Positions 1 to 32,000 of a stretch of 32,000 nucleotides of DNA are shown piece by piece. The notes under the pieces were generated by a model. It was not told the DNA's origin and made no database searches. It saw only the letters and a list, made by a program, of their open reading frames with translations. The translations under genes were made by a program, and so were the position numbers. This DNA comes from Pseudomonadota bacterium (GTDB lineage: Bacteria; Pseudomonadota; Gammaproteobacteria; Burkholderiales; Thiobacillaceae). Every line of letters starts with the position of its first letter. Within the stretch, counting starts at the first letter, position 1. The DNA lies in the NCBI GenBank assembly GCA_040754425.1, contig JBFMCR010000004.1, forward strand, positions 10,898 through 42,897, read 5' to 3'.

Positions 1-465
1 CATGGCGAAACCGTCTTCTATCTGGGCGTGCCGCTGCAGATCCGGGTGGCCCCCTGCCTGTTCCCGGACGTGCGCCGCAACGGCCGCACGCTCTGGGTGT
101 CCAGCCCCGACGAAGCCTCGGTGCCGGATCTGGTGCGCGCCTGGCTGCGCGAGCGCGCCGCACCCTTGCTCAGGCGAAGATTGATGATCCATGCGCTTAG
201 GCAGGGCGGCCGCATCCCGCAGTTCGGGCTGTCGGATGCGCGCACCCAGTGGGGCATCTGCCATCCGGACGGGCGCATCCGCCTGAACTGGCGCCTGGCC
301 CAGGCGCCGCTGTCCATCATCGACTACGTGGCAGCGCACGAGGTAGCGCATCTGGTACATGCCGACCACTCCGCCCGCTTCTGGCGCCAGGTCGAGCTTC
401 TCCATCCCGATGCGGATACGGCACGGGAATGGTTGAACCGCCATGGCCACAAACTCATGATTTAG
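1..465 (+). CDS. YgjP/DUF45-type (M48-like) zinc metallohydrolase, 5' end outside window
   Basis: Frame 1 is open from base 1 to TAG 463-465. C-terminal [16 protein letters not shown] (HExxH then H-S-x-x-F-W) is the YgjP-family signature. Confidence 0.7.
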
Positions 466-475
466 GAATCGAGAG

Positions 476-886
476 ATGAGAATTTTGCATACCATGCTTC
501 GCGTCGGCGATCTGGAAAGATCGATCGACTTCTATACGAGAGTGCTCGGTATGAAACTGCTGCGCCGCAAGGACTATCCGGATGGCAGGTTCACCCTGGC
601 TTTCCTCGGCTATGACAGCGAGGACAAGAGCGCGGTAATCGAACTCACCTACAACTGGGGGGTGGACAGCTACGAGCTGGGCACGGGCTACGGCCATATC
701 GCGATCGAAGTCGACGACGCCTACAAGGCATGCGAGTCCGTCAGGGCCAACGGCGGCAAGGTGACGCGCGAGGCCGGGCCGATGAAGCACGGTTCCAGCG
801 TCATCGCCTTCGTGGAGGATCCGGACGGCTACAAGATCGAGTTCATCCAGAAAGGCACGGCCGGCTGGACCCGCGACGGCGACTAG
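476..886 (+). CDS. gloA: Lactoylglutathione lyase (glyoxalase I)
   Basis: 136-aa [33 protein letters not shown]...[11 protein letters not shown]...[16 protein letters not shown], a near-textbook GloA sequence. Confidence 0.93.
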
Positions 887-1654
887 TCAGCGGCCGACGT
901 ACAGCGCCAGTTTCTCGAATTCGGCCACGCCCAGGTTTTCCGCGCGCAGGCCCGGATCGATGCCGCTCATCCGCAAAGCCTCCTCCCCGATCACCTTGCC
1001 CAGGGTGTTGCGCAGCGTTTTGCGCCGCTGTGAAAACGCCGCGGCGACGATTTGCGCAAAACGGTTTTCGTCGAGTGCGGGATAGCTTCCGGGCGCCTTG
1101 GGAATCAGGCGCACCACGGCGGAATCCACCCTGGGCGGCGGGTCGAAAGCTCCCGGCGGCACGTCGAACAGACACTCCATGTGCAAGCGCCGTTGCAGCA
1201 TCACCGACAATCGCCCGTAGGCGGGGGTGGAGGGCTCGGCCACCATGCGCTCGACGACCTCCTTTTGCAGCATGAAAGTCATGTCGGCAATGGAGCGGGC
1301 GTAGTCCATGAGGTGAAACAATAGCGGGCTGGAAATGTTGTAGGGCAGGTTGCCGCAAACCCTGATCGTCTTTCCGAGGCTGCCGAAATCGAATTTCAGC
1401 GCATCGCCTTCATGAATGCAGAGCCGTTCCTGCGGATATTCCTTTTTCAGGCGCGCGATGATGTCGCGGTCCAGCTCCACCACATAGAGATGCGGCACGC
1501 GTTCCAGCAGCGGCCGGGTCAGGGCGCCGAGACCGGGGCCGATTTCGACCAGCACCTCATCGGGCTTGGGATCGATGGCATCGATGATGGCGTGGATGAC
1601 GCCCTCGTCGACGAGGAAATGCTGGCCGAAGCGCCTGCGCGGAATGTGTTTCAT
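887..1654 (-). CDS. rsmA: 16S rRNA (adenine1518/1519-N6)-dimethyltransferase
   Basis: 255 aa with [10 protein letters not shown]-terminus, [14 protein letters not shown]-binding motif and GNLPYNISS catalytic motif. It lies downstream of pdxA, as in the conserved lptD-surA-pdxA-rsmA cluster. Confidence 0.93.
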
Positions 1655-1665
1655 GATTTGAATTT

Positions 1666-1742
1666 GAACAGGGAGGACAGGAGTGCAGGAGCAAGGCGGC
1701 CAATGAGTTTCTCTTTTGCCCTCCTCCTGTCCTCTTTGTTCG
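1666..1742. repeat. Hairpin repeat, family A copy 1 (GGACAGGAG/CTCCTGTCC type)
   Basis: Left arm AACAGGGAGGACAGGAG (1667-1683) pairs with right arm CTCCTGTCCTCTTTGTT (1724-1740). 15/17 are Watson-Crick and the 2 mismatches are G:T. The element fills the rsmA-pdxA gap. Confidence 0.7.
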
Positions 1743-2738
1743 TCATGGTTTTATTCGTGATGTTGCGAGCTCGATGGCCAGCTCGATGGCGGCAAGCAGG
1801 CTGCCGGTTTCCGCCTGCCCTGTGCCGGCCAGTTCCAGCGCCGTGCCGTGGTCTACCGAAGTGCGGATGAAAGGCAGCCCCAGGGTGACGTTGATGCCCT
1901 CGCCGAAGCTCGCGTATTTCAGCACCGGCAGGCCCTGGTCGTGGTACATGGCCAGCACTGCGTCGGCCGGCTGTTTCCGGAGCTGCGCGAACAGGGTATC
2001 GGCGGGCAGCGGGCCGGACAGCTTCATCCCTTGCGCACGCAGCCTGGCGAGTACGGGATCGATCACATCGATTTCTTCCCGTCCGAGATGTCCCGATTCA
2101 CCGGCATGGGGGTTGAGCCCGCACACGGCGATGTGCGGGCTGGCGATGCCGAATTTTTCCACCAGCTCGCGATGCAGGATGCGCAACACCTGCTCGAGCG
2201 ATTCGCGGGTGATGGCGGCGGGGACGTCTTTCAAGGGCAGGTGCGTGGTGGCCAGCGCCACGCGCAGGCCGCCGCCGGTGAGCATCATCACCACCTTCTC
2301 CGTGCCCGATTTTTCCGCGAGGTATTCGGTGTGCCCGGTGAACGGGATGCCGGCCTCGTTGATGATGCCTTTGTGCACCGGCCCTGTGACCATGGCGGCA
2401 TAATCGCCGTTCATGCAGCCCAGCAGCGCGGCATCGAGCAGGGCGAGCACATGCGCGCCGTTGCGCGCGTCGAGCTTGCCTGCCGCAACAGGGGTTGCCA
2501 GCACAAACGACTGCACGGCAAGCTTGCCGGGTGTGTGTTCGGGCGTGGCGTCGGCGGCGCGAAGCTCGACGAATTGCACGGATAGCCCCAGTTGTTCTGC
2601 ACGGGCCGACAGCACATCGAAATTGCCGAGCACGCGCAGACGGCACGGCAGGGCCTGTGCCGCAAGCGCAAGGGCGAGGTCAGGGCCGATGCCGGCCGGT
2701 TCGCCGCAAGTGTAGGCAATGACGGGAAAATTGCTCAT
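1743..2738 (-). CDS. pdxA: 4-hydroxythreonine-4-phosphate dehydrogenase
   Basis: [20 protein letters not shown]..., [14 protein letters not shown] and SVDHGTA motifs typical of PdxA. ATG at 2738 is preferred over the upstream TTG at 2750. Confidence 0.9.
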
Positions 2739-2757
2739 GACGGGAGGCAAAGAAAAC

Positions 2758-2820
2758 GTGAACAGGTAGGACAGGTGTAAGTCCTTAAGTCTGATTTCCT
2801 CTTGTCCTCTTTGTCTGATC
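2758..2820. repeat. Hairpin repeat, family A copy 2 (degenerate left arm)
   Basis: Right arm TTCCTCTTGTCCTCTTTGTC (about 2796-2815) matches the family A right-arm consensus. Left arm GAACAGGTAGGACAGGTGTAAG (2760-2781) pairs only partly. The element lies in the pdxA-surA gap. Confidence 0.55.
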
Positions 2821-2845
2821 TTTCAGGGATTTGATCAGGGGTTCC

Positions 2846-4144
2846 CTAATCCAGCGGACGCAGTTCGACATAGGCCTCGTCGCGCACCTGGCGCACCCAG
2901 TCCTCGAAGGCCTCGTCGGACTTGCGTTCGCGTATGGCCTGGCGCGCCAGCAGACGCTGCCTTTCGGCGGTGACGTCCTGCTGGCGCCGTTCGAGTACCT
3001 GGATCAGATGCCAGCCGAACGGCGTCTGCACGATGCCGCTCAACTGGCCAGGTTGCAGCGCATTCATCGCGCGCTCGAATTCGGGCACGGTGTCGCCGGG
3101 ATTGACCCAGCCAAGATCGCCGCCCTTGGCGGCATTGCCGGCATCTTCCGAGAACTGGCGTGCAAGGTCCTCGAATTTTTCGCCGCCCTGCTCGATGCGC
3201 TCGCGAATCTGATTCAGCCGATTGATGGCGTCGGATTCGGAAGTGATTTCGCTCGGTTTGATGAGGATGTGGCGTGCGTGCGTTTGCGTGATCACGGTGG
3301 TGACATCCTTGCCGCGCCTGTCATTGAGCCTGAGGATGTGGAAACCGTTCGGGCTCTTCAACAGCCCGCTGACCTCGCCGGGTTTGAGATTGCGCAGGCT
3401 GTCCAGAAACAGGGCCGGGATCTGCCCCGCGTTTCTCCATCCGAGGTTGCCGCCGTCCAGCGCGTTGGGCGCATCGGAATAAGTGGCGGATAGCTGGGCG
3501 AAGTCGCCGCCTCTGGCAAGCTCGTCGAGGATTTTCTGGGCGCGCTCGCGGCGCTCCTGTGTCTGCTCGGGCGAGGCGTTTTCCGGCACCGTAACCAGAA
3601 TATGCGAGATATTGAATTCCTCGTCCTGGCCCAGATTGGCCTGGGTCTGCAGGTAACTGTCGATTTCCGCATCGCTGATGCTAAGCTTGCTTTCGACCTG
3701 ACGTTCTCGTGCGCGGGCAATCAGCATTTCGTTGCTGAGGTTTTCGCGAAAGCGCTCATAGCTTACGCCGTCGCGCGCCAGGGCTTCCTTGAGGCCCTCG
3801 ACGGTGAGATTGTTCTGCTGGGCGATGCGTTGTATGGCGCGCTCGACCTGCATGGGCTCCAGCCGGATGCCGGCGCTCTTCGCATGCTGTAGCAGCGCGC
3901 GCTCGGTGACCATGCGTTCCAGCGTCTGCCTGAGCAGCAGGCTGCGGGGAGGCTGTTGAATGTTCTGCCGGCGCAGTTGCTGCACGACGACCTGGTAGCG
4001 CTGTTCGAGTTCGCCGCGCGTGATGACTTCGTCGTTGACGACTGCGGCAATCTGGTCGACGGGCTCGATCGGCGCCGCTGGCAGCATGGGCGCGTAACAG
4101 GCCAGAACGAGGCAGGCGAAGGTTTTATTCAGAAAGGAATTCAT
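2846..4144 (-). CDS. surA: Periplasmic chaperone / peptidyl-prolyl isomerase SurA
   Basis: 432 aa with a signal peptide (MNSFLNKTFACLVLACYAPMLPAAP). It has an N-terminal SurA domain and two parvulin domains (GFHILRL, GWHLIQV). Position between lptD and pdxA fits. Confidence 0.9.
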   Translation of the reverse strand: MNSFLNKTFACLVLACYAPMLPAAPIEPVDQIAAVVNDEVITRGELEQRYQVVVQQLRRQNIQQPPRSLLLRQTLERMVTERALLQHAKSAGIRLEPMQVERAIQRIAQQNNLTVEGLKEALARDGVSYERFRENLSNEMLIARARERQVESKLSISDAEIDSYLQTQANLGQDEEFNISHILVTVPENASPEQTQERRERAQKILDELARGGDFAQLSATYSDAPNALDGGNLGWRNAGQIPALFLDSLRNLKPGEVSGLLKSPNGFHILRLNDRRGKDVTTVITQTHARHILIKPSEITSESDAINRLNQIRERIEQGGEKFEDLARQFSEDAGNAAKGGDLGWVNPGDTVPEFERAMNALQPGQLSGIVQTPFGWHLIQVLERRQQDVTAERQRLLARQAIRERKSDEAFEDWVRQVRDEAYVELRPLD

Positions 4145-6365
4145 TGGTCGGGGCGTATCCGGGAATGCTTTGTCTTAGCGCGCTCATGGGGCTGGCGCCG
4201 AGGCGTCCCATGCCATTCAGTTCAAGTTGCAGGAAGAAGGCGTTGCTGACGTCGCTTTCTGCGGTGGCGATGCGTTGCACGACACCGCGCAGCACCCAGC
4301 AGCCGCCATTATATTCGAGTCCCGCCAGGCCTTCGACCAGGTTGTTGTCCCGGATCGAATAGTTGGCGCGCATCAGGCCGTAAAGACGGGATGTGATCGG
4401 CCACTGCATGGCAGTGTCGACCTGCTCCACCGAGCCGTCCAGAAAACGGTAGCCGATGCTGGCGGTTTGACCAAGAACAGGGCGGTAGCTGGTGGAGAGT
4501 GTGGTCTTGACAGTCTTGGCAAGGTCGGTGTCGAACTGCCAGCCGGCATCCATCGACCATGCCTTGCTGATCTGTCCGGAGACGAGTGCCAGCAGATCGG
4601 TGGAACTGCTGTCGCGCGGCGGTGTGCCCGGCATGGTGACTTGCTGGGTGGTGAAGTAATAGCGCTGCCCCAGTGCCAGCTTGAGCCTTTCCAGTTCGCT
4701 GCCGTCTTCGATGAAGCGGCTGGTCAGCGCCAGAGTCAGCTGGTTGGCGTCGTTGATGCGATCGCCGCCGATGAACTGGTTCTCGGTAAAAATCTGCGCA
4801 AAGCTGAGATCGAGCGGCGCGGTGTCGAACACCGGCAACATGCGCTGGTTGCGGTAGGGCGCGTACACATAGTAGGCACGCGGCTCCAGGGTCTGCTGGT
4901 AGCGGCCGCCGCGGAAACTGAAGTCGCGCTCGAACACGAGGCCGCCATCCAGGCTGGCAATGGGCAGCGAGCGGCTCGGGTCTTCGGACATGCCGGCAAG
5001 CGGCCGGTCGATGCTGTAGTGGGTGTAGTGATAGCCGACTTTTGGCGTGACGAAGAACGCACTGGTGCGATAGGGCAGTTTCAGACTGGGGTAGAGGGTG
5101 AAGCGGTCGCCGCCCTTGACCTGGGTAAGAGGGTTGGGGTTGGGATGCTGGAACACGCTGTATTCGCCCTCAATGCCGAACTGGAAGCGGGGGGACAGTT
5201 CGCGGTTGGCGTTCAGGGTAAATTGCGGCAGGCGGTAATACGGCGTCTGCAGGATGGGCTGGCCCGGATCCTGCAGGACTTGCAACTGTTGTACGCGCAG
5301 CCCGGCCTGCCACCAGTCGCCGTCATAGCTGAGCAGTCCGTCCTGCGGCAGGATCGAACGTGAAGTCACCTCGATCTGGTTGGAGAGGTCGCGGAAATAC
5401 TCGTTGTCCGACACGCGCTGGAAATTGATCTGTCCTTGCATGCGCGGGCCGATGTCCTGCTTGTGGTTGAGTGCGGCCAGCCAGCGTGTGCGTCCGTCGT
5501 TCTGGTCTTCGTGCAGGTATTCGAGTGCGGCGCTGCCCAGGTAGTCATGCATCAGGTAGCGGAATTCACCGCCGAGTTGCATACCGCGCCTGGCCAGAAC
5601 GCGCGGGTAGAGCGTGGCGTCATAGTTGGGCGCAAGGTTGAAGTAGTAGGGCAAGGTGATATCCAGACCGCTCTTGCCGGTCACGCCTAGGGTGGGGGCA
5701 AGGAAGCCCGACTTGCGCGCATCGTTCAGGGGGAAGTCCGCCCACGGCGAGTAGAGCAGCGGCACGTCCTTGAACTCGAGCAGGACATTGCGCGCCGTGC
5801 CGATCTGCTCGTCCTGATCGATATTGAGGTCGGCCACCTTGAGCTTCCAGTCCTCGTTGCCGAGCGCGCAGGTGGTGTAGGTGGCGTTTCTGGCGGCAAA
5901 CCTGTTTTCGCCCAGAAATTCCAGCTTCTCTGCCTCGCCGCGCGCGGCAAAACGCCGCGTCTCGTTCGGCAGAATGCGGTAGCGCGGGTCGGTCAGCAAA
6001 CCGGTGTGGCTGTCGAGTCGAAGTTTGAGCGTGTCGCCGGTGACGATCAGGTTTGCCTGCTCCAGGCGAATGTTTCCTCTGGCCTCGATTTCTTCCTTGC
6101 CGTGGTCGTAGCGCAGGGTATCGGCAAAGAAATTCTGTCCGGCCTTGCGCGCCTCGACATTGCCGCTGACTTCGATCACATTCGCGCCGACCGATTGCAT
6201 GCGTTCGCCGCTCAGGAACAACGGCCCCTCGCTGCCCGCCGCCTGCGAGCCGAGCAGTTCCGTGTCCCGTTTCAGGACGAGGGGCCGGTCTTCCGCCAGC
6301 GAGGCCCTGGCGAAAACCGCGAAAATGGAGAGCGCCAGCGTCAGCCGCGCCAAGGTCGGTGGCAA
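4125..6365 (-). CDS. lptD: LPS-assembly outer-membrane protein LptD
   Basis: 746 aa with a signal-like N-terminus (...LALSIFAVFARASLA), an OstA-like N-domain and a long Y/G/F-rich beta-barrel. The 3' end overlaps the surA start by 20 nt. Only TTG/CTG starts are available at the N-terminus (TTG 6363-6365), so the exact start is uncertain. Confidence 0.88.
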   Translation of the reverse strand: MPPTLARLTLALSIFAVFARASLAEDRPLVLKRDTELLGSQAAGSEGPLFLSGERMQSVGANVIEVSGNVEARKAGQNFFADTLRYDHGKEEIEARGNIRLEQANLIVTGDTLKLRLDSHTGLLTDPRYRILPNETRRFAARGEAEKLEFLGENRFAARNATYTTCALGNEDWKLKVADLNIDQDEQIGTARNVLLEFKDVPLLYSPWADFPLNDARKSGFLAPTLGVTGKSGLDITLPYYFNLAPNYDATLYPRVLARRGMQLGGEFRYLMHDYLGSAALEYLHEDQNDGRTRWLAALNHKQDIGPRMQGQINFQRVSDNEYFRDLSNQIEVTSRSILPQDGLLSYDGDWWQAGLRVQQLQVLQDPGQPILQTPYYRLPQFTLNANRELSPRFQFGIEGEYSVFQHPNPNPLTQVKGGDRFTLYPSLKLPYRTSAFFVTPKVGYHYTHYSIDRPLAGMSEDPSRSLPIASLDGGLVFERDFSFRGGRYQQTLEPRAYYVYAPYRNQRMLPVFDTAPLDLSFAQIFTENQFIGGDRINDANQLTLALTSRFIEDGSELERLKLALGQRYYFTTQQVTMPGTPPRDSSSTDLLALVSGQISKAWSMDAGWQFDTDLAKTVKTTLSTSYRPVLGQTASIGYRFLDGSVEQVDTAMQWPITSRLYGLMRANYSIRDNNLVEGLAGLEYNGGCWVLRGVVQRIATAESDVSNAFFLQLELNGMGRLGASPMSALRQSIPGYAPTNEFLSE

Positions 6366-6401
6366 GCTGTAAAATCCGGTTTTTTGTTCAAGTTGATCGG
6401 T

Positions 6402-7394
6402 ATGGAGCGTTTACAAGCCCTGCGTTCGTGGCTGGGCGAGCAGCTGGGAACGGAATCCTTCGACCTCGCTCCGGCATCGTCCGATGCGAGTTTCCGACGC
6501 TACTTCCGCGCCGCCTTCGGTGGCCGCCATTATATCGTCATGGACGCCCCCCCGGCGCACGAGGATTGCCGGCCGTTCATCCATGTCGCCGGGGTATTCG
6601 GCGAGGCGGGGGTGCATGTGCCGAAAGTGCTGGCGCAGGACCTCGATCAGGGTTTCTTGCTGCTGACCGACCTTGGTACCAGCACCTACCTGTCGGTGCT
6701 GAACGAGACCAAGGCCCACGAGCTTTACCTCGCCGCCAATGATGCCCTGGTGAAAATCCAGCTGGCGAGCCGGCCCGGGGTGTTGCCGCCTTATGACCGC
6801 GCCCTGCTTTCCCGCGAGCTCGAACTGTTTCCCGAGTGGTATGTCGTCAAACACCTGAATGCCGAACTGACTCCTTCGCAGCAGGAAACCCTGCACAGTG
6901 TGTTCGAGCGCGTGCTGGCCAACAACCTCGCCCAGCCCCGGGTCTTTGTGCACCGCGACTATCATTCGCGCAACCTCATGGTGTCCGACCCCAATCCCGG
7001 CGTGCTGGATTTTCAGGATGCAGTGTACGGCCCCATTACCTACGACCTGGCCTCGCTGTACAAGGATGCCTACATCCGCTGGGACGAGGAGCGGGTGCTG
7101 GACTGGACCATCCGCTACTGGGAAGCGGCACGCAAGGCGCGCCTGCCGGTGAGCCTCGATTTCTATGAGTTCTACCGCGACTTCGAGTGGATGGGCGTGC
7201 AGCGCCACATCAAGGTGCTGGGCATTTTCGCCCGCCTTTGCCATCGCGACGGCAAGGACGGCTATCTCAAGGACATGCCCCTGGTCATGGACTACCTGCG
7301 CAAGGGCTGCGAACGTTATCCCGAACTCGCGCCCATGGCGCGCCTGCTGGACGAACTGGAGAATCGTCAGGCTCAGGTAGGGTATACATTTTGA
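6402..7394 (+). CDS. amgK: Aminoglycoside-phosphotransferase-fold kinase, AmgK-like (anomeric MurNAc/GlcNAc kinase)
   Basis: MERLQALRSWL...SDASFRRYFR...HRDYHSRNLMV...DFQDAV (APH-fold catalytic loop). It is divergent from lptD and followed by a MurU-like gene, as at the Pseudomonas amgK-murU locus. ATG 6402 was chosen because the upstream part of ORF 6006-7394 overlaps lptD. Confidence 0.75.
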   Translation: MERLQALRSWLGEQLGTESFDLAPASSDASFRRYFRAAFGGRHYIVMDAPPAHEDCRPFIHVAGVFGEAGVHVPKVLAQDLDQGFLLLTDLGTSTYLSVLNETKAHELYLAANDALVKIQLASRPGVLPPYDRALLSRELELFPEWYVVKHLNAELTPSQQETLHSVFERVLANNLAQPRVFVHRDYHSRNLMVSDPNPGVLDFQDAVYGPITYDLASLYKDAYIRWDEERVLDWTIRYWEAARKARLPVSLDFYEFYRDFEWMGVQRHIKVLGIFARLCHRDGKDGYLKDMPLVMDYLRKGCERYPELAPMARLLDELENRQAQVGYTF

Positions 7395-7401
7395 AATTCA
7401 T

Positions 7402-7465
7402 TTCACAAGGAGGACAAGAGGACAGGAGTAAGTCATTCCTCTTGTCCTCATGTCCACTTTGTTCG
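7402..7465. repeat. Hairpin repeat, family A copy 3 (best-formed)
   Basis: ACAAGGAGGACAAGAGGACAGGAG (left) matches the reverse complement of CTCTTGTCCTCATGTCCACTTTGT (right) at 20/24 positions. The loop is about 4 nt. The element fills the amgK-murU gap. Confidence 0.75.
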
Positions 7466-7479
7466 ATTTTATGGCCATC

Positions 7480-8190
7480 ATGAAAACTGCGATGATTCTC
7501 GCAGCCGGCAAGGGCGAGCGCATGCGCCCGCTTACCGATCACACCCCCAAACCGCTTTTGCCCGTAGGCGGCAAGCCGCTCATCCTCTGGCATCTGGAAA
7601 AACTCGCCAAGGCGGGATTTGCGCGCATCGTCATCAATCACGCGCATCTGGGCGACCAGATCGAGGAAATCCTCGGCGACGGCGAAGCCTTCGGCGTCGA
7701 ACTGCGCTATTCGCGCGAAGGCGAGCCGCTGGAAACCGCCGGCGGCATCGCCACCGCGCTGCCGTTGATCGAAGGCGAAATCTTTCCGGTGGTGAACGCC
7801 GACGTGTTCTGCGATTACGACTTTGGCCGCTTTGCCGGCAGCATGGCGCGCATGCAAGGTGAAAACACCCTGGCGCATCTGGTGCTGGTGGACAACCCGC
7901 CGCATCATCCCCATGGCGATTTCGTGCTGGAAGTGGGTAAGCTGCGGGACGAGGCTTCATCCCTTACGCCTTGCGCCTTGCGCCTCACGTTTTCCGGCAT
8001 CGGCATCTACCGCCGCGAATTGTTTGTCGCGACCGAGCCCTGGAAAAAAGCTCCCCTGGCGCCGCTCCTCAGGCAGGCAATGCAAGAGGGGCGGGTGACC
8101 GGCGAGCATTTTTGCGGGCGCTGGATCGACGTCGGCACGCCGCAACGGCTTAAGGAACTCGACCGCGAAATCTGCAACCAAAACTGCTGA
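7480..8190 (+). CDS. murU: Nucleotidyltransferase, MurU-like (MurNAc-1-P uridylyltransferase)
   Basis: MKTAMILAAGKGERMRPLTDHTPKPLLPV (G-x-G-x-R sugar-nucleotidyltransferase motif) ...EGEPLETAGGI. The alternative start ATG 7450 lies inside the repeat arm, so 7480 is preferred. Confidence 0.75.
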   Translation: MKTAMILAAGKGERMRPLTDHTPKPLLPVGGKPLILWHLEKLAKAGFARIVINHAHLGDQIEEILGDGEAFGVELRYSREGEPLETAGGIATALPLIEGEIFPVVNADVFCDYDFGRFAGSMARMQGENTLAHLVLVDNPPHHPHGDFVLEVGKLRDEASSLTPCALRLTFSGIGIYRRELFVATEPWKKAPLAPLLRQAMQEGRVTGEHFCGRWIDVGTPQRLKELDREICNQNC

Positions 8191-8191
8191 T

Positions 8192-9493
8192 ATGGAAAAC
8201 ACCGTTTACCGCTGGCGCCGCAGCCGCGTCCTCGACCAGATGGGCGAGGGGGTGATGGTCATCGCCACCGCGCCCGAAGTGGCGCGCAACCGCGACACCC
8301 ATTACCCTTACCGCCACGACAGCTATTTCTACTGGCTCACAGGTTTCGGCGAGCCCGAGGCCGTGGTGGTGCTGGTCGGCGGCGACAAGCCGCGCCACAT
8401 CCTGTTTTGCCGCGAAAAGAACGAAGAGCGCGAAATCTGGGACGGCTTCCGCTACGGCCCGGAAGCGGCGCGCGAAGCCTTCGCCTTCGACGAGACCTTC
8501 GCCTGCGACGCGCTCGACGCCGAGCTGCCGAAGCTTTTGGAAAACCGGCCGCAGCTCGCCTACCTCATCGGCCGCGATCTCGCCTGGGACAACCGGGTCA
8601 TGGGCTGGCTCAACGCCGTGCGCGCCAAGGCGAGAAACGGCGTGCATGCGCCCAGCAGACTGGTGGATGCACGCATCTGGCTGGACGAGATGCGTCTTGT
8701 CAAGGATGCGCACGAACTGGCCCTGATGCGCCGCGCCGCCGAGATTTCCGCCGCCGCGCACATCGCCGCCATGCGCACGGCCCGCCCGGGCCTGCACGAA
8801 TACGAGATCGAGGCCGAACTCCTGTCGGTCTTCCGCCGCGGCGGCGCCGAGGCGCCGGCCTACACTCCCATCGTCGCCGGCGGGGCCAACGCCTGCGTGC
8901 TGCATTACGTCTTCAACGACAAGCCGCTCAGGGACGGCGACCTCTTGCTCATCGACGCGGCCGCCGAATACGGCAGCTATGCCGCCGACATCACCCGCAC
9001 CTTTCCGGTGAACGGCCGCTTCTCGACCGCGCAGAAGGACGCCTACGAGCTGGTGCTGGCAGCGCAGACGGCGGCAATCGACGCGGTGCGCCCCGGCAGC
9101 CGCTGGAACGATCCGCATGATGCCGCCGTGCGCGTGCTGGCCCAGGGCATGGTCGACCTTGGCCTGCTCAGGGGCGAGGTCGGCGGCCTCATCGAGTCGG
9201 AGGCCTACAAGCGCTTCTACATGCACCGCACCGGCCATTGGCTGGGCATGGACGTGCACGACGCCGGCGAATACAAGCTCGATGGCGAATGGCGTCCGCT
9301 TTTGCCCGGCATGACCTTCACGGTGGAACCCGGCCTCTACATCCGTCCGGCCGACGACGTGCCCGAAGCATTCTGGAACGTCGGCATCCGCATCGAAGAC
9401 GACGTACTGGTGACGGAGAACGGCTGCGAAGTGCTGACCAATCCGCCCAAGACCGTGGCGGAAATCGAAGCCTGCATGGCAGGCCGGGAATGA
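8192..9493 (+). CDS. pepP: Xaa-Pro aminopeptidase
   Basis: 433 aa with YPYRHDSYFYWLTGF, HRTGHWLGMDVHD, VEPGLYI and GIRIEDDVLVT, the M24B metal-ligand motifs. The pepP-ubiH-ubiI order matches E. coli. Confidence 0.92.
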   Translation: MENTVYRWRRSRVLDQMGEGVMVIATAPEVARNRDTHYPYRHDSYFYWLTGFGEPEAVVVLVGGDKPRHILFCREKNEEREIWDGFRYGPEAAREAFAFDETFACDALDAELPKLLENRPQLAYLIGRDLAWDNRVMGWLNAVRAKARNGVHAPSRLVDARIWLDEMRLVKDAHELALMRRAAEISAAAHIAAMRTARPGLHEYEIEAELLSVFRRGGAEAPAYTPIVAGGANACVLHYVFNDKPLRDGDLLLIDAAAEYGSYAADITRTFPVNGRFSTAQKDAYELVLAAQTAAIDAVRPGSRWNDPHDAAVRVLAQGMVDLGLLRGEVGGLIESEAYKRFYMHRTGHWLGMDVHDAGEYKLDGEWRPLLPGMTFTVEPGLYIRPADDVPEAFWNVGIRIEDDVLVTENGCEVLTNPPKTVAEIEACMAGRE

Positions 9494-9750
9494 TGGGGAT
9501 TAACCGCGGAGTTCGCGGAGGACGCAGGGGAAAACCATTGACACAGAGGAAGCAGAGGCAACAGAGTGGGAAAACCGTTTGAACGAAGAGGACGGGAGCG
9601 AGGGCAATGAGTCTATTCCTCCCTGTAAAAGAATGAATTCCTCTGTTACCTCTGCTTCCTCTGTGTCCTATCCCATGCCTGAGAAAATCCGTGCCCTCCG
9701 CCATGAGCGTTTTGGTTTACCCTCTTGCCCTCCTGTCCTCTTTGTGAAGT
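9494..9750. repeat. Composite intergenic repeat region with interleaved arms of four hairpin families
   Basis: C-left ACCGCGGAGTTCGCGGAGG (9503-9521). D-left ACACAGAGGAAGCAGAGGCAACAGAG (9541-9566) pairs with D-right 9637-9666 at 25/26. A-left GAACGAAGAGGACGGGAGCGAGGGCAA (9581-9607) pairs with A-right CCCTCTTGCCCTCCTGTCCTCTTTGTG (9720-9746). A B-type right-arm fragment ATTCCTCCCTGT sits at 9615-9626. The direct repeat GGGAAAACC(A/G)TTTGA precedes both the D and A left arms. Confidence 0.75.
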
Positions 9751-9754
9751 GTCC

Positions 9755-10909
9755 ATGAGTCAGCCAGAGCAAATCGTCATTGCCGGCGCCGGCCCCGTGG
9801 GTGCGGTGTGCGCGCTGGCGCTGAAAGCCGGCGGACTCGATCCGCTGGTGCTGGAGGCGCGCCCCGAGAATGCGCCGGTGAACGACCGCCGCACGCTGGC
9901 GCTTTCCTACGGCTCGCGTCTGCTGCTGCAACGTCTGGGCATATGGGCGCGCATCGAGGATGCCACGCCGATCACGCGCATCCATATTTCGCATCGCGGC
10001 GGACTGGGCCGCGCCTGCCTCAGCGCGCAGGAAGAGAAGCTGCCAGCGCTCGGTTACGTGCTCTCCTACGGCGAACTGGCCCAGGCGCTGATGAATGAAA
10101 TAAGGCAAGCAGGCGTGCGCATGCGCTTCGGCGCACAGGTGCAGAAAGCCGAAGCGCAAAACGGTGCGGCGGAATTGACGCTGGCAGGCGAGGCAGCGGA
10201 GACCCTGCATGCGCAGCTGGCCGTGATCGCCGACGGCGGGCGCGGCAAGGATACACCGCCGGCGAAGTGGTCGCGCGACTACGCGCAGGTTGCCGTGGTG
10301 GCCGAGGTGAAAAGCGAATTGCCGCACGGCAACCTTGCCTACGAGCGCTTCACGCCCAACGGGCCGATCGCGCTCTTGCCGCGCGGCGAGGGCTATGCCC
10401 TGGTGTGGGTGAACGCGCCCGAGGAGGCCGCGCGCATAGCGCAGCTCGACGACGCAGAATTCCTTGCCGAACTGCACCGGCAGTTCGGCAACCGCCAGGG
10501 GCGCTTTCTCGCCGTACATGCGCGCGGCCGGTTTCCGCTCAAGCTCGATTACCGCGGCACCGAGGCCGGCCCGCACGTGGTGCGCATCGGCAATGCCTCG
10601 CAGACCCTGCACCCGGTCGCCGGCCAGGGTTTCAACCTCGGCCTGCGCGATGCCTGGGAACTGGCGGAGTCGTGCCTCGAAGCCCGGCTTGACATGATCG
10701 GCAGCGCCGCGCAACTCTCGCGCTATGCCGCGGGCCGCCGCCGTGACGCGCTGCCCGGCATCGGTTTCACCGATTTTCTTGTGCGCGCGTTTTCCACCAC
10801 CAACCCCATCGCCCACCACCTGCGCGGCCTCGGCCTGATGGCGCTGCAGGCCTTGCCACCGGCACGCCATTTCGTCGCGCGGCGCATGCTGTTCGGAAAG
10901 AACGGATGA
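9755..10909 (+). CDS. ubiH: FAD-dependent ubiquinone-biosynthesis hydroxylase (UbiH type)
   Basis: IVIAGAGPVGAV Rossmann motif and GNASQTLHPVAGQGFNLGLRDA UbiH/COQ6 fingerprint. It follows pepP. Confidence 0.82.
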   Translation: MSQPEQIVIAGAGPVGAVCALALKAGGLDPLVLEARPENAPVNDRRTLALSYGSRLLLQRLGIWARIEDATPITRIHISHRGGLGRACLSAQEEKLPALGYVLSYGELAQALMNEIRQAGVRMRFGAQVQKAEAQNGAAELTLAGEAAETLHAQLAVIADGGRGKDTPPAKWSRDYAQVAVVAEVKSELPHGNLAYERFTPNGPIALLPRGEGYALVWVNAPEEAARIAQLDDAEFLAELHRQFGNRQGRFLAVHARGRFPLKLDYRGTEAGPHVVRIGNASQTLHPVAGQGFNLGLRDAWELAESCLEARLDMIGSAAQLSRYAAGRRRDALPGIGFTDFLVRAFSTTNPIAHHLRGLGLMALQALPPARHFVARRMLFGKNG

Positions 10910-12093
10910 CGTCTTCGAATGTACGCTACCATGCCGCAGTCATCGGCGCCGGCCTCGTGGGCAGCGCGACTGCGCTGGCGCTGGCCCGCGCCGGCCTGAA
11001 TGTCGCGCTCGTCGAGCCGCGCGTGGCGACCATGCCGAGTGAAGACTGGGACATTCGCGCGTATGCCATCAGCCCCGACAGCGAAGCACTCCTGGATTCG
11101 CTGGGTGCCTGGCCCGGACTTGATGCATCGCGCTTGCAGGCGGTATACCGCATGGACGTGCACGGCGATGCCGACGGCGGGCTGCTGCTCGATGCCTATG
11201 CGGCCGGCGTGCCCAAACTCGCAACCATCCTCGAAAGCTCGCGCCTGCGGCATGCGCTGTGGCAGGCCGTGAAAGCGCACGACAACATCGACGTCATGTG
11301 CCCGGCCGGCGTCACCGGCATTGTCTGGGGCAGCCCGCGCTCTACAGTCGTGCTCGACACGGGATTGAGGCTGGATGTTGAGTTGGTGGTGGGCGCAGAC
11401 GGCGCCAACTCCATGATCCGCCAGCGCGCCGGCATCAAGGCGAAGGCGAGACCTTATGGCCAGTCCGGCGTGGTGGCGAATTTCGCAACCGAAAAAAACC
11501 ATCGAGGCACCGCCTTCCAGTGGTTTCGTCCGTTCCGGCCCGGCTGCGGCGACATCGTCGCTTATTTGCCGCTGCCTGGGAACCGCATGTCGCTGGTGTG
11601 GTCAACAGCTGAGGAACACGCGCAGTCCCTGCTCGCGCTGGACGAGCAGGCGTTCTGCTCACAGGTCGAACAGGCCGGCGGGTCGCGCCTCGGCAAACTG
11701 TCCCTGCTCACCCAGCCGGCAGCCTTCCCGCTCAGACTGATGCAAACCGACAGCCCCGTGCGTGCCGGCTGCGCGCTGGTGGGCGATGCCGCGCACGGCG
11801 TGCACCCGCTCGCCGGCCAGGGCGTGAACCTGGGGTTCGGTGACGTCGCCGCGCTGGCCGAAGTGATCGCGCTACGCGGAAAGTCGGGCTGCGGCGATCC
11901 GGCCCTGCTGGAGCGTTATGCCCGCCGTCGCGCCGCTGCCGTGTCGCGCATGCAGTTCGTCACCGACAGCCTGTGGCGTCTGTTCGGCAGCGACGCGAAG
12001 CTGGCCGGCTTGGCGCGCAACTTGGGCATGTCGCTGCTGAACAAACTGGGGCCGGCCAAGTCGGCCCTCATACATGAAGCTTTTTTCAACTGA
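10906..12093 (+). CDS. ubiI: FAD-dependent ubiquinone-biosynthesis hydroxylase (UbiI/VisC type)
   Basis: VIGAGLVGSA Rossmann motif and GDAAHGVHPLAGQGVNLGFGD fingerprint. ATGA start/stop overlap with ubiH. The position corresponds to visC/ubiI of E. coli. Confidence 0.72.
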   Translation: MTSSNVRYHAAVIGAGLVGSATALALARAGLNVALVEPRVATMPSEDWDIRAYAISPDSEALLDSLGAWPGLDASRLQAVYRMDVHGDADGGLLLDAYAAGVPKLATILESSRLRHALWQAVKAHDNIDVMCPAGVTGIVWGSPRSTVVLDTGLRLDVELVVGADGANSMIRQRAGIKAKARPYGQSGVVANFATEKNHRGTAFQWFRPFRPGCGDIVAYLPLPGNRMSLVWSTAEEHAQSLLALDEQAFCSQVEQAGGSRLGKLSLLTQPAAFPLRLMQTDSPVRAGCALVGDAAHGVHPLAGQGVNLGFGDVAALAEVIALRGKSGCGDPALLERYARRRAAAVSRMQFVTDSLWRLFGSDAKLAGLARNLGMSLLNKLGPAKSALIHEAFFN

Positions 12094-12102
12094 GGAAACA
12101 CC

Positions 12103-12816
12103 ATGCGTCCAATTCATTTGTTCCTCTCGCTGTTCGTGCTCGCGAGCGCTTCCGTACAGGCAGGCGAGAAGGAAATCCGCCAGTCACTCCAGAAGAGCCT
12201 CACTGGCGCCGACATCACGTCCGTCAGCAAGACGCCATACGGCGGACTGTATGAAGTCGTGGTGGACGGGCAGGTGGCCTACGCGACTGCAGACGGCAAG
12301 TACCTGGTGCTGGGCGACGTCATCGACCTGTCCGGCAAGCGCAACATCACCGCCATGCGCAATGCCAAGCTGTCGGAGGTGAAATGGAGCAGCCTGCCGC
12401 TCGCCAACGCCATCAAGGAAGTCAAGGGCAACGGCAGCCGCAAGCTGGCGATCTTCTCGGATGCCGATTGCCCATACTGCCGCAAGCTGGAGCCGGAGCT
12501 GGAAAAGCTCGACAACGTGACGATCTATACCTTTCTTTACCCCATCGTAAACCTCCATCCCGATGCCGTGCCGACTTCGAAACAGATCTGGTGCGAGAAG
12601 GACCGGCTCAAGGCCTGGAAGGGCTACATGCTCAGGGGCGAGGAGCCCAAGTCCAGGGGCGATTGCCCCAACCCGGTCGACGCCACCGTAGAACTGGGCA
12701 CCAAGCTGCGCGTTTCGGGAACGCCCACTATCATCCTGGAAAACGGCCAGCGCATACCGGGCTATATCCCCGCCGACAAGCTCGACCAGATGATGAACGC
12801 GGCAAGCAGAAAGTGA
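12103..12816 (+). CDS. dsbC: Periplasmic thiol:disulfide interchange protein (DsbC/DsbG family)
   Basis: Signal peptide MRPIHLFLSLFVLASASVQA, an N-terminal dimerisation region, and a thioredoxin fold with the CPYC active site (FSDADCPYCRKLE). Confidence 0.85.
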   Translation: MRPIHLFLSLFVLASASVQAGEKEIRQSLQKSLTGADITSVSKTPYGGLYEVVVDGQVAYATADGKYLVLGDVIDLSGKRNITAMRNAKLSEVKWSSLPLANAIKEVKGNGSRKLAIFSDADCPYCRKLEPELEKLDNVTIYTFLYPIVNLHPDAVPTSKQIWCEKDRLKAWKGYMLRGEEPKSRGDCPNPVDATVELGTKLRVSGTPTIILENGQRIPGYIPADKLDQMMNAASRK

Positions 12817-12965
12817 GGAGAAACGGGGTCTGAGGAGAAACGGGGTCGGGCACCCCGTTCGCCGAAAATTTACCGCGGAGTCCGCAGAACGCGGAGTTTC
12901 CTGATGTACCCCTCCGCGTACTCCGCGGTTCGACCCGGACTGTCCGTCGGCGTCTGTCCGTCCGG
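12814..12965. repeat. Composite repeat region downstream of dsbC
   Basis: Perfect 17-nt tandem duplication TGAGGAGAAACGGGGTC x2 (12814-12830, 12831-12847); the first copy contains the dsbC stop codon. Hairpin AACGGGGT-cgggc-ACCCCGTT (12839-12859). Family C inverted repeat ACCGCGGAGT (12872-12881) / ACTCCGCGGT (12920-12929) with nested CGCGGAG/CTCCGCG. CTGTCCGTC x2 at 12940 and 12954. Confidence 0.75.
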
Positions 12966-13016
12966 TTTCGGGCCGGCCTGGTGAGAGCATATGAGGACCT
13001 TCCGCCCCGGTACACG

Positions 13017-13730
13017 ATGACTGTTCCGACCATGCCGACGACGCGCCGACGCTTTCTCGTCATGCTGTGGCTGTCGCTTGCCCTGCACGCGCTGCTGATC
13101 GGGTTTGCGCAATTACCATCGCCGGTACGGGTTCCCCTGCCGCCCGAATTCAGTATCGAAATAGCCGAGCCTGCACCGTCGGTACAGGCTGCAGCACCTA
13201 TCCACGAACAGAATGGAATTGCCAGGCCGCAGCGTCCCGCACCGCCGGAGCCGAAGGAAGCGCAGGCAGCGCAGGCGATCGAGAACCAGGTGCAGCTTAG
13301 GGCTCCGCAATCCGCTATACAGGCCATTGCGCCGCCGGCCTTGCGCCTGAATCCTTCTCCTGCCATCGACGCGCTCGATGCGCCCGGCCCCGTGCTCGAT
13401 GTTCCGCTGCTGGCCGATGCGCGTTATTACCCCGCGCGCGAGCTCGACGTGCCGCCTGCCGCACTGCGCCCTCCCGAGCCGGTTTATCCGCCGCGCGCGG
13501 AAGAACAGGGCGTGGCCGGGCGCGTGCTCGTCCGCCTCTATCTGGAGGCTGACGGCAGCATCGGCAGGACCGAGGTGGTGTCGGTGACGCCGGCCGGCGC
13601 CTATGGCGAGATGTTCAGACAGGCCGCGCTGGATTCGCTCGATGCCACGCGCTTCAGGCCGGCGCAGCGCAATGGCCGGGCGGTGAGGGCGGTGGTGGAA
13701 ATCCCTGTGGTGTTCGAGCCGGATGGCTGA
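13017..13730 (+). CDS. TonB-family energy-transducer protein
   Basis: N-terminal TM helix (RRRFLVMLWLSLALHALLIGF), a Pro-rich linker (PSPVRVPLPPEF...RPAPPEPKE) and a C-terminal TonB domain (YPPRAEEQGVAGRVLVRLYLEADGSIGRTEVV...). Confidence 0.75.
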   Translation: MTVPTMPTTRRRFLVMLWLSLALHALLIGFAQLPSPVRVPLPPEFSIEIAEPAPSVQAAAPIHEQNGIARPQRPAPPEPKEAQAAQAIENQVQLRAPQSAIQAIAPPALRLNPSPAIDALDAPGPVLDVPLLADARYYPARELDVPPAALRPPEPVYPPRAEEQGVAGRVLVRLYLEADGSIGRTEVVSVTPAGAYGEMFRQAALDSLDATRFRPAQRNGRAVRAVVEIPVVFEPDG

Positions 13731-13734
13731 GGAT

Positions 13735-14979
13735 CTATTTGCGGGCCAGCGGCCGTGCGCGGTAGTCCCTGGGCAGCAGCACCCACATGCGGCCTTGCTG
13801 CTTCATCCTGCCGGCCAGCTCGCCGGCCGCTGCGCCAAAGCCCCAGTAGAAGTCGGCCCGCACGGCGCCGCGGATGGCGCCGCCGGTGTCCTGTGCCATC
13901 ATCAGGCGGTTGAGCGGCCGTGCGGAATTGGGCCAAGTGGTGGAGAGGAAGACCGGCGCGCCCAGCGGGATGTATTTCGGGTCTACGGCAATGGAACGCC
14001 CGGCGGTGAGCGGCACGCCCAACGCGCCCAGCGGCCCGGAAAGACCATCGGGCAGTTCGCGGAAGAACACGTAGCTCGGGTTGCTGTTCAGCAGTTCCGG
14101 GAGCTTGTCCGGATTGGCTTCGGCCCAGGCCTTGATGCCTTGCATGGAAGCCTCCTCCAGCTTCAGTTCGCCGCGCTCGACCAGCAGCTTGCCGATGGAT
14201 TTGTAGGGATGGCCGTTCTGGTCGGCATAGCCGATGCGCATGTGGGTGCCATCCGGCAGCTCGATGCGGCCCGAGCCCTGGATTTGCAGGAAGAAGAGAT
14301 CCACCGGGTCTTCCGCCCAGGCGATGGGCTTGCCGCGGAATGCGCCGTTGGCGTCGCTGATTTCGCTGCGCGTGGCATAAGGCACCACCCGGTTGCCCTG
14401 CAGGCGGCCTCTGAGGCGCAGGTTTTTGAGTTCCGGGTACACTTCGGCCAGGTCGACCACGATGAGGTCGGCGGGCGCGGCATAAATCGGGTAGCGGGCC
14501 TTCTCGGTGCGCTTGCGGTCTCCCTTGATGAGCGGCTCGTAATAGCCGGTGACCATGCCCTCCGCCGTGCCGTCCGGGTTGAAGACTTCATGCGGCCGGA
14601 AGCGCTGCTCGAAAAACGCGCGCACGGCCGTCTCATCCGCGCCGCTCATGGCCTGCGCCTCGGTGCACACATCCTGCCAGGCCGGCTGGTTTTTCAGCGC
14701 GCCGCAGGATTGAAGAAATGCCGGCCAGGCCTCGGCCAGCGCATCCGCATTCCAGTTGGCGACGGCTTTCCATTCGACCGCGCGCAACTGCGCTGACGGA
14801 ATCGGGGTCGGCAGGGGCTGGGTGGGCGGCAGGGCGGGGGGTGGTACGGGAACCGGGGTTGGCACAACAACGGGCGGTTCCGGTTCCGGCCGCGGCTGCG
14901 GCGCACCACAGCCGGCCGTCAACAGCGCGGCGGCCAGGCTTGCGTAAAATGGATGGCGGGAAAACCCGAAACCTCTCAT
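13735..14979 (-). CDS. mltA: Membrane-bound lytic murein transglycosylase A
   Basis: 414 aa with lipobox LLTAGC, a Pro-rich linker, then MltA/3D-domain sequence (TGYYEP..., GTHMRIGYADQNGHPYKSIG..., AVDPKYIPLGAPVFL). Confidence 0.88.
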   Translation of the reverse strand: MRGFGFSRHPFYASLAAALLTAGCGAPQPRPEPEPPVVVPTPVPVPPPALPPTQPLPTPIPSAQLRAVEWKAVANWNADALAEAWPAFLQSCGALKNQPAWQDVCTEAQAMSGADETAVRAFFEQRFRPHEVFNPDGTAEGMVTGYYEPLIKGDRKRTEKARYPIYAAPADLIVVDLAEVYPELKNLRLRGRLQGNRVVPYATRSEISDANGAFRGKPIAWAEDPVDLFFLQIQGSGRIELPDGTHMRIGYADQNGHPYKSIGKLLVERGELKLEEASMQGIKAWAEANPDKLPELLNSNPSYVFFRELPDGLSGPLGALGVPLTAGRSIAVDPKYIPLGAPVFLSTTWPNSARPLNRLMMAQDTGGAIRGAVRADFYWGFGAAAGELAGRMKQQGRMWVLLPRDYRARPLARK

Positions 14980-14997
14980 GAACGAGGAGTATAAACC

Positions 14998-15087
14998 GTG
15001 GATCAGGGGAGTCTGTGGCTGTTGCTGGAAGCCGGCCTGGCGTTGGCGATTTTGCTGTTCATCGTGTGGTGGACGATGAAGAAGTGA
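14998..15087 (+). CDS. Putative 29-aa single-TM small protein (GTG start)
   Basis: GAGGAG SD (14984-14989) lies 8 nt before GTG 14998. The peptide is (M)DQGSLWLLLEAGLALAILLFIVWWTMKK, one hydrophobic helix with a KK tail, and stop TGA 15085-15087 abuts repeat E1. It is too short for the ORF track and I recognise no homolog. Confidence 0.3.
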   Translation: MDQGSLWLLLEAGLALAILLFIVWWTMKK

Positions 15088-15290
15088 GGGTTCAGGGTTC
15101 AGGATTCGGGATTCAGGGTACAGGATTCAGGGTACAGGATTCGGGATTCGGGATTCAGGATTCAGGATTCAGGATTCAGGATTCAGGGTTTGAGCTTCGC
15201 GCCTTGATTTGAAGTTTGCGGCCTCTGGCCGCACTTCCCTGTACCCTGTACCCTGTACCCTGTACCCTGAATCCTGAACCCTGAACCCTG
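15088..15290. repeat. Heptamer-array/core element, family E copy 1
   Basis: 14 in-phase tandem heptamers (GGGTTCA, GGATTC[A/G], GGGTACA; 15088-15185). Core GGGTTTGAGCTTCGCGCCTTGATTTGAAGTTTGCGGCCTCTGGCCGCACTTCC (15186-15236). About 7.5 complementary heptamers follow (CCCTGTA x4, CCCTGAA, TCCTGAA...; 15237-15290). The element fills the whole gap between two convergent stop codons. Confidence 0.9.
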
Positions 15291-15292
15291 GC

Positions 15293-15676
15293 TCAATGCA
15301 ATACCCGCGGCATGGATAGGGTGAATTCCGGAATCTCGGTGTCGAATTTCCGGCCGTCTTCCGCCACCATCTGGTAGCTGCCGCGCATGGTGCCCACCGG
15401 GGTGCCGAGCGAAGTGCCGCTGGTGTACTCGAAGCTTTCGCCCGGACGCAGGAAGGGTTGCTCGCCCACCACGCCCAGGCCGCGCACTTCCTGTACCTGA
15501 TTTTTGGCATCGGTGATGATCCAGTGACGCGAAATGAGCTGCGCCGAGGCCGTGCCCTCGTTGGCGATGGTGACGGTGTAGGCGAACACGTAGCGGTCGC
15601 TGCCGGGGTCGCTCTGTTCCGGCACATAGGCCGTGCGCACGCTGACCCGGATGTCGTATTTCTTGCTTTCTGCCAT
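15293..15676 (-). CDS. apaG: ApaG (DUF525) protein
   Basis: MAESKKYDIRVSVRTAYVPEQSDPGSDRYVFAYTVTIANEG...SRHWIITDA...GVVGEQP.L.PGESFEYTSG, canonical ApaG. ATG 15676 was chosen within ORF 15293-15733. Confidence 0.9.
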   Translation of the reverse strand: MAESKKYDIRVSVRTAYVPEQSDPGSDRYVFAYTVTIANEGTASAQLISRHWIITDAKNQVQEVRGLGVVGEQPFLRPGESFEYTSGTSLGTPVGTMRGSYQMVAEDGRKFDTEIPEFTLSMPRVLH

Positions 15677-15754
15677 AAAAATTTCCTGACGCCTTAAGTC
15701 CCGCCATTGTATCCAAAGCGCGGGACGGACCAACCAATCCCTGAAAAAGCCATT

Positions 15755-15834
15755 GACAGGCAGATAAGTGAGGTAAGGGAGGATTGTTTATCGATAAGGC
15801 CGGCTCCCTGAACCTCCCGTTCCTCCCTGTGAAG
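15755..15834. repeat. Hairpin repeat, family B copy 1 (no cargo)
   Basis: Left arm GACAGGCAGATAAGTGAGGTAAGGGAGG and right arm CTCCCTGAACCTCCCGTTCCTCCCTGTGAAG. The right arm shares the 22-nt block AACCTCCCGTTCCTCCCTGTGA with copy B2. Confidence 0.75.
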
Positions 15835-15892
15835 CATTTTCAGAGTCTCCCTGGGTTAAAATCCGGGTTTGCAAAATTTACCGGAGCAAGTC

Positions 15893-16576
15893 ATGGCTTA
15901 CCGCATCGCCCCTTCCATCCTGTCGGCCAACTTCGCCAAGCTGGGCGAGGAAGTGGACAACGTTCTCGCCGCCGGCGCGGATATCGTCCACTTCGACGTC
16001 ATGGACAACCATTACGTGCCCAACCTCACCATCGGCCCGCTGGTTTGCGAGGCGCTGAGGAAGCACGGCGTCACCGCGCCCATCGACGTGCACCTCATGG
16101 TCAAGCCGGTGGACCGCATCATTCCCGACTTCGCCAAGGCCGGTGCCACCTACATCACCTTCCACCCGGAAGCGTCCGAGCACATCGACCGCACCATCGG
16201 ACTCATCCGCGAGAGCGGCTGCAGGCCCGGCCTGGTGTTCAACCCCGCCACCCCGCTCGACGTGCTGGAGTACACCCTGGACAAGATCGACATGGTGCTC
16301 TTGATGAGCGTCAACCCCGGCTTCGGCGGCCAGAAGTTCATCCCCTACGTGCTCGACAAGGCGAAGAAAGTGCGCAGGATGATCGACGAGCGCGGCCTTG
16401 ACGTCAGTCTCGAAATCGATGGCGGCGTGGGCCCTGCCAACATCGCCGAAGTCGCCCGCGCCGGCGTGGACACCTTCGTCGCCGGCTCCGCCGTGTTTGG
16501 CGCCGGCAAGGACAGCGATCCGCACCGCTACGACAGCGTCATCGCCGCCATGCGCGCCGAACTTGCCAAGGTTTGA
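15893..16576 (+). CDS. rpe: Ribulose-phosphate 3-epimerase
   Basis: [21 protein letters not shown]...[14 protein letters not shown]...HLMV...[13 protein letters not shown]...DGGV, canonical Rpe. Confidence 0.93.
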
Positions 16577-16580
16577 TTTT

Positions 16581-16660
16581 GACAACAGGGAGGTTAAGAG
16601 AGGTAAGAGAGGAAAAACTCAAAAGCCATACTCCCTTAACCTCCCGTTCCTCCCTGTGAG
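16581..16660. repeat. Hairpin repeat, family B copy 2 (no cargo)
   Basis: Left arm GACAACAGGGAGGTTAAGAGAGGTAAGAGAGG and right arm CTCCCTTAACCTCCCGTTCCTCCCTGTGAG. It fills the rpe-gph gap and ends 4 nt before the gph ATG. Confidence 0.8.
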
Positions 16661-16664
16661 AATC

Positions 16665-17348
16665 ATGAATTTCCCGATCGATATCAAAGCCGTCGTCATC
16701 GACCTCGACGGCACCCTGCTGGACACTGCGCCCGATCTCGCGCGCGCGGCCGAATTGATGATGAACGAGCTGGGCATGCCCTGTCCGTCGCTCGACACCA
16801 TTCGCACCTACATCGGCAACGGCGTGTCGCGCCTGGTCAAGCGCGTGCTCACCGGCGACATGGATGCCGAGCCGGACGCCGGACTGTTCGCCCGTGCGCT
16901 GCCCATCTTCCAGAAGCATTACGGCGAGCACGTTTCCGAACGGTCGCGGCCTTTTCCGGGCGTGGTGGAAGGCCTGGAGGCTTTCAGGAAGATGGGCCTG
17001 CGCATCGCCTGCATCACCAACAAGGCCGAGCAGTTCACCCATCCGCTGCTGAAGGACACGGGGCTGTTCGGTTACTTCGATCTGATCCTGTCCGGCGACA
17101 CGCTGCCAAAGCGCAAGCCCGATCCGCTGCCGCTGCAACATGCCTGCAAGGTGTTCGGCGTGCAGCCGCGCGAGCTTTTGCTGATCGGCGATTCATGGAA
17201 CGACACCCAGGCCGCGCGCGCCGCCGGCTGCCCGGTATTCTGCGTGCCCTACGGCTACAACCGCGGCCGACCGGTGCAGGAGCTCGATGCGGACGCGCTG
17301 GTGCCGAGCCTGGCCGAAGCCGCGCAACTGCTCAAGAAGGCGGCATGA
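16665..17348 (+). CDS. gph: Phosphoglycolate phosphatase (HAD superfamily)
   Basis: MNFPIDIKAVVIDLDGTLLDT (DxDGT motif I), ...ITNK..., ...KPDP..., GDSWNDTQAARAAG (motif IV). The rpe-gph-trpE order is conserved in beta- and gammaproteobacteria. Confidence 0.88.
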   Translation: MNFPIDIKAVVIDLDGTLLDTAPDLARAAELMMNELGMPCPSLDTIRTYIGNGVSRLVKRVLTGDMDAEPDAGLFARALPIFQKHYGEHVSERSRPFPGVVEGLEAFRKMGLRIACITNKAEQFTHPLLKDTGLFGYFDLILSGDTLPKRKPDPLPLQHACKVFGVQPRELLLIGDSWNDTQAARAAGCPVFCVPYGYNRGRPVQELDADALVPSLAEAAQLLKKAA

Positions 17349-17361
17349 TTCTCGGGGGCCA

Positions 17362-17475
17362 GGATTCAGGATTCAGGATTCAGGGTTTGAACTTCGCGCC
17401 TTGATTTGAAGTTTGCGGCCTCTGGCCGCACTTCCCTGTACCCTGTACCCTGAATCCTGACCCCTGACCCCTGAA
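17362..17475. repeat. Heptamer-array/core element, family E copy 2
   Basis: GGATTCA x3, then core GGGTTTGAACTTCGCGCCTTGATTTGAAGTTTGCGGCCTCTGGCCGCACTTCC (1 mismatch to E1), then 6 complementary heptamers (CCCTGTA x2, CCCTGAA, TCCTGAC, CCCTGAC, CCCTGAA). It ends 1 nt before the trpE ATG. Confidence 0.9.
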
Positions 17476-17476
17476 A

Positions 17477-18943
17477 ATGACTGAAACCGAATTCAACGAC
17501 CTTGCCCGCCACGGCTACAACCGCATCCCGCTTACGCTGGAGATGCCGGCCGACCTCGACACGCCGCTCGCGCTCTACCTCAAGCTTGCCAACGCCCCCT
17601 ATAGCTGCCTGCTGGAATCGGTGGTGGGCGGCGAGCGCTTCGGCCGCTATTCCATCATCGGCCTGCCGGCGCGCACACTGATCCGTGTGCGCCATCACAC
17701 CCTGACCGTGGAGCAGGACGGCGAGATCATGGAGGAATACGAGACCGCCGATCCGCTGGCGTTCATCGAGCAATACCTCGTCCGTTTCAAGGCCGCGCCG
17801 CTCGCGGGCGGCCCGCGCTTTGCCGGCGGGCTGGCCGGCTATTTCGGCTACGACACCATCCGCTACATCGAAAAGCGCCTGGCCAAAGATTTTGATAAGG
17901 CCCGGCCCAGGAAGCCCGACGAAATCAACGCGCCGGACATTCTGCTCATGCTCACCGACGAACTCGCGGTGGTGGACAACCTCTCCGGGCGGCTCACCCT
18001 CATCGTCTATACCGACCCCATGCAGCCCGGCGCCTATGAGGCGTCGCTCGCGCGCCTGAACGCCCACCGCGAGCGGCTGCAATCGCCGCTGACGCCTCCG
18101 AAAGCGCAGGCGGTTGCCGAAGCCGAGGCGGTGTCCGAATTCGGCGAAGACGCCTTCAAGGCCGCCGTGCTCAAGGCCAAGCAGTACATCCGTGACGGCG
18201 ACATCATGCAGGTGGTGTTGTCCCAGCGCATGCGCCGGCCGTTCGCGGCGAGCCCGTTGACACTCTACCGCGCCCTGCGCTCGCTCAACCCCTCGCCCTA
18301 CATGTTCTATTACGACATGGGCAACCACCACGTGGTCGGCTCCTCGCCCGAGATCCTGGTGCGGCGCGAAGGCGACACCGTCACCGTGCGGCCGATCGCC
18401 GGCACGCGACCGCGCGGCCGTGACCGCGAGCACGACCTCGCCCTGGAAAAGGAATTGCTGGCCGACCCCAAGGAATGCGCCGAGCATTTGCAACTGCTGG
18501 ACCTCGGCCGCAACGATCTCGGCCGCGTGGCCCGGATTGGTTCGGTCAGGGTCACAGAGAACATGAGCATAGAGCGCTATTCGCACGTCATGCACATCGT
18601 CTCCAACGTCGAAGGCAGGCTCAGGCCGGGCTTGAGTTCCATGGACGTGCTGCGCGCCACCTTCCCCGCCGGCACCGTGTCCGGCGCGCCCAAGGTGCGC
18701 GCCATGGAAATCATCGACGAACTGGAACCCGTAAAGCGCGGCATCTACGCCGGCGCGGTCGGCTACCTGGGCTTCGACGGCGACATGGATCTCGCCATCG
18801 CCATCCGCACCGCGGTGGTCAAGGACGGCACCCTGTACGTGCAGGCCGGCGCCGGCATCGTCGCCGACTCGGTGCCGGAAAACGAATGGGAAGAAACCCG
18901 CAACAAGGCGCGCGCCGTGGTGCGCGCGGCGGAGTTGTCATAG
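17477..18943 (+). CDS. trpE: Anthranilate synthase component I
   Basis: 488 aa with GYNRIPL...[13 protein letters not shown]-terminus, LESV Trp-feedback motif, and the chorismate-binding core ([25 protein letters not shown]...AGAGIVADS). Confidence 0.95.
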
Positions 18944-19113
18944 GGTACAGGGTACAGGGTACAGGGTTTGAGCTTCGCGCCTTGATTTGAAATTAATTTG
19001 AGAACTTGCCGCCTCTGACCGCACCTCCCCCGAATCCCGAATCCCGAACCCTGAATCCTGAATCCTGAACCCTGTACCCCGAATCCTGAACCCTGTACCC
19101 CGAATCCCGACCC
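18943..19113. repeat. Heptamer-array/core element, family E copy 3
   Basis: GGGTACA x3, then a core carrying a 13-nt internal insertion (…TTGATTTGAAattaatttgagaaCTTGCCGCCTCTGACCGCACCTCCC), then 12 complementary heptamers (TCCCGAA, CCCTGAA, TCCTGAA, CCCTGTA variants). It spans exactly from the trpE stop to the stop of the convergent regulator gene. Confidence 0.88.
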
Positions 19114-20421
<1,308 letters not shown>

Positions 20422-20435
20422 GATTTCACCTTTCC

Positions 20436-20522
20436 GTATGACATGACTGGTGGGACATTGTCATGACATGCCTGACATGTCAATCGGGATGTTTGGGCGA
20501 TGGGCCCCGAAATGTCATGCAT
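20436..20522. promoter_or_regulatory. Candidate enhancer (UAS) sites for the sigma54 activator
   Basis: Perfect 10-bp palindromes TGTCATGACA (20459-20468) and TGACATGTCA (20473-20482), plus half-site-like TGACATGAC (20439-20447) and TGTCATGC (20513-20520). They lie 20-100 bp upstream of the -24/-12 promoter. Confidence 0.4.
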
Positions 20523-20539
20523 CGCGGGCTTGCTCGGAC

Positions 20540-20555
20540 TGGCACGGCTATTGCT
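20540..20555 (+). promoter_or_regulatory. Sigma54 (-24/-12) promoter for sqr
   Basis: TGGCACggctaTTGCT matches the consensus TGGCAC-N5-TTGC(A/T) exactly. It sits 67 nt upstream of the sqr ATG and next to a bEBP gene. Confidence 0.75.
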
Positions 20556-20621
20556 GTTCAGAGCGCACGCCTGTCAGACAGGCGCATTGCTGACATAACG
20601 AGACACACGGAGAAAACCTGC

Positions 20622-21890
20622 ATGGCACACATTGTCATTCTGGGCGCGGGTATCGGCGGCATGACCATGGCTTATGAAATGCGTGAAAACGCGCGTTCGC
20701 AGGACAAGGTGACTGTCATTTCCAATTTGCCCTATTTCCAGTTCACCCCGTCCAATCCCTGGGTGGCGGTCAACTGGCGCACCCAATCCGACATCACCAT
20801 CCCGGCCGGCCCTTACCTCAACAAAAAAGGCATCGATTTCATCCCGGTAGGTGCCAGGCGCGTGCACCCCGAAAAGAACCAGATCGAACTGGCTGACGGC
20901 AGCGTCGTGGATTATGACTTCCTGGTCATCGCCACCGGCCCCAAGCTGGCTTTCGATGAAGTGGAGGGGCTGGGGCCGGATGGGCACACCCATTCGATCT
21001 GTCAGGTCGAGCATGCCGTCAAGTCCGGCAAGGCCTGGGACGAGTTCGTCAAGGATCCGGGCCACATCGTGGTCGGCGCGGCACAGGGTGCGTCCTGCTA
21101 CGGTCCGGCCTACGAGTTCGCCATGATCATGGACACCGACCTCAAGCGCCGGAAAATCCGCGACAAGGTGCCGATGACTTTCGTCACCGCCGAACCCTAC
21201 ATCGGCCATCTGGGCCTGGGCGGCGTGGGCGATTCCAAGAGCCTGCTGGAGTCGGCCATGCGCGATCGCCACATCAAGTGGATCTGCAACGCCAAGGTGA
21301 CCAAGGTCGAATCCGGCAGGATGTTCGTCGCCGAGCACAACGACAAGGGCGAAGTCATCAAGGAACACGTGCTCGACTTCAAGTACTCCATGATGCTGCC
21401 GGCGTTCAAGGGCATTGACGCGGTGTTCGGCGTGGAAGGTCTCGCCAATCCGCGCGGCTTCATCACCATCGATCCCTACCAGCGCAATCCCAAATTCCAG
21501 AACGTCTTTGCGGTCGGCGTGTGCGTCGCCATTCCGCCGGTCGAAGCCACCCCCGTGCCCACCGGCACGCCCAAGACCGGCTACATGATCGAATCCATGG
21601 TGACCGCCACCGCGCACAACATCCGCGCCGTTCTCGACGGCAAGGAGCCTGCCGAGAAAGCCACCTGGAACGCGGTCTGCCTGGCCGATTTCGGCGACGG
21701 CGGGGCGGCGTTCGTGGCCTTGCCGCAGATTCCGCCGCGCAACGTCAACTGGTTCAAGGAAGGCAAGTGGGTGCATCTGGCCAAGGTGGCCTTTGAAAAA
21801 TATTTCATGCGCAAGATGAAGAAAGGCAGCACCGAGCCACTGTACGAGAAGTATGTGCTGAGCCTCATGGGAGTCAAGAAACTCAAGTGA
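20622..21890 (+). CDS. sqr: Sulfide:quinone oxidoreductase, type I
   Basis: MAHIVILGAGIGGM..YFQFTPSNPWV..IATGPKLAF..HSICQVEHA..GASCYGPAYEF..EPYIGHLG..PKTGYMIESM..WNAVCLADFG..WVHLAKVAFEKYF. As far as I recall, it is colinear with Acidithiobacillus and Aquifex type I SQR, including the conserved Cys positions. Confidence 0.92.
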   Translation: MAHIVILGAGIGGMTMAYEMRENARSQDKVTVISNLPYFQFTPSNPWVAVNWRTQSDITIPAGPYLNKKGIDFIPVGARRVHPEKNQIELADGSVVDYDFLVIATGPKLAFDEVEGLGPDGHTHSICQVEHAVKSGKAWDEFVKDPGHIVVGAAQGASCYGPAYEFAMIMDTDLKRRKIRDKVPMTFVTAEPYIGHLGLGGVGDSKSLLESAMRDRHIKWICNAKVTKVESGRMFVAEHNDKGEVIKEHVLDFKYSMMLPAFKGIDAVFGVEGLANPRGFITIDPYQRNPKFQNVFAVGVCVAIPPVEATPVPTGTPKTGYMIESMVTATAHNIRAVLDGKEPAEKATWNAVCLADFGDGGAAFVALPQIPPRNVNWFKEGKWVHLAKVAFEKYFMRKMKKGSTEPLYEKYVLSLMGVKKLK

Positions 21891-22037
21891 GGCAGCTGCC
21901 CCATCCGGCGGGCTGTGGTGCCGGTCGGGCTTGTTTTCGGAATGACTGAAGGACTTCCCCCGGTACAAGGGGCTGGGCAGGCTTGGCGCCGAAACCGGCG
22001 ACCGAGTCTTCGTTTGTTTGACAAGAAGGAGACAACA

Positions 22038-23393
22038 ATGTCAGAAAGCAATAGCAGGCGCAATTTTCTGAAAATGGGCGGCGCGGTCGCCCTCGCGGGC
22101 ACCGCAGGCGGCATGGCCGTCCTCAGTGGCAATGCCGCGGCGGCGACCCGGAAATCCGCAGTCGGCGGCCGCACGACGGCAAACCTGCCCAAAGCCAGGG
22201 GGCCGCGCCTCGTGATCGTGGGCGGAGGCACCTCGGGACTTACCATCGCCAAATATGCCAAAAAGGAGTATCCCAAGTTCGACGTGGTGCTGGTGGAAAA
22301 GCGTGACATGTACTCGTCCTGCTTCTCCAGCAACCTGTGGTACTCGGGCATCATCAATCTGGAATTCCTGGCCGATCATAGCTTCCTCGATGCGGCACGC
22401 AACAACGGCTATGTCTATTTCAACGCCACGGTTACCGGCCTGGATCGCGCCAGCCGCACCCTGGTCACCAGCGAAGGCGACATCAAGTACGACTTCCTGG
22501 TGGTGGCGCCCGGCATTTCCTACGACTACGAGAAGATCGGCGTCAAGGATGCCGAGACCATGACTGCGCTGCGCCAGACCTTCCCCGGCGGCTTCATCTC
22601 GCCGACCGAGCACGTCACCATCCGCCGCAAGGTGCAGGAATTCGAGGGCGGCGTGTTCGTGCAGACGGTTCCCGGCGGCAATTACCGCTGCCTGCCCGGG
22701 CCTTACGAGCGTGCCTGTATGATCGCTTCCGTCATCAAGAAGAACAGGATCAAGGGCAAGGTGCTGGTGCTCGACGCCAACCCCGATATCACCATCAAGA
22801 AGGACGGCTTCCATGCCGCCTTCAACGAGTTGTACAAGGGCATCATCGAGTACAAGCCGTCTTCCGCGGTGACCGGCGTCGATGTCGGGAAGAAGGTGAT
22901 CAAGACCGAATTCGACACCATTTCCTTCGACGATGCGGCGATCTATTCCAACATCCGTGCCTCGACGCTGATCGAACAACTGGGCCTCATGGACCCCAAG
23001 AGCCCGCAAAAGGAAGCCGCCATCGACCAGTTGCGCTACAGCATCCGTGGCGACGATCGCGTGTTCGTGGCCGGCGACTCGCGTCCGCATCCTTACTCCA
23101 AGAGTGCCAACACCGCCAACACCGAGGGCAAGTACGTCGCCAAGGTGCTGGCCGCGCGCGCCCAGGGCAAGGAATTCGCCTGGTACAGCCCGCGCACCAT
23201 CTGCTATTCCATGGTGAACGCCAACCCGATGGAAGCCATCAGCGTCGATGCCGGCTACGTCCTGAACAAGGAAGGCACGGCCGTCAGCGGCTTCTCGCCC
23301 GACACCAAAACCTTCGAAAACCGCGACGCCGCCAAGGGCCAGGCCACGCTGGAATGGGCGCGCGGCATCTATCGTGACATGTTCGATGCCTGA
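22038..23393 (+). CDS. Periplasmic FccB/SoxF-like flavoprotein (flavocytochrome c sulfide dehydrogenase flavin subunit family)
   Basis: AAGGAG RBS before the ATG. TAT leader SRRNFLKMGGAVALAGTAGG...AAAA and GGGTSG FAD fold. Three Cys sit in FCSD-like contexts: YSSCFSSN (covalent-FAD Cys), YRCLPGPYERA and TICYSMV (redox pair). No CxxCH cytochrome gene is adjacent. Confidence 0.85.
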   Translation: MSESNSRRNFLKMGGAVALAGTAGGMAVLSGNAAAATRKSAVGGRTTANLPKARGPRLVIVGGGTSGLTIAKYAKKEYPKFDVVLVEKRDMYSSCFSSNLWYSGIINLEFLADHSFLDAARNNGYVYFNATVTGLDRASRTLVTSEGDIKYDFLVVAPGISYDYEKIGVKDAETMTALRQTFPGGFISPTEHVTIRRKVQEFEGGVFVQTVPGGNYRCLPGPYERACMIASVIKKNRIKGKVLVLDANPDITIKKDGFHAAFNELYKGIIEYKPSSAVTGVDVGKKVIKTEFDTISFDDAAIYSNIRASTLIEQLGLMDPKSPQKEAAIDQLRYSIRGDDRVFVAGDSRPHPYSKSANTANTEGKYVAKVLAARAQGKEFAWYSPRTICYSMVNANPMEAISVDAGYVLNKEGTAVSGFSPDTKTFENRDAAKGQATLEWARGIYRDMFDA

Positions 23394-23413
23394 GGTTTGT
23401 TGCCGTCCGTTTA

Positions 23414-23442
23414 CGGCCGCCCCTCGAGGCGGCCGCTTTTTG
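23414..23442 (+). terminator. Rho-independent terminator after the fccB-like gene
   Basis: CGGCCGCC-cctcga-GGCGGCCG stem-loop followed by CTTTTTG. Confidence 0.6.
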
Positions 23443-23507
23443 TGGTGCGCATCACGCGGCCTTGCCGTGTGAGGTCGTGCCGGAATTTTGTTTTTCGGAG
23501 TTGAAAC

Positions 23508-24212
23508 ATGGATAGACGCGGCTTTGTGAAAATCTGCGCGGGCAGCGCGGCGCTGGCCCTGAGCGGCCTGGGACGGGAAGTGCTGGCGGGCGATTACGAG
23601 ACCTTCCCGCCGGCAAGGCTCACCGACGGGCAGGGCAATCCGCTCAAGGCAAGTGCGATTCCCTCAGGCGAGGCCATGGTGTTTTCCTACCCGCTTGCCG
23701 GCGTGCCGTGCTTTCTCGTCAATCTGGGTGAACGGCCTGCCGGTGCCGGCACCGCCCTCGAGAACGAAGAAGGCGGCTACACTTGGACGGGCGGAGTCGG
23801 GCCCAAGGCCAACATCGTGGCCTTCGTGGCCATCTGCACCCATCAACTGAGCTATCCGCAGCCGGAAATCAGCTATCTGCGCTATGCCGCCGCCGGCAGC
23901 GAAATCGCCGGCGGCCCCGGCAAGATCGTCTGCTGCGCCCATGCCAGCGTGTTCGACCCGGCCGCGGGCGCGCAAGTCGTGAGCGGCCCGGCGACCATGC
24001 CCTTGCTGCCGGTGCGCCTGGCCCATGACGCGTCCACGGACGAACTGGCCGCGGACGGCATCATGGGCATGGCGTTCATCCAGCGCTTTTTCAAGACATA
24101 CCGGGCCGATCTGAACAGCCGTTACGGTCCCGGCGGCTATCGCCAGGCGGTTGGTGGAACTACAGCCTGCATCCCGCTCAGCCAGTACAGCGGCATCGTT
24201 CCCGCCTGCTGA
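23508..24212 (+). CDS. TAT-exported Rieske [2Fe-2S]-type protein, atypical
   Basis: GGAG RBS and twin-arginine leader MDRRGFVKICAGSAALAL. Candidate cluster ligands are CTH (box I) and CCAHAS (box II, CxxHxS), separated by 29 residues. A C-terminal tail carries 2 more Cys. Confidence 0.65.
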   Translation: MDRRGFVKICAGSAALALSGLGREVLAGDYETFPPARLTDGQGNPLKASAIPSGEAMVFSYPLAGVPCFLVNLGERPAGAGTALENEEGGYTWTGGVGPKANIVAFVAICTHQLSYPQPEISYLRYAAAGSEIAGGPGKIVCCAHASVFDPAAGAQVVSGPATMPLLPVRLAHDASTDELAADGIMGMAFIQRFFKTYRADLNSRYGPGGYRQAVGGTTACIPLSQYSGIVPAC

Positions 24213-24237
24213 TTTATCTGACGGCTTTTGCCTCTTC

Positions 24238-24262
24238 GGGCGCCTTCGGGCGCTCTTTTTTT
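24238..24262 (+). terminator. Weak rho-independent terminator after the Rieske gene
   Basis: GCGCC-ttcg-GGCGC short stem (24240-24253) followed by TCTTTTTTT. Confidence 0.45.
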
Positions 24263-24291
24263 GCCGGCGGGGCGGAGCCCACGACTATAAT
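24261..24291 (+). promoter_or_regulatory. Candidate sigma70 promoter for trpGDC
   Basis: TTGCCG (24261-24266), a 19-nt spacer, then a perfect TATAAT (24286-24291). The spacer is longer than optimal. A CGGCCAC-cca-GTGGCCG hairpin (24302-24318) lies in the leader, with GAAGGA SD before ATG 24339. Confidence 0.3.
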
Positions 24292-24338
24292 TCCGGGTTC
24301 CCGGCCACCCAGTGGCCGAGGCGCCGAAGGACATTTCC

Positions 24339-24908
24339 ATGCTTTTGATGATCGACAACTACGACAGCTTCACCTACAACCTCGTGCAGTATTTCGGCGA
24401 GCTAGGCGAAGACGTGAAGGTGGTGCGCAACGACGAGATCGACCTCGCCGGCGTGGCGGCCATGAAGCCCGACCACATCGTCATCTCGCCCGGACCCTGC
24501 ACGCCCAATGAAGCGGGTATTTCCGTGCCGCTGATCAAGGCATTCGCCGGCAAGGTGCCGCTTTTGGGTGTGTGTCTGGGCCACCAGAGCATCGGCCAGG
24601 CCTTTGGCGGCAGCATCGTGCACGCGAAGGAACTCATGCACGGCAAGACCTCGATGATCCACCACAAGGGCGTCGGCGTGTTCCGTGGCCTGCCCAATCC
24701 CTTCCGCGCCACGCGTTACCACTCGCTGGTGATCGAGCGCGAGTCACTGCCCGACTGCCTCGAGATCACCGCCTGGACCGACGACGATGAGATCATGGGC
24801 GTGCGCCACAAGGAGCTGGCAGTCGAAGGCGTGCAATTCCACCCCGAATCCATCCTCACCGAACACGGCCATGCCATGCTGGCCAATTTCCTGAAGGGGG
24901 CGCGATGA
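24339..24908 (+). CDS. trpG: Anthranilate synthase component II (glutamine amidotransferase)
   Basis: [19 protein letters not shown]..., the GVCLGHQ catalytic Cys motif, and VQFHPES. ATGA overlap with trpD. Confidence 0.93.
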
Positions 24909-25924
24909 TCAGCGTGCAGCAGGCGCTCGCCCGTCTGGTCGAGCAGCGCGAAATCTTCCACGACGAAATGCTCTCGCTCATGCGCCGGATCATGAGCGGC
25001 GAACTCACGCCCGCGCAGATCGCCGCCATCGTCATGGGCCTCAGGGTGAAGAAGGAAACCGTGGGCGAGATCGCCGCCGCGGCCCAGGTCATGCGCGAAT
25101 TCGCGGCCAAAGTGCCGATGGCGAATGACGCCAACCTCGTTGACACCTGCGGCACCGGCGGCGACGCCAGCCATACCTTCAACATCTCCACCGCCTCCGC
25201 CTTCGTCGCCGCCGCGGCCGGCGCGCGTGTGGCCAAGCACGGCGGCCGGTCAGTATCTTCCACTACCGGCAGCGCCGACGTGCTGGAAGCCCTGGGCGTG
25301 AACCTCAACCTCACGCCCGAGCAGGTGGGCGCAAGCCTCGACCAGGTCGGCATCGGCTTCATGTTCGCACCCAACTTTCACGCCGCCATGAAGCACGCCG
25401 CGCCGGTACGCAAGGAACTGGGTGTGAGGACGCTCTTCAACATCCTCGGCCCGCTCACCAACCCGGCGGGCGCGCCGCACCAGCTTTTGGGCGTGTTCCA
25501 CCCCGACTTGGTCGGCATCCTGGTGCGCGTGCTGCAGCGCCTCGGCAGCCGTCATGTCATGGTGGTGCATGGCGCCGACGGCATGGACGAGATCACGCTC
25601 ACCGGTGAAACCCTGGTGGGCGAACTCAAGGATGGCGAGGTCTGCGAATACACCATCCATCCGCGCGAGTTCGGTATCGAGGCAGCCGGCATCGAGTCGC
25701 TCAAGGTCTGGGATGCGCAGCAGTCGAAAGACATGCTGCTTTCCGTGCTTGACGGACTGCCCGGCCCCGCGCGCGACATCGTGCTGCTCAATGCCGGTGC
25801 CGCCATCTACGTGTCCGACTGCGCCGCCACCCTGGGCGAAGGCATCGAAAAAGCCCGCAAAGCCATCGACAGCGGCGAGGCGCGGGCGAAACTTGCCGAG
25901 TACGTCAAATACAGCAACCAATAA
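24905..25924 (+). CDS. trpD: Anthranilate phosphoribosyltransferase
   Basis: 339 aa with [36 protein letters not shown] and [11 protein letters not shown] motifs. Confidence 0.95.
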
Positions 25925-26361
25925 ACAGGGAGGTAAGGGAGGGAATGGAGGAAAGCCTTCGTTATCTGGGCGAACAAATCATCGGTGCCGCGATGCGGGT
26001 GCATACGGCTCTTGGCCCCGGCATGCTGGAGAGTGCATACGAAGTCTGTCTGCACCATGAATTATCCAAATCCGGACTGCGTGTGGCACGTCAAGTCGAT
26101 TTGCCCATCGAATACGACGGGTTGAAAATGGATTCCGGCTATCGGCTTGATCTGGTAGTGGATGACTGTGTGGTGCTTGAATTGAAGGCAGTGGATAAGC
26201 TCACTCCCCTGCATACAGCTCAGTTGATAAGCTATTTAAGGCTTGGGCAGTACCCTGTTGGATATTTGCTCAACTTCAACGTCGTTCACATGAGGGATGG
26301 TATTCGGCGAATCTTGAACAAGCATTTGAATTAACCTCCCGCGCCTCCCATTCCTCCCTGT
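25925..26361 (+). mobile_element. 437-bp inverted-repeat-bounded cassette carrying the GxxExxY gene (family B copy 3, cargo-bearing)
   Basis: Arms ACAGGGAGGTAAGGGAGGGAATGGAGG (25925-25951) and CCTCCCGCGCCTCCCATTCCTCCCTGT (26335-26361) are 21/27 complementary. The ORF start and stop codons lie inside the arms. GC is lower than in the flanks. The same arm types occur without cargo at 15755-15834 and 16581-16660. Mobility is inferred, not shown. Confidence 0.45.
25945..26334 (+). CDS. GxxExxY protein (PD-(D/E)XK nuclease-like, PDDEXK_3 type)
   Basis: 129 aa with a GMLESAY motif near the N-terminus and D...ELK ([16 protein letters not shown]) as in PD-(D/E)XK folds. A/T-ending codons (TTA, AAA, TAT, ATT) are unlike the neighbouring trp genes. 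Confidence 0.85.
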
Positions 26362-26372
26362 TAATAAGAGTT

Positions 26373-27212
26373 ATGTCCGACATTCTCAATAAAATCCTCG
26401 CCACCAAGCGCGAGGAGATCGAAGCCGGCCTGAAAGAGGTCTCGCTTGCAAAAATGCAGGCGCTTGCCAAGGCGCAGCCGCCTGCGCGCGATTTCGTCGG
26501 CGCCATTCGCGCCAAAATCGCCGCCGGCAAGCCGGCCGTCATCGCCGAAATCAAGAAGGCCAGCCCCAGCAAAGGCGTACTGCGTGAGGATTTTCGGCCG
26601 GCCGAAATCGCCAAGAGCTACGAGGCGGGCGGTGCTGCCTGTTTGTCAGTGCTCACTGATAAACAATATTTCCAGGGCAGCGCCGAATACCTCCAGCAGG
26701 CGCGCGCAGCCTGTTCGCTGCCGGTGCTGCGCAAAGACTTCATCATCGACCCCTACCAGGTCTATGAAGCCCGTGCCATGGGCGCGGACTGCATCCTGTT
26801 AATCGTGGCGGCGTTTTCGCTCCCCTCTCCCCAGGGGAGAGGGGCTGGGGGTGAGGGCGCGGTGTTTGATATCCCCACCATGCGCGCACTTGAAGCCCTG
26901 GCTTTCGAGCTGGGCATGGCCGTGCTGGTGGAGTCCCACAACGCCGAAGAACTCGACGCCGCGCTACAGTTGAAAACCCCGCTGCAGGGCATCAACAACC
27001 GCAACTTGCGTACCTTTGAGGTCAGCCTCGATATCACGCTGGGACTTTTGCCCAAAATTGGTGCCAATCGCATTGTCATTACCGAGTCGGGCATTCTTGC
27101 ACCGGCCGATGTGGCTCGCATGCGCGCCCATGACGTCCAGGCCTTTCTGGTCGGTGAGGCTTTTATGCGCGCCGACAACCCTGGAGAAGCGCTAACGTGG
27201 CTTTTCGCCTAA
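26373..27212 (+). CDS. trpC: Indole-3-glycerol-phosphate synthase (with an 18-aa in-frame insertion)
   Basis: 279 aa with [38 protein letters not shown] and ESGI motifs. The extra segment [18 protein letters not shown] is absent from E. coli TrpC at the aligned position. Confidence 0.92.
26814..26867. repeat. GC-rich palindromic (REP-like) repeat inserted in frame within trpC
   Basis: CCCCTCTCCCC-a-GGGGAGAGGGG is a perfect 11-bp stem (26822-26844), followed by GCTGGGGGTGAGGG. It is flanked by the imperfect direct repeat GCGGCGTTT (26808-26816) / GCGGTGTTT (26859-26867). The length is 54 nt, i.e. 18 codons. Confidence 0.65.
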
Positions 27213-27385
27213 ATTTATTGGGTATACAACTCAAAAAACTCATGTTGCTGAAATGCAACAAATAACAATTTGTGTGGGCTTATTGCAACATATTGATGTT
27301 TAAGGGTTTTTGAGTTCAATAAGATTTTGCGTGGCTTTTTGCCCACAAGCCAAACTGGTATTTTTGATCTTGTCAGTGCTTTTCC

Positions 27386-27415
27386 TTGAATCAGCACAGC
27401 CGCCCCGCCCATAAT
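27386..27415 (+). promoter_or_regulatory. Candidate sigma70 promoter for the porin gene in an AT-rich spacer
   Basis: TTGAAT (27386-27391), an 18-nt spacer, then CATAAT (27410-27415). The 264-nt trpC-porin spacer is conspicuously AT-rich compared with the rest of the window. Confidence 0.35.
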
Positions 27416-27435
27416 TGCCCTGTCCATTTCCGGAC

Positions 27436-27449
27436 AGCTCTGCAGAGCT
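27436..27449. promoter_or_regulatory. Perfect 14-bp palindrome in the porin leader (operator-like)
   Basis: AGCTCTGCAGAGCT is its own reverse complement. It lies between the candidate -10 and the AAGGAG RBS, and is preceded by the CTGTCC-atttcc-GGACAG hairpin (27419-27436). Confidence 0.3.
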
Positions 27450-27476
27450 TTTAAAAATTCTGTAAAGGAGAATGTA

Positions 27477-28529
27477 ATGCAAAAGAAACTGATTGCCCTG
27501 GCGCTGGCCTCCGCTTTCGCGGCCCCCGCCTTCGCAGCCACCTCCAACGTTGACGTTGGCGGCTATATGAACATGTCCTTCGACGTCCTGGACCAGGACA
27601 TCGTCGGTACCGACAGCAAGATGAACGTTTCCAGCAACTCTTCCAACATCTACTTCAAGGGTTCGGAAGACCTGGGCGGCGGCATGAAGGCCTTCTGGCA
27701 AATCCAGACCTACTTCGACGCCGGTGCTACCGGTAACGCTGACTTCAGCTTCGGCGGTACCGGTAACGGCGTCGCTACCGGCAACACCTTCGTTGGCCTG
27801 GACACCGCCTGGGGTAAGGCCCTGATGGGTAAGCACGAAGCTCCCTACAAGCTGGTCGGCCGCAAGTACGACTTCTTCAACAACACCCTGGGTGACTCCC
27901 GTAACATCATTGCCTTTGGCGGCAACGACGTTCGTCCGAACAACGTGATCGCCTACGGCACCCCCAACTTCAGCGGCTTCACCGCCCTGGTTGCCTATGT
28001 AACCAACCTTGGTGCCGGCCCCAACCTGGGCGCCCAAGCCAACGCCGTGTCTGCCAACGCTGGCTATGACAACGGCCCCCTGTCCCTGGGTCTGGGCTAT
28101 CAGAAGCTTTCCCTTCCGTTTATCGGCGCTTCCGACCCGTCTGCATGGCGCTTCGGTGCCAGCTACAAGTTCGGCGACTTCAAAGTGGCCGCTCTGTACC
28201 AGCAGGAAAACAATGTTGGCGGCGTTGCGGCCAACGACTCTGATGCCTGGGGTCTGGGTGCTTCCTACGCCATGGGTGCTTTCACTCTGAAGGGCCAGTA
28301 CTACACCCTTAGTCGTGACCTGGCTGCCAACCTCGACTCCGACATGTGGGCGCTGGGCGTTGACTACAGCCTGTCCAAGCGCACCAGCCTGTACGGCGTC
28401 TATGCCTCCATGGACAACGACATCGGTGCTGCCCGTACCCCCTTCGGCGGTGGTCACGGTGACAACCCCGGTACCGTTGGTGGTGGCAACCCCGACGGCT
28501 TCAGCCTGGGCGTGGTCCACAAGTTCTAA
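27477..28529 (+). CDS. Outer-membrane general porin (betaproteobacterial OmpC/Porin_4 type)
   Basis: Signal peptide MQKKLIALALASAFAAPAFA. The body has alternating amphipathic beta-strand composition rich in G/Y/N/D/A. The C-terminus ...GFSLGVVHKF carries the terminal Phe typical of OMPs. Codon usage looks highly expressed, and a strong AAGGAG RBS precedes the start. Confidence 0.85.
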   Translation: MQKKLIALALASAFAAPAFAATSNVDVGGYMNMSFDVLDQDIVGTDSKMNVSSNSSNIYFKGSEDLGGGMKAFWQIQTYFDAGATGNADFSFGGTGNGVATGNTFVGLDTAWGKALMGKHEAPYKLVGRKYDFFNNTLGDSRNIIAFGGNDVRPNNVIAYGTPNFSGFTALVAYVTNLGAGPNLGAQANAVSANAGYDNGPLSLGLGYQKLSLPFIGASDPSAWRFGASYKFGDFKVAALYQQENNVGGVAANDSDAWGLGASYAMGAFTLKGQYYTLSRDLAANLDSDMWALGVDYSLSKRTSLYGVYASMDNDIGAARTPFGGGHGDNPGTVGGGNPDGFSLGVVHKF

Positions 28530-28560
28530 TCTGACTTGGTCAGTTAGTTCGCGGTATTGA

Positions 28561-28589
28561 ACGGGCTCCTTCGGGAGCCCGTTTTTTTT
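28561..28589 (+). terminator. Rho-independent terminator of the porin gene
   Basis: ACGGGCTCC-ttcg-GGAGCCCGT perfect 9-bp stem followed by T8. Confidence 0.85.
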
Positions 28590-28664
28590 ATTGTTTTTCC
28601 GATGGGGCTTGCCTGGCGGCTGCGAATCCTGCAAAGTCATGCAGTTCGTATGTGGGATGAAGTG

Positions 28665-29288
28665 ATGAATCTGGACAATCTGATTACTACCTTTGATAAC
28701 AGCCTGCGCACGGTTTTCGCGCCGGCGCGGGGCGCACGGGCAAATCCCGCTGCCGATTTGCCGGAGGCGGGGCTGAGCGAGACCGAAAAACGCGAGGCCG
28801 AGGCGCTGATGCGGGTGAACCACGTGGGCGAGGTGTGCGCGCAGGCGCTGTACCAGGGCCAGGCGCTGACGGCTCGAAATCCCGAGTCGCGCGCGGCGCT
28901 GGAAAAGGCGGCGCGCGAGGAAACCGACCATCTGGCCTGGTGTGAGAGCCGCATCGAGGAACTGGGCGGGCGCAAGAGCCTTTTGAACCCCCTGTGGTAC
29001 GCCGGCTCCTTTGCCTTGGGCGCCACCGCCGGCGTTTTGGGCGACAAGTGGAATCTGGGCTTTCTGGCCGAAACCGAGCGCCAGGTGGAAGCGCATCTCG
29101 ACGAGCATCTGCGCCAGTTGCCGGAACAGGACGTGAAAAGCCGTGCCATCGTCGCGCAGATGAAGGAAGATGAAATCCGCCATGCGCAGACGGCGGTGCA
29201 ATACGGCGCGGCGGAGTTGCCTGCGCCGGTCAAGGTGGCCATGCGCGGCATGTCCCTGGCGATGAAGCTGATCGCGCACCGTATCTGA
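28665..29288 (+). CDS. coq7: Di-iron 5-demethoxyubiquinol hydroxylase (Coq7 family)
   Basis: [39 protein letters not shown] and KEDEIRHAQ, i.e. the two ExxH carboxylate-bridged di-iron motifs of Coq7. The start may be ATG 28650 instead. Confidence 0.88.
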
Positions 29289-29346
29289 TATAGGGCGATT
29301 TTCAGGATTGCTGCGGGCCGGAGTCTCTCATGATGGTGGGGTGCTC

Positions 29347-29375
29347 TTGAAAAGAGCCGTTAATGGTGCCATTAT
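29347..29375 (+). promoter_or_regulatory. Candidate sigma70 promoter of the toxin-antitoxin operon
   Basis: TTGAAA (29347-29352), a 17-nt spacer, then CATTAT (29370-29375), about 30 nt upstream of the antitoxin ATG. Confidence 0.3.
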
Positions 29376-29404
29376 TGGGTTTGTTAAGAGACCTGTTGCT
29401 GATC

Positions 29405-29659
29405 ATGGCACACCAGATATTGGCCGAAACAACCGCCAGCGTTTCCGAGTTGAAGCGGAATCCCATGGCTACCGTCGCGGCGGGGGAAGGCTTCCCTGTC
29501 GCAATTCTCAACCGCAACGAGCCGGCTTTTTACTGTATTCCTGCCAAGGCTTACGAAGAATTGATGAACAGGCTGGAAGACCTTGAACTGAACGCGCTCG
29601 CCGATGCCCGGCTGAAGGATGGCAAAGCTCCCGTGCGGGTCACGCTGGATGAGTTATGA
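29405..29659 (+). CDS. Type II antitoxin, Phd/YefM-StbD/YafN family
   Basis: 84 aa: MAHQILAETTASVSELKRNPMATV...GFPVAILNRNEPAFYCIPAKAYEELMNRLEDLEL. The N-terminus resembles YafN/StbD. It overlaps the downstream toxin gene by 11 nt. Confidence 0.85.
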   Translation: MAHQILAETTASVSELKRNPMATVAAGEGFPVAILNRNEPAFYCIPAKAYEELMNRLEDLELNALADARLKDGKAPVRVTLDEL

Positions 29660-29933
29660 GTTGAATTTCCATCCGGATGCGCTGGATGAATGGCGCAAGC
29701 CGGACAAGTCGGTGCGCGATCAATTCAAGAAAAAACTGGCCGAGCGGCTGGAAAATCCGAAGGTTCCGGGTGCCCGACTTTCCGGCCAAAAAGACCGCTT
29801 CAAGATCAAGCTTCGGAACGCAGGATACCGGCTTGTTTATGAAGTGCGCGACAAACAGTTTGTGGTGTTGGTTGTTGCGGTCGGAAAACGTGAGCGCAAT
29901 GCTGTTTATCAGACAGCCGCAAAACGTTCCTGA
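29649..29933 (+). CDS. Type II toxin, RelE/StbE/ParE superfamily mRNA interferase
   Basis: 94 aa: MSYELNFHPDALDEWRK...KKKL.ERLENP...LRNAGYRLVYEVRDKQFVVLVVAVGKRERNAVY, the RelE_StbE pattern. It is coupled to the upstream antitoxin. Confidence 0.85.
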   Translation: MSYELNFHPDALDEWRKPDKSVRDQFKKKLAERLENPKVPGARLSGQKDRFKIKLRNAGYRLVYEVRDKQFVVLVVAVGKRERNAVYQTAAKRS

Positions 29934-29959
29934 ATTCAATTTTGTTTTGTTGGACAACC

Positions 29960-30265
29960 ATGGCATTTGCAGAAAATCTCGCTGCCTTGCCCGATGTGCA
30001 GGGCAAGCGGCTGAGATTGCTTGACGGGCGGGGTCGGGAGGTAGCGGTAATCGAGAATGCCCCGGGCACAGCCGGCTCTTTCCGGGTTTACGTCGCCCTG
30101 GCAGCCAAATACGGCGCGATCAATGCCGCCGCCGCGCAGGAAGGCCTTTTGATTTACGCCGAGCATACGGAGGATGCCCGTCTTGATCCCGGCAAGCATC
30201 CCAATATCGACCGGCTGCTGGAAGTTCGGTCAGCCGGCAAGATATTCGGCGTTCGGATCGAATAG
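29960..30265 (+). CDS. Conserved hypothetical protein (possibly DUF2322-like)
   Basis: 101-aa ORF MAFAENLAALPDVQGKRLRLLDGRGREVAVIENAPGTAGSF... with host-like GC and codon usage. The family assignment is from memory only and is unverified. Confidence 0.5.
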   Translation: MAFAENLAALPDVQGKRLRLLDGRGREVAVIENAPGTAGSFRVYVALAAKYGAINAAAAQEGLLIYAEHTEDARLDPGKHPNIDRLLEVRSAGKIFGVRIE

Positions 30266-30266
30266 T

Positions 30267-30683
30267 TCAGCCTTCCACGATCTCGAAGTCGTGGGTCACT
30301 TCGGCCACCTTGCCGAGCATGATGCTGGCCGAGCAGTATTTTTCGGCCGACAGCTTGACCGCCTGCTCCACGCGCCTGGGGTCCAGCCCCTTGCCGGTGA
30401 GGATGAAGTGCACGTGGATGCGGGTGAAGACCTTGGGGTCGGTCTCCGCCCTGTCTGCGTCGATTTCGGCCACGCAGTCGGTAACCGGCTGGCGGCTTTT
30501 CCTCAGGATGAGCACGACGTCGAAGGCGGTGCAGCCGCCCATGCCCAGAAGCAGCATTTCCATGGGGCGCACCCCCAGGTTCCTGCCGCCGGCCTCGGGC
30601 GCCCCGTCCATGACCACGGTGTGGCCGGATTCGCTCTGGCCGGCGAAGCTGACGCCTTCTATCCACTTGATGCGGGCTTTCAT
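30267..30683 (-). CDS. OsmC/Ohr-family (YhfA-like) protein
   Basis: 138 aa with the two conserved Cys contexts GMGGCTAFD and AEKYCSAS typical of the OsmC family. ATG 30683 was chosen. Confidence 0.85.
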   Translation of the reverse strand: MKARIKWIEGVSFAGQSESGHTVVMDGAPEAGGRNLGVRPMEMLLLGMGGCTAFDVVLILRKSRQPVTDCVAEIDADRAETDPKVFTRIHVHFILTGKGLDPRRVEQAVKLSAEKYCSASIMLGKVAEVTHDFEIVEG

Positions 30684-30758
30684 GGGGTCTCCAGTCAAAT
30701 TCGTTCCCGGCCCTTATACCATAGCGCAGCGGGACTTTAAGCTATTTGCAGACCGGCA

Positions 30759-30788
30759 TTGACACACCTCGGGTTTGGCCCGTAAAAT
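30759..30788 (+). promoter_or_regulatory. Candidate sigma70 promoter of rplM-rpsI
   Basis: TTGACA (30759-30764), an 18-nt spacer, then TAAAAT (30783-30788). The leader contains a GCCGCC-ctgtt-GGCGGC hairpin (about 30806-30822). Confidence 0.5.
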
Positions 30789-30848
30789 CGCGCTCTTTTC
30801 GAGTGCCGCCCTGTTGGCGGCGCCATAGACTTGGGTTCAGAGGTTGCA

Positions 30849-31283
30849 ATGAAAACCTTCTCCGCAAAACCGCATGAAGTGAAGCGCGACTGGTTCGTGG
30901 TGGACGCCACGGACGCCGTGCTGGGGCGGCTCGCCGCCGAAATCGCCCGCCGTCTGCGCGGCAAGCACAAGGCCATCTACACGCCGCACGTGGACACGGG
31001 CGACTACATCGTCGTGGTCAACGCCGACAAGATCCGCGTCACCGGCAACAAGGAACTGGACAAGAAGTATTACCGCCACTCCGGCTATCCGGGCGGCATT
31101 TACGAAACCACCTTCGGCAAGATGCAGGCCCGCTTCCCCGGCCGCGCGCTGGAGAAGGCGGTCAAGGGCATGCTGCCCAAGGGCCCGCTGGGCTACGCCA
31201 TGATCAAGAAAATGAAGGTCTACGCCGGGCCTCAGCATCCCCACGTTGCGCAGCAGCCGCAAACTCTCGAAATCAAGGGTTGA
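30849..31283 (+). CDS. rplM: 50S ribosomal protein L13
   Basis: [57 protein letters not shown], canonical L13. Confidence 0.96.
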
Positions 31284-31288
31284 ATCAC

Positions 31289-31681
31289 ATGATCGGTAAT
31301 TACAACTACGGTACCGGCCGTCGCAAGGAAGCAGTGGCCCGCGTGTTCATCAAGGCCGGCTCCGGCAACATCGTCGTCAACGGCAAGCCGGTGGACTCTT
31401 TCTTCTCGCGCGAAACCGGGCGCATGATCGTGCGTCAGCCCCTGGTGCTGACCGACAGCGCCGACAAGTTCGACATCATGGTCAACGTGACCGGCGGCGG
31501 CGAATCCGGCCAGGCCGGTGCGGTGCGCCACGGCATCACCCGCGCCCTGATCGACTACGACCCCGGCTTGAAGCCCGCCCTCAAGGCCGCCGGTCTGGTG
31601 ACGCGCGACGCCCGTGCGGTGGAACGCAAGAAGGTCGGCCTGCACAAGGCGCGCCGTCGCAAGCAATTCTCCAAGCGTTGA
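31289..31681 (+). CDS. rpsI: 30S ribosomal protein S9
   Basis: [15 protein letters not shown]..., [19 protein letters not shown], ...[25 protein letters not shown], canonical S9. Confidence 0.96.
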
Positions 31682-31695
31682 TTCGCTTCGGCCAT

Positions 31696-31725
31696 AAAAA
31701 AAGCCACCTGCGGGTGGCTTTTTTT
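31696..31725 (+). terminator. Rho-independent terminator of rplM-rpsI
   Basis: AAAAAAAGCCACC-tgcg-GGTGGCTTTTTTT, a bidirectional-type A-tract/stem/T-tract. Confidence 0.88.
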
Positions 31726-31779
31726 ACGTCACGCAAGGCTTCGTTTCTTGCAATAATTCGATTTGTTGAATGGTGCATA

Positions 31780-31870
31780 GGACTGGATCGCCACGGGCCT
31801 TCGCCCTCGCGATGACGCCTCGCCGTCACTGCGAGGAGGCGGAGCCGACGCGGCAGTCCAGGTTTTTTTA
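31780..31870. repeat. Long imperfect GC-rich hairpin with T-tract (REP-like element)
   Basis: GGACTG...CCTCGCGATGACG (31780-31817) pairs with CGTCACTGCGAGG...CAGTCC (31824-31859), followed by GGTTTTTTTA. It resembles the widespread CGTCAYTGCGAGG...GCGACGCGGCARTCC class of intergenic repeats, as far as I recall. Confidence 0.5.
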
Positions 31871-31931
31871 TTTACCCTAGGAGTCTGCGCGGCAGAAGCC
31901 CTGGACAGCCAAAGATAAGCGACAATATCAC

Positions 31932-32000
31932 ATGCCTACCTCCTACCTTCCCTACACCCCTGGCCAGTCCTTGCTTTTACCGCCCTCGGTGGACGAATGG
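31932..32000 (+). CDS. IS transposase N-terminus (DUF772 / IS5-IS1182-like), truncated by window edge
   Basis: MPTSYLPYTPGQSLLLPPSVDEW. The motif Q-x-x-LLPPSVDEW(LP) is the characteristic N-terminus of IS1182/IS5-group transposases. Only 23 codons are visible and the IS ends cannot be defined. Confidence 0.55.
   Translation, partial: MPTSYLPYTPGQSLLLPPSVDEW

Follow-up and report, generated by a model that had tools for sequence, protein, structure and literature searches.

Three intergenic spacers within a 32-kb stretch of DNA from a Thiobacillus-like betaproteobacterium (the window, meaning the whole stretch that was analysed) contain what are probably lineage-restricted, slippage-prone palindromic spacer elements, designated E1, E2 and E3, each with a centre of 48-61 nt between inverted arms of G-rich heptamers. 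All three have in common a core of about 50 bases set between a G-rich heptamer array and the complement of that array, the units of the right arm being complements of those of the left. The 19-mer CTTCGCGCCTTGATTTGAA from the core occurs at 15195, 17392 and 18973, always on the + strand, giving three matches against 0.02 expected by chance, and TRF found such heptamer arrays in the window at these three sites only. The shared core and inverted arrays described in a sequence-only reading of this DNA were therefore borne out, and its unit counts match the period-7 arrays delimited by TRF, namely 15087-15187 (14.4 copies) and 15237-15290 (7.7) for E1, 17360-17384 (3.6) and 17434-17475 (6 units) for E2, and 18942-18967 (3.7) and 19029-19110 (11.7) for E3. 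The distance from arm to arm is 48 nt in E1 and E2 and 61 nt in E3, and the outer ends of the elements are ragged, variable in length and different from copy to copy.

Each element occupies the whole of its intergenic gap, from a stop codon to the next stop or start codon, and at all three sites lies 0-13 nt from a stop codon. The left arm of E1 (15088..15188), delimited by TRF, by splitting into units and from the sequence itself, consists of 14.3 in-phase heptamers (GGGTTCA, GGATTCG, GGATTCA and GGGTACA) and starts immediately 3' of the TGA of a conserved small hydrophobic ORF of 28 aa (15003..15087, + strand), the stop codon of which abuts E1 and for which a 29-aa gene is called at the corresponding position of loci L009 and L015. 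Its right arm (15237..15290; TRF and unit splitting) has 7.7 C-rich heptamers, including four of CCCTGTA, CCCTGAA, TCCTGAA and others, and ends 2 nt before the stop of apaG (DUF525; 15293..15676, - strand), which is convergent on the element. E2 lies downstream of gph, encoding a phosphoglycolate phosphatase-like HAD hydrolase (16665..17348, + strand; stop at 17346-17348). Its left arm (17362..17385), established in the same three ways as that of E1, is made up of three GGATTCA units and GGG and starts 13 nt past the gph stop, and its right arm (17434..17475), of six C-rich heptamers, ends 1 nt before the ATG (17477) of trpE, encoding anthranilate synthase component I (17477..18943, + strand; homologues with Pfam domains PF04715 and PF00425). 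E3 follows trpE, with a left arm (18943..18966), (GGGTACA)3GGG, that takes in the last nucleotide of the TAG stop of trpE, and a right arm (19028..19113; TRF and unit splitting) of about 12 C-rich heptamers (CCCCGAA, TCCCGAA, CCCTGAA, CCCTGTA and others) that ends at the stop codon (19114) of a convergent gene for a sigma-54-dependent transcriptional regulator (19114..20421, - strand).

The cores are closely related but not equivalent. That of E1 (15189..15236, + strand) has two predicted hairpins, GAGCTTCG..TGAAGTTT and GCGGCC-TCT-GGCCGC, the latter at 15218-15232. The E2 core (17386..17433, + strand) has a single G-to-A substitution relative to it and retains the second hairpin at 17415-17429, and the whole of E2 (17360-17475) is 94% identical over 116 nt to the inner part of E1 (15163-15278). 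The E3 core (18967..19027, + strand) is longer and diverged, contains the extra sequence TTAATTTGAGAAC, and differs from the E1 core by four substitutions, rather than the three first counted, and by an indel of 12-13 nt. This indel had been taken for a 13-nt internal insertion in E3, but the extra TTTGAGAAC is also present in a diverged core copy from another species (L011), and it is therefore probable that the E1 and E2 cores carry a deletion and that the extra segment of E3 is ancestral.

The proposal that the arrays form a long hairpin with the core as the loop is well supported by predicted folding, with values of -130.6 kcal/mol (z -11) for E1 and, for E2, -68.1 kcal/mol (z -8.8) with the + strand folded and -74.2 kcal/mol (z -9.1) with the - strand. 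E3, the arms of which pair less well, gave -51.2 kcal/mol, with z -4.4 against dinucleotide shuffles but only -1.9 against mononucleotide shuffles. The smaller stem within the core, GAGCUUCG/UGAAGUUU, appears in the predicted folds of E1 and E2, with the anticipated change from G:U in E1 to A:U in E2, but it does not extend to E3, in which both core hairpins are lost (core alone z -0.2; GCCGCC..GACCGC unpaired). The suggested search of Rfam with the core matched no known family at the gathering threshold, and in E-value mode returned only miRNA-precursor (generic hairpin) matches far below threshold. There was no terminator-like site at E1, E2 or E3; the core hairpin is followed by ACTTCCC, and a canonical Rho-independent (intrinsic) terminator was rejected since the GC-rich stem-loop lacks a U-tract. 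An inverton, that is an invertible promoter switch, was also considered; core orientation does differ between species, but no sigma-70-like promoter was found, and the ORFs of the window include no transposase, recombinase or RAYT (Y1_Tnp) gene, so that this candidate was likewise rejected.

The distribution of the core was established by scanning JGI metagenome contigs and the GTDB representative genomes of 185,579 species, one per species, for the 19-mer. Apart from chance matches, a single sister Thiobacillus species was the only one whose representative genome contained it, at the three orthologous spacers, and the metagenome contigs contained none. A third species (L011) has one further copy, diverged and inverted, at its E2 site, and some 230 kb of related loci searched with an nhmmer profile of the core yielded no others. 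On these comparisons the core is lineage-restricted and not a dispersed family. The dispersed family envisaged by the sequence-only reading was thus not found, the coverage of the source genome being 32 kb, and the pattern which that reading had said would undermine it, local copies with no dispersed family, is largely what the representative-genome and metagenome scans revealed.

The sister species, of which three assemblies agree exactly, differs from the window in the numbers of left and right arm units, which are 14/7.5 in the window against about 3.5/5 for E1, 3.6/6 against 4/7 for E2 and 3.7/12 against about 5.7/7 for E3. These differences between species at the same sites (window versus L009) support the slippage that had been suggested. 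Although the cores all point the same way within the window, their orientation is not fixed: in the sister species the E1 core lies the other way round with respect to the same neighbouring genes, and the L011 core at the E2 site is likewise inverted. At the E3 site of locus L013 the element is absent and 4 nt separate the two stop codons, and comparison of this empty site with the filled one of the window revealed no target-site duplication and no sharp element ends. Core identity between the two species is 95-98%, compared with about 77% at fourfold-degenerate sites, a near-identity that might reflect selection acting on the core. The locus is, however, a mosaic produced by recombination; its cores lie in tracts of locally high identity, and neighbouring coding stretches are equally conserved.

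The interpretation of E1-E3 as spacer elements draws its slippage, template-switching and copying steps from comparative anatomy and its RNA step solely from folding. Replication slippage would lengthen or shorten the arms in steps of 7 nt. As inverted repeats of each other, the arms would also be open to template switching or recombination, which would keep them complementary and could flip the centre. Like arrays at neighbouring spacers would provide homology through which a segment made up of arm, core and arm might be copied into another spacer, perhaps by gene conversion, which would explain the match of the entire E2 to inner E1. Transcription from either strand would yield a very stable stem-loop beginning at the stop codon, which might be a processing site, form a barrier at the 3' end or work as a leaky intergenic terminator, rather than the element being an RNA or protein gene. 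The lack of a U-tract, the loss of the core hairpins in E3 and the poorer pairing of its arms count against this model; selection on the core, if that is what the near-identity means, is not required by it.

Related lineages provide a number of parallels. The gph/trpE spacer, which E2 occupies in the window, has a trp leader peptide/attenuator in related lineages, many neighbouring spacers are filled by hairpins with other arm units, and some of these other-arm hairpins carry small PD-(D/E)XK nuclease genes; each of these three points is of greater interest than E1-E3 themselves. In the rpe/gph spacer there was a strong hairpin in 10 of the 10 lineages examined (z -3.6 to -9.5), with arm sequences that vary between lineages. 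The left-arm unit GCGAGGC of L017 matches the local sequence ATGCGAGGCGCC of its attenuator-bearing sister L015, and the centres of L014 and L021 keep GCGATGGTGA, resembling CGATGGTGG of the leader, from which it is suggested that arrays can grow in situ. Genes of the GxxExxY type are bracketed by analogous inverted oligomer arrays, with cargo-less versions nearby, and the same arrangement exists in the unrelated contigs L023 and L026. Arm types recur at several spacers per genome, type A three times in the window and GGTGAGC arms at two spacers of L022. Classical REP-like elements (GTAGGAGC.., GTGGGAGCGGCGCCCCCGCCGCGAT) are present at the E1 and E3 sites of related lineages, and a Y1_Tnp gene is present in L014.

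Several of these observations could also be accommodated if E1-E3 were a non-autonomous MITE-like mobile element with the arms as terminal inverted repeats, moved in trans, possibly by a small PD-(D/E)XK nuclease. Such an explanation would draw on the near-identity of the 116-nt E2 to inner E1, on the filled and empty sites of close relatives, on the recurrence of arm types and on the GxxExxY genes inside analogous arrays, both here and in L023 and L026. It is nevertheless rather unlikely, for no target-site duplication is present, the ends are ragged and vary in length, the only three copies lie within 4 kb and the core is absent from other species representatives and from metagenome contigs; furthermore, the window has no transposase, no gene-carrying cassette with heptamer arms was seen, and the arrays bear signs of an origin in situ. 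Another possibility is that the arrays are G-quadruplex or i-motif elements, acting as DNA or RNA to modulate transcription, replication or recombination, with the hairpin incidental. Canonical (G3N1-7)4 motifs occur in three of the six arms (E3 left on the + strand, E1 right at 15244-15267 and E3 right on the - strand), and the heptamer repeats of Xanthomonas and Nostoc form G4 in vitro with a preference for four units (PMC4692102). However, the three GGATTCA units of the E2 left arm offer GG tracts only, the E1 left arm is mostly GG rather than GGG, a complementary arm within about 50-65 nt should allow duplex or hairpin to outcompete G4, and no biological function was found for heptamer repeats in the published system (PMC4692102); the G4 interpretation is accordingly held to be improbable.

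The interspecific conservation of the core, together with a single compensatory change of a pair in the GC hairpin (GCCGCC/GGCGGC in L011, GCGGCC/GGCCGC in E1 and E2) and the replacement of G:U by A:U in the other stem, might be read as the mark of a functional structured RNA or cis-regulatory signal, such as a small RNA or a protein-binding site, for which the arrays are packaging. This is thought very improbable, as E3 keeps an equally conserved core sequence yet has lost both hairpins, orientation flips between species, no promoter, terminator or Rfam match was found, neighbouring coding stretches of the mosaic locus are just as conserved, and the taxonomic range is very narrow. The original suggestion that the arrays are a translation barrier, with all-frame stops from both directions, is barely credible. 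Every frame of either strand does contain a stop in E1 and E2, as does every + strand frame of E3, but only one frame of the E3 minus strand is stopped, any period-7 repeat containing TGA or TCA gives all-frame stops automatically, and a barrier would be redundant because each flanking gene already ends in a stop codon of its own at its border with the element.

The spacer elements share features with several known systems. Like REP/BIME/REPIN sequences with their RAYTs, they are short palindromic intergenic repeats able to form hairpins in mRNA 3' regions, but their arms are variable tandem heptamers rather than a fixed palindrome of 20-40 nt, and membership was rejected as E1-E3 have no GTAG-type head and the window ORFs include no Y1_Tnp. 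With MITEs such as the Correia elements of Neisseria they have in common small size, inverted ends, intergenic position, hairpin RNA and a presence that varies between relatives; they differ in having no target-site duplication (window E3 against L013), no fixed termini, the ends differing between copies, no known transposase partner and a very low copy number, and were not assigned to this class. Template switching between the arms of inverted repeats is reported (PMC8604942) to make the two arms uniform and turn the spacer round. Quasipalindrome template switching of this sort (PMC8604942; PMC7202029) is a mutational process rather than a family of elements; the flipped cores and maintained arm complementarity of E1-E3 are what it would produce, and the same pattern would be expected from arm recombination or independent insertion. 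The cyanobacterial STRR (GGGGA(C/T)T in Nostoc) and the TAACTGA repeats of Beggiatoaceae (PMC4692102; PMC4679880) are also intergenic tandem heptamers of variable copy number, and identical units, (GGATTCA)7 among them, occur as single arrays on a Nostoc plasmid. Unlike E1-E3, these are mostly single direct arrays without a shared core, inverted pairs being few in Nostoc (PMC4692102) and only one indirect repeat being reported in Beggiatoaceae (PMC4679880).

It is the G-rich heptamer repeats of Xanthomonas, GGGAATC with GGGATTC as a variant unit (Rehm et al. 2015; PMC4692102), that provide the closest comparison. There are about 180-185 such arrays per genome, mostly of four units, many of them in convergent inverted pairs 21-67 nt apart; they usually lie 3-30 nt from stop codons, within operons (e.g. 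groES/groEL, atpA/atpG) and also between convergent genes, and unit number changes between species while type and arrangement are kept. The core-plus-inverted-array architecture, initially regarded as novel, had in this respect already been published. The elements of the window likewise have tandem heptamers of the G3N4 type (GGGTTCA, GGGTACA and GGATTCG, which is GGGATTC in register), though many units have only GG, in convergent arrays on opposite strands 48, 48 and 61 nt apart, at 0-13 nt from the stop of the upstream ORF, with unit number varying between related species (window versus L009) while site and type are kept, and with potential for both G4, as a sequence motif in half of the arms, and stem-loop. 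They differ in that the host is a betaproteobacterium of the Thiobacillus clade, the units are mixed (GGATTCA, GGGTACA, GGGTTCA and GGATTCG), the arms are very unequal (14 versus 7.5; 3 versus 12) and not mostly of four units, and a near-identical centre is common to three neighbouring copies, the Xanthomonas paper being silent on spacer conservation. E1-E3 are thus real but belong to a described type, being of the same kind as the GGGAATC-type 'inverted repeat pairs' of Xanthomonas.

The three heptamer-armed elements E1 (15088-15290), E2 (17362-17475) and E3 (18943-19113) belong to a known class of repeats and are not a novel dispersed element. They lie in a window of 62% GC from a Thiobacillus-like betaproteobacterium whose closest public relative is Thiobacillus sp. 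UBA2186 (best TrpE match 92% identical), and the gene string around them runs mltA (-), a 28-aa hydrophobic ORF (+), apaG (-), rpe, gph, trpE and a sigma-54 regulator gene (-). Each fills an entire spacer, E1 extending from the small ORF's TGA up to 2 nt short of the apaG stop, E2 from 13 nt past the gph stop to 1 nt short of the trpE ATG and E3 from the trpE TAG to the stop of the regulator gene. The sequence-only reading had described a core present in three copies between inverted heptamer arrays, and this was confirmed: the core 19-mer CTTCGCGCCTTGATTTGAA occurs three times in the window, always on the + strand, against an expectation of 0.02, and TRF detects period-7 arrays of 14.4 and 7.7 units in E1, 3.6 and 6 in E2 and 3.7 and about 12 in E3, the right array being the complement of the left in every case. 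E2 as a whole (17360-17475) matches the inner part of E1 at 94% identity. The very long hairpin that had been envisaged is also borne out by RNA folding, which predicts long hairpins on either strand for E1 (-130.6 kcal/mol, z -11) and E2 (-68.1 kcal/mol, z -8.8) and a weaker fold for E3 (z -4.4), in which both internal core hairpins are lost. A scan for promoters and terminators revealed neither a sigma-70 promoter nor an intrinsic terminator at E1-E3. An identification as CRISPR was rejected, the units being 7 nt long and there being no spacers.

The core is a low-copy, lineage-restricted sequence and not a dispersed family, as indicated by several searches. In a scan of 185,579 species, each represented by one GTDB genome, Thiobacillus sp. 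UBA2186 alone yielded the core, in the corresponding three spacers, and the element was absent from the other four matches of the 19-mer. A scan of JGI metagenome contigs with the 19-mer gave two chance matches only, an nhmmer profile of seven cores found no further copies in about 230 kb of related loci, and blastn of E2 against plasmids and phages recovered single heptamer arrays in unrelated bacteria, without the core. Confinement to these three spacers is the outcome that the sequence-only reading had itself named beforehand as undermining its finding.

Nine related lineages, fetched through TrpE homologues, were available for comparison of the locus. In the sister Thiobacillus species (loci L009, L010 and L004/L005) E1, E2 and E3 are all present, with unit numbers that differ from those of the window and with sequences identical among its three assemblies. 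The cores had been thought to share one orientation, which is true of the window, yet in the sister species the E1 core faces the opposite way between the same neighbouring genes. The E3 core differs from that of E1 by four substitutions and an indel of 12-13 nt, where three substitutions and a 13-nt insertion had been reported. A diverged copy of the core in reverse orientation at the E2 site of another relative, L011 (shuffle p<0.003), also includes the TTTGAGAAC that was 'inserted' in E3, pointing to the long form as the probable ancestor and to a deletion in E1 and E2. At the E1 site of L013 there is a minimal version consisting of two heptamers and a small GC hairpin. The E1 or E3 sites of other lineages carry classical REP-like palindromes (GTAGGAGC.., GTGGGAGCGGCGCCCCCGCCGCGAT; L011 7863-7956, L016 11450-11531, L017 11450-11662 and L014 18150-18857) or simple hairpins; a Y1_Tnp (IS200/RAYT-like) gene lies near the REP-like palindromes in one relative. 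The tonB-like|mltA spacer of L009 (6193-6326) holds another, AT-rich inverted heptamer pair, with (GGCAAAA)10, a short centre and TTTTGAA/TTTTGCC units. Nucleotide identity between the window (14900-19400) and L009 (7500-11900) forms a mosaic, ranging from 0.65 to 1.00 per 60 nt, which suggests frequent homologous recombination between the two lineages. Stretches of 98-100% identity (e.g. 15920-16340 and 16520-16700) adjoin stretches of 65-80%.

At the E2 site of L013 (9909-10000), L015 (9909-10000), L016 (9909-10000) and L022 (3909-4000) the gph|trpE spacer, equivalent to window 17349-17476, is about 92 nt long and contains a conserved short ORF (such as ATG CGA GGC GCC GTG AAA AAT TTC CGA TGG TGG AAC TGA) ending Arg-Trp-Trp, Arg-Trp-Trp-Trp or Arg-Trp, together with nested stems and a T-run. 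To judge from these features it is probably a trp leader peptide and attenuator, and no Rfam model matches it. In the window and five other lineages an inverted-heptamer hairpin occupies the position of the leader, and these fall into three groups with differing units: GGATTCA in the window and L009, GGGGCTA/GGAGCTA in L011, L014 and L021, and GCGAGGC in L017. On a rough protein tree, lineages with the attenuator are interspersed with lineages that have the hairpin, which implies either two or three independent replacements, or recombination. The L017 arm unit matches local text of its attenuator-bearing sister L015 and the hairpin centres of L014 and L021 retain GCGATGGTGA, and both observations suggest that arrays are able to arise in place, out of stem sequences that were already there. 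The window core and the trp leader region have only the short motif CGATGG in common, through intermediates, and this was not significant on shuffling and is no more than a hint. In hairpin-bearing and leader-bearing lineages alike the conserved trpE ATG has no recognisable Shine-Dalgarno sequence upstream (window 17462-17479 and its equivalents in all relatives).

Hairpins of the same build, with purine-rich 8-9-mer arms, occupy about a dozen other spacers of the window. Those without a gene (1668-1740, 2760-2815, 7403-7462, 9502-9747, which is nested, 12870-12935, 15770-15832 and 16585-16657) are built like the nuclease cassettes described below, with left arms of SD-like purine-rich 8-9-mers and right arms complementary to them, and often end ACAG..CTGT or ..CTTTGT. 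All 10 of the lineages examined have such a hairpin as their rpe|gph spacer, with at least five arm types and z between -3.6 and -9.5, and gph starts a few nt past a hairpin's right arm, preceded by a weak SD at most. Directly past the dsbC stop (12814-12847) there is a perfect 17-nt direct duplication, two copies of TGAGGAGAAACGGGGTC, and after it comes a complementary stem, GGGCACCCCGTT. The trpD|trpC gap holds a GxxExxY/PDDEXK_3 nuclease gene (25945-26334, in a cassette at 25927-26363) that lies within inverted purine-rich oligomer arrays, ACAGGGAGGTAAGGGAGG .. CCTCCCATTCCTCCCTGT. GxxExxY cassettes are likewise present in relatives (L009 18463-18882, L013 18313-18732, L014 13463-13861 and 11500-11833, L015 13097-13477), where the arm unit of the trpD|trpC cassette differs (ACAGAGG, GGACAGGAG and CGCGGAG types) and the proteins are only 62-70% identical, as against about 90% for the flanking genes. 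Inverted arrays also surround GxxExxY genes on two unrelated viral-collection contigs, L023 and L026. A search of viral contigs with a single GxxExxY protein found nothing, and one with an alignment yielded seven loci with other arm types; the loci retrieved included no nuclease-gene cassette with heptamer arms. Within trpC itself (26373-27212) there is an in-frame palindromic insertion at about 26818-26870 (CTCCCCTCTCCCC|AGGGGAGAGGGGCTGGGGGTGAGGG), encoding a 15-residue stretch. In relatives (L009 18891-20237, L014 13894-15339, L017 19787-21175) this codon position holds a DUF559 (Vsr-like) nuclease ORF, in frame and bordered by the same repeats, and three other relatives have neither.

Beyond the anatomy and comparative pattern, which are observed, we infer a route of copying and a role in RNA. 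Arms would gain or lose units by slippage; an exchange between the two inverted arms, by template switching or recombination, would keep them complementary and invert the centre; and arrays common to neighbouring spacers could allow an arm-core-arm segment to be copied from spacer to spacer. Once transcribed, the hairpin may act as a 3'-end barrier, a processing site or a leaky terminator. A broader and rather unlikely proposal is that E1-E3 are the cargo-less, heptamer-armed branch of an undescribed palindromic-cassette superfamily in Thiobacillus relatives, in which the arms would be tandem 7-9-mers of lineage-specific sequence and the cargo, if present, a small PD-(D/E)XK nuclease, either GxxExxY in the trpD|trpC gap or DUF559 in frame within trpC. 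Such cassettes would move or convert between spacers, occupy nearly every gap of this housekeeping cluster and, on at least two or three independent occasions, have taken the place of the trp attenuator ahead of trpE.

Other readings of E1-E3 have to be weighed against these. The elements might be MITEs mobilised in trans; the E3 site of L013 is empty, 4 nt separating the stop codons, and its comparison with the filled site revealed no target-site duplication. A functional core RNA might be suspected from the GC hairpin of the core, GCGGCC/GGCCGC in E1 and E2 and GCCGCC/GGCGGC in the L011 copy, which amounts to one compensatory change, with the unpaired intermediate GCCGCC/GACCGC at this position in E3. 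The elements have no meaningful match in Rfam, either at the gathering threshold or in relaxed E-value mode. Core identity between the window and L009 is 95-98%, compared with about 77% at fourfold-degenerate sites, but the cores lie within locally conserved tracts of the recombination mosaic, and a reading of this identity as selection was therefore set aside. If the elements were a translation barrier they would be expected to close all frames in both directions, as had been claimed; this holds except on the minus strand of E3. Lastly, they could be G4 elements, and the heptamer repeats of Xanthomonas do form G4 in vitro (PMC4692102).

The practical value of recognising such elements is moderate, in that they break assemblies, mimic regulatory hairpins and make the structure of operons harder to annotate correctly. 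Their context has the greater potential, namely a gph|trpE hairpin in several lineages where others have a well-formed trp leader/attenuator, and arms of the same kind around small nuclease genes nearby; if hairpins and nuclease cassettes were one system, it would constitute a selfish cassette of a new type, one by which the regulation of operons is rewired.

The claim of novelty does not survive comparison with Xanthomonas, for which Rehm et al. (2015; PMC4692102) published the same architecture. About 185 G-rich heptamer repeats were reported per genome, chiefly of the unit GGGAATC, of which GGGATTC is a variant, and 70-75 cases are convergent inverted pairs, 21-67 nt apart and mostly with four units per arm according to the supplementary table. 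The arrays lie 3-30 nt from stop codons and also within operons (groES|groEL, atpA|atpG and atpD|atpC), unit number differs between species whilst repeat type is preserved, and no function was identified. Template switching between inverted arms is reported to homogenise the arms and to invert the spacer (PMC8604942). Units identical to those of E1-E3 are known as single arrays on plasmids, and the non-inverted arrays seen there were (GGATTCA)7 in Nostoc (L020 247-296), (CCCTGTA)5 in Erwinia (L019 238-275) and (CCCTGAC)5 in Pantoea (L018 251-296). With E1-E3 the inverted pairs of G-rich heptamers, a class of repeats that has been published but is poorly understood, are extended beyond Xanthomonas to a sulfur oxidiser among the betaproteobacteria, and comparative detail absent from the original description is added: the centre can be common to copies and flips from one species to another, close relatives can have empty sites, and arrays may grow in situ from stems that existed before.

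Follow-up and report, generated by a model that had tools for sequence, protein, structure and literature searches.

Of the two classic enzymes of sulfide oxidation, one is FCSD, defined as a pair of a flavoprotein and a cytochrome c; in genome surveys, fccAB and sqr are the genes by which sulfide oxidation is scored. The locus described here, within a window of 32 kb (the whole stretch of DNA that was analysed), raises the question of what an FccB-type flavoprotein works with when the gene that follows it encodes a Rieske-like protein and no cytochrome gene lies beside it. In this study, we show the anatomy of this gene pair, the fold, the strict linkage of the two genes in both directions and the sulfur-related character of their neighbourhoods. 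We consider it probable, though far from settled, that the two products together make up an FCSD-type sulfide dehydrogenase of the periplasm, a "flavo-Rieske" enzyme in which an AioB/SoxF-like Rieske [2Fe-2S] protein replaces FccA. Neither the complex nor its cluster, substrate or electron acceptor has been shown; physical association, the 2Fe-2S cluster and sulfide as the substrate are all inferred, without biochemistry on either protein. The pairing suggests a two-part form, as yet undescribed, of a well-known enzyme of the sulfur cycle. The locus comprises the following features.

19114..20421, minus strand: sigma54-dependent transcriptional activator with an N-terminal Cys-rich PAS domain (Pfam Sigma54_activat 5.8e-65, PAS_4, HTH_8)
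20540..20554, plus strand: sigma54 promoter consensus TGGCACGGCTATTGC with -24/-12 elements, upstream of sqr (motif match)
20622..21890, plus strand: sulfide:quinone oxidoreductase-like flavoprotein, SQR (Pfam Pyr_redox_2; sub-threshold NCBIfam SQR_III 4.6e-34)
22038..23393, plus strand: TAT-exported FCSD/FccB-type flavoprotein, 451 aa (domain matches; alignments to 1FCD_A, 3VRD_B and 5N1T_A; clade alignment A4)
23414..23441, plus strand: intercistronic GC hairpin of 8 G-C pairs followed by a T run, terminator- or attenuator-like (fold, hairpin search)
23442..23496, plus strand: another hairpin plus T-rich tract, immediately ahead of the Rieske gene's ribosome-binding site GGAG (fold)
23508..24212, plus strand: exported AioB/SoxF-like Rieske protein, 234 aa, with a twin-arginine leader (ORF call, profile matches, AF2 model, structure comparison)
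24238..24262, plus strand: terminator-like hairpin with a T7 run, marking the end of the module ahead of trpG (hairpin search)

The open reading frame of the flavoprotein was called at 21915-23393(+), and its start was set at the ATG at 22038 (MSESNSRRNFLKMGG) because of the homolog alignment A4. The protein matches the Pfam families FCSD_central (PF21706, 8.6e-26) and FCSD-flav_bind (PF09242, 7.5e-8), both past their cut-offs, and its residues 55-423 align to chain A of 1FCD (E 1.9e-38). The initial annotation had read in it the three cysteine contexts of FCSD (YSSCFSSN, YRCLPGPYERA and CYSMV) and a TAT leader of its own, and both readings were borne out. In the 1FCD_A alignment the three contexts map to the FAD-linking cysteine and the redox-active cysteine pair of A. 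vinosum FccB, with C95 (FAD-linking) and C218/C389 (redox-active pair) corresponding to C42, C161 and C337, and the leader scores above the cut-off both with PF10518 (23.0 bits; cut-off 22.7) and with TIGR01409 (20.5 bits; cut-off 16.7). These three cysteines are invariant or nearly so in alignment A4, in which the clade also displays a clade-specific extra cysteine, Cys227 (PYERAC), and an N-terminal LPKAKGPR motif.

The pair resembles FccAB (A. vinosum 1FCD, Thermochromatium 3VRD, Thioalkalivibrio 5N1T) in having a flavoprotein that is built of the same three domains and exported to the periplasm by TAT, a FAD-linking cysteine and a redox-active cysteine pair, and a small one-electron redox protein encoded alongside. 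However, the small protein of FccAB is a cytochrome c encoded upstream, whereas that of the present pair is a Rieske 2Fe-2S protein (its cluster being inferred) encoded downstream, and the flavoprotein belongs to a separate orthogroup, set apart by LPKAKGPR and the extra Cys227, with 37% and 33% identity to the two cytochrome-linked FccB paralogs of the same genome. SoxF of Paracoccus and DhsU1 of the Sulfurihydrogenibium-like LSSB are likewise FccB-type flavoproteins without a bound cytochrome.

The absence of an fccA gene, as first proposed for this locus, holds for the window but not for the genome. No credible CxxCH gene was found in the 32 kb, where the four CxxCH strings lie in stop-to-stop frames of <=69 codons with low third-position GC, and no CxxCH gene is conserved beside the flavoprotein-Rieske pair in 55 loci. 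Elsewhere in the genome, however, there are fccA-like genes: a monohaem cytochrome c gene of its own directly precedes each of the two other FccB paralogs, and these paralog loci provide an internal control for the pairing described here. No HiPIP (PF01355) was found in the own genome, and no match to cytochrome c' (PF01322) was found there by a search that matched no control genome either and is therefore uninformative; in several Campylobacterota, the gene after the pair encodes a cytochrome c'-like protein.

The Rieske protein begins MDRRGFVK and ends VPAC. Its ligand boxes, C110-T-H112 and, after 29 residues, C142-C143-A-H145-A-S, align with the ligands of SoxF and AioB, which confirms the Rieske-type ligands that had been proposed for it. 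The second box I cysteine, noted earlier as missing, is indeed absent, and alignment shows that the two cysteines which form the disulfide in the bc1 and A. faecalis AioB type are missing (CTHQLS in box I and CCAH in box II, with L/S and A at the aligned positions). The cysteine-containing tail is also real: it comprises 45 residues (about 188-234) and its last residue is the invariant Cys234. The protein has a twin-arginine leader, but the TAT HMMs gave no match. The HMM check suggested at the outset thus had a divided outcome, with the flavoprotein passing TIGR01409 and the Rieske protein missed by both PF00355 and TIGR01409; no Pfam family at all, PF00355 included, was matched at E <= 0.01, because the family is too divergent for the model. 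The identification as a Rieske protein rests instead on profile matches (SoxF 1JM1, 3e-15; AioB, 3e-10), on sub-threshold NCBIfam matches (SoxL2 TIGR03171, 2.5e-25 and 89.1 bits against a cut-off of 582.1; arsenite_ox_S TIGR02694, 52.8 bits against 95.65) and on an AF2 model. The model has a pLDDT of 92.3, with the C-terminal tail ordered and packed (pLDDT 94-98). AioB is its best structural match (Z 15.5, rmsd 2.1 A, 125/128 residues; VIA), and Foldseek gave a probability of 1.0 to both 1JM1 and 1G8J_B. We infer that this exported AioB/SoxF-like Rieske protein binds a 2Fe-2S cluster. The conserved Cys10 in its leader was considered as a lipobox and rejected, on account of its position right after RR and of the preceding residues.

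Comparison with the two nearest known proteins shows what is particular to this one. It shares with AioB (1G8J/1G8K, 4AAY) a TAT-type leader, and we liken its inferred role to that of AioB as the electron-exit subunit of a periplasmic dehydrogenase; the AioB of NT-26 presumably also lacks the Rieske disulfide, an inference that draws on PDB entry titles. In contrast to AioB, no gene for a molybdopterin AioA subunit adjoins and the upstream gene encodes the flavoprotein in all loci, the spacer between the boxes has 29 residues rather than about 15, and there is an extra cysteine after the first box II ligand as well as the 45-residue tail ending in cysteine. Sulfolobus SoxF/SoxL2 (1JM1; TIGR03171) is the best sequence-profile match, and its long inter-box loop and C-terminal extension align structurally with those of the model (residues 30-233, Z 13.2). 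SoxF/SoxL2, however, belongs to quinol-oxidising Rieske/cytochrome b complexes and keeps the disulfide (CPCH).

Lack of conserved co-occurrence of the Rieske gene with FccB-like genes had been set beforehand as grounds for refuting the idea, and the idea withstood it, with strong support from comparative genomics. Counting the loci with enough DNA around the pair, the flavoprotein gene is followed immediately by the Rieske gene on the same strand in 53/53 genome loci, with further adjacent pairs in 9 metagenome loci and in 10/10 Campylobacterota genomes. The reverse direction gives the same result: flavoprotein orthologs (E <= 1e-196) occur in 7 of the 301 genomes of the order, and the Rieske gene adjoins all seven. 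All 70 full-length flavoprotein-Rieske pairs, from Beta-, Gamma- and Alphaproteobacteria and Campylobacterota, are adjacent, with a median intergenic gap of 66 nt, and adjacency to the flavoprotein requires one change on the 131-row tree of the Rieske family. Moreover, pairwise distances within the two proteins are correlated (r = 0.88; Mantel 0/999), and in genome G557 both genes are damaged together. The pair is found in at least four unrelated gene neighbourhoods, and its cultured carriers include T. thioparus DSM 505, Rhodanobacter thiooxydans LCS2, Comamonas badia DSM 17552, Denitratimonas tolerans KACC 17565 and a Castellaniella strain. A search for longer homologs found no fused flavoprotein-Rieske protein, which is weak evidence.

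The ligands of the Rieske protein follow the same linkage. Box II reads CCxH in 61/61 flavoprotein-adjacent members with a recognisable box II and CCx[E/D/N] in 42/42 non-adjacent members, so that the second histidine ligand is retained exactly where the Rieske gene adjoins the flavoprotein, and is Glu, Asp or Asn in the 42 stand-alone relatives. C143 and C234 do not vary anywhere in the family, not even in members that have lost the histidine ligand. The existence of stand-alone relatives indicates that the family has no intrinsic need for the flavoprotein.

The terminator-like hairpin between the two genes, which had been raised as a caveat against co-transcription, is real and widely conserved. 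Its stem at 23414-23435 has 8 G-C pairs and is followed by CTTTTT, the 114-nt gap (23394-23507) folds at -49.8 kcal/mol (z = -3.49), and about 30 of 53 related loci have a hairpin with a T run at the equivalent site. This is no argument against coupled expression, however, since the hairpin is a conserved intercistronic feature with no promoter space behind it: a gap of 50-80 nt taken up by the hairpin and the ribosome-binding site is too short to hold a promoter as well. The hairpin could reflect unequal amounts of the two proteins, with which it is compatible, rather than a 1:1 complex.

The neighbourhoods of the pair are sulfur-related. In the window, the sigma54 activator gene is divergent from the sulfide genes, an arrangement also seen in loci L003, L004, L007, L009, L014, L016 and L018, and its product is likely a sulfide/polysulfide-responsive regulator. 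The promoter at 20540..20554 is the single exact match to TGGCAC-N5-TTGC in the 32 kb; the start codon of the sqr gene behind it is uncertain, since its open reading frame is open from 20463. In T. thioparus DSM 505 and three other loci, mtoX-SCO1-mauG-fae lies directly upstream of the pair, and the methanethiol oxidase MtoX frees H2S in the periplasm (PMC5739008). Rhodanobacteraceae loci have SoxY, a SorA-like Mo enzyme, rhodanese and YeeE nearby, and SoxY, SoxZ-like and SorA-like genes are found near the pair in 7-8 loci.

If the pair is a sulfide dehydrogenase, the conserved residues suggest that sulfide would be oxidised at Cys218/Cys389 of the flavoprotein and that its two electrons would pass to the covalent FAD. 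The Rieske centre, judging from the gene pairing, the fold and the ligands, would accept them singly, and might in turn reduce soluble periplasmic c-type cytochromes, a step that is likewise inferred. The pair stands behind sqr and would probably be transcribed from the sigma54 promoter at 20540, controlled by an activator that responds to sulfide, and through the conserved intergenic hairpins the Rieske portion of the mRNA would probably be lowered or stabilised. Since each protein has its own export leader, nothing implies that the two assemble in the cytoplasm before export. The reading as an enzyme is supported by the retention of all FCSD catalytic cysteines and by the match of the Rieske fold to AioB, the electron-transfer subunit of a periplasmic dehydrogenase.

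It is possible, although we think it unlikely, that the two proteins are functionally linked without forming a stable enzyme, the flavoprotein being monomeric like SoxF/DhsU1 and the Rieske protein a dedicated soluble shuttle that meets it transiently, as cytochrome c or azurin meets arsenite oxidase. Separate TAT-type leaders, conserved intercistronic hairpins that suggest unequal dosage and stand-alone Rieske relatives would all fit such a shuttle, as would the activity of recombinant DhsU1 of the Aquificae bacterium as a monomer (PMC3504083). Against this, gene order and a short gap have been kept over four bacterial classes or phyla, as is typical of subunits, and AioB, the closest structural relative, is a tightly bound subunit; the stand-alone relatives, moreover, have lost a cluster ligand and are therefore not simple free Rieske carriers. 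That the two genes are independent and their adjacency meaningless deserves next to no credence, since the terminator-like hairpin that could be cited for it leaves no promoter space in the 50-80 nt gap, 70/70 pairs and 7/7 reverse cases are adjacent with one change on the tree, and the pair moves together through at least four unrelated neighbourhoods.

Other alternatives concern chemistry rather than association. It seems quite doubtful that the substrate is something other than free sulfide, e.g., polysulfide, SoxY-bound sulfane sulfur, thiosulfate or an organic thiol. The SoxY, SoxZ-like and SorA-like genes near the pair, the distance of the orthogroup from the cytochrome-linked paralogs and the conserved Cys227 and LPKAKGPR motif would allow it, but every FCSD residue for sulfide oxidation is retained, and the pair occurs with SQR under a sigma54 regulator and, in T. 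thioparus, behind the H2S-releasing methanethiol oxidase. SoxY has a C-terminal carrier cysteine, which Cys234, as the very last residue, recalls; together with the family-wide invariance of C143 and C234, even without the histidine ligand, this might suggest that the Rieske-like protein is mainly a sulfur-handling or maturation partner whose Cys143 and Cys234 accept sulfane sulfur from the flavoprotein. We find this highly improbable, as the tail is modelled ordered and packed, with no free arm, and the complete 2Cys-2His set is kept precisely in the flavoprotein-linked clade, which argues that a redox cluster matters for the partnership.

In the literature searched, which left out subscription papers, we found no functional description of an FCSD-type flavoprotein paired with a Rieske protein, and only a gene map. 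In the Aquificae LSSB, a Rieske gene was mapped between the FccB-like genes dhsU1 and dhsU2 with no role proposed; its kinship to the present family is not established, and the related, monomeric flavoprotein with the Rieske gene beside it alone reduced horse cytochrome c (PMC3504083). Should the flavoprotein-Rieske pair prove to be a sulfide dehydrogenase, it would be a third form, widespread and opening a new route by which electrons from sulfide enter respiratory chains, and it would account for many "orphan fccB" annotations in Thiobacillus, Gallionellaceae, Comamonas, Rhodanobacter, Dokdonella, Arcobacter and relatives. It would also be, as far as we have found, the first known Rieske centre wired to a periplasmic enzyme of the flavin disulfide-reductase type, and would give a function to a Rieske family invisible to Pfam.

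A more speculative extension, which we regard as very unlikely to hold, is that Cys143, which adjoins a cluster ligand, and Cys234 together with Cys227 of the flavoprotein form a persulfide relay that removes sulfane sulfur while the cluster removes electrons. If so, electron and sulfur transfer would be coupled in a single small subunit, and the wider Rieske family, including its His-less stand-alone members, would represent a new periplasmic class of redox/sulfur proteins. With regard to the distant relatives, a second type of enzyme partner was considered and rejected, the conserved neighbours being housekeeping genes (histone deacetylase-like, AmtB, AcrB, Aat/Ate and PyrD), with the exception of an FdnGH-cytochrome b561-ankyrin operon that lies next to them in five genomes. 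Some His-less stand-alone relatives are the last genes of formate-dehydrogenase-like operons.

In the Thiobacillaceae window, the FccB-like flavoprotein gene and the Rieske-like gene lie within a sulfide module (regulator, sqr, flavoprotein and Rieske; 19114-24262) that is inserted between trpE and trpG as follows:

17477-18943, trpE
19114-20421, minus strand, divergent, sigma54-dependent activator with PAS domain
20540-20554, sigma54 -24/-12 consensus TGGCACGGCTATTGC, in front of sqr
20622-21890, SQR-type flavoprotein (sqr)
22038-23393, plus strand, FccB-like flavoprotein
23508-24212, plus strand, Rieske-like gene, followed by trpG and trpD

The exact sigma54 consensus occurs a single time across the 32 kb. 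The same trpE/trpG insertion point recurs in the related loci L003, L004, L007, L009, and L016, and in other Thiobacillus genomes the pair is located elsewhere. An unidentified 129-aa ORF lies between trpD and trpC (25945-26334). No credible CxxCH gene was found in the 32-kb window, bearing out the initial annotation, which had seen none near the pair.

Flavoprotein and Rieske genes form a well supported gene module, the biochemistry of which is untested. The flavoprotein gene was observed directly upstream of the Rieske gene on the same strand in 53/53 genome loci with upstream DNA, including Thiobacillus thioparus DSM 505, Rhodanobacter thiooxydans LCS2, Comamonas badia DSM 17552, Denitratimonas tolerans, a Castellaniella strain, and Albidovulum and Arcobacter MAGs. 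The same order was present in 9 further metagenome loci and in all 10 matches among 151 Campylobacterota genomes (full-length pairs, total n = 70). In the reverse direction, a flavoprotein ortholog (E ≤ 1e-196, with no matches between 1e-196 and 1e-80) was found in 7 of 301 genomes of the order, and the Rieske gene stood at its 3' end in 7/7. The initial annotation had stated that its proposal would fail without conserved co-occurrence with FccB-like genes in other genomes; the opposite was found in both directions. In genome G557 (locus L153; C39:14800-18800), the flavoprotein gene carries an in-frame TAA (IAK*AKK) and a frameshift in the Rieske gene removes the C-terminal tail with its terminal Cys; the two lesions represent either joint decay or assembly errors. 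In a Gallionellaceae MAG (L023:9001-10681), two tandem Rieske paralogs, 43% and 60% identical to the Rieske protein of the window, lie behind one flavoprotein gene.

The flavoprotein scores above the curated cut-offs for the FCSD central domain, the FCSD flavin-binding domain, and the TAT signal. Its residues 55-423 align with the crystallized FccB subunits 1FCD_A, 3VRD_B, and 5N1T_A (E 1e-34 to 1e-38), and in this alignment the FAD-linking cysteine and both redox-active cysteines are present. It belongs to a separate orthogroup, with 65-85% identity across Beta- and Gammaproteobacteria and approximately 50% in Alphaproteobacteria and Campylobacterota, whereas identity to the FccB paralogs of its own genome falls to 37% and 33%. 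Two features, found in all pair-linked flavoproteins but in neither 1FCD nor the own-genome paralogs, are an LPKAKGPR motif ahead of the Rossmann fold and an additional cysteine, Cys227 (PYERAC). Those paralogs each lie immediately downstream of a gene for a monoheme cytochrome with a Sec-type leader:

Contig C12, approximately 128055-128348, cytochrome c, then 128378-129643, FccB paralog
Contig C18, approximately 372-707, cytochrome c, then 711-2015, FccB paralog

The genome contains two classical cytochrome-flavoprotein pairs and one flavoprotein-Rieske pair. It had been considered that an fccA gene elsewhere might supply the partner; fccA-like genes do exist, but each adjoins its own FccB paralog. 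In both cytochrome-linked paralogs, the TAT leader closes with ...AGC, which resembles a lipobox. The genome has 26 class I c-type cytochrome domain matches, and no HiPIP was found in it.

The HMM searches suggested in the initial annotation did not identify the Rieske protein: Pfam gave no match, TAT HMMs did not detect its leader (RRxFxKxC, a twin-arginine motif by eye), and NCBIfam gave only sub-threshold matches, to SoxL2 and the arsenite oxidase small subunit. No model for this family exists in NCBIfam 20.0 or Pfam. Its Rieske identity was nevertheless supported by homolog profile and by fold. A profile of 16 homologs matched Sulfolobus SoxF (1JM1, 3e-15) and AioB (3e-10), with the cluster ligand positions occupied by C110/H112 and C142/H145, and an AF2 model built from 95 homologs was confident (pLDDT 92.3, pTM 0.85), superposing on AioB (Z 15.5, rmsd 2.1 Å, 125/128 residues) and on SoxF (Z 13.2 over residues 30-233). 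In contrast to the bc1 and A. faecalis AioB type, both disulfide cysteines are absent, as had been noticed for one of them from the sequence. Throughout the family, two cysteines outside the ligand set never vary: C143, which immediately follows ligand C142, and C234, at the very C-terminus.

More distant Rieske relatives (33-47% identity) were found in 16/301 genomes sampled from the class and 62/301 from the order, each tally including one genome flagged unpublished (G296, G326), and were mostly stand-alone in the fetched loci. Among 130 full-length members classified by box II, CCxH was present in 61/61 flavoprotein-adjacent members with a recognizable box, whereas 42/42 non-adjacent members read CCxE, CCxD, or CCxN and have therefore lost the second histidine ligand. 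Adjacency to the flavoprotein maps as one change on a 131-member tree (a quick IQ-TREE search, with some long branches). With so clean a split, the complete 2Cys-2His center and the flavoprotein partner go together, an association that, judged from sequence, would be expected if the flavoprotein needs a redox cluster. The stand-alone His-less relatives (CCSE, CCAD, or CCAN) retain the TAT leader, the CC pair, and the C-terminal Cys, and His-less members lie mostly among housekeeping genes. In five genomes of different families (L063, L067, L068, L069, L070; Rieske-like gene at approximately 6000-6720 in each), a His-less gene is the last of an operon encoding an FdnG-like Mo enzyme, an FdnH-like 4Fe-4S subunit, a small ORF, cytochrome b561, and an ankyrin-repeat protein.

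Whether the two proteins form a stable heterodimer, as subunits of one sulfide dehydrogenase, is only inferred. Their pairwise distances correlate (r = 0.88, Mantel 0/999), a sign of co-inheritance rather than of contact. The gap between the genes contains an 8-bp all-GC stem (23414-23435), then CTTTTT, then a second hairpin and a T-rich tract, and a GC hairpin with a T run is found there in approximately 30 of 53 loci. The terminator-like hairpin of the initial annotation is real, but the separate transcription it might imply is disfavored: the gap, short at a median of 66 nt, leads directly into the ribosome-binding site and contains nothing resembling a promoter, so the Rieske gene must be read through from upstream. 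It is more likely that the hairpins set the relative amounts of the two parts of the message, or their stability. They point weakly to unequal dosage of flavoprotein and Rieske protein, and for that reason a dedicated shuttle, meeting the flavoprotein only transiently, is retained beside the stable heterodimer.

From what is known of the FCSD family, sulfide would be oxidized at the Cys pair and FAD of the flavoprotein, though the substrate has not been shown. By analogy with AioAB, electrons would then leave singly through the Rieske center, the cluster itself being likewise not shown. A serine after box II accompanies a fairly high potential in bc1 and SoxF Rieske proteins; Ser147 is kept here, and transfer from FAD to Rieske to cytochrome c would therefore be downhill. 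In the searchable literature, the only trace of such a pair was the gene map drawn for a Sulfurihydrogenibium-like bacterium, in which a Rieske gene separates dhsU1 from dhsU2 without any role being proposed for it (PMC3504083).

The acceptor is also inferred. At 6 of the 10 Campylobacterota loci, the gene 3' of the pair encodes an approximately 135-residue protein that ends CxxCH-x-R-x-R-x-W and matches cytochrome c' (PF01322) below threshold only; it is a candidate electron acceptor:

L159:2230-2637
L162:2227-2637
L158:1061-1465, minus strand
also in L160, L161, and L164

The pair stays together while its gene setting changes. It is found with a sigma54 regulator and SQR in the window and 6-7 Thiobacillaceae loci; with an OmpR-type two-component system and a SulP transporter in Gallionellaceae and Hydrogenophilales; and with SoxY, a SoxZ-like gene, a SorA-like molybdoenzyme, cytochrome c, rhodanese, and YeeE in Rhodanobacteraceae and relatives. 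The cluster LysR-mtoX(SBP56)-SCO1-mauG-fae immediately precedes the pair, in the same orientation, in T. thioparus DSM 505 (L011:2214-10702) and in L010, L012, and L022. Methanethiol oxidase, the product of mtoX, is located in the periplasm, and its reaction yields H2S, formaldehyde, and H2O2 (PMC5739008). A sulfide dehydrogenase together with a formaldehyde-activating enzyme is just what would be expected behind mtoX. On the other side of the pair in these four loci are rhodanese, GcvH-like, dihydrolipoamide-dehydrogenase-like, and OsmC-like genes.

Follow-up and report, generated by a model that had tools for sequence, protein, structure and literature searches.

A GxxExxY nuclease-fold gene enclosed by tandem-repeat inverted arms between trpD and trpC, and its putative relation to dispersed cargo-less hairpins

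The window analyzed here, meaning the whole stretch of 32,000 nucleotides of DNA, contains a trpGDC operon that is interrupted between trpD and trpC by a short cassette (25925-26361). The cassette lies in sense orientation within the operon and consists of a small gene of the GxxExxY family set between a left and a right arm (Table 1). A sequence-only reading of this DNA had described the arrangement, and most of that description held when we checked it against coordinates, profile matches and base composition. The end of trpD, the start of trpC and the ORF of 129 aa in the gap between them are as it had reported, and the GC content of the ORF is indeed lower (0.46-0.52) than that of the flanks (0.62-0.69). 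The arms, with their repeated GGAGG, are complementary at 21 of 27 positions by hand count, and each proved to be made of three 9-nt units. The repeat finder lengthened the arms to 31 nt at 77% (25921-25951 and 26335-26365), which includes the TAA/TTA of each side, so that the TAA stop of trpD (25922-25924) falls within the extended repeat.

The boundaries of the ORF and of the arms are closely interlocked. A 9-nt period was detected at 25927-25955, an SD-like GGGAGG sits within the left arm at 25937-25942, and the ATG of the ORF (25945-25947) is in the third unit of that arm. Both ends of the ORF had been placed inside the arms, and this was correct for the start codon but not for the stop codon (26332-26334), which adjoins the right arm. 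That arm begins immediately 3' of the stop and ends 11 nt short of the trpC ATG. Among relatives, ORFs that read through the right arm do occur.

Table 1. Positions of the cassette, its host genes and the hairpins discussed in the text (window coordinates)
Feature	Position	Strand	Description and evidence
trpD (anthranilate phosphoribosyltransferase)	24905-25924	+	ORF list, TrpD homologues; host gene upstream of cassette
Left arm	25925-25951	+	Purine-rich; three 9-nt units, ACAGGGAGG TAAGGGAGG GAATGGAGG
GxxExxY gene, 129 aa, PD-(D/E)XK fold	25945-26334	+	Pfam and NCBIfam matches, invariant columns, AF2, dN/dS, low GC
Right arm	26335-26361	+	Pyrimidine-rich; three 9-nt units, CCTCCCGCG CCTCCCATT CCTCCCTGT
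trpC (indole-3-glycerol-phosphate synthase)	26373-27212	+	Pfam IGPS, E 3e-90; host gene downstream of cassette
Cargo-less GGAGG-type hairpin	15755-15834		Degenerate, 17 WC pairs of 27; upstream of rpe; RNA fold z -1.5
Cargo-less GGAGG-type hairpin	16581-16660		Between rpe and gph; RNA fold z -3.7 (+), -4.3 (-)
Cargo-less hairpin, second arm type	9540-9667		ACAGAGGAAG units, 27-nt arms, 96% complementary; RNA fold z -6.75
Other tandem-repeat-armed hairpin	7405-7455		
Other tandem-repeat-armed hairpin	15087-15290		
Other tandem-repeat-armed hairpin	17348-17478		
Other tandem-repeat-armed hairpin	18942-19110		

The protein encoded by the ORF matched PF13366 (PDDEXK_3; E 2e-42), which was its sole Pfam match, and TIGR04256 (GxxExxY; E 7e-42). 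The scores of 144.6 and 142.6 bits are well clear of the respective cut-offs of 22 and 35 bits. The motif residues G26, E29 and Y32 are invariant across 18 homologues, as are the putative catalytic residues D69, E79 and K81. The AF2 model had a pLDDT of 93. A Foldseek comparison of this model with the PDB returned no close structural relative, only weak and generic PD-(D/E)XK matches (lambda exonuclease, Cas4, tRNA-splicing endonuclease; E ≥ 0.01, TM < 0.5), and a PDB sequence search gave no meaningful match. The PADLOC and PHROGs models, which cover anti-phage defence and phage proteins, yielded no matches, and no relatives turned up in the viral contigs and phage genomes searched. The ORF is kept by purifying selection: its dN/dS is 0.046 between the window and locus L113 and 0.08 between the window and L114 (loci of our set carry L numbers), equally low as for trpD and trpC. 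The family is large, with 19,746 PF13366/TIGR04256 clusters at 50% identity (E ≤ 1e-3), and the open-access literature searched lists it solely as "unknown" (PMC3424549).

Arms around other GxxExxY genes, on which the sequence-only reading had staked its idea, are found far beyond this operon. We scanned metagenome contigs with a GxxExxY alignment, retained 80 loci (55-80% identity) and added relatives by exact protein look-up. Inverted arms scoring above the 99th percentile of shuffled flanks surround the ORF at 77 of the 88 loci, and a 9-nt period is present in 48 of the 62 distinct arms. Median lengths are 31 nt for the arm and 390 nt for the loop, with the right arm starting a median of 4 nt past the stop codon; at 21 of 68 loci the ORF enters or passes through the right arm. 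Arm sequences vary by lineage (CGCAGAGGAC, CACGAAGGAC, CGCCAAGGAC, ACAGAGGTA, GGGAGGTAA) while the layout stays constant. Three of five plasmid-borne GxxExxY genes of other phyla (Bacteroidota, Alphaproteobacteria) also have arms. The same gene-in-hairpin layout, with units of the same kind in the arms, is seen between radA and the gene for a FAD protein in Bacteroides finegoldii, between ade and manC in Bernardetia, and between fabD and fabG in Sphingomonas. The enclosing-arm architecture characterizes the protein family as a whole. The link of this nuclease-fold family to a family of hairpin repeats, which had been expected to be new, is real, and we found no earlier description of one: the open-access papers and bioRxiv preprints searched describe no repeat association for GxxExxY, PF13366, TIGR04256, TIGR02436 or DUF559, and no nuclease, binding or transposition activity for GxxExxY members.

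One could suppose that hairpins and small dispensable genes simply pile up at permissive intergenic sites, with no functional link between them and with the arms as neutral relics or recombination duplicates. Nearly each junction of the rpe-gph-trpE...trpGDC region in the window genome does hold a hairpin, and some housekeeping genes, trpC and nuoJ among them, can have hairpins on both sides. However, those genes stand between two complete hairpins, so that a pyrimidine arm lies upstream and a purine arm downstream, whereas at 70 of the 77 armed loci the GxxExxY ORF lies within a single hairpin with the purine arm upstream (a statement about the class of hairpin, which says nothing on ORF orientation). 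In a few loci (L137, L177, L175 and Gemmatirosa) the ORF is instead flanked by two complete hairpins. A blind scan of all loci of our set for ORFs of 70-300 aa within purine-then-pyrimidine arms recovered GxxExxY genes alone; the remaining matches were antisense artefacts or housekeeping genes between two separate hairpins. The recurrence of the architecture in several phyla also counts against a chance association, as do two features of the trp-site cassettes described below, namely the correlation of arm similarity with ORF identity and the preservation of a left arm in the face of saturating divergence. We therefore strongly disfavor coincidence.

The trpD-trpC junction allowed us to follow the cassette across lineages. 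It is present there in at least 25 distinct lineages, in sense orientation every time, and TrpD identity to the window over these lineages ranges from 48% to 92%. The source of the window is a Thiobacillus-like betaproteobacterium. The TrpD of the window is 100% identical to a protein of an NCBI MAG labelled "Pseudomonadota bacterium", 90% identical to that of SCN2 and 82-86% identical to those of Thiobacillus spp. Empty sites, which the sequence-only reading had suggested looking for in related genomes, exist in Thiobacillus denitrificans and T. sedimenti (TrpD 84-85% identical), where the junction consists of TGA, 5 nt and ATG without a hairpin. The target duplication that it had suspected in the flanking TAA did not materialize. 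There is no consistent direct repeat at the trp cassettes or at 20 cargo-less copies, and the TAA/TTA is an extension of the inverted repeat.

The cassettes themselves differ between close relatives. Three loci have TrpD 90-92% identical to that of the window: in L113 the ORF is 97-99% identical (BLASTP 98%) and the arms are of the GGAGG type, in L213 the ORF is 70% identical (BLASTP 72%) with arms of the CGCAGAG type, and in L212 it is 66% identical (BLASTP 66%) with arms of the ACACAGAGG type. L119 and L120 show the reverse, with TrpD just 58-60% identical to the window, yet GGAGG arms and ORFs that are 73-78% identical. The left arm of L119 matches that of the window at 26 of 27 positions, while the ORF there has 67% nucleotide identity and its synonymous sites are saturated. 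The protein and the arms are both conserved by selection.

Over 20 trp-site cassettes, arm similarity correlated with the identity of the ORFs (Spearman 0.50, Mantel p 0.0005), whereas there was no correlation with TrpC identity (Spearman -0.08, p 0.78), where trpC begins 10-40 nt past the arm. We used TrpC as the host marker because TrpD is confounded by the presence of two TrpD types, ~60% identical, among these genomes. Left arms paired with their own right arms gave 91% WC matches vs. 39% for permuted partners, and none of 2000 permutations reached the observed value. Since arms correlate with the ORF and pair with their own partners, arms plus ORF form one inheritance unit that is bounded at the outer arm ends. 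The cassette, which some genomes have and others lack at orthologous sites, is a discrete unit, and it is horizontally exchanged as arms plus ORF. As far as sequence comparison can tell, the arms and the protein evolve together and the cassette behaves as a mobile unit.

The history of the ORFs is less easily read. A neighbor-joining (NJ) tree showed shallow same-site clustering and placed trp-site ORFs in several clades, with a resolution too poor for counting independent insertions. In L212, another cassette, again with arms of its own, lies between trpE and trpG; the two cassettes of this one operon have unlike arms, and their ORFs sit on widely separated NJ branches. The ORFs closest to that of the window (99-73% identical) are all at trpD-trpC, so vertical descent with allelic exchange fits as well as transposition does.

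A pattern of this kind would also be expected of a hairpin parasite or a free-standing homing endonuclease. The hairpins would then spread by other means, and the gene would target their loops or junctions and insert by break repair, using the arms as landing pad and homology. Free-standing homing endonuclease genes such as seg and mob of phage T4 are, like the GxxExxY gene, small nuclease-type genes between conserved genes, present or absent in relatives, with a phylogeny decoupled from the flanks and with expression signals embedded within secondary structure. I-Ssp6803I provides a homing endonuclease precedent for the PD-(D/E)XK fold. The presence/absence polymorphism between conserved genes and the incongruence of the cassette phylogeny with its flanks agree with such an origin, and so does the exact filling of the loop by the ORF. 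L206 bears a scar, in which the 3' end of the ORF, the right arm and the first ~105 nt of trpC are duplicated. A second small endonuclease family, DUF559, was found inside another kind of palindromic repeat, and the window holds the empty repeat at that site.

Other observations speak against such an origin. None of the 21 GGAGG-type elements that we examined away from the trp site holds an ORF, and ORF clade and arm type covary. GxxExxY genes occur solely in purine/pyrimidine tandem-unit hairpins and DUF559 genes solely in GC-rich palindromes; because each family keeps its own hairpin type, the association is type-specific and not opportunistic. Free-standing homing genes, moreover, are without enclosing inverted arms or a cargo-less repeat family, and target cleavage by GxxExxY proteins is hypothetical. 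On balance we judge an origin by homing to be quite unlikely.

Besides the cassette, the window contains hairpins of similar build that have no cargo (Table 1). The two GGAGG-type copies named in the sequence-only reading are there, each with a loop of ~20 nt and both containing the 22-nt block AACCTCCCGTTCCTCCCTGTGA. Their similarity to the cassette arms stands out clearly from shuffled sequence as well: CCTCCCNTTCCTCCCTGT (≤3 mismatches) has 4 matches in the window where 0.12 are expected, a count that none of 100 shuffles attained. Thiobacillus sp. UBA2186 (L074) has the 16581-16660 copy unchanged down to the loop, while the genes on either side of it are ~91% identical. A right-arm fragment of the GGAGG type had been noted at 9615-9626; we recovered it and found that it lies inside the loop of the hairpin at 9540-9667, one example of the nested hairpin insertions that we encountered. 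The left arm of this host hairpin closely resembles that of the L208 trpD-trpC cassette. No Rfam family was detected in the window at gathering thresholds.

We then looked at the distribution of the exact motif CCTCCCNTTCCTCCCTGT in species-representative genomes. The matches listed cluster in Thiobacillus/Hydrogenophilales MAGs (UBA2186, UBA6205, W21, SCN2 and others), and all 19 of the exact-motif matches listed are intergenic hairpins of 61-81 bp without cargo. The cargo-less copies make up genus-wide families, divided into subfamilies that are united by common uncompensated arm mismatches. In one such case an A:C mismatch (TTAAGAGAGG opposite CCTCCC) is inherited by five cargo-less copies in two species. 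At orthologous junctions of genomes with TrpD ~90% identical, hairpin type and presence turn over. Judging by these features, the cargo-less hairpins behave like mobile DNA, that is, as DNA-level replicators. We also considered their polarity relative to genes as an indicator of transcription but discarded it as carrying no information, since a purine-then-pyrimidine hairpin reads purine-first on both strands.

The arms of the cassette belong to dispersed hairpin-repeat families. In the window, L208, L212, Sphingomonas and Gemmatirosa, the arms of the cassette have counterparts among the cargo-less copies nearby. Gemmatirosa has at least 79 hairpins on two megaplasmids vs. one gene copy, which is adjacent to hairpins and lies between two complete ones. 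The arms of the Sphingomonas cassette have ~12 occurrences, confined among the matches listed to Sphingomonas and Sphingopyxis. The correspondence is not strict, in that SCN2-type genomes combine GGAGG-type hairpins with a trp cassette of the CGCAGAG type. Comparison of extra hairpins with the cassette arms of the same locus gave no signal, the hairpins being few and their units widely shared.

As an alternative, the sequence-only reading had proposed an RNA stem with an ORF in its loop. The stem is borne out by prediction, since MFE and centroid RNA folds of 25915-26372 each close a long-range stem between the arms. In such an element the arms would pair in the operon transcript and hide the SD and AUG of the ORF, the purine units facing anti-SD-like CCUCC units, and RNase III may cut the stem so that the ORF is excised or insulated and trpD-trpC expression is spared. 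SD-like cores are present in 49 of the 62 distinct left arms, and at most loci the last left-arm unit lies just 5' of the start codon. The cassettes are sense-oriented within operons, and promoter or terminator signals in them are not above chance. In size and layout they are similar to the 428-nt Coxiella intervening sequence (IVS), which is excised by RNase III (PMC4990558).

The likeness to 23S rRNA IVSs that carry an ORF, as in Coxiella and Leptospira, extends to a length of ~430 nt, a stem of inverted ends, a small ORF filling the loop and a place within a host transcript, and the IVSs are themselves viewed as selfish and horizontally acquired (PMC4990558). The differences are also considerable. 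The cassette resides in an mRNA operon (trpD/trpC) and not in helix 25 or 45, it has no Rfam match in the window, and its RNA stem is predicted only. Its ORF belongs to PF13366 and that of the IVSs to the S23p four-helix-bundle family; purifying selection on the former is strong, while the Coxiella ORF is in decay (PMC4990558).

The mismatches within the arms do not have the character expected of a conserved RNA stem. In the sense strand, G:U pairs are not in significant excess over A:C (90 vs. 71, p 0.16), and A:C mismatches are inherited, as described above. In the 16581-16660 copy, A:C mismatches fall on the coding strand, and the antisense strand gives the better fold. Bacteroidota make little use of SD-led initiation, and the tandem units are conserved there too. 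Given the lack of wobble bias and the conservation in Bacteroidota, we argue that the constraint is neither RNA stem nor SD function. Both arms are translated within the ORF in L120 and several other loci, which is also hard to reconcile with an RNA element. Finally, it would leave unexplained why cargo-less copies are spread throughout genomes in places that are not transcribed or lie between divergent genes, and why they form subfamilies. We regard an RNA element of the IVS kind as an unlikely basis for the cassette.

The explanation that we prefer, with a probability of roughly 0.5, is that nuclease and arms form a horizontally exchanged unit comparable in its workings to RAYT/REPIN or IS/MITE pairs, the arms being putative recognition sites of the protein. 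The tandem 9-nt units would each be sites for the encoded protein, which would act on arm DNA, be it in duplex form as with terminal inverted repeats or folded into the hairpin of the short copies. For the cassette itself, duplex-DNA recognition would be required, because the 390-nt loop makes a DNA hairpin of the arms hardly possible. Acting in this way, the protein could maintain or spread its own cassette and likewise, in trans, the hairpins without cargo that greatly outnumber it, much as RAYT transposases relate to REPINs and insertion sequences to MITEs. The predicted mRNA stem is likely a secondary effect. Pairing of the arms in the operon mRNA would place the ORF in a loop, mask its ribosome-binding site and draw the trpD stop near the trpC start, so that the insertion would stay cheap for the host.

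A large protein family, PF13366/TIGR04256, thus appears to be linked to a class of mobile hairpin DNA, and the conserved layout of an ORF within a hairpin of tandem 9-nt units is the first testable functional context for it. Many cluster representatives of the family have N- or C-terminal tails that resemble translated arms (TEDTE, QRTQRTQR, PLRPLR, SSASSA). The result accounts for these odd tails in database entries, for the widespread purine-rich tandem-repeat hairpins of intergenic DNA, and for insertions inside conserved trp, nuo and fab operons. Should the protein indeed recognize these units, it would amount to a compact nuclease, specific for sequence or structure, whose specificities have diversified in nature. 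More speculatively, and with appreciable doubt on our part, GxxExxY proteins could be the trans-acting enzymes of a large unrecognized class of hairpin repeats with tandem 9-nt arms. Such a PD-(D/E)XK-based system would be mechanistically independent of RAYT/REPIN, and its ~440-bp operon-adapted cassette would be the smallest known self-contained bacterial mobile unit.

Among the known systems, REPIN/RAYT (RAYTs being REP-associated tyrosine transposases; Bertels & Rainey, PMC3116915, PMC3337134) offers a close parallel in organization. In both, inverted copies of a repeat border a gene, and numerous short, hairpin-forming, non-autonomous copies of this repeat are found between genes elsewhere in that genome. 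Both have few genes and many hairpins, as in Gemmatirosa, and lineage-specific repeat families. However, the cassette enzyme has a PD-(D/E)XK fold of ~125 aa and is not an HUH/Y1 (IS200/IS605-like) transposase, and its arms are tandem 9-nt purine/pyrimidine units in place of palindromic REPs with a GTAG head. The GxxExxY gene, furthermore, is usually within one hairpin, in a host operon, and is exchanged horizontally at a fixed site.

The sequence-only reading had taken the cassette for an autonomous element with MITE-like derivatives, and this can be sustained in part. As with IS/MITE pairs, a single gene lies between terminal inverted arms, and there are cargo-less derivatives with the same arms; their subfamily structure is consistent with descent from master copies, and nested insertions occur. 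What the cassette does not share with them is a recognized transposase family, a target-site duplication or multiple identical autonomous copies: within the sequence examined, we saw no near-identical or same-arm ORF-bearing copies at several sites of one genome. At ~440 bp, it would also undercut every known autonomous IS in size.

The cargo-less copies taken by themselves invite comparison with the Correia repeat-enclosed elements of Neisseria (PMC2649163). There is no sequence relationship between them, no partner with cargo is known for the Correia elements, and the TA duplication and IHF site of the latter are not seen in the cargo-less copies. The two are nevertheless alike in being short and intergenic, with inverted ends of ~26 nt, and in being co-transcribed with their neighbors, where they may form RNA hairpins (PMC2649163).

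The palindromic repeat within trpC of the window is translated in frame and occupies a surface loop of the protein. In L113, a locus from a close relative, the same site holds an in-frame DUF559 domain that is flanked on both sides by this repeat, so that the trpC product is IGPS plus DUF559 (Pfam, E 1.7e-38). DUF559 is a second small endonuclease family with cargo-bearing and cargo-less forms of a repeat at one site, and this pair sits within coding sequence. The arrangement resembles the Rickettsia palindromic elements. Free-standing DUF559 genes were found in two other loci, L119 and L201. Each has a GC-rich palindrome 5′ of it, and a second palindrome forms the end of the gene, supplying the C-terminal tail ...SPSPLKGEG. 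In both loci the DUF559 stop codon shares nucleotides with the start of trpD.

Features in the window and in compared loci
Feature	Locus and position	Site or detail
GC-rich palindromic repeat, ctcccctctccccaggggagaggggctgggggtgaggg	window 26826-26880	within trpC; in frame, 14 residues
DUF559 (Vsr-like endonuclease) domain	L113 3380-3900	same trpC site; in frame, ~150 aa
Free-standing DUF559 gene	L119 1072-1464	between trpG and trpD
Free-standing DUF559 gene	L201 76-459	between trpG and trpD
Metallo-beta-lactamase-fold gene	L208 8023-8952; also L209-L211	between trpG and trpD
Duplicated ORF 3′ end, right arm and first ~105 nt of trpC	L206 10380-10600	immediately 5′ of real trpC
60-nt arms	L204 1421-1480 / 1904-1963	
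60-nt arms	L160 1914-2204	
Gemmatirosa GxxExxY gene	L219 1443-1853	
Hairpin, 7-nt tandem-repeat arms	window 15087-15290	near 15.1 kb
Hairpins, 7-nt tandem-repeat arms	window 17348-17478, 18942-19110	gph/trpE junction and after trpE
Cargo-less hairpin, ACAGAGGAAG units	window 9540-9667	27-nt arms, 96% complementary; RNA fold z -6.75
Cargo-less hairpin, ACAAGAGGAC units	window 7405-7455	further arm type

The metallo-beta-lactamase-fold gene, whose Pfam matches in L208 include Anti-Pycsar Apyc1, is another insertion into the same trp operon and belongs to one Thiobacillus lineage (L208-L211). The duplication in L206 looks like a recombination scar of cassette insertion or replacement. Thiobacillus-like genomes carry two TrpD types (L119, L120, L206 and L208 versus the window, L113, L212, L213, L214 and L218). 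The two types share only about 60% identity, in genomes whose TrpC N-terminal regions are 77-93% identical to the window's, a pattern that suggests that trpD underwent xenologous replacement inside the operon.

The 60-nt arms of L204 and L160 contain a 28-nt non-repeat segment, ATTCTTTTCAATACCCCCTTGAGGGGTA. Its presence in complementary forms in both arms suggests either copying of one arm onto its partner or insertion of a palindromic element into each of them.

Among GxxExxY variants, a subfamily of 265-295-aa proteins (P0241-P0251 and others) contains a tandem pair of GxxExxY-like domains, with GPGLLxSAY in the second. The Gemmatirosa gene appears to be frameshifted, its tblastn match being in two pieces with the N-terminal part out of frame; two perfect 35-nt-arm hairpins flank it nonetheless.

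In the three window hairpins with 7-nt units (CAGGATT / CAGGGTA, up to 14 copies), the arms enclose a conserved ~55-nt core, GGGTTTGAGCTTCGCGCCTTGATTTGAAGTTTGCGGCCTCTGGCCGCAC, and no associated ORF was found in the window. The ACAGAGGAAG hairpin is a near match to the cassette arms of the relative L208, and its loop contains a nested right-arm fragment of the GGAGG type, the arm type of the window cassette.

Follow-up and report, generated by a model that had tools for sequence, protein, structure and literature searches.

The stretch of DNA analysed here (the window) is 32,000 nucleotides long and comes from a Thiobacillaceae genome, hereafter G000, whose assembly has 2.53 Mb, 63% G+C and a completeness of 99.97% (GCA_040754425.1, contig JBFMCR010000004.1, positions 10,898–42,897). 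The features of its trpC locus are collected in Table 1. The Pfam IGPS match to TrpC is split in two stretches, the best of which covers residues 5–149 and stops where a short insert begins. From 26814 to 26867 the gene reads TTT TCG CTC CCC TCT CCC CAG GGG AGA GGG GCT GGG GGT GAG GGC GCG GTG TTT, which is F148–F165. An in-frame insertion of 18 residues had been described at this place by a previous sequence-only reading, and the sequence is as described there; its size, measured against the orthologues and 6y88, is 17 residues or 51 nt. The net gain over the closest orthologues without an insert (262–263 aa) is 17 residues, a 17-residue gap falls precisely at the insert in the phmmer alignment to the solved IGPS of Pseudomonas aeruginosa (6y88), and the Leu of alleles without an insert has its counterpart in one of the two bordering Phe codons. 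The 11-bp stem reported earlier is indeed perfect (CCCCTCTCCCC-a-GGGGAGAGGGG) and occurred in none of 100 shuffles of the window. The GCG in the right copy of the direct repeat may be part of the repeat's own end, because GAGGGCGCG occurs in the copy in alaS as well.

Table 1. Features of the trpC locus, with positions counted from the first nucleotide of the window.
Feature	Position	Strand	Description
PD-(D/E)XK gene between trpD and trpC	25945..26334	+	129 aa; Pfam PDDEXK_3 E 2.1e-42
trpC (indole-3-glycerol-phosphate synthase, IGPS)	26373..27212	+	279 aa; from the ORF list; Pfam IGPS E 2.9e-90; sole copy in the genome
Direct repeat, left copy GCGGCGTTT	26808..26816	+	A-A-F; 8/9 match to the right copy
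Net in-frame insertion (site S1)	26817..26867	+	51 nt, aa 149-165; between beta4 (aa 140-144) and alpha4 (aa 167-179)
C-rich arm CCCCTCTCCCC	26822..26832	+	Half of the perfect inverted repeat
First G-rich arm GGGGAGAGGGG	26834..26844	+	Pairs with the C arm
Second G-rich block GGGGGTGAGGG	26847..26857	+	Mirror copy of the first G arm; read from the sequence
Direct repeat, right copy GCGGTGTTT	26859..26867	+	A-V-F; 8/9 match to the left copy
Second hot spot (site S2)	27063..27068 (27065/27066)	+	A231/N232, alpha6-beta7 turn; empty in this genome

The BoxC, PIT or TMECO repeats have been known since the 1990s and have been described as intergenic, and to our knowledge their origin, partner and function are all lacking. 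The motif was formulated as CCCTCNCCC-N3-6-GGGNGAGGG-N3-GGGNGAGGG and named TMECO, the older names being BoxC and PIT elements, and 3610 copies were tallied in 262 proteobacterial genomes (Holder et al., 2015; PMC4666352). Earlier work by Bergler, by Bachellier, and by Hoyne and Maher is cited in that paper. For Escherichia coli, the motif is given there as "always located intergenically", and no association with transposons, phages or plasmids was found (PMC4666352). The trpC copy contains the 9-nt C stem CCCTCNCCC, a loop within 3–6 nt and the first G stem GGGNGAGGG (CCCTCTCCC-CAG-GGGAGAGGG, 26823–26843). The mirror stem GGGTGAGGG is also present, and the second loop departs from the strict 3 nt, being GCTGG (5 nt), or CT (2 nt) if the stems are counted as 11 nt. 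Four strict matches to the TMECO pattern were found in the genome, none of them the trpC copy, and 16 matches, this copy included, were obtained when the second loop was set to 1–6 nt. The second G-rich block, GGGGGTGAGGG, is the third strand in the published triplex motif. By its letters, then, the trpC insert is a variant of the BoxC/PIT/TMECO motif with a predicted triplex; the triplex of the E. coli motif was studied by CD or NMR on the oligonucleotide (PMC4666352).

About 27 copies, in which a C arm and its complementary G arm are followed by another G block, were counted genome-wide, a lower bound (the repeat scan overlooked a degenerate remnant in bioA). The siblings that the sequence-only reading had proposed to look for were thus obtained, by a loose blastn-short search and scans for the G block; the strict palindrome search matched the trpC copy alone. 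One subfamily, with the second G block GGGGAGAGGG, has conserved longer flanks (left aagcgtttcc..cgtc, right aacggacacggcgg) at C1:46489, C2:14341, C8:70119, C14:53160, C14:163035, C26:48595 and C37:30851 of G000, and probably represents an intergenic element of greater length. Arrays of G-rich heptamers in tandem, (GGGGTCA)n and (GGGATCA)n, are also spread across G000, often by gene ends (e.g., C7:134269–134333, C10:23432–23539, and C15:117692–117742), and units of the form GTGAAGGGGGAAGGG(T/G)GAAGGGGGAAGGG are dispersed in the same genome, with GTGAAGGGGGAAGGG at C6:20826, C12:92028 and C32:71976.

The insert had earlier been taken for a REP-like element. Two Y1_Tnp genes, at C37:85544–85867 (L176) and C2:6750–7070 (L177), are present in the genome, and each of these RAYT-like genes is bordered by several inverted copies of its own 20–25-nt repeat (GTAAATGGGGTCAGACACGATT; AGGGTCAGGTCTTGCAATAA). 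A hairpin of the triplex type, with C arm and G arm, was absent from the flanks of both. The REP identity of the trpC repeat was therefore rejected in favour of the BoxC/PIT/TMECO class, and a RAYT enzyme was likewise rejected as the partner of the triplex-type repeat, the repeats around both genes being the wrong ones. The two loci resemble classic REP/RAYT layouts in themselves, and the GGGGTCAG core is reminiscent of the (GGGGTCA)n arrays.

The survival of such a repeat in frame had been considered rare, which does not hold in this genome, as about half of all copies lie inside genes. Six-frame reading combined with Pfam placed at least 13 copies in frame within real genes: one each in trpC, alaS, fmt, hypF, the V-type ATPase B gene and an ELM1-like gene, two in cmr2/cas10, one in each of two RAMP genes, one in the linker of sucB and two in ybeY. 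A Pfam domain runs across the copy in alaS, fmt, hypF, V-ATPase B, the ELM1-like gene and one RAMP gene; in alaS, for example, the tRNA-synt_2c domain (9–565) encloses the copy at 515–526. The copies of ybeY, sucB, cmr2 and the second RAMP gene lie within the protein, between or beside Pfam domains. Ten of the 13 run C-G-G when read along the gene. In this orientation a TGA occurs in one of the three frames, and therefore only the open frames are seen. The type III CRISPR set (Cmr2/Cas10 and two RAMP genes, C24:3700–12100) holds four to five in-frame copies in about 9 kb, one of which is reverse-oriented. The alaS copy, which adds 12 aa, is present solely in G000 and its nearest relative G007 and is missing in 13 other relatives; because of this restriction, it is taken as a fairly recent gain. 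Since no cassette of the kind described below is known at the alaS site, solo copies may insert unaided.

The TrpC proteins of 34 relatives, labelled Thiobacillus or Hydrogenophilaceae, were compared, and site S1 was readable in 33 of them (G012 is masked at the site). No insert is present at the site in 22 of these, including the six closest congeners with 85–87% identity to this TrpC; G002, G003, G004, G009, G010 and G013 are among the empty alleles. The site is likewise empty in 30/33 other betaproteobacterial TrpC, in 41/117 database homologues and in all solved IGPS. The remaining 11 readable relatives are occupied, by inserts of +13 residues (G015 and G026), +14 (G023), +17 (G024), +31 (G001), +37 (G014), +46 (G006), +55 (G011), +59 (G008) and +200 (G005). 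Solo repeats are found in G000, G024 and G015, multiple copies in G001, G006 and G011, decayed copies in G023 and G026 and a full nuclease cassette in G005. The G024 allele, from another genus, carries almost the same 17 codons as this genome, and the inserts of G008 and G014 consist of another triplex-type repeat, CCCCCCTTGATAAAGGGGGGTTGGGGGG, translated as PPLIKGGGG. The alignment of orthologues suggested by the sequence-only reading thus agrees with an insert that is not ancestral, while lineage specificity was not borne out, the same codon being occupied in many relatives and in some of them by a cassette. At site S2, the second hot spot, seven relatives (G006, G008, G014, G016, G017, G023, and G024) have +9 to +62 residues made up of the same repeat peptides.

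Occupancy of S1 is strictly linked to its flanks. In the 117 parsed TrpC homologues, all 76 occupied alleles have AAF at the left junction and all 41 empty alleles have AAL, and every right junction has Phe or Tyr, mostly followed by Asp. No extended co-conversion tract around S1 was seen in 60-nt windows, and the linkage is limited to a few junction codons. Three readings may account for it. The linkage may go back to a single founding insertion, whose junction later passed from one trpC backbone to another, either through recombination or through homing in which the co-converted tract is very short. It may reflect a target requirement of the nuclease. It may also reflect a structural need for two aromatics at the base of the loop, since within the insert DSSP assigns strand or bridge to residues 149–150 and 164–165 alone in the structural model. 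A single origin of the occupied alleles was not supported on insert-masked trpC trees, which are weakly resolved. The protein tree requires seven changes of site state, at least two of them forced. In the nucleotide tree, all five members of a supported clade are occupied, and a clade with 100/100 support mixes the occupied G015 and G024 with the empty G017 and G018. The occupied alleles do not form one clade, and therefore several events or recombination are needed.

The +200 insert of G005 contains a DUF559 domain in frame with trpC (Pfam E 2.5e-41). Its DNA runs in the order Phe codon, hairpin, forward repeat, DUF559, reverse repeat, hairpin, forward repeat, Phe codon, and the left junction frame F-x-L-P-S-P-x-G-R-G is common to G000 and G005. 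A database search with the G005 protein retrieved 17 clusters with the architecture IGPS-DUF559-IGPS (462–514 aa), all with the cassette at S1, some on contigs of up to 739 kb and with differing trpC backbones; the DNA layout was read for G005 only. Of 21 DUF559 loci in relatives, 11 have a forward repeat 46–108 nt upstream and a reverse repeat at most 35 nt downstream. There are two repeat types, each accompanying its own type of DUF559, and the trpC inserts of G008 and G014 match the type of their genomes. A cassette also lies in frame in recG of G015 (recG of G000 is uninterrupted), in a large open frame of G011 that is DNA-methyltransferase-like by eye, and at the end of a further G011 frame that is tadA-like by eye. 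In bioA, G007 has a full cassette, and a 25-residue in-frame remnant, PFPSPSNPLPGGESGRRPGEGTSTG, is found at the same site in this genome (C16, just upstream of 68896), where it matches the right-hand part of the G007 cassette. The bioA gene thus reads as a direct example of a nuclease-less remnant beside the full cassette of the nearest relative.

The DUF559 domains resident in trpC group together (support 95/98) and separately from those encoded elsewhere in the same genomes, except for three long-branch type-2 sequences within the trpC cluster, which are read as a long-branch artefact. With a dN/dS of 0.09–0.17, similar to that of the TrpC halves and with dS near saturation, the trpC-resident nuclease is conserved as a protein under purifying selection and is not decaying. 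DUF559 of the cassette type is absent from G000, and therefore nothing here can move the trpC copy now. The genome's own DUF559 match (C2:5225–5488) was rejected as a partner, being weak, unrelated and free of hairpins beside it. No publication that connects DUF559 with these repeats came up in a literature search on the domain together with repeats or mobility. Other nuclease genes lie near trpC. The PD-(D/E)XK gene between trpD and trpC (Table 1) has the same place in G005, G006 and G014, is reduced to a fragment in G001 and is missing from G011. Free-standing DUF559 genes with triplex-repeat ends occur just upstream of trpD in G011 (L156, C329:432–749) and G014 (L155, C21:3074–3388), and therefore the trp operon spacers, like trpC itself, collect nuclease cassettes.

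The AlphaFold2 model of TrpC, made with 34 sequences, has a pLDDT of 92.4, falling below 50 at residues 155–160, and its order is beta4 (140–144), a short turn, the insert and alpha4 (167–179). Foldseek superposed it on 6y88_A with TM 0.92/0.97 and an rmsd of 1.0 Å. The invariant catalytic-strand residues E59, K61, K121, E187, N208, E238 and S239 are kept. In the model the inserted loop comes after beta4, on the catalytic face of the barrel; the beta4-alpha4 turn of IGPS is not known as a catalytic loop. The model presents the insert as a low-confidence, disordered Pro/Gly-rich loop on an intact barrel, and TrpC with the insert would be active. The earlier proposal that the frame is preserved and the loop tolerated by the barrel is in line with the open frame and with this model, for which structure prediction had been recommended.

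Taken together, the trpC insert is probably a translated remnant, or a non-autonomous copy, of a cassette that combines DUF559 with triplex-type repeats. In Thiobacillus-like and neighbouring betaproteobacteria, a cassette consisting of a predicted nuclease frame (DUF559, Vsr-like, PD-(D/E)XK) bracketed by inverted copies of the repeat would have settled at the trpC codon. The copy in G000 would have lost the nuclease part or be a non-autonomous derivative. Being free of stops in the frame of trpC and a whole number of codons long, it would be read through as a Pro/Gly-rich disordered loop of 17 residues between beta4 and alpha4 that the TIM barrel tolerates. The family of the repeat, its copy number, the copies within genes, the occupancy series at the site and the place of the loop in the model are observed; from these we infer remnant origin, translation and tolerance. 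The order of events could equally be the other way around, with a solo copy arriving first and serving as landing pad for the cassette.

A further step, which we put forward tentatively, is that the DUF559 frame and its two triplex-type hairpin ends constitute a homing-like selfish element, which would invade conserved genes at one precise codon and survive there translated as an extra domain or loop. The Phe...Phe-Asp flank of occupied trpC alleles would then be the target or a short co-converted tract, the Leu-type empty alleles would be resistant, and solo repeats such as the trpC copy here would be a decay stage of the homing cycle. The site-specific DUF559 clade, its dN/dS of 0.09–0.17 and the perfect linkage of flank and insert bear on homing indirectly. 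If true, this would provide an enzyme partner for the BoxC repeats, orphans for 30 years.

An unlikely alternative to the cassette origin is the independent transposition of a non-autonomous MITE-like repeat into trpC of this lineage, with GCGGCGTTT and GCGGTGTTT as target-site duplication and without a cassette ever at the locus. The 8/9 direct repeat, which the sequence-only reading had interpreted in this way, does exist and encloses exactly 42 nt of repeat; G000 sits among insert-free alleles in the trpC trees; and the recent alaS copy of G000 and G007 is at a site with no known cassette. However, the flanks of the 27 copies are no more alike than shuffled pairs (mean longest shared stretch 3.37 nt against 3.51 nt), so that a target-site duplication was rejected as a trait of the family, and the 8/9 repeat is found at the trpC copy only. 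Moreover, no clean insertion with a duplication is seen at the alaS junction, terminal inverted repeats are missing beyond the hairpin itself, and the junction position, frame and Phe flanks of the trpC copy are identical to those of cassette-bearing alleles.

It is very unlikely that the segment is not selfish DNA but is retained because it is itself functional, either as a loop of TrpC or as a hairpin, triplex or G-quadruplex tuning trpC expression. As RNA, the insert forms a stable hairpin (folding energy −38.1 kcal/mol, z −2.46), its four G tracts on the sense strand of trpC also match the G-quadruplex pattern, and the site is occupied in many species. Yet the length and sequence of the inserts vary freely (+11 to +200 residues), many close relatives have none, the same repeat lies in a dozen unrelated genes and in spacers, and the loop is disordered in the model. 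In vivo tests in E. coli revealed no promoter, terminator or polymerase effect of the motif (PMC4666352). An Rfam search of the insert gave no meaningful match. There is next to no likelihood that an ancestral TrpC loop resembling the repeat, or an error of the assembly, explains the insert: homologous inserts do occur widely in the family, but the insert is absent from most betaproteobacterial TrpC and all solved structures and about 27 copies of its DNA motif exist in the genome, and the gene lies mid-contig in a 99.97%-complete assembly, with its frame intact and an identical protein in a public protein collection (P0019).

The trpC locus contributes a full series of occupancy states at a single codon, a flank linkage without exception, and the selection and clade evidence for the resident nuclease. 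One codon of this essential-pathway gene shows the full range, empty, solo, stacked, decayed and with nuclease cassette, in close relatives, which makes trpC a compact test bed for how such DNA spreads. The locus ties a BoxC-type repeat to the DUF559 nuclease and shows that proteins can harbour the repeat. It also marks two loops of the much-engineered IGPS barrel as accepting 9 to 200 extra residues.

Several known systems resemble what is described here. The BoxC/PIT/TMECO repeats share the three-block build with near-identical letters (CCCTCTCCC, loop, GGGAGAGGG, loop, GGGTGAGGG), are multi-copy and proteobacterial, and occupy loci that differ among close relatives. In contrast to the E. 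coli copies, which are reported to be intergenic and linked to no mobile element, about half of the copies here lie inside genes, where they would be translated, and DUF559 cassettes of the relatives have the motif as their inverted ends. Where the published pattern has a second loop of 3 nt, the loop here measures 5 nt (2 nt with 11-nt stems). The REP/REPIN-RAYT systems are alike in having short dispersed hairpin repeats and a dedicated single-copy enzyme gene framed by them, whereas the partner suggested here is a PD-(D/E)XK nuclease and not an HUH transposase.

The Rickettsia palindromic elements (RPE; Ogata et al., 2000, summarised in PMC10969869) and the Wolbachia palindromic elements are selfish in-frame repeats in protein genes. 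RPE are about 100–150 bp long and Rickettsia-specific, their extra peptides lie at the surface, and they have no known protein partner. Like RPE, the repeats described here are palindromic, lie in frame in unrelated housekeeping genes and are read as extra peptides with the fold kept, as seen from the at least 13 genic copies with intact Pfam domains and from the intact TrpC model. The likeness is one of behaviour. The repeat here is about 35–47 nt, G/C-rich, has a third mirror block and in relatives has a nuclease gene as partner.

The Vsr-like 'EDxHD' homing endonuclease family is represented by I-Bth0305I (PMC3239194), and DUF559, Vsr and a group I intron homing endonuclease belong to one PD-(D/E)XK family set (PMC3424549). 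Unlike intein- or intron-borne homing endonucleases, the DUF559 cassette has no intron or intein around it: the TrpC::DUF559 proteins show only the Pfam families IGPS, DUF559 and MTES_1575, the frame is open through the cassette, and its ends are triplex-type hairpin repeats. The cassette would therefore remain in the protein. The likeness lies in a predicted Vsr-fold nuclease frame at one precise site of a conserved gene, in empty, full and decayed states of this site among related species, and in a site-specific nuclease lineage that is under purifying selection.
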